DNA of 64,000 bases from the human T2T-CHM13v2.0 reference genome, Homo sapiens. The stretch is from the NCBI GenBank assembly GCA_009914755.4, contig CP068257.2, positions 23,904,001 through 23,968,000 of the forward strand, in the 5' to 3' direction. The notes below the pieces were generated by a model that was not told the origin of the DNA, did no database searches, and saw nothing but the letters and a program-made list of their open reading frames with translations. The number at the start of each line of letters is the position of its first letter. The stretch's first letter is position 1. Made by a program: the position numbers and the translations under genes. Positions 1 through 64,000 of the stretch are shown piece by piece.

Positions 1-15099: not shown

Positions 15100-16200
15100 C
15101 AGACACAGTACAAACGTTCTCAAAGCCCAGTTACGTATTCCAAACCAAACGCGGGCTCTTGAAGGGTGATGAGGTAGGGATGAAATCCAGGATCGCCTGA
15201 AGACCATTTCTTCCTCTCTTAGGGACCTGCTGGTCTCCAGCTGATTCGGTCCAGGAGGAAAAACCTCCCACTTGCTCCTCTCGGGCTCCCTGCAAGGAGA
15301 GAGTAGAGACACTCCTGCCACCCAGTTGCAAGAAGTCGCCACTTCCCCCTCCAGCCGACTGAAAGTTCGGGCGACGTCTGGGCCGTCATTTGAAGGCGTT
15401 TCCTTTTCTTTAAGAACAAAGGTTGGAGCCCAAGCCTTGCGGCGCGGTGCAGGAAAGTACACGGCGTGTGTTGAGAGAAAAAAAATACACACACGCAATG
15501 ACCCACGAGAAAGGGAAAGGGGAAAACACCAACTACCCGGGCGCTGGGCTTTTTCGACTTTTCCTTTAAAAAGAAAAAAGTTTTTCAAGCTGTAGGTTCC
15601 AAGAACAGGCAGGAGGGGGGAGAAGGGGGGGGGGTTGCAGAAAAGGCGCCTGGTCGGTTATGAGTCACAAGTGAGTTATAAAAGGGTCGCACGTTCGCAG
15701 GCGCGGGCTTCCTGTGCGCGGCCGAGCCCGGGCCCAGCGCCGCCTGCAGCCTCGGGAAGGGAGCGGATAGCGGAGCCCCGAGCCGCCCGCAGAGCAAGCG
15801 CGGGGAACCAAGGAGACGCTCCTGGCACTGCAGGTACGCCGACTTCAGTCTCGCGCTCCCGCCCGCCTTTCCTCTCTTGAACGTGGCAGGGACGCCGGGG
15901 GACTTCGGTGCGAGGGTCACCGCCGGGTTAACTGGCGAGGCAAGGCGGGGGCAGCGCGCACGTGGCCGTGGAGCCCGGCCTGGTCCCGCGCGCGCCTGCG
16001 GGTGCCCCCTGGGGACTCAGTGGTGTCGCCTCGCCCGGGACCAGAGATTGCGCTGGATGGATTCCCGCGGGCAGAGGCAGGGGGAAGGAGGGGTGTTCGA
16101 AACCTAATACTTGAGCTTCTTTGCAAAGTTTCCTTGGATGGTTGGGGACGTACCTGTATAATGGCCCTGGACCAGCTTCCCTGTTGGAGTGGCCAGAGAA
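15100..16200 (+). promoter_or_regulatory. MIR155HG: CpG island / core promoter of MIR155HG. It contains an AP-1 TRE (tgagtca, 15661-15667), a TATA box (15677-15684) and a G-run (15613-15634).
   Basis: High CpG density (gcgcgggc, ccgcccgc, cgcgcgcgcc) confined to this span. The TGAGTCA heptamer sits 10 bp upstream of TATAAAAG. This matches the described AP-1-dependent BIC promoter. Confidence 0.8.
15712..15833 (+). ncRNA. MIR155HG: MIR155HG (BIC) exon 1, non-coding. The transcription start is approximate. The exon ends at donor CAG|gtacgc.
   Basis: A TATA box (tataaaag, 15677-15684) lies about 30 bp upstream. The sequence cgcgggcttcctgtgcgcggccgagcccggg...ggagacgctcctggcactgcag matches the recalled 5' end of the BIC cDNA. 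A GT donor is at 15834. Confidence 0.75.
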
Positions 16201-19200
16201 GTGTGTAAAACACACTAGAGGGGCAGGGTGGAAAAAGAGACTGCCTTCAAAACTTGTATCTTTTCGATTTCATTTTGAAAAATAACTACAAATCTATTTT
16301 AATTTTACAAAGTTAGACTCATAGCATTTTAGATATCAATGTCTTCATTTAACAGAAGTGAAGATGGAGCAAACGCTCAATCAGCGTCTGTATTTATTCG
16401 CTCCTGTTGTGCCAGGGTGCGTTTTTGCCGAGCGGTTGCCTTTCTTTACTCACAAAACCCCCTTGATGTCTGTCCTCCACGTTTTACGAGGGAGAGCCGG
16501 ATCTTTTGAAGTTTGTATCATCTAAAGCAGGTATATTGGGATGACTATGGATAGAATTTAACCTGAAAACACTGAAGTTGACAGCTGACAAAGATATAAG
16601 AATCCAAAGTATGTTAAAAATTAAGGAGCTGAGGCCCACAGAAGTGAAGTTACTTTTCCAGCATCACACAGCAGATCTAGGACCCTGTGTGATTTGAAAA
16701 GGCCAAGGTATCTAATGATGCTCATAATTTAGTTTACATTTTGTGTCAAATAGATGAGGTCAAGTGGACATTATGTGTATATTCCAAAGCCAAAATTACT
16801 GCTTGTAATATCCATTCATCTCTCCGAAGACGTAGTGCCTCTTTTATATGGCTTTAACCTAATGTATAATCGAAGTGAATTAGGGCAGCCAGACTTTTAA
16901 TCACAGGACTGATCTTTTAAAAACGGGTATATGTAAAGTTAATTGCTTATCTATGTGAACAGTAATATACACTATAAAAAGTTTTCAAGGCAACTTCCTG
17001 CCTGTGGTTTAATTTGATAGTCACAATGATAGGAAATTGGCAGGGTTAGGTGGTGGTATCTACATTTTGCCCATGAGGACTTGTGGCTCAGAGAATTTGA
17101 GTTTTTTCTAGTAAGGTCACTAGGTCCCTAGTGCACAGCCTGCTTTTAGGTACGGATGTGGGATGGGGGTGTCGGCAGACCACAGGGTTTTGACTCTCAG
17201 TTTGGGCTCATTTCCATGACTCCTTGCTGCCTCCCTGATTTCTGTCAAATGACCAAAGCACATTTAGTAATTACTTCTGCTGCAAGGACTACTCCTTATT
17301 AGGCTGTGATAAGTAAGTTTCCTCACATAGTGGGTCAGCTCACTCTGGCCACAGGACCCAGCTTCCTAACCACACACATTAAGAAAGAGAAAAATTAGCA
17401 CTGTCTGAGACCTACAACCACTTCAAGGGAGAACAGTGGTGTTTGCACAAATGTCTACTTTTGTTTTAACCTAGTCATGTGTAAAAAGTGTAATTCACTG
17501 GTCTTTACCAAAAAAAAAAAAAAAAAAACAACAACAAAAAAAAAACAGGCATCATAGTCTGCCTGTGCTGGACGCTATGCTAGACACTGGAGAGACAAAG
17601 GTGAGCAGGATAGGCACAACCCTACCCTTACAAACCCAGAAAGTTAGAGGAAGGCCATCAGGACATTGCTGTGCAATTTGATATCATTTCAATTTTGGTA
17701 ACATAGATATTTGAACTAATTAGAATGTGCTACAAATTTTGCCATTCTTTACTTTCCATATGCCAACATGGAAAATTTGTAACCCTCATCTTTAAATACC
17801 TCATCTTACCAGTCCTCTATAAATCAAAAAATCTACCCCAAAAAGCCCTAGGTTTTAACTTTTGAAAAGTTTTTTTTTATCAGCTTTTCAGGTCATGACT
17901 AAGATCTGCCATTCAATTTAAAGGAATTCTTTCATTTTAGAGTAATAGTTACTAAAATCCTTTATTCCTACCTCCTTGAGAATCTAATGGAAATTTTATA
18001 TGCTCTTCCCAGAAAATTTTTGTTAATGTGTATCCTCACACACCAATTTGCATTCGATGTTAGCAGGCTAGAGACTTCCTTGAATCTCAGCCATGACCCT
18101 CTTCGGGGGTCCACTTTCATAATCAGTATTCTAAACCTAGTAGGCATAAATAGCTTGAATAGAGGAAAGTGGTATGTAGACTCTTGCCCTTCACTTGGAC
18201 TGGGCACCTCTATCACTTGGACTGGGCACCAGCTAGTGCCCTTAACTAGCTGGTGTCTCCATTTTTGATAGTCATTGGCTATTGCTTAGCTGAAGCTATT
18301 GATTTTAACAGCCTTATTGTTTTGATATCAGGCTGCCACTCTGCAGAAGTCTAATACTGGGGAAGGAGCACCGGCCTGAGAACCATGGTTTGTTTCTAGG
18401 ACCAACTCTGCAGATTTCTGTGCCTCATTTTGCTCATCTCTAAGATGGGTGGTTGATGGGTGGCAGGGACTGAACCATTTCTAAAATCCCTTACACTGAT
18501 GAAATTCTGTGATTCCAGTGTAACTACCAAGCTCACTTTCATATACCTCCTGAGACACAGCTGGTCTTAGTGAATTTATATCCTCTATGTCCAAAGTAAG
18601 TCAAAGTAAGTACCACTATAATTCACTATAGAATGTATTTTTGTCTTTCACTGATCTTACTGGACTCAAAACTGTTACATGTTTCCTTAAATTAGATAGA
18701 ATAAAAAAATTGTGAAACACTACTTTTCAAGGAAAAATATTACAATTTTAAAAGCCTCTTTTTATCCCACCTCTCAGTAGCTACAACTTTCATATACGAG
18801 TTTCACATATATATGAAAAAAATTTTCTTATCTCAGACTCTTAAGGAAATGCAATGCTTTTAATATGATCACTGCTGTGTAATTCTCATCTGCCCTGAAA
18901 CACTTGTTCTGTCCATCAATCAATGTATTTGGGTTTACAATATGCAGAGCCTCAAGCAAAACCAGTGCAAAAGCACATCTATCCTCAAATAGGCACATCA
19001 TATGTCTGAGCAGTTCAGCATCCTCACTCACAAGTCCAAGGCTCTCAGCAATGTGGAAGAAGATGTGATTCCTAAAATTACCACCCTTACACACAGTGAC
19101 ACACTCACCAGAAAGTGAGGCTTAACATAGCTTAAGTGGCTGTAGTTTAAAACAGATTGTGAATATCTGTGCTAATTCTGAGAAACAATTAGCAGACATA

Positions 19201-22200
19201 TTAACCAATTAGCACAGATCACTAATATCTGTGCTAATTGTTAGGACAGATTAGCACAGATATTGCTACCTTGTGTGGGTAGACAGGGTTAAGGCACTGG
19301 CAGAAGGAAAGATTAGTGAGGAATATCAAATAGCTGATTTAATGAAATTGTGAGGCCGATGTTTGGATAAGGTGAAACAGTGCCCTACAATGACATTTAT
19401 GCCAGTTCTCCATAAACAAGAGTGTTCTACACAAATTATAAGTTCCTGGCTGTCTTAACAAAATGCTATGGTCCTTTATATGCTCACACAAATAATGGTT
19501 CCAAGCATGGGAAACAGGTGCCAGATTGCCCAGGTAGGCATCCCAGCAGCATGCTCCTTAGCCACTGATTAACCTTGCGCAAGTTATTTCACCTGCCTGT
19601 GCCTCAAGGCCCCTGTGTTTCAATGGGGAGGGTGTGAATACTCATTCCTAAGGTTGTGAGGAGGAATAACTGAGTTAGTATACGTCAAACACTTAGGTGC
19701 TTGGCACAGAGGGAGCCTGTGTAAGTGTTTGCTATTATTTTGTTTCAGTAGATGATCTTGTGTATTATAAGAAATCAATTTGGAAGGTGAGATACAAATG
19801 CAGTCTGAGAAAGTAAAGACGTTTTAAAGACATTTTACTGTGTCATGAATTTTCAGAGACCACACTGACATGGTAAAAAGTTGTTTGGTTTTTAGAATTT
19901 TTGTTTCAGAATGCATATCCTTCTCCTTAACCAAAAGAAAAACTACTAAAATACTTCTGAAAATTATTTCCAAGAAAACATTTTGGTGTACCTTTTAGCA
20001 GTTACTTTATGACTTAAAGATTAGGATGAACAAAATAATTATTTTAACTTGGCTTTTACCTGCTTGTAGATAACCTCTAATTTATATAATGGTTCAATTA
20101 TACAGTGGTAAATGTATCTGGGCTTGTTCTTTTAAAATAGCAAGTGTAACATGTGATAGATGTAGGGTACTTACAAAGTACTCACCAAGCATTGATGACT
20201 GATGTCATTAGTATCATGGCTAACATTCACTGAGCCCTGATTATGAGGCTGACACCCAACTAAATGTTTTGCATTGTCACTTCATCTTCACAAAGACTTT
20301 TTGAATAGGTTATTCTTTATCTCCATTTTCAGAGAAGCAACTAAGCCCTAAAGAGGTTTATTAACTTGCCAAATACCACACAGCTAGTAACACTGGTGGG
20401 GTCTGGAATGGAACCCAGGCAAGCTGAAAACGACAGAACAATGAACACTCCTACTTTTCAATTCGATTTGCTAATTGTTAATATTTGCCACACTGGCTTA
20501 TCTCTCTGTATCCCTACCCATCTCTCTCTCTCTCTGTCTATATCTATATGCAAACCTGGCATCTAACTTCTAAATGCTTGAGCACGGATCTCCTAAGAAC
20601 AAGTACATGGTTCTATGCAATGAAAAGACATGATTATGGCATCCAAGAGTGATTTTAAAAATCAAGGATGAAACTTAATTTTTACCCACAAGTCCAGACG
20701 ATGATTTCTACCAGTATTCTCCAGCTTTACTCTGTTTCTTATACTTGACAGACTGAGCTCCAAGCCTGGAATCTTCTAAAAAGGGTCCACTGCCAATCTG
20801 GAATGCCAACAAATCTTATTAATATATCTCCACATTTGTAAGCTTCTACTAAATTCTCCAAGAACCTGCATATCAGTTAAGTCCTGAAATGCTCCAGTGC
20901 CAAATAAAAGCCCACTGTGCAGATAGAAATGCTTTTGGTGACTCTCAAACATTTATTCAAAGGTATTTAGTGAGTATCTGTCAGCTGTATATCCAGCACT
21001 GAGGGAAGACTCAGTCTCTGCCATCACATACACCTCAGCACTAAGAAGAGACACATGAAATAATTACCATCCAGTGTGATAAGTGCTCTGACAGAGGATG
21101 GAGTGAGGACTAGTCACCTTGGGGAAGACAGAGAAGCAGGGTCCCACCAGGAGATGAGGAGAAGCCAGCCTCCAGGAGTGCGCTATCTGAGAGGGCAAGA
21201 GAAGGAAGGCAAAGAGGACGGGTCCATACTTGAACAACTTGAAGTAGGTGTATCTAGTGCCTAAGAGTGTGTATGGTGACATCTTGTGGAGCAGTGAACA
21301 TGACCCTCATTTGGTTTGTTAAAGCATTGGGTCAAATGCCACGGGAATGTAACAGGTAAATGGTCTTTGCCTTATAACACAGGGTATCCCATCCGTGTAA
21401 GACAATGAATTTTTAAAAAGGCAAAACCAAACCTTTTGTTTACATCATTTGCCTTAAATAGTTCTTAGTACACAAATTCTTCCTTGCTTGGGGCCATTAT
21501 GGTGTGTGGAAGTAGAAAAAGATAAACTGTAGCTTACAGAAATAGAAAAGCAATTTTTTCCTATGATAGAGGCATACGGATACAAAAAACAAACAGGTAA
21601 CACATAATAAGTTCCAAATGAGGCATTTTGTTGAAATTCAGTGTTGAGCATAAACAGTGAACTCAAATGCACAGAGGAGGCGTCATGGAAGGGTGACAAA
21701 ACACTCCAGAGCAATAACAGCTACCCTATTTTCTGTTCCCTGGGAGTAGGGAGAAAAGACATCAAAATCAAATTATAAATTTAAAAAAGTATTAAAATTC
21801 TCTTATGGAAATATATTAAGAAGTTTGTTAGGCAAATGGAAAACGTTTTGTGGAAACAAGAAATAAGAAAGAATGGCCATCACTTAAAGCAACAGAATGT
21901 ATCTCTCCCACTAGCTCTCCCCTCCCTACCCACAGCTTTATTCACATTTGTTCTATAACATTTCAGCACAGTTCAGACCTTCCGCTGAGCCAGTGTGAGG
22001 TCAGGGTGTTGAGGAAGCGAGTCCCTGCAGTCAGACTCCAGCTGGCTGTCGTCCTGCTTCTGCTTATTCCACAGAATGAGCCTGGTGGGGGAGAGGAAAT
22101 TCCTAACCTGTTTTTTTTTACACATCTTCATCAGAAAAGCGAAAGCACTAATTACTGTCCATAATAAAACTACTGGGAAGGTTACTTAGCTTGTAAGTAA

Positions 22201-23414
22201 GTTCCACAAAGCCATTTCAGTAAAAACTTCCTGGTTCTAAAATTGGGAAAAGCAGGATAATCCTCTAAGGCTGACATTCTTTCTCTTTTGTGCATTTACA
22301 ACTAAACGGTCACTGATACACATTTCCACAGTGACCCTGCAATATCCACATTGGCTTTCTTCTAAGACACTTCAAAAATACATCACACCTTTATGTGTTA
22401 AATATCACTATTGGCATATATCTTTAAAAACATTTATTTTCTTAATTCTCAAAATACAGAAAAGAATGTTATGCTATTGTGTGCACAAACTGCTATTTTC
22501 AATAAGGAGCTCTTAATTTAGAAAGTTGCTATTTTTCAATAAAGAGCTCTCAATTAGAAAATATCAAGAAGTGATGTTAAGTTTTTATGGAAATAAATAA
22601 AGTATCATGACATGAAAAGTTTATAATTTTTCCCCCAGCAATGGCTTACTCAGGGAATTTTTCTTATATGTAAAGTTAATGATCTGAAAAGTGGTAATCT
22701 TATCATTCACCAAGATTTCAGGATATAAGTTATTCCTACAGAACAATCCATTTTTACCTTTAAAGATGAGTTTGTGTACTTCAGAAGATGTGACGCCAGT
22801 TGGCCACCATCTCAATCAGTAGTAAGTCACACCATCAATCCCTTGTTAATGATGGAACTCATGTGAAGTCAAGAGGAAACATAATACTCTTTACCTCATT
22901 CCCTGGTAGCAGAGAAGTTGACTCATCTTTAATGTCAGTTATTGAGATGTAACACAGAATCATATTCTACAGAAAATATGTGATAAACTTTACACAAATG
23001 AATACACTTTAGAAAGGCAGTCATTTGGATTTTCTTTTTGTCAGAGAACATTGCAAGTCTTCCTGAAGAATTTCTGAGAAATTAAACACTTTATATGACA
23101 TTTTACAGCATGTAGAGAGGTTGAAACTCAGAGAACTAAAACTCAGATGATAGTCTAAATACTTAATTTGTTGCTGCTTTATGCTGGACATGAAAAGTGT
23201 GAGCTTAAATTATAAATAAAAAACTGTTGAGCTATCAAACTATTTGGGGTACATCCTTATCTTTCCTCTAAATTACTCTTTATTCCCATTAAAATCCACC
23301 TATCCCGGGTCCTCTCTCCTCAGCCCTTCACCTCTGCTTTCAAAGATGACTAACTAACCTAATAAACACATCTAAGGTGATGTGTCAACTTCAACCCCAA
23401 CCCTTTTTCCCCAG

Positions 23415-23499
23415 ATAACTTGTCTGCATTTCAAGAACAACCTACCAGAGACCTTACCTGTCACCTTGGCTCTCCCACCCAATGGAGATGGCTCTAATG
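23415..23499 (+). ncRNA. MIR155HG: MIR155HG exon 2 (85 nt)
   Basis: The acceptor is ccctttttccccag. The exon reads ataacttgtctgcatttcaagaacaacctaccagagaccttacctgtcaccttggctctcccacccaatggagatggctctaatg and ends at donor gtaagg. This matches the recalled exon 2 of the pri-miR-155/BIC cDNA. Confidence 0.85.
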
Positions 23500-24583
23500 G
23501 TAAGGAATTCTATCTTAAGTAAAAGGGAAGGGAAACACGCTGACAGATGCAGTTTTTATAAAGGCAGGTCATTGGGGCACCAAGTTGGCAGCCGCTTTCA
23601 ACTTTTGATTCTACCTCAAAAGGTAACCAAGAAATCGTTGTTATTCTAAAGATTATGACAAGTCCAAAGTTTCACAGAATCCTGATTTTTATACACTTGC
23701 ATTAATCACTGCTTACTTCCATGATGTAAACCAAAACTGCAGCGGCAGAATATAGAGAATCAGAATAAATTCTGATAGAAAAGGCAGATACTGTTTCCAC
23801 ATATACAAGTATATGCTAATTGCTTTTAGCAAACTGATCCAAATAGGAATCAACATTATTCCATCTTAATGATTATGTTTTTGATTGGTACACATAAATG
23901 TTAAAGTGGGAAAATATGCAGAGAAAGTTACCTAAACTAAATCACTTTAATTTTCAACAACATAATTACATTCCATTTCACCTACTAAAATGGCTTTGGA
24001 CCTAGAATTTGTATTGCTACATCAATATAAGATGACTTTCAGTAAAAATAGATGTACAGTTGATTTGTAACAACAAATTAATAGTTTTAAATTATTTGTA
24101 TATTTCAAGGTAAATAAAATTAGAGCTATCCCACAATCGCTTTGGTTATGAAATTCGACCACTGTAACTTTTTTTAAAGAAAACTTTATGGTGTGCAGTT
24201 CCTTTGGTATGCAAATATTAAATGGTTGGTGCTGAGAATAAGCAGCAATATAGAAATATATATAATTGTAGAAGAATATAACCTATGATTTAGACATAAA
24301 ATGAGATCCTTACAAGATAAAGAGTTATGGAGATGGATGATAATGATAGTTGTAGAACATTATGACTAAGTGTTTAATATAGCGGACCTGTACACTTAAA
24401 AATGGTGAAGATGTTAAACTTACATTATGTTTACATTACATATTTCACCACAATAAAAAATTTTTGAAGGAAAACCAGAACTTTAATGACAAACTTAGGA
24501 CATATTATGCTCTGAATATATAGTTTTGATAACGTCTTTCCTGGCAAATCAACAAGGTAAGAATAAAAGGATATTCTGAAATC

Positions 24584-24880
24584 TTTTTTTTTCTTTGGAG
24601 ACAGAGTCTTGCTCTGTTGCCCAGGCTGGAGTGCAGTGGCACAATCTCGGCTCACTACTACCTTCTGCCTCCCAGGTTCAAGTGATCCTCCTGCCTCAGC
24701 CTCCTGAGTAGCTGGGATTATAGGCGTGCGCCACCACGCCTAGCTAATTTTTTTGTATTTTTAGTAGAGACGGGGTTTTACCATGTTGGTCACGCTGGTC
24801 TCAAACTCCTGACCTCATGATCCGCCCACCTCGGCCTCCCAAAATGCTAGGATTACAGGCATGAGACACCGCACCCAGCC
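24584..24880 (-). mobile_element. Alu SINE (AluS-like) with target-site duplication atattct[g/t]aaatc
   Basis: Reverse-complement Alu. The flanks at 24571-24583 and 24881-24893 match at 12 of 13 positions. Confidence 0.92.
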
Positions 24881-27557
24881 AGATATTCTTAAATCTTATG
24901 CTCACACTCCACCCCCCCCAAAAAAATTGTCCTTCAGGAAAGCATAATTTAAGGAAAAATTTCCCAAAGTGCCACCTTCAGCTTCATTCTTAGCACCAGA
25001 GGAAGAATTGCCTGTCATATAATGAAAGATCCTTGGTGTTATCATTAATCTAGTATACATAGTGCTTCCTCTTGGTAGATTTTTACCTACTGTGAGAAGG
25101 AATGATTTTGATACTCAGACAGTGTGTAGTAATTTGTTAAGAACATTTAACTTGGAACCTATGCTACACAGTAAAACTTATACTGACAATGGATATTTCA
25201 TGTGGTAGGCCTAAGAAGTATTGTGGAGTGAGGGGACTGGAAGTATATCTGCAGAACTACCTAGTCAAAGACCCCAGTCTAATTTCTAATGTATAATTCA
25301 TATAAATTACTCTTGCATTGCTATACATTAAACATTATGCTTGTCACATTCTTACTTGGTTAGCACTGTCACTACTGATTGTCAGGCCTATAATTGTGTA
25401 TAATTCTTCCCCTGCCACTTTACCAGCTGGTGGCCACACCGATTCCAGAAAGAACTACTTTATTTCTTATTACCTCATGAAAGCACCCTCTGCCCAGTGC
25501 CTTGGCTAATAGACTGGCCTTTGTTGTCTATGACCACTAATTCCCACTCAGGCATATAGCAATTCTGTTGGTGGTTGCTTAGCCCAGTCAAAAACACTGG
25601 AAGTGGACATAGACTCCACACTGATGAATGAATGACCTTCTAGTCATTCTAATGTCCTTAAAAGTCTACTATTTTTAAATTGTAGAATATATATATATAT
25701 ATATATATTTTTTTTTTTTCTGGGATATTTCTCCTTTCTTCTGTTCATTAATGTTTTTCATCTATCATTGTGTTTTAAATATGACCTAAGGTTCTATAGT
25801 ATATTTAGACAAACTTCTCATTTCTCTGCAGTGTTCGGAATTCATCATGCCTGTATGACAAGGTTGTGTTTGAGAACAAAAGGGGACCTGTGTGACATGT
25901 TTTATTTCAATATACATTTAGAGTTTGAACAAATAAAAAAAGCTATTAGAATTTTTAATATATATAACACATTATCAAAAACACTGTCACTTTTCTGAGT
26001 GCTCTAATCAGGCAATTCGTATGTATATTTAAAAAGAGGGAAAAAGCTAATTAGTATACTAAATATATTTATTTTAATACCTGTGCTCATATGTTATCTT
26101 TAAAGAACAGGAATAAAATTTATGGGTAGAATAGTATGCCAGCAATTTACCTTCAATACAAATTAAACACATCTTTTAAGAAAAGGGCGAGTTATATTGG
26201 CTGGGGTGGCACTAACACTACATTATTAATATGTATTTATTGAGCATTTACTGTGTCCAGGACCCTGTAAGGGGGAAAAAAAGTCCTTGTTTTTACAATC
26301 TTTATTGACTGAAATTCTGTAAAATGAATTGAATTCCTGAAGTGACATCATTTAACCCAAATTTTTTCATCATCAACTAATTCATCTCAGAAAACAGTAA
26401 AGTTTAAAAAAAAATACTATCAGTAAGAATAATATATTTCCTTGGTTTGGAAATTTCCAAACCACGATATTCTGCCCTGTCAAAATATATTCACTGGGGA
26501 ATTTTTTACTTCATACGTTTCTTTTGAACTTAGTCACATTTTTATATCTAGCTGGTTTCATTATTAAATAAAAGAAAAGGTGATTCCCCTCTTGTACTGC
26601 AGGAGACCACATACTTGAATGATACTCTAACTTCTAGGTTCTGTTATAGTAACACTGAAATCAGAAACCTGTGGGAGAAATGTCACTTTATCTGAGAGAG
26701 TAAAATCAGACTCTAAAAGGAAGTAGCAAATTCATCTTGTTCTTTTTTTTAATCAACCCTCTGCCTAAGACAAGTAGTTTGAAACACAGAGGACTCTTTA
26801 AGTCATACTTCCTTTATGTAGTCAAAACCAAAGCCACTGGGTAGTGCTTTCCCCAAAGGAATCTCTAAATAGTAGACGGGGACATTTTCAGATAGATTCG
26901 TTTGTAGGCAAACCTCCATTGCTTGTATCACATTTCCTGAAAGAATAAAGGTAAAACTTCAACTATGTATTACAGAAAGAAAAATTCAGCCTGAACCCTA
27001 CCCTTATAAAACAGGTTAATTGGGTTTTAATTTTCATAAATCATAAAGGACTATTTTGAACATTTGGGCCTTTAATTGTCTAGCTCCTAGATGAAGTACA
27101 AATCAGAAAAAAAAAAACTGTACTGTGTCAGAATGCAAGCTTTCCTCTTTGCATTTTGGCATTTGAAAACTCCGAAGAGCGGTTTTTGTTTTTTATTTAA
27201 AGAAGATGATACATATGTGTACCCGATTCAAAACTAGAGAATAGAATTTAAAACATAATTTTCAAAGTCTTCAAATATGCCTAAAGGTAACAATGTCATC
27301 TTTTAATTGCCAATTTCTCTACCACTTTCAAAAAATTACTTCCAAGGATTTAATGAGCTCCTTCCTTTCAACAGAAAATGGACTATTTTCCTTTCAGATT
27401 TACTATATGCTGTCACTCCAGCTTTATAACCGCATGTGCATACACAAACATTTCTTTCTCTCTTGCAGGTGGCACAAACCAGGAAGGGGAAATCTGTGGT
27501 TTAAATTCTTTATGCCTCATCCTCTGAGTGCTGAAGGCTTGCTGTAGGCTGTATGCT

Positions 27558-27580
27558 GTTAATGCTAATCGTGATAGGGG
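27558..27580 (+). ncRNA. MIR155: mature miR-155-5p (uuaaugcuaaucgugauaggggu)
   Basis: 23-nt exact match to the canonical miR-155-5p on the 5' arm of the hairpin. Confidence 0.97.
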
Positions 27581-27596
27581 TTTTTGCCTCCAACTG

Positions 27597-27618
27597 ACTC
27601 CTACATATTAGCATTAAC
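27597..27618 (+). ncRNA. MIR155: miR-155-3p (cuccuacauauuagcauuaaca)
   Basis: 3' arm of the hairpin. Exact match to the recalled miR-155* sequence. Confidence 0.9.
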
Positions 27619-28329
27619 AGTGTATGATGCCTGTTACTAGCATTCACATGGAACAAATTGCTGCCGTGGGAGGATGACAAAGAAGCATGAGTCACCCTGC
27701 TGGATAAACTTAGACTTCAGGCTTTATCATTTTTCAATCTGTTAATCATAATCTGGTCACTGGGATGTTCAACCTTAAACTAAGTTTTGAAAGTAAGGTT
27801 ATTTAAAAGATTTATCAGTAGTATCCTAAATGCAAACATTTTCATTTAAATGTCAAGCCCATGTTTGTTTTTATCATTAACAGAAAATATATTCATGTCA
27901 TTCTTAATTGCAGGTTTTGGCTTGTTCATTATAATGTTCATAAACACCTTTGATTCAACTGTTAGAAATGTGGGCTAAACACAAATTTCTATAATATTTT
28001 TGTAGTTAAAAATTAGAAGGACTACTAACCTCCAGTTATATCATGGATTGTCTGGCAACGTTTTTTAAAAGATTTAGAAACTGGTACTTTCCCCCAGGTA
28101 ACGATTTTCTGTTCAGGCAACTTCAGTTTAAAATTAATACTTTTATTTGACTCTTAAAGGGAAACTGAAAGGCTATGAAGCTGAATTTTTTTAATGAAAT
28201 ATTTTTAACAGTTAGCAGGGTAAATAACATCTGACAGCTAATGAGATATTTTTTCCATACAAGATAAAAAGATTTAATCAAAAAATTTCATATTTGAAAT
28301 GAAGTCCCAAATCTAGGTTCAAGTTCAAT

Positions 28330-44229: not shown

Positions 44230-45960
44230 ATAGACTGGAAACCTCAACATATTAAAGATGTCAATTCTCCCCAAACTGCTATACAGGTCTAATGGACTTA
44301 TCAGAATCTCAGGAAGACTCTGTTGACATTGAAAATATTATCCTAACATTAAATGGAAACTCAAAGAGACTAGAAGAGTTAAAACAATTTTGATTAAAAA
44401 ACAGTAACAAGGGAGGAATTACTCTACCTGATTTCACAGCCTATTTAGAGCTACAGTAATCAAGACTGGGTGGTACTGGTAGAGAGCTAAACATATGTGA
44501 TCAATGGAACAGAATAGAGGACCCAAAAATAGGCCTACATAAATATGCTCAGCTAATTTTTAACAAAGAGGCAAAAGTAACTCAGTGGAGGAAGAGTGGC
44601 CTTTTCAACGAATGGTGTTGGAGCAATCTGACATCTATAGCCCACAAAAAAAAAAACACAAAAAAACCTAAACCTAAATCTCACACTCATAGAAAAATTA
44701 ACTCAAAATGGACCACAGATTTAAACAAATGTAAAACTCTAAAACTTTTAGGAGGGAAAAAAAAAAGGAGAAAATCTTTGGGATGTAGGACTGGTCAAAG
44801 AGTTCTTAGAATTAACCCCAAAAACATAATCTATAAAAACAAAAATGTTATCAAATTTTAATAAACTAGTTTCATCAAAATTAAAAACTTCTCTGCAAAA
44901 GGCTGCTCAGAGAATGAGAAAACAAGCCACATATACAAACACAAGGTACAGACAGAAAAAGAGAGAAATCTGAAAACTACATATCTAACAAAAAACTAGT
45001 ATCTACAACATATAAAGAACTCTCAAAACTCAACTGTTAAAAAGTAAAACAATCTAATTAGAACACTAGCAAAAGACATAAACAGACATTGCACCAATGA
45101 AGATATACAGATGGCAAATAAGTACATGAAAAAATGATCAATACCATTGGTCAACAGAGAAATTCAAATTAAAACTACAATGAGAAATCACTACAAACAT
45201 ATCAGAATGACTAAAACAAAAAAAAAAAGTAGTGACAGCATCAAATGCTAGTGAGGATGTGGAAAAACTGATCACTCACACATTGCCAGTGGGAATGTAA
45301 AATGGTACCGTCACTCTGGAACACTTTGGTTGTTTCTTAAAAAACTAAACATACACTTATCATATGACCCAGCAATTGCACTCCTGGGTATTTATCCCAG
45401 AGAAATATTCACAAAAACCTGCACACAATGTCACAGCAGCTTTATTTGTAATAGCCAAAGACTGAAAATAACTCAGATGTCCTTTGATGGATGAATGGTT
45501 AAACAAACCATGATACATCCAGACCAAGTAATACTACTTAGCAATAAGAATGAATGAACTACTGATATACTCAATGTACTCGGATGAAATCTCCAGAGAA
45601 TTATACTGAGTGAAAAGTGCCAATCCCAAAAAATTACATACCGTTTGATCCCATTCATATAATATTCTTGAAGTGACAAAATTATAGAAAAGGAAAACAG
45701 ATAAGTAGTTGGCAGGGGTAAGCAGGCAGGGTAATGGGGACAACAGAGGGAAGTGGCTGTAAATGCGTGTGTCTATAAAAGGCCAACATGAGGGATCCCC
45801 GTAGTGAAGGAATTGTCCTGTATCTTCATTGTATCGCTGTCCATACCCTGGTGGTGATACTGTATTTTAGTACTGCAAGATGCTACCATTGAGGAAACCA
45901 AGTAAAGGTACATGGGATCTCTCTATGTCTTATAACCCAATTATCTCAAAATCAAAAATT
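44230..45960 (+). mobile_element. Old L1 (L1M-like) ORF2 3' portion plus 3' UTR in MRPL39 intron 8
   Basis: cagcaattgcactcctgggtatttatcccagagaaatattcacaaaaacctgcacacaatgtcacagcagctttatttgtaatagccaaagactgaaaataactcagatgtcc. Highly diverged. Confidence 0.7.
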
Positions 45961-46363
45961 TAAATAAAAAGATTAGCAAGGGGTGGGAGCAATGTGGAAA
46001 ATGTCAGGCTTCGGGTCATGATGGATCATTAAAATTAGAGGGAAGAGCATGCCAAATTTAAGCTTAAAAGGCATTCCAGAAAGTCTTACCAATACGCACT
46101 CTAATACCCCCTCTGTCAATGTACCCTCACCTATGCTAACTTGAAATTTTTAAATGCTATGTCAATTTAATTTTTTCAACTAATGTTTCTTTTGTAATTG
46201 TATATTTACACCCTGGGCAACTTTGTTTTTAATCATAAACCTGAGTTTATAAAATATTAGTGTCACATAACTTAAGAAAAATTAAAAGTTTATATTCTTC
46301 AAACTGGTATAAAATCAAGTCCGGAATTATATCTATACCCAAATTGGAAGAACTAGAACTTTA

Positions 46364-46630
<267 letters not shown>

Positions 46631-47455
46631 TCAAGAACATTATATATGGTTCAATTCAGTTTCTAATGACCCCTGACATAATGATCTCAAGTAAAGAGGC
46701 TAAAACTTTGAAAATTAAATCAAATGAACCATTTTCTTAATTAGCATTGATATAGGTTTTAAGGTCTTTAAGAGTCACGCAACACATCATGCTATCAAGC
46801 TGATCCAATTGCCTAAAACCGATCATCTACAACCTTACAATAACCCATGTAACGAAGCTGAGAATTCAGTGTGTAGGACAGATTGTGTTCAGAAACAAAG
46901 GGCAGTTTCTAGAGGAAAAAAGTGAAGTCCAATTCATAAAAACAGGAGGTTGAGAAAATGGATCCAGGTCATGAAGTCATTTCTGCAGAATGCATTGTCT
47001 TGGGACTTGCTCCCCATGGGAGAACGTCATCATAAGCAGTGGACCTTTCTCATCCATGCGTGAGAAAGCACATTCTGGCTTAACTTACATGTATCATAAG
47101 TAATTACTAGTTAGTCAGTATTCATATGAATTACGATGTTCAATTCATCACAACGACTATCTTGCCCAGTTTCAAAACACCTAAAAATTACATTCTTAAA
47201 CAGTGGTTTTCAACTCAAAATTAAATAAAAATAGCAAACAATAAAATGAGGATTATAGAAACCACAAGTGTTCCTGAAGATAATTTAAAGCTTCCATTTA
47301 CCACCATAACAAAACAATGAACGAAGCAACCAAAAATAAGGTAATAAGAACAAAATAAGACACAAATTCATCTTTTTTGGTCATATGCTTCATTCAGATA
47401 ACAATAAAGCTAAGCCTTACTCTAACATAGCAGCCAGTTTTTAGACTTTTACTTA

Positions 47456-47557
<102 letters not shown>

Positions 47558-47812
47558 TCAAAATATGTGAAAAGGTGTTTAAAGATACCTCCCTTTCTCT
47601 TCCTCTTCAGCCATACTTTCTGAGAGTAGGTTACACTTGGAACCTCCCTTTAATCTGGCCACAGCCCCATGACTCTGCCAAACTGTTCTCAACAAAGTCA
47701 CAGACCTGCTTGGTGTCAACCCAGTGGACATTTTTTGGTCCTCATTTTCTTAATACGAATGCTCACCTCCACTTCTCAATGTGTTCTTTCTTTCCATTTT
47801 TATTTCTTTTTA

Positions 47813-48253
<441 letters not shown>

Positions 48254-49660
48254 TGAGCTACAACTTATGTAGTTGTATGTCCTATATCTCTGCTTCTAAT
48301 CTACCTACCTCTTCTGACCACCAAACTGTATATCCAAGACCCATTTGGACATCCTCTAGGATGTTCCACAAGCACCTTACCCTGAAATTTGCAAACTGCA
48401 CAAATTACCACCTCTTTCCCCGCCCAAACTTGTTCTTCCTCCTGAATTTCCTGTCTTAGTACGATACCACCAACCACCCAGGTGTCCATGTGAAAAACCT
48501 GGGAGATTTCCTTGATTCCTTTCTCCTACCATATCTCCTTTATTCAATTCATTATCAAGTTGTCAATTTGACTGCCCAGTATCTCTCAAATCTACCCAAT
48601 TCTGTCAGTATAGCTAAAGGCACAGATGAAACTGCACAGCCCAGGTTCAAACCATGACTTTACCATTTACTATTGAGAGCTTTGTCTGTTTACCTCAGGG
48701 TGCTAAACAAGTAATATGTGTAGGTGCACCACAGGTGTATGCACAATTATGTGGCAAAGTTAGGGAACACTGGTTTATGCAAAAACACCCACTGACTGCT
48801 ACAGTCCCCCAGGCACTAATAAGGGTGCCAATTCGCTTGAATACTTATCCCTCCTGACCCACCTCCAAGAGATGCTCCTGTCCCCTGAGAGTCAAAGCCA
48901 CAAAAAGGTCCCACCCTTACTCCTGCAGCAGAAGGACTCAATCACTGACCCACCTTCAATGAACCAACTCTTTTGTCCTATCAAGCTTCCTCCAGAATTA
49001 TCCCCTTCCTCCTACCACACACTCAACTAAGTTACAAAAGTCCCAGAAGCCGCTACCAGTCCTTGACAGTTAGAGGAATGGGAAATCTCAATGTGTACTG
49101 AATGGAAGTCAAAAGTACACTGTCCAGTAAAGTACCATGGTGCACTTAAATGTGATTAGTACTAGTTAAAATGTGCCTTAAGTGTAAAACACATACCAGG
49201 TTCTGAAGATTTAGTGAAAAAGAATATAAAATAACATCAATATTTTAATATTGATTACACTAACATTTTAGATGTATCATTTAAATAAAATCATTAAAAT
49301 TAACTTCAACTTTTGTTTTGACTTTTTTTCAATGCAACTACAGAAAATTTCAAATTATACAGATGTCTCATATTATATTTCTTTTGGGCAGCATGTGCCT
49401 AGACTTTTGTCACAGAGAGTGACTTCACGTGTTCAGATAGTCCAAAGAATTTTCTTGTCGAATCAATGCTATAAATGGTGGTTTGGTTCTACAATACTAT
49501 CTGTACTCTAGTTAAAACAGTACATTACAACTGGTTTCTAAATCCACTGGTTCCAGGACACGCTAAAAATGTTTCAAGAAAAAGTGTTTCATGGGCAAAT
49601 ATATTTGGGAAATTTTCAATGTCCACTTTGGGAGACCGTTGAGTGCGATGAGTAAAAATT

Positions 49661-49955
49661 TTTTTTTTTTTTTTGAGACGGAGTCTCGCTCTTTCGCCCA
49701 GGCCGGACTGCAGTGGCGCCAACTAGGCTCACTGCAAGCTCCACCTCCCGGGTTCACGCCATTCTCCTGCCTCAGCCTCCTGAGTAGCTGGGACTACAGG
49801 CGCCCGCCACCACGCCCAGCTAATTTTTTGTATTTTTAAAAGAGACGGGGTTTCACCATGTTAGCCAAGATGGTCTCGATCTCCTGACCTCGTGATCTGC
49901 CCGCCTCGGCCTCCCAAAGTGCTGGGATTACAGGCGAGAGCCACCGCGCCCAGCC
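49661..49955 (-). mobile_element. Young AluY-like SINE in MRPL39 intron 6, with target-site duplication gagtaaaa(a)tttt
   Basis: Very close to the AluY consensus with many CpGs retained. The flanks at 49650-49660 and 49956-49969 match. Confidence 0.93.
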
Positions 49956-50860
49956 GAGTAAAATTTTTTAAGCCACTGTTCTTCAAACTCAGCTTAACAC
50001 AGTACATGGTTTCACATGTCAATTAACATCCTATAGAAGAATACTATAAGACAGACTGCTTTGAGAAATGCCAAGCTATAAAGCATGTGTCAAAAACACA
50101 CTCATAACTAACCCAATATATTTACGATAACCTATCCCTATGAGAATTTGTAATTCAACTTCTATATACCTAAAGAAATTCTAATCAGTAAACTTTCACA
50201 ATTCTTAGGTGCATATTTTGGCTTCAGACTCTGTTATTTTTTTTTTTACAGCACAGGTTTCTCTTTCTAGTTAGTTCTAATATTGTATTAGATTAATGTT
50301 AAAATTTAGCTCATGTTCTTACAACTGGTAGTAGAAGGTGAACTGAAAGTTTTCTGAGAACTGAGAAGCCAGGCAGGAATTAAAATGTTAAAGAAAATCC
50401 ATCAAATGAATAATTCACATGCAGAAGATTAAGACCTGGCTGTGTAAACATTTTACTTCAGCTGTCAGCCCCCTCCCAAACTGCTTGCATTTTCAATCTT
50501 ATCAGTGTCATTTTAAGTGTGGAGGGGTAGGAGAGAAACACTGCCAAATACACACAATTATATAGTCGCTTAACGTACATTATCACTTCACACTAGAAAG
50601 AAAAAAGGGAAACATGCCACTATGTTGATATAATGAGAAAGGCTGGTCCAAGAACAGAGAAGTAAAACAAAGTGAGAAAATTATCAAGGGACATGGGGAA
50701 CATTTTCCTCAGCGAAATAAATGAGATCACAGAGGTCTCAGACTGGAAAATAATACACTGTCACATGTATATCAAATATAAAAATTTTTAAGACCTGAAT
50801 TTTCTTTATTACATATAATACTGGGAGAGTTAGCCTTGATTTAAAGAAAGCCAACACTTA

Positions 50861-51151
<291 letters not shown>

Positions 51152-51877
51152 CTATAAAACTTCTTATTTACCTGTAATTAAGGTGTCAGCCTTCATTAAT
51201 ACTAATTATTAAAGAGAAAACTATACAGAAATTTTATCCAAATTATATAATTTCATCCAAATTATACAACCTTAAAATGTTTATTAAAACTATGATGCAG
51301 CAAGTAAAAATGCCAATAAATAAATAGCAAGACATAAAAATGTGTTTACAGTATGAATAAATCTAAGTTTATTAAATATATGGGGAAAAATTATTGTTTT
51401 CTTAATTAAGAAAGTTTCACTAGAAATGTAGCATCATCACCCACCCTGTACAAAGTATAGCATGTCCAATATTAAAAGTTTCTGCTTAATAAAAATGTCA
51501 ATTTTACACAATTAAAATGATGAAGAATACACATTAACAATGTGTTTAAGATTTTTAATAAAAATTCTAATTGAGCTTTCATACTGTAAATCATTACTAA
51601 TAACACAGAAAAAACCAAGCACTATTACACAAGTAATTTTTATAATGAAATTATTTCCATAAAAATCCTATTAGACTTTTTTGCATGAAATGACTTCTCT
51701 ATAAAGAATAATTTACTGTATAAAAAAATCAACATTCATGGTTTAATACAACTATTCCTTCAATGTAACTCTACCCTACTTTCTTTAAGCTGTCTACTCA
51801 ACCCAACTCCATGGAGTCGCAATCAGCTCACATATTTCTTTTGTAAGGTTTTATCTTTTAAAAAAGAAAAATGCAAA

Positions 51878-52030
51878 AGCCAAGCACAGTGGCATACACC
51901 TGCAGTTCCAGCTACTAGAAAGGCTGAGGCAGGAAGATTGCTTGGGCCCAGAAGTTCAAGGCCAGCCTGGGCAACATAGTGAGACCCCCATCTCTTTAAA
52001 AAAAAAAAAAAAGAGAGAGAGAGAAAGAAA
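51878..52030 (+). mobile_element. Free left Alu monomer (FLAM-like) with an A/GA-rich tail
   Basis: agccaagcacagtggcatacacctgcagttccagctact...ccagcctgggcaacatagtgagacccccatctc. Monomeric, with no right arm. Confidence 0.75.
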
Positions 52031-52185
52031 GAAAAAAGCAGTTATGTTTCACAGATAATGAAAATTAAATCTTGACCTCAGTTTTTACCTAACTTGCCCC
52101 AGTAAAAAAAATCTTAAATTTGGAGACATACTTGAAAAGGAAGAAGCTACACTGACAGGAGCCCAGAGGTCATGAAGAAACAGTT

Positions 52186-52279
52186 CCAATCCCTTCCCTC
52201 CCCTCTTTCCATCCTCTTCTCTCTCTCTTCCCTCTCCCTTTTTCTCATTCTTTCTTGATTCCCTCTTCTCTCCCTCTCA
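52186..52279. repeat. Polypyrimidine (CT-rich) tract of about 94 bp. It is polypurine on the MRPL39 transcript strand.
   Basis: cccttccctcccctctttccatcctcttctctctctcttccctctccctttttctcattctttcttgattccctcttctctccctctc. Confidence 0.9.
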
Positions 52280-53194
52280 ATATTATGTAATATGCGCAGG
52301 ATTATACAAAAAGTAATTTCCAAGGCCAAATTTAAAGCTGGATCTGCCCTTACTCCAAAATCCTTGCTTTTAAGAACCACTACAGTATTTTACTAAATCT
52401 AAGATGTATTACTAAGGGGAAAAAAAAAAAAAAAACACTACAAATTCTAATTGCAAGATACCATCTAATATAAGGCTTATATATTTTCAGAGATATTAAA
52501 TATAAAAAGAATGTACACAGTGGAAATGATAAAATGATGTGCTACACTGCTTCCCCTTTTCAGATCTCCAGACTCCCAATACATAGGACATATAGTTTTG
52601 TTTAATTAAGAATTAGGTATTTGCCTATTCTCCCCAGTCAGAACTACATCTCCAGGCTTGACCTTTGATAACCATCAGCACCCCTTACCTACTGAGCACC
52701 TGATCTAGACTGTCCTTGTTAGGCTCTGTTGCTACCCAAGTCCCAGACCAACAAGGACCATCCTCATTACAAAGGCAAACCATTCACAAAGAGTTTAGTT
52801 TGTTAATATTTCATTTGTTGATGCTTGAGTTAGCTTTGTCAAAGTCTGATTCTTTAATTCACCCAGCTCTCAATGTGACCCTTGTATATACAGGGACCTC
52901 ACTGTATGCAACAAGTTAAAATGGTTTAGGGGAGTGGTTTTCAAATTGTGCTCCAGCGACCCAAACAAGTATGGCTCCAGGCCCCCTACTACCACATGGG
53001 TCAAGATAGTTAAGTTTTTATATTTTATATTCTGGGCCTCTTGAAAACCACTACCTTAAAACCACTTAGAATGAACATCAAGAAAAGGTCAAGCAGAACA
53101 TAAAGTTTCAAGACAACTGACCATGTTGATGTAAATACTCTCATTCACATCCCTCTGTCTTAAATAGGCTGAAAAAGCAACAACACCAATAGAT

Positions 53195-53252
53195 AGATAG
53201 ATAGACAGACAGACAGATACATAGATACATAGATAGATACATAGATTCTTTT
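53195..53252. repeat. (GATA)n/(CAGA)n tetranucleotide microsatellite
   Basis: agatagatagatagacagacagacagatacatagatacatagatagatacatagat. Confidence 0.9.
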
Positions 53253-53306
53253 AAATGTTCTCAACATGCAGTACCATTCAACAATACTAACATAGGAATC
53301 ATTCTA

Positions 53307-53477
<171 letters not shown>

Positions 53478-53695
53478 TTACTAATTTGCAACAACTGAAT
53501 ATTTAGACCATAAAAAGGATTAGCACTCTCTCCCAACTCTACAAATTATAAAATGGTTGCCATTCTTCCAGCTGCTTGCCAGAGCTCTGTCAAATTTCCC
53601 TTAGCCAAAAGATTGTCAACCCCAAATCACAAATATTTTTTAAACATTCAAGTTTTCTTCAAAAATGCTATTGCCATACAGATTTCATACAGTTA

Positions 53696-54019
<324 letters not shown>

Positions 54020-54385
54020 TTAATGGATACAAAATGTTACATTTCTTTTATATCCCCTAAATATCTTCTTTTTGGGGTTTTGTTCTTAGAATCATTTCTT
54101 GAGCTTCTTTCAAATATTTTAGGTATATCTACTTCTTAAAAAAAAAAAAAATTAGACACGTGATCCTACCATACTTACTATTCCAAAATCCTAGTTTTAG
54201 CAAAATTACAGTCCACACCCTGTCATTTCACCAAAGTGCTGTCACTTTCCAAAGTAATGGTCCTGTCTGGTGAAATATTACCACCTAAGCACAGCTCTTT
54301 ACAGTAGTCTACTTATACTCAGATTTCCTCCTCCTCTATACATCCAATTTGGAAATATATGCTTAAAGTAAAAAATAAACGCTAA

Positions 54386-54775
<390 letters not shown>

Positions 54776-54920
54776 TCATGTTTCATCATAGTAAGAAAGA
54801 TTTTGTTACCCATGATAAATGACACATATGTATAATGGTAATTTATATTAGTACTAAACTCTATACGTCATCAAAAATAGGTACCAAAATATTTAAGGAT
54901 CACAAAAAGACATATACTTA

Positions 54921-55034
<114 letters not shown>

Positions 55035-55839
55035 CTAGAAAAAAAATATACATATATAAAATATATATAAACACACTGAGATTCACTAAAGTTTTGACAA
55101 TATTAAATTTTAAGTGAACTTCTGACTTAGAAAATATTTCTCATATATCTCTGTTCACACAATGTAGCAACAGTTACCATCAGGCCATGACGTTACCTCG
55201 ACCAAGCAAAAATCAAAAAAGAATGAAGCATGAACCTCAGGTTCTTAGCAATGTTTCTGTGCAAGATTTCAAACACCATAATGGTTATCAACCCCGACAG
55301 ATAGTTTTATTACCTGAAAGTATTTATTTTTAACCCACGATAAAGTTAACTTGTTAACAAACTTGTGCTAAAGTAAAATAAATATATTAATTATGTAACT
55401 TTGTATCATTTATAAATATGGAGAAAAACTCAACTTTTATGAATTATTAGTGACTCTTATCCTCTACCTAACACCCTAACACATCGTTCAGATTACTCAT
55501 ATTTACAGCAGAGCAGCAGGAACTGGGCTTTCATCTTACCAGCACATTTTGATTCATGGACATGCCTGAGATGGTATCAGAGCAATGACCTGATCAGTCA
55601 CAAGGAGAAACCTGCACCATACCTGTCCATCGTGTTCCCCTCCTGCTGACACTACTCTGTGCACTTTTCAGAAGCTCTTCTTAACATCTGAGGACTACAA
55701 AAGTGGGATCACTTCTCCATTATAAATTCAATGCAACCATATTACACTAAAAATAAGTACCGACCCAGGCCTTGAAGGCAAGTAGCAACATGTACTTCTT
55801 CATCTATCCTACCTAAATGTCTCTAAATGTCTGTTGAAC

Positions 55840-56070
55840 TCCAGTCAGAATGCCTAGGTTCAAATCTGGGCTCCACTATTTCCTAAATCAGTAACCTTGG
55901 TCAAGCTGCTGAACTTCTCTTTGTCTCAGTTTATTCATCGGGAAAATGGGGAGAATAGCACGAACTCACAGAGTTTGTATGAAGGTTAAATGAGTTAATA
56001 TCTGTAAATCACCTAGAACAGTGCCTGATACATAATACATACATACTCATTGTTGGCTATTACTGTCATT
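55840..56070 (+). mobile_element. MIR SINE in MRPL39 intron 3
   Basis: caaatctgggctccactatttcc...ctcagtttattcatcgggaaaatggggagaatag...gttaaatgagttaatatctgtaaatcacctagaacagtgcctgatacataat. Confidence 0.75.
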
Positions 56071-57308
56071 TCTATCATTTTCTTGTTCAACTATTTCAAC
56101 AAATATTTATTAAACACCTACTGTATGTATATCAAGAACTAGGTCCAATAAGGGAAATGGTCCCTATCTTCACATTCGACCGTTTATGTTACAAGACAAA
56201 ATTAAAATATCATATCTAGAGACTAGCCAAGTTGTGTGAGACCTTAGAGAAAAGAGGATTAATTTTGACAAGGAGAAACTTAGAAGTTTCCACAAAGCAG
56301 ATGGCCTTTTAATTGAATTGTAAAAGATAAATAGGATTTTAATAGAGAGAAAAGAAAATGCTCACATTTGGCGAAAGCATCAACAAAAGCAAGGTGGATA
56401 ACACAGCATAAACCATTAGTGACTGATATGGTTTAGCCCTGTGTTCCCACCCAAATCTCATCTCGAACGAAGGAGAGACCTGGTAGAAGGTGACTGGATA
56501 ATGGGGCGGTTTCCCCCAGGCTGTTCTCTTGATAGTGAGTTGAGTTCTCATGAGATCTAATGGTTTAAAGGTGTTTAGCAGTTCTTCCCTCACTCTCTCT
56601 CTTGCCTCCATGTAAGATGTTCCTGCTTCCCCTTCTACTATGATTGTTAAGTTTCCTGAAGCCTCTCCAGCCATGAAAAATTGAGTCAATTAAACTTCTT
56701 TTCTTTATAAATTACCCAGTCTCAGGGAGTTCTTTATAGCCGTGTGAAAACGGACTAATACAGTGACCAAGTACTCTAAAGAGGCCAGAGCAAGGAGGAA
56801 GTGGAAAGAAGCAGGGGGGAGGCCAAGCTGGAAAGGCAGGCTGGGAACAGATTATACAGGGCCTGGAAAGCTATGTGAATGTTAACAGGTAGGCAAGTTC
56901 TTTAGGTTTAAGTGACATGATCCTTGGACAAGTCACTTAATAAAGCTGTTATATGCCTGTAAAAGAACAACTTTTAAGTAACGAAAAAAAATAGTGGGGG
57001 GATGGGTAAGCAGAAAGAGTTAAAAAGTTATTGAAATCATCTAGATAAGATGGTCAAAGGCTGAATTCAAGCAGTAGCAGTGGAAATGGAATCACCCACA
57101 ATATAGAGAGTGATTAATGAATGTAAGTTGAACAAAGATATGAATATAAAAGACATAGCGTACAAAAATACCCACAAATGGATGCCACTGATAAGTTCTG
57201 AACTACAAAAGTGCCTAATCTAACAGGTAAAACATTGACTAAAGAGTACAATACAACATTTGAACTTGGCCATATTTTTACATTACACCCCATAGAAAAC
57301 AGGTCTTA

Positions 57309-57524
<216 letters not shown>

Positions 57525-57575
57525 TTATCTAACAAAATCCAGAGTGAAAAGTTACATGTTTAAGTGCTATATTTA

Positions 57576-57902
<327 letters not shown>

Positions 57903-59109
57903 TTACAAAATTTGTTCAGGCTACATCTAGTTTGAAATTAATTTGCTAATTATTAATGAAAAAAGTTACACTTGAATATTCAGAGAGCAGCATCATGGAT
58001 ACATTTGGATAGATACACACACAACTCAAAGTAAAAGGGAAATATATTAATACACACCTTCAAAAATCAGTTCTAGATTGGTTTTGGGTCTTGCTCCCAA
58101 ACCATCTCTTATTTCCATGACATAGATGCTTCAAGTTAAATACAGTAGTTATCATTTTTTAATAATTAATATTAACTCCCGGATAAGCCAATCAGCTCTG
58201 GTCTGTTTCATCATCCCAGAATGCAATGCCAACTGTTAATGCCAATTAGATGTTCTGCAATTACACAGCTACTCACAAAAGTAGTCAAACTACAAGGTCT
58301 AAATTATCAACCACTACATAAACCCCGTAAAGTCAGGGATCATGTCTACTTTTGCTCACTCATCAGTATATCCAGAGTCTAGCACCAGGCCTGGAATATA
58401 GCAGGTGTTCAATAACAGTTTACTGAATGACTGCAAGCATGAATGACAAGAACGTCTCATGGCAGGGGTCATGCTGAGGATGTTTCAGAAGCTTCATCAC
58501 TACATGTGATGTGTATAAAGCTCCTTAAGGGCCTGAGTTTTGTCTTATCCTCCTCTGTAGTCCTAATGCCTATCATATCGCAGAGGTTCCAGAAATACTT
58601 GAAAACCAAATGAGTAAATATTTATAAGTACTAATTCAAATGCCAGAGTGAAGGAAGATTAAGAGTGAGTGTACACTCTCTAGGCCAGTTTAAGCTGATA
58701 ACTAAAGTTGTTAATTACTTAAATGGAATGGTTACTGAGTTTTCCAAAAGTTTAAGCAATGCAGCTAGTCATGCCTGTATCTGTTTTGGGGCTTCTTTAG
58801 TTTAAATATTACCAGTTCTATCAAACGTACTATCAAAACATTTTGATCAAAAATAAAATATAGAAGTTCTTATTCCCTTCATTTCCACACAAAATCACAC
58901 ATGGGGCACAGTTGTCTCCTTTAAGATATACATAAATACTTTTACCCCAATCACATTCACCCCATGCACATTCCCACTCACACATTTACCACATGTACAT
59001 CTAAATGTCAACAAAAATACAACACAGAGAGAGCCAAGTGGAAAGCAGATGATAGATTAAGTTAGGCTATACAATGAAGAGGGGAGAAAGAAAAAGGCAG
59101 CAAAAAAAA

Positions 59110-59926
59110 GCTGATCATCTGAGGCCATGGCAATCCCTTTACACCAAAATCCTTTCTTGAGACCTGCACGGTGACTCCTCCCACCACATCACAGCCCTAG
59201 CTAAAAGGAGCAAGCAAATTCCAGCTACTTGGGAGGCTGAAGCAGGAGGAGAGCTTGAGGTCAGAAGTTCAAGACCAGCCTGGGCACCACAGCCACCCTC
59301 TCTCTCAAAAATAAAAATAAATTAGCCAGGTGTGATGGTGGGCACCTGTAGTCCCAGCTACTTGGTAGGCTGAGGCTAGGAGTTTCAGTGAGCTATGATA
59401 GTACCACTACACTCCAGCCTGGGAGCAGGGCCAGACCCCCATCTCTAAAATTAAATTAAATTAAAGGAGAAAGCACACTAGTAACAATGCACTCAGGTCT
59501 GGCCACCTTCTGCCAGAAAATTATCTAGTACCATAAACAAAGCCAGATTCAAACAAGCGCCAGGCAGGACAATCTGTGCACTACAGTGCCAACCTTGCAA
59601 TACTCAGAGTACCCTCCAGAACTACAGGGACAGTGAATAGACAATAAGGTGCCAGATAAAGAACCTCTGGGAAGTCCAGGGACTTCTGCGCCCACCACAT
59701 CTGGCTAATTTATTTCTATTTTTATTTTTTGAGAGACAGGGTGGCTATGGTGCCCAGGCTGGTCTTGAACTTCTGGCCTCAAGCTATCCTCCTGCTTCAG
59801 CCTCCCAAGTAACTGGGATTTGCTTGCTCTTTTTAGCTAGGTCTGTGATGTGGTGGGAGCAGTCACCATGCAGGTCTCAAGAAAGGATTTTGGTATAAAG
59901 GGATTGCCATGGCCACAGATGACCAG
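59110..59926. repeat. Inverted duplication. Left arm 59110-59345, right arm 59682-59926 (about 240 bp each, roughly 90% identical). The spacer is about 336 bp.
   Basis: Left: gctgatcatctgaggccatggcaatccctttacaccaaaatcctttcttgagacctgcacggtgactcctcccaccacatcacagccctagctaaaaggagcaagc... Reverse complement of right: ...ctggtcatctgtggccatggcaatccctttataccaaaatcctttcttgagacctgcatggtgactgctcccaccacatcacagacctagctaaaaagagcaagc. The homology continues through the first half of the Alu. Confidence 0.85.
59219..59468 (+). mobile_element. 5'-truncated, internally deleted Alu that is part of the left arm of an inverted duplication
   Basis: cccagctacttgggaggctgaagcaggaggagagcttgaggtcagaagttcaagaccagcctgggcaccac...ccagcctgggagcagggccagacccccatctc. 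Confidence 0.8.
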
Positions 59927-60010
59927 AAGTAATTACAGCATCCTGTCTCCTGCACCAGTGCTTCCACACAGCTTAAGTAAAAGGGTCAAAACTGTAACCT
60001 GATTCTGCTA

Positions 60011-60286
<276 letters not shown>

Positions 60287-60689
60287 TCAGAGGTAAAATT
60301 AAACCAATTTGTAATATTAACAAACACCAGCGGAAGAAACAGAGCTGGCCCAGATACGTGCCTCTACTTTTAAATTTGGCTCTTTCACATCAGATCGCTA
60401 TTTCCCACCAATTTCCTGTGTCGTGTTTCCAATCAGTGCTTTACAATAAGGGGCAAAAAGTAACCAGGAAACGGAGTCAAAACTGGACTAGAGTCATTGG
60501 GAAGGTGAACAAAGTGGTCGGTTTGACAGGGTCTGAAGAAAAACAAGAAAATTTCAGGAAACCAAAGGTCCCACACCGAAACTATCAATATCCAGAATGA
60601 GAAATGCTGAGTTTATATCCCAAAGGCCAAATCAGGGAACCTGCCAAGGCAAGTACGAGTATTCCTTGGGAAGACATGGACAGATGTGC

Positions 60690-61483
<794 letters not shown>

Positions 61484-64000
61484 TCAGCGATGACATCCTC
61501 TAGCGCGTGGCTTAACTTTCAATTGTGCCGGGTAGGTTCTTAGTTCGGCTGGAGTGGGTCTGCACCCCGGTTCTCCCCTTAGCTGTGGTAATAGAGGCCT
61601 CGGAACACGTCCCCTTGACTTTGGAGAGGACGTTGTAATTCCTAAGAGCTCTTTACAAATTTTCTAGTTTAGTTTATATAGTATAGGATGTATAGGAGAA
61701 GGCATCCCGGGGCAGAATTTTTGTCTCTAGTTCACTGATGTATCCCAAGCGCCCAGAACAGAGCACAGCGCAGTCAGCGCTCAACAGATGTTTCTTGAAT
61801 GAATGAATGAATGAATGCCCTTGCAGGCAAACTTCAGCTCATTGTCTAATTTTTCTGTCCTACCAGGACGTGAGTGTTATTTGAAGTAAGCACTCTGTAG
61901 GTACAGGATGGAAATATTTTCATTTACAGTAGTTTAATTCTGTGGCTTTACTTAAGGGTGTCGAATTCAGCCTTTCCCCCACTCTGTCCTTTGCCTTGCA
62001 ATTGGAATGCGCCGCCACCAGGTGGAAGTGCCGCCTAAGGTACAAATATGACCCTGCGCCACGATAGATCGACCGTCTCCTTGGCCCAAATGTTACACTC
62101 ACAACCACTGCGCCAGGAAAGTGTAAGTATCTTCACTTTTTAAAATGGGAAATGTAAGTGACGGAGCTTGGATTTACATCCAGTCTACATTTTACCAGGC
62201 TACATTTCATTTAAGATCCTAATTCAAACCACGAAATGTACATATATACATATAGTGTTGGAGGGCGGGTGTATCTTTTGCTTCCTCAAATTTGCATACA
62301 GTTCCCATGAAAGCTGTCTGTTTCATCGGCCTTTTAGAGCCTGTACCCATTTAACCTTACCTAGAAACACTCTAGTGCCCTTAGAACATCTTAGAGCCAC
62401 ATTTAAGCAAAGCCTCTGAACATAAACTTAAGCAAGTTTGATCACAAACCCATTGGAGGCAGGTAATTGGAGTTCACCGGTATGAGAAATTAACCTAGTT
62501 GAAAGGTTGTCACTAGTGATAATGGCCAAAAAATACTATGTGCCAATCATAGGGCTTGGTTTATTAATTTTCACAACCTACCTGAGCAATTGGCATAATA
62601 ATCTTCATATTCCAGGAAAATAAATTCAGGTTTTAAGAGCTTGAGAGACATACCCGAGGTAAATCTTTGGCCAAGAATTCCCCCCAAATATTTTCTTACT
62701 CTGAATCTTCTTTATCTTGCCTTCTTTATCAACCAGCTCCCCAAATCTTAGTCTCATTCTGTCAATGTCTCTGCCAAATAAAAAGTATCAAGTCTGTAAC
62801 AGTAAATATCTAAGATAAGCCTGGATCATTACTGTGCCAGAAAGCCTACAACTAACTATAAAATACAGACAAACAGAAACATGTTAAAAAGGACGGCGGA
62901 CCAAGCTCGAAGGTCCTCCCGCTGTCCAAATTTGGGAGAGTTTGCATAACAAAAAGAATAATGCTGAAATATTATGACATGTATATTAAAAATTCATGAA
63001 TCCGTAATGACACTCAAGAATAAATCAGTGTAGAAAGAGTGAAGAGAGTTTTCTGTACAAAAGAATGCCAGATAATAAAAGTCATAGGAATAATAGAATA
63101 GGGAAAATCACCATTCTGCATCTACCAATGTAACCATTGGTACAGGAAGGGATCGTCAATAGATGCTAAAATCAGTAGAGAAAGTTTGTTGAGGATCAAT
63201 ATAGTCACATAGTCTCTAACTATCACCTCACAAATTACTGACAAAATACAAATGGATAAGTGAAACTTTTCAATGGAGAAATCTGGTGGATATCATCATC
63301 AAGTGGTCAAACTTATCATCACCCAAAATGAGACAATCTGACATTATTTGTGCTTCTTGGTTGTGATATAAACAATATTATCTATGGAGTATTCCTAACA
63401 TAAATATTTAACCTGAATCTAAAGAATTATGAGGAAATCAGGTATATCCAAAAAGTGATATATTCTACAAAACAACTGACCTAAACTCTTCAAAAATGTA
63501 AGTTTTATGAAAGATGAACCCCCAAATAGTTAATAAACTGTCCTAAATTAAAGGAGACTAAAGAAATATACAGTTATTATCAATGCATGATCCTCGCTAG
63601 GTTTTGGATCAGGAAAAAAATTTACAAAGAATGTTATTGTGACAGAGAAACTTGAACTGTATACTAAATAATATTATATCAATGTTATACTTCTTGGATA
63701 CAATAATAGTGTCATGGTCATATAGGAAATAATCCTTATTCTTAAGATATATATATTAAAATATTTAGGAACCAAATATCACTATGCCTATAACAAACTC
63801 CCAAATGTTTCAGCAAAAACAGGGAGCTCTAATATTGAGGGAGGGAACAAGACAAATTTAGCAAATGTGGCAAAATGTTAACAATTAGAGAATCTAAGTG
63901 AGGATTTTAGTTGAACTACTCCTTCAACTTTATTCTGAAATGTTTCAACATCAAAACTTTGGAGAATAACTTCAGTGGTTTTCAACCATGAAAGTTTATT

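What the first reader, a model, noticed from the sequence alone, without database searches (positions are those of the whole stretch)
59110..59926. Roughly 240-bp inverted duplication with a 336-bp spacer inside MRPL39 intron 2
The two arms are about 90% identical in inverted orientation. Each includes 110 bp of unique flank plus the first half of a truncated Alu. The arrangement therefore arose by inverted segmental duplication, not from two independent Alu insertions. Such structures can form long hairpins in pre-mRNA or DNA. They may be ADAR substrates, replication-fork obstacles, or sites of rearrangement.
Basis: seen in the sequence. Interest (0 to 1): 0.5.

Follow-up and report, generated by a model that had tools for sequence, protein, structure and literature searches.

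The report
Old inverted duplication in MRPL39 intron
A 245-base piece of MRPL39 intron 2 (107 bases of ordinary intron plus the front half of an old Alu) was copied backwards and inserted 323 bases away roughly 30-45 million years ago; it can fold into a long RNA hairpin, evolves like neutral DNA, and is an ordinary example of a known kind of mutation.

Summary
Arms 59111-59355 and 59679-59926 are reverse complements: 93% over a 207-nt ungapped core and 89% with gaps.

Galago and colugo have one copy of the flank, in the left-arm position and orientation. They have no Alu, and the site of the right arm is empty. Red colobus and siamang have both arms with the same junctions.

The left arm is therefore the source. 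It holds a 5'-truncated AluJ-like element with a 13-bp target-site duplication and an A-rich tail. The right arm is a derived inverted copy. It has no poly-A and no target-site duplication. Its junctions show only 1-4 nt of microhomology, and no target base was lost. This fits a single switch-and-return template switch or fold-back repair synthesis.

Arm divergence places the event shortly before the ape/Old World monkey split. No New World monkey DNA could be obtained.

MRPL39 is on the minus strand, and the hairpin starts 88 nt after the exon 2 donor site. The predicted stem has 230 bp around a 323-nt loop, so it is a plausible ADAR substrate, but editing was not tested. The arms diverge at the neutral intronic rate, with no compensatory changes. 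Low interest.

The parts
59111..59217 (+). U: ancestral single-copy intronic sequence, the non-Alu part of the left (source) arm. Its last 13 nt (59205-59217, AAAGGAGCAAGCA) are the 5' target-site duplication of the Alu.
   Evidence: It is present once, in this position and orientation, in colugo (L003 2474-2579, inside a continuous alignment of window 59216-57841 to L003 2474-3829). It is also present once in galago (L002 2188-2231).. There are only two copies in the window.
59218..59463 (+). AluJ-like element, 5'-truncated at about consensus position 27. It has an internal deletion in the right monomer and an A-rich tail (AAAATTAAATTAAATT). It is antisense to MRPL39. Only its first 138 nt (59218-59355) belong to the duplicated arm.
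   Evidence: Rfam SRP and mir-1268 partial hits mark the start of the right monomer at 59323. The element is absent from galago and colugo.
59464..59476 (+). 3' target-site duplication of the Alu (AAAGGAGAAAGCA), matching the 5' copy at 12 of 13 positions.
   Evidence: blastn of U against the window picks it up. Colugo has this sequence once, at the point where the two colugo alignments overlap (L003 2474-2485).
59111..59355 (+). Left arm: the source segment of the inverted duplication (245 nt = U plus Alu consensus positions about 27-167).
59356..59678 (.). Spacer, which forms the hairpin loop (323 nt). It consists of the rest of the Alu (59356-59463) plus ancestral unique intron sequence (59464-59678).
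   Evidence: 59464-59680 aligns colinearly to colugo L003 2293-2485 and galago L002 1999-2166. The orientation is the same in human, siamang and colobus.
59679..59926 (-). Right arm: the derived inverted copy (248 nt). 59820-59926 is the reverse complement of U, including the copied 5' target-site duplication. 59679-59819 is the reverse complement of the Alu part. The inner 10-12 nt (59679-59690) are of ambiguous origin: either a diverged continuation of the Alu (AGTCCC) or a snap-back copy of the adjacent GGACTTC.
   Evidence: It is absent from colugo, where window 59926 and 59680 both map to L003 2293. It is absent from galago, where L002 1993 and 2004 flank the site. It is present with identical junctions in colobus (L001 2075-2305+) and siamang (L004 2094-2341)..
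59927..60014 (-). 88 nt of intron 2 between the hairpin and the exon 2 donor site (GT at 60014-60013).
   Evidence: Sequence read directly. Exon 2 located by tblastn.
60015..60222 (-). MRPL39 exon 2 (context only, not part of the repeat).
   Evidence: tblastn 98.5% over residues 26-93. Human-colobus divergence is 1.9% here, against 5-8% in the intron.

Best explanation
This is a fixed, neutral inverted duplication in intron 2 of MRPL39.

Sequence of events:
1. Shown: an AluJ-like element, 5'-truncated, inserted by ordinary L1-mediated retrotransposition between U and the downstream intron sequence. It left a 13-bp target-site duplication and an A-rich tail.
2. Shown for the outcome, inferred for the mechanism: later, in a catarrhine ancestor, a growing DNA strand that had reached the position now at 59678/59927 left its template. 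It re-annealed through 2-3 nt (CC/GG) to the same-sense strand 323 nt behind, either its own nascent strand folded back or the other template strand in the fork. It then copied 245 nt backwards, from 59355 to 59111.
3. The strand then returned to exactly the base it had left. There is only 1-4 nt of microhomology at that junction (CTGR), and no target base was gained or lost.

In the four-point template-switch notation this is a 3-2-1-4 event. A broken end that folded back, primed on itself and was then end-joined would give the same product.

Consequence, predicted but not measured: MRPL39 is read from the minus strand, so every pre-mRNA carries both arms. Starting 88 nt after the exon 2 donor site, they should fold into a stem of about 230 bp. 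About 93% of arm nucleotides are paired, the longest perfect helix is 54 bp and the loop is 323 nt. A stem like this is a typical promiscuous ADAR substrate, and it is discarded with the intron.

Nothing indicates that the structure is used. The arms decay at the neutral rate.
For: - Repeat and its extent.
- Gene, strand and intron.
- Ancestral state: colugo joins window 59926 directly to 59680 at L003 2293. It joins the spacer directly to U with the target-site-duplication sequence present once, and U runs on colinearly into the upstream intron. Galago shows the same.
- Derived state with identical junctions in colobus and siamang.
- The left Alu has a target-site duplication (12/13) and an A-rich tail. 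The pre-insertion site reads TTTT|A on the bottom strand.
- The right arm has no poly-A and no target-site duplication, and the ancestral target ACTT|CCTGRACTTCCC is intact on both sides of the insert.
- Six-arm comparison: orthologous arms group together (hR-sR 2.8%, hL-sL 5.4%, hR-cR 6.2%, hL-cL 8.2%). Paralogous pairs differ by 7.9-10.5%. Only 1-2 substitutions plus one 3-bp indel separate all left arms from all right arms, against about 4-9 lineage-specific changes per arm. The copy was therefore made shortly before the catarrhine radiation.
- Neutrality: human-colobus divergence is 6.2% in the right arm and 8.2% in the left arm. It is 4.8-7.5% in the neighbouring intron and 1.9% in exon 2. 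Only one site changed in both arms of one species, and it is a CpG.
- RNA fold: -552 kcal/mol against -287 +/- 11 for shuffles, z = -23. There are 230 inter-arm pairs, 7 of them G-U, the longest helix is 54 bp, and 110 adenosines are paired. The same stretch without the right arm folds to only -202 kcal/mol.
- The 3-2-1-4 event type and its ability to create RNA hairpins are described in PMC5453318.
Against: - The mechanism is inferred from junction anatomy about 30 My after the event.
- The inner junction (59679-59690) differs from the source at 3 of about 12 positions. It can also be read as a 7-nt snap-back copy of the adjacent target, so there may have been more than one switch.
- The copied tract (245 nt) and the jump (323 nt) look much longer than the template-switch examples shown in the great-ape literature read here, which are tens of bp. 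The 2017 screen required only a copied fragment of at least 10 bp.
- A gene-conversion episode just before the catarrhine split would erase the signal of an older duplication.
- The siamang left arm carries two right-arm states near the inner end, so some exchange between arms may occur.
- Editing was not tested. No paper in the library mentions MRPL39 together with A-to-I editing.
- In a genome-wide prediction, most computed dsRNAs were not edited on both arms (PMC11838218).
Confidence: 0.8

Rival explanations
1. Break repair rather than fork template switching. A double-strand break at the target site was resected. The 3' end folded back on its own strand through 2-3 nt of microhomology and primed 245 nt of synthesis. 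The extended end was then joined to the other break end by end joining.
For: This gives the same product as the best explanation. It fits the 1-4 nt junction microhomologies, the absence of target loss, and a cluster of differences at the priming end (59679-59690) that suits error-prone synthesis.
Against: Nothing here separates it from an intra-fork switch. Exact restoration of the target without loss of a single base is somewhat easier to explain by switch-and-return than by resection plus end joining.
Confidence: 0.3
2. An ordinary inverted Alu pair: two independent Alu insertions in opposite orientation that happen to lie 350 bp apart.
For: Such pairs are common. The window has others, for example 34284-34582 / 34916-35214, 84.7% over 300 nt with a 333-nt spacer.
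Against: Homology continues for 107 nt beyond the Alu at 93.5%. Both arms have the same truncation point, and the right arm holds a copy of the left Alu's target-site duplication. The right arm has no tail and no target-site duplication of its own. Outgroups have only one U.
Confidence: 0.01
3. An ancient palindromic element (MITE or DNA transposon with long terminal inverted repeats, or a pre-existing palindrome). An Alu landed in one arm and was copied to the other arm by gene conversion.
For: The arms start with CTGRTCATC / GATGAYCAG, which resembles terminal inverted repeats. A possible short conversion tract is seen in siamang.
Against: Colugo and galago have no second U and an exactly empty site where the right arm sits. 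There is no target-site duplication around the whole 816-bp unit. There are no further U copies in the window. The spacer is not itself palindromic.
Confidence: 0.01
4. A selected RNA structure. The hairpin would be maintained because it recruits ADAR, modulates splicing of exon 2/3, masks cryptic splice sites of the antisense Alu, or yields small RNAs.
For: It has been retained in three catarrhine lineages. It lies only 88 nt from a donor splice site. Long intronic duplexes can induce editing at nearby sites (PMC4053975).
Against: The arms diverge as fast as, or faster than, the surrounding intron. Pairing decays independently in each species: arm-to-arm difference is 7.9% in human, 9.2% in siamang and 9.9% in colobus. 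There is no compensatory pattern. No predicted primate isoform uses sequence from this intron. There is no Rfam family hit above threshold. Retention is what neutrality predicts for a 250-bp insertion.
Confidence: 0.05
5. An assembly artefact: a fold-back chimera in the reference sequence.
For: Inverted duplications can arise as cloning or sequencing chimeras.
Against: The same structure, with lineage-specific substitutions in each arm, is present in independent assemblies of red colobus (GCA_002776525.5) and siamang (GCA_028878055.3).
Confidence: 0.005

Closest known systems
Template-switch mutations of the four-point model, type 3-2-1-4 (Loytynoja & Goldman 2017, PMC5453318), and the classic Ripley intra/inter-strand switch
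   Same: A nearby segment is copied in reverse complement and placed into the nascent strand. Departure and return points are adjacent. The product is a new inverted repeat able to form an RNA hairpin. The ancestral state lacks it.
   Different: Scale. Here the copied tract is 245 nt and the jump is 323 nt, whereas the human-chimp examples shown in the paper are tens of bp. The screen itself excluded repeat-masked fragments, so an event like this one, half of it Alu, would have been filtered out.
Inverted Alu repeat pairs (IRAlus) as intramolecular dsRNA and ADAR substrates
   Same: A hairpin of several hundred bp within one intron, half of it Alu sequence. The expected fate is the same: nuclear editing, then removal with the intron.
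   Different: It is not two retrotransposition events. The right 'Alu' is a secondary DNA copy, and 107 bp of each arm are non-Alu. The arms are more alike (about 93%) than the window's true inverted Alu pairs (76-86%), because they diverged from one locus rather than from two source copies.
FoSTeS / MMBIR and fold-back inversions (PMC2621351; ODIRA, PMC10766183)
   Same: Microhomology-primed switching to the opposite-sense template, giving an inverted duplication with junction microhomology of 1-4 nt and possible short junction complexity.
   Different: Those models were built for kb-to-Mb copy-number variants and amplifications. This is a 0.25-kb local event with precise return and no copy-number change of flanking DNA.
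Long, highly paired dsRNAs of the human dsRNAome (dsRNAscan, PMC11838218)
   Same: An intronic intramolecular duplex predicted from sequence.
   Different: It falls short of that paper's 'long and highly paired' class (>300 bp and >96% paired). It has about 230 bp and about 93% pairing, so it belongs to the ordinary bulk of the roughly 5 million predicted dsRNAs.

Membership tests
Template-switch (switch-and-return) inverted duplication | The inserted tract is the reverse complement of a nearby sequence on the same chromosome. | tested here: met
   59679-59926 is the reverse complement of 59111-59355: 93% ungapped, 89% gapped.
Template-switch (switch-and-return) inverted duplication | The ancestral (outgroup) sequence lacks the inserted tract and contains the source. 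| tested here: met
   Colugo and galago have an empty target site and a single U at the source position.
Template-switch (switch-and-return) inverted duplication | Departure and return points are adjacent. There is no target-site duplication and no poly-A, and junctions show at most a few nt of microhomology. | tested here: met
   The ancestral ACTT|CCTGRACTTCCC is intact around the insert. Microhomology is CTGR at the outer junction and CC at the inner junction.
Template-switch (switch-and-return) inverted duplication | Short range, compatible with a single replication fork (the examples shown in the paper span tens of bp). | tested here: inconclusive
   A 323-nt jump and a 245-nt tract are local but far larger than the examples shown in PMC5453318.
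Inverted Alu pair (two independent retrotranspositions) | Each Alu has its own target-site duplication and A-rich tail, and homology ends at the Alu boundaries. | tested here: not met
   The right arm has no tail and no target-site duplication. Homology continues 107 nt into non-Alu flank at 93.5%.
Canonical Alu retrotransposition (left element only) | Flanking target-site duplication, 3' A-rich tail, T-rich nick site, and absence from outgroups. | tested here: met
   Target-site duplication at 59205-59217 / 59464-59476, 12/13 matching. Tail at 59446-59463. The site is empty in colugo and galago.
MITE / DNA transposon with terminal inverted repeats | A target-site duplication flanking the whole unit, multiple genomic copies, and insertion of the whole unit relative to the outgroup. 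| tested here: not met
   There is no target-site duplication at 59110/59927. U is only at this locus in the window. Outgroups have U and the spacer but lack only the right arm and the Alu. Copy number genome-wide was not testable.
ADAR-edited intronic dsRNA | A-to-G mismatch clusters on both arms in RNA-seq. | not testable with these tools
   There is no RNA data or REDIportal access. No paper pairs MRPL39 with A-to-I editing. The supplement searches found nothing: one paper's held files had no MRPL39 entry, and the other two papers had no supplement files held as text.
ADAR-edited intronic dsRNA | A long, mostly uninterrupted intramolecular duplex in a transcribed region. | tested here: met
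   230 bp, longest helix 54 bp, z = -23, inside MRPL39 intron 2 on the transcribed strand.
Functional conserved RNA structure | Reduced substitution rate and/or compensatory changes that keep pairs. | tested here: not met
   Arm divergence is 6.2-8.2%, against 4.8-7.5% in the neighbouring intron. Only one both-arm change was seen, at a CpG.

The most novel reading that the evidence does not exclude
Switch-and-return template switching may operate at the scale of hundreds of bases in the primate germ line, not only at tens of bp or at kb-Mb scale. It would then be an under-counted source of long, nearly perfect intronic dsRNA hairpins that include non-repeat sequence. This locus would be a clean, datable type specimen. 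Screens that mask repeats would have missed it. Its 107-nt non-Alu duplex would offer a unique-mapping read-out of ADAR activity on a 'young' hairpin.
Probability: 0.3. Interest if true: 0.35.

Novelty: new member of a known kind. Interest (0 to 1): 0.2.

Why it matters
It matters little for MRPL39 biology. The structure is intronic, about 30 My old, evolves neutrally, and sits among millions of predicted human dsRNAs.

Its modest value is as a well-resolved example. The source, the target, the empty site and both junctions are all recoverable. It therefore shows how a single replication or repair error can create a 230-bp RNA hairpin that is only half repeat-derived.

Because 107 nt of each arm are unique sequence, any A-to-G editing there can be attributed to this hairpin. 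In ordinary Alu pairs that attribution is hard to make.

It also shows that an inverted repeat of about 245 bp and 93% identity with a 323-bp spacer has persisted for tens of millions of years in three lineages without any fixed rearrangement.

Tried and rejected
New World monkey and tarsier orthologs (needed to bracket the date):
- The Saimiri (P0007) and Aotus (P0164) genes are annotated over about 198 kb, so no DNA was returned.
- Sapajus X3 (P0133) and Carlito X3 (P0136) are not on record.
- Four other primate isoforms (P0001-P0004) are also not on record.

Evidence for editing:
- No paper holds both MRPL39 and 'A-to-I'.
- The broader searches listed only generic ADAR and inverted-Alu papers; the single listed paper that mentions MRPL39 is a mitochondrial-proteome preprint, which was not opened.
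- The held supplement files of PMC4053975 contain no MRPL39 entry. PMC11838218 and PMC12695637 have no supplement files held as text.

Exonisation of the repeat: tblastn of 66 primate MRPL39 isoforms against the window found no coding segment specific to intron 2. The hits at 59308-59426 are cross-matches of Alu-encoded C-terminal tails that hit every Alu.

Known RNA family: only sub-threshold Alu-derived hits, mir-1268 at 56 bits (gathering score 83) and SRP at 21 bits (gathering score 70).

Rejected hypotheses: two independent Alus, a MITE or ancient palindrome, twin priming or retrotransposition of the right arm, and an assembly artefact. Reasons are given under the rival explanations.

Not attempted: scans of bacterial, viral or metagenome collections for U, which are irrelevant to a primate intron, and further whole-database protein searches, whose cost was not justified by the question.

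Full report
OBSERVATION. The repeat finder reports an inverted pair at 59111-59317 / 59720-59926 (207 nt, 93% complementary). A second colinear pair lies at 59307-59338 / 59692-59723. A gapped local alignment joins them into 59111-59355 versus 59679-59926, 224/252 = 89% including three indels in the A-rich Alu linker and a GTG run. The first 107 nt of the left arm (59111-59217) are not Alu. They match 59926-59820 at 93.5% (E = 1e-42) and occur nowhere else in the window. Coordinates, arm length, identity, flank length and spacer are all as described, within a few bases.

GENE CONTEXT. Later exons run down to 39274. All are on the minus strand. The database search with the same protein returns mL39 orthologs across vertebrates. 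Read from the sequence, exon 2 ends at 60015 and the donor GT is at 60014-60013. The right arm therefore begins 88 nt into the intron.

ANATOMY. After U, the left arm continues into an Alu on the plus strand, antisense to the gene.
- The Alu starts at about consensus position 27. It has an internal deletion in the right monomer and ends in an A-rich tail at 59463.
- It is flanked by AAAGGAGCAAGCA (59205-59217) and AAAGGAGAAAGCA (59464-59476), a 12/13 target-site duplication.
- Rfam sees only Alu-type sub-threshold hits, SRP and mir-1268, at the start of the right monomer.
- The right arm contains, in inverted orientation, U (including the copied 5' target-site duplication) and Alu positions about 27-167. 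It then stops. It has no tail and no target-site duplication of its own.

ORTHOLOGS. Cluster members of the mL39 hits gave access to four orthologous loci: red colobus (L001), galago (L002), colugo (L003) and siamang (L004).
- Colobus aligns colinearly at 94.2% over window 58500-60500, and siamang at 95.7% over 57300-61100. Both have both arms with the same junction sequences.
- In colugo, window 60276-59926 aligns to L003 1941-2293 and window 59680-59464 to L003 2293-2485. The two sides of the right arm are therefore directly adjacent. Window 59216-57841 aligns to L003 2474-3829. This overlaps the previous block by exactly the target-site-duplication sequence, so the Alu is absent too and U is single-copy and colinear with the left arm.
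- Galago shows the same arrangement: L002 1993/2004 flank the empty site, and U lies at 2188-2231.
- This polarises the event. The left arm is the source and the right arm is a derived insertion of an inverted copy made after the Alu had inserted.

JUNCTIONS AND MECHANISM. In gene sense the ancestral target reads ...ATTRCTT|CCTGRACTTCCCAG... in colugo and galago. In human it reads ...ATTACTT[CTGGTCATC ... GGTGGGCGCAGAAGTCC]CTGGACTTCCCAG.... No target base is lost or duplicated.
- The outer end of the insert (source CTGATC) shares CTGR with the target.
- The inner end shares CC.
- Human CA and colobus TG at 59344-5 point to an ancestral CG in the left arm. Identity with the right arm then runs through GGTGGGCGC.
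- Next come 3-4 changed bases (CTGT against AGA) and then AGTCCC. Alternatively, GAAGTCC is a snap-back copy of the adjacent GGACTTC. I cannot decide between these two readings.

There is no poly-A, no target-site duplication and only microhomology. That excludes retrotransposition, transposition and homologous recombination. The anatomy fits one switch-and-return of a growing 3' end onto the same-sense strand 323 nt behind. In the four-point notation of Loytynoja and Goldman this is event type 3-2-1-4, the type they show creates new inverted repeats and RNA hairpins (PMC5453318). A resected break end that folded back, self-primed and was then end-joined gives the same product. I rate the fork switch somewhat more likely because the target is restored to the base. 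Both readings are inference.

DATING. I aligned six arms: left and right in human, siamang and colobus.
- Orthologs group together: hR-sR 2.8%, hL-sL 5.4%, hR-cR 6.2%, hL-cL 8.2%.
- Paralogous pairs are 7.9-10.5% apart.
- Changes private to one arm or to the ape stem number about 4-9 per lineage. Only 1-2 substitutions and one 3-bp indel separate all left arms from all right arms.
- I take the ape/Old World monkey split as about 25-30 Mya, from my own knowledge. The copy, or the last homogenisation of the arms, then dates to a few My before that, roughly 30-35 Mya. The Poisson upper limit reaches the New World monkey split.
- No New World monkey or tarsier DNA could be obtained.
- There is no sign of continuing concerted evolution, with one exception. 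The siamang left arm shares a 3-bp deletion and a G>A with the right arms near the inner end. This may be a short conversion tract or parallel slippage.

CONSTRAINT. Human-colobus divergence is 6.2% in the right arm and 8.2% in the left arm. It is 5.0% in the unique spacer, 4.8-7.5% in the neighbouring intron and 1.9% in exon 2. Arm-to-arm mismatch has grown independently in each species: 7.9% in human, 9.2% in siamang and 9.9% in colobus. The only site changed in both arms of one species is a CpG. The spacer has the ancestral orientation in all three catarrhines. The structure is therefore neither conserved for pairing nor visibly destabilising.

RNA AND DNA STRUCTURE. The minus-strand transcript of 59090-59950 folds to -552 kcal/mol, against -287 +/- 11 for shuffles (z = -23).
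- The stem has 230 inter-arm pairs, 7 of them G-U. The longest uninterrupted helix is 54 bp, the loop is 323 nt and 110 adenosines are paired.
- Without the right arm, the same stretch folds to only -202 kcal/mol.
- As single-stranded DNA either strand could also fold, at about -300 kcal/mol. A 323-nt spacer makes cruciform extrusion unlikely (my knowledge of the inverted-Alu stability literature, not tested here).
- By the criteria of a genome-wide dsRNA survey (>300 bp and >96% paired for the rare 'long, highly paired' class; about 5.1 million predicted dsRNAs in all) this hairpin is ordinary (PMC11838218).
- 78.3% of 108,838 edited Alus in one compilation had an inverted Alu within 1 kb (PMC4053975). 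Editing here is therefore likely but unproven. No paper or held supplement reports MRPL39 editing.
- The window holds other inverted Alu pairs of similar size, for example 34284-34582 / 34916-35214, 84.7% with a 333-nt spacer. The pair studied here is simply the most similar one.
- No predicted primate isoform uses intron 2 sequence.

VERDICT. What is there is a catarrhine-shared 245-bp inverted duplication of intron plus Alu sequence. It was most likely made by one microhomology-primed template switch or fold-back synthesis. It now decays neutrally and is predicted to form a 230-bp intronic dsRNA. It is a new instance of a known kind of event. Its interest is low, apart from its value as a cleanly resolved mid-size template-switch example whose non-Alu duplex half could serve as a unique-mapping editing read-out.

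Noticed in passing
L004 (siamang) about 2665-2700, orthologous to window 59325-59355: The siamang left arm shares a 3-bp deletion and a G>A in the GTGGTGG run with all right arms. The human and colobus left arms keep the Alu-consensus length. This is either a short right-to-left gene-conversion tract in gibbons or parallel slippage.
   Followed up: partly
window 34284-34582 and 34916-35214: A conventional inverted pair of full-length Alus, 84.7% over 300 nt with a 333-nt spacer. Its hairpin potential is similar to that of the studied repeat. Further inverted pairs lie at 33740-34027/34289-34579 and 29072-29367/30655-30952.
   Followed up: no
window 41713-41874 (and every other Alu in the window): Many predicted primate MRPL39 isoforms have Alu-encoded C-terminal tails, for example bonobo X1 (P0135), residues 322-375. 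The best match is 87% at 41713-41874, which suggests an exonised Alu as an alternative last exon.
   Followed up: no
L002 (galago) about 2260-3000: A lineage-specific insertion of about 800 bp immediately after U. It contains tandem units of about 45 bp (GGTGAATGAACGTATTAGTGAATGGACATAGTTCAGTCC...) and a GC-rich segment.
   Followed up: no
window 59323-59374: Rfam mir-1268 hit (56 bits, gathering score 83) at the start of the Alu right monomer. This is Alu-derived similarity, not evidence of a miRNA gene. It overlaps the inner end of the left arm.
   Followed up: yes
window 59727-59732 (right arm, A-rich linker): The human and siamang right arms carry 6 extra nt (AAATAG / AAATAA) that are absent from the colobus right arm and from all left arms. 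This is an ape-specific small duplication in the linker.
   Followed up: no
Saimiri (GCA_048565385.1) and Aotus (GCA_030222135.1) MRPL39 annotations: The annotated gene range is about 198 kb in both New World monkeys, against about 21-31 kb in colobus, galago, colugo and siamang. This implies a far-away alternative exon or a read-through model in recent annotations.
   Followed up: no
window 59096-59110: An A-run (GGCAGCAAAAAAAAG) abuts the outer end of the left arm. It is ancestral, being present in colugo as GCAGCAAAAAAG, and is not a retroelement tail belonging to the repeat.
   Followed up: yes
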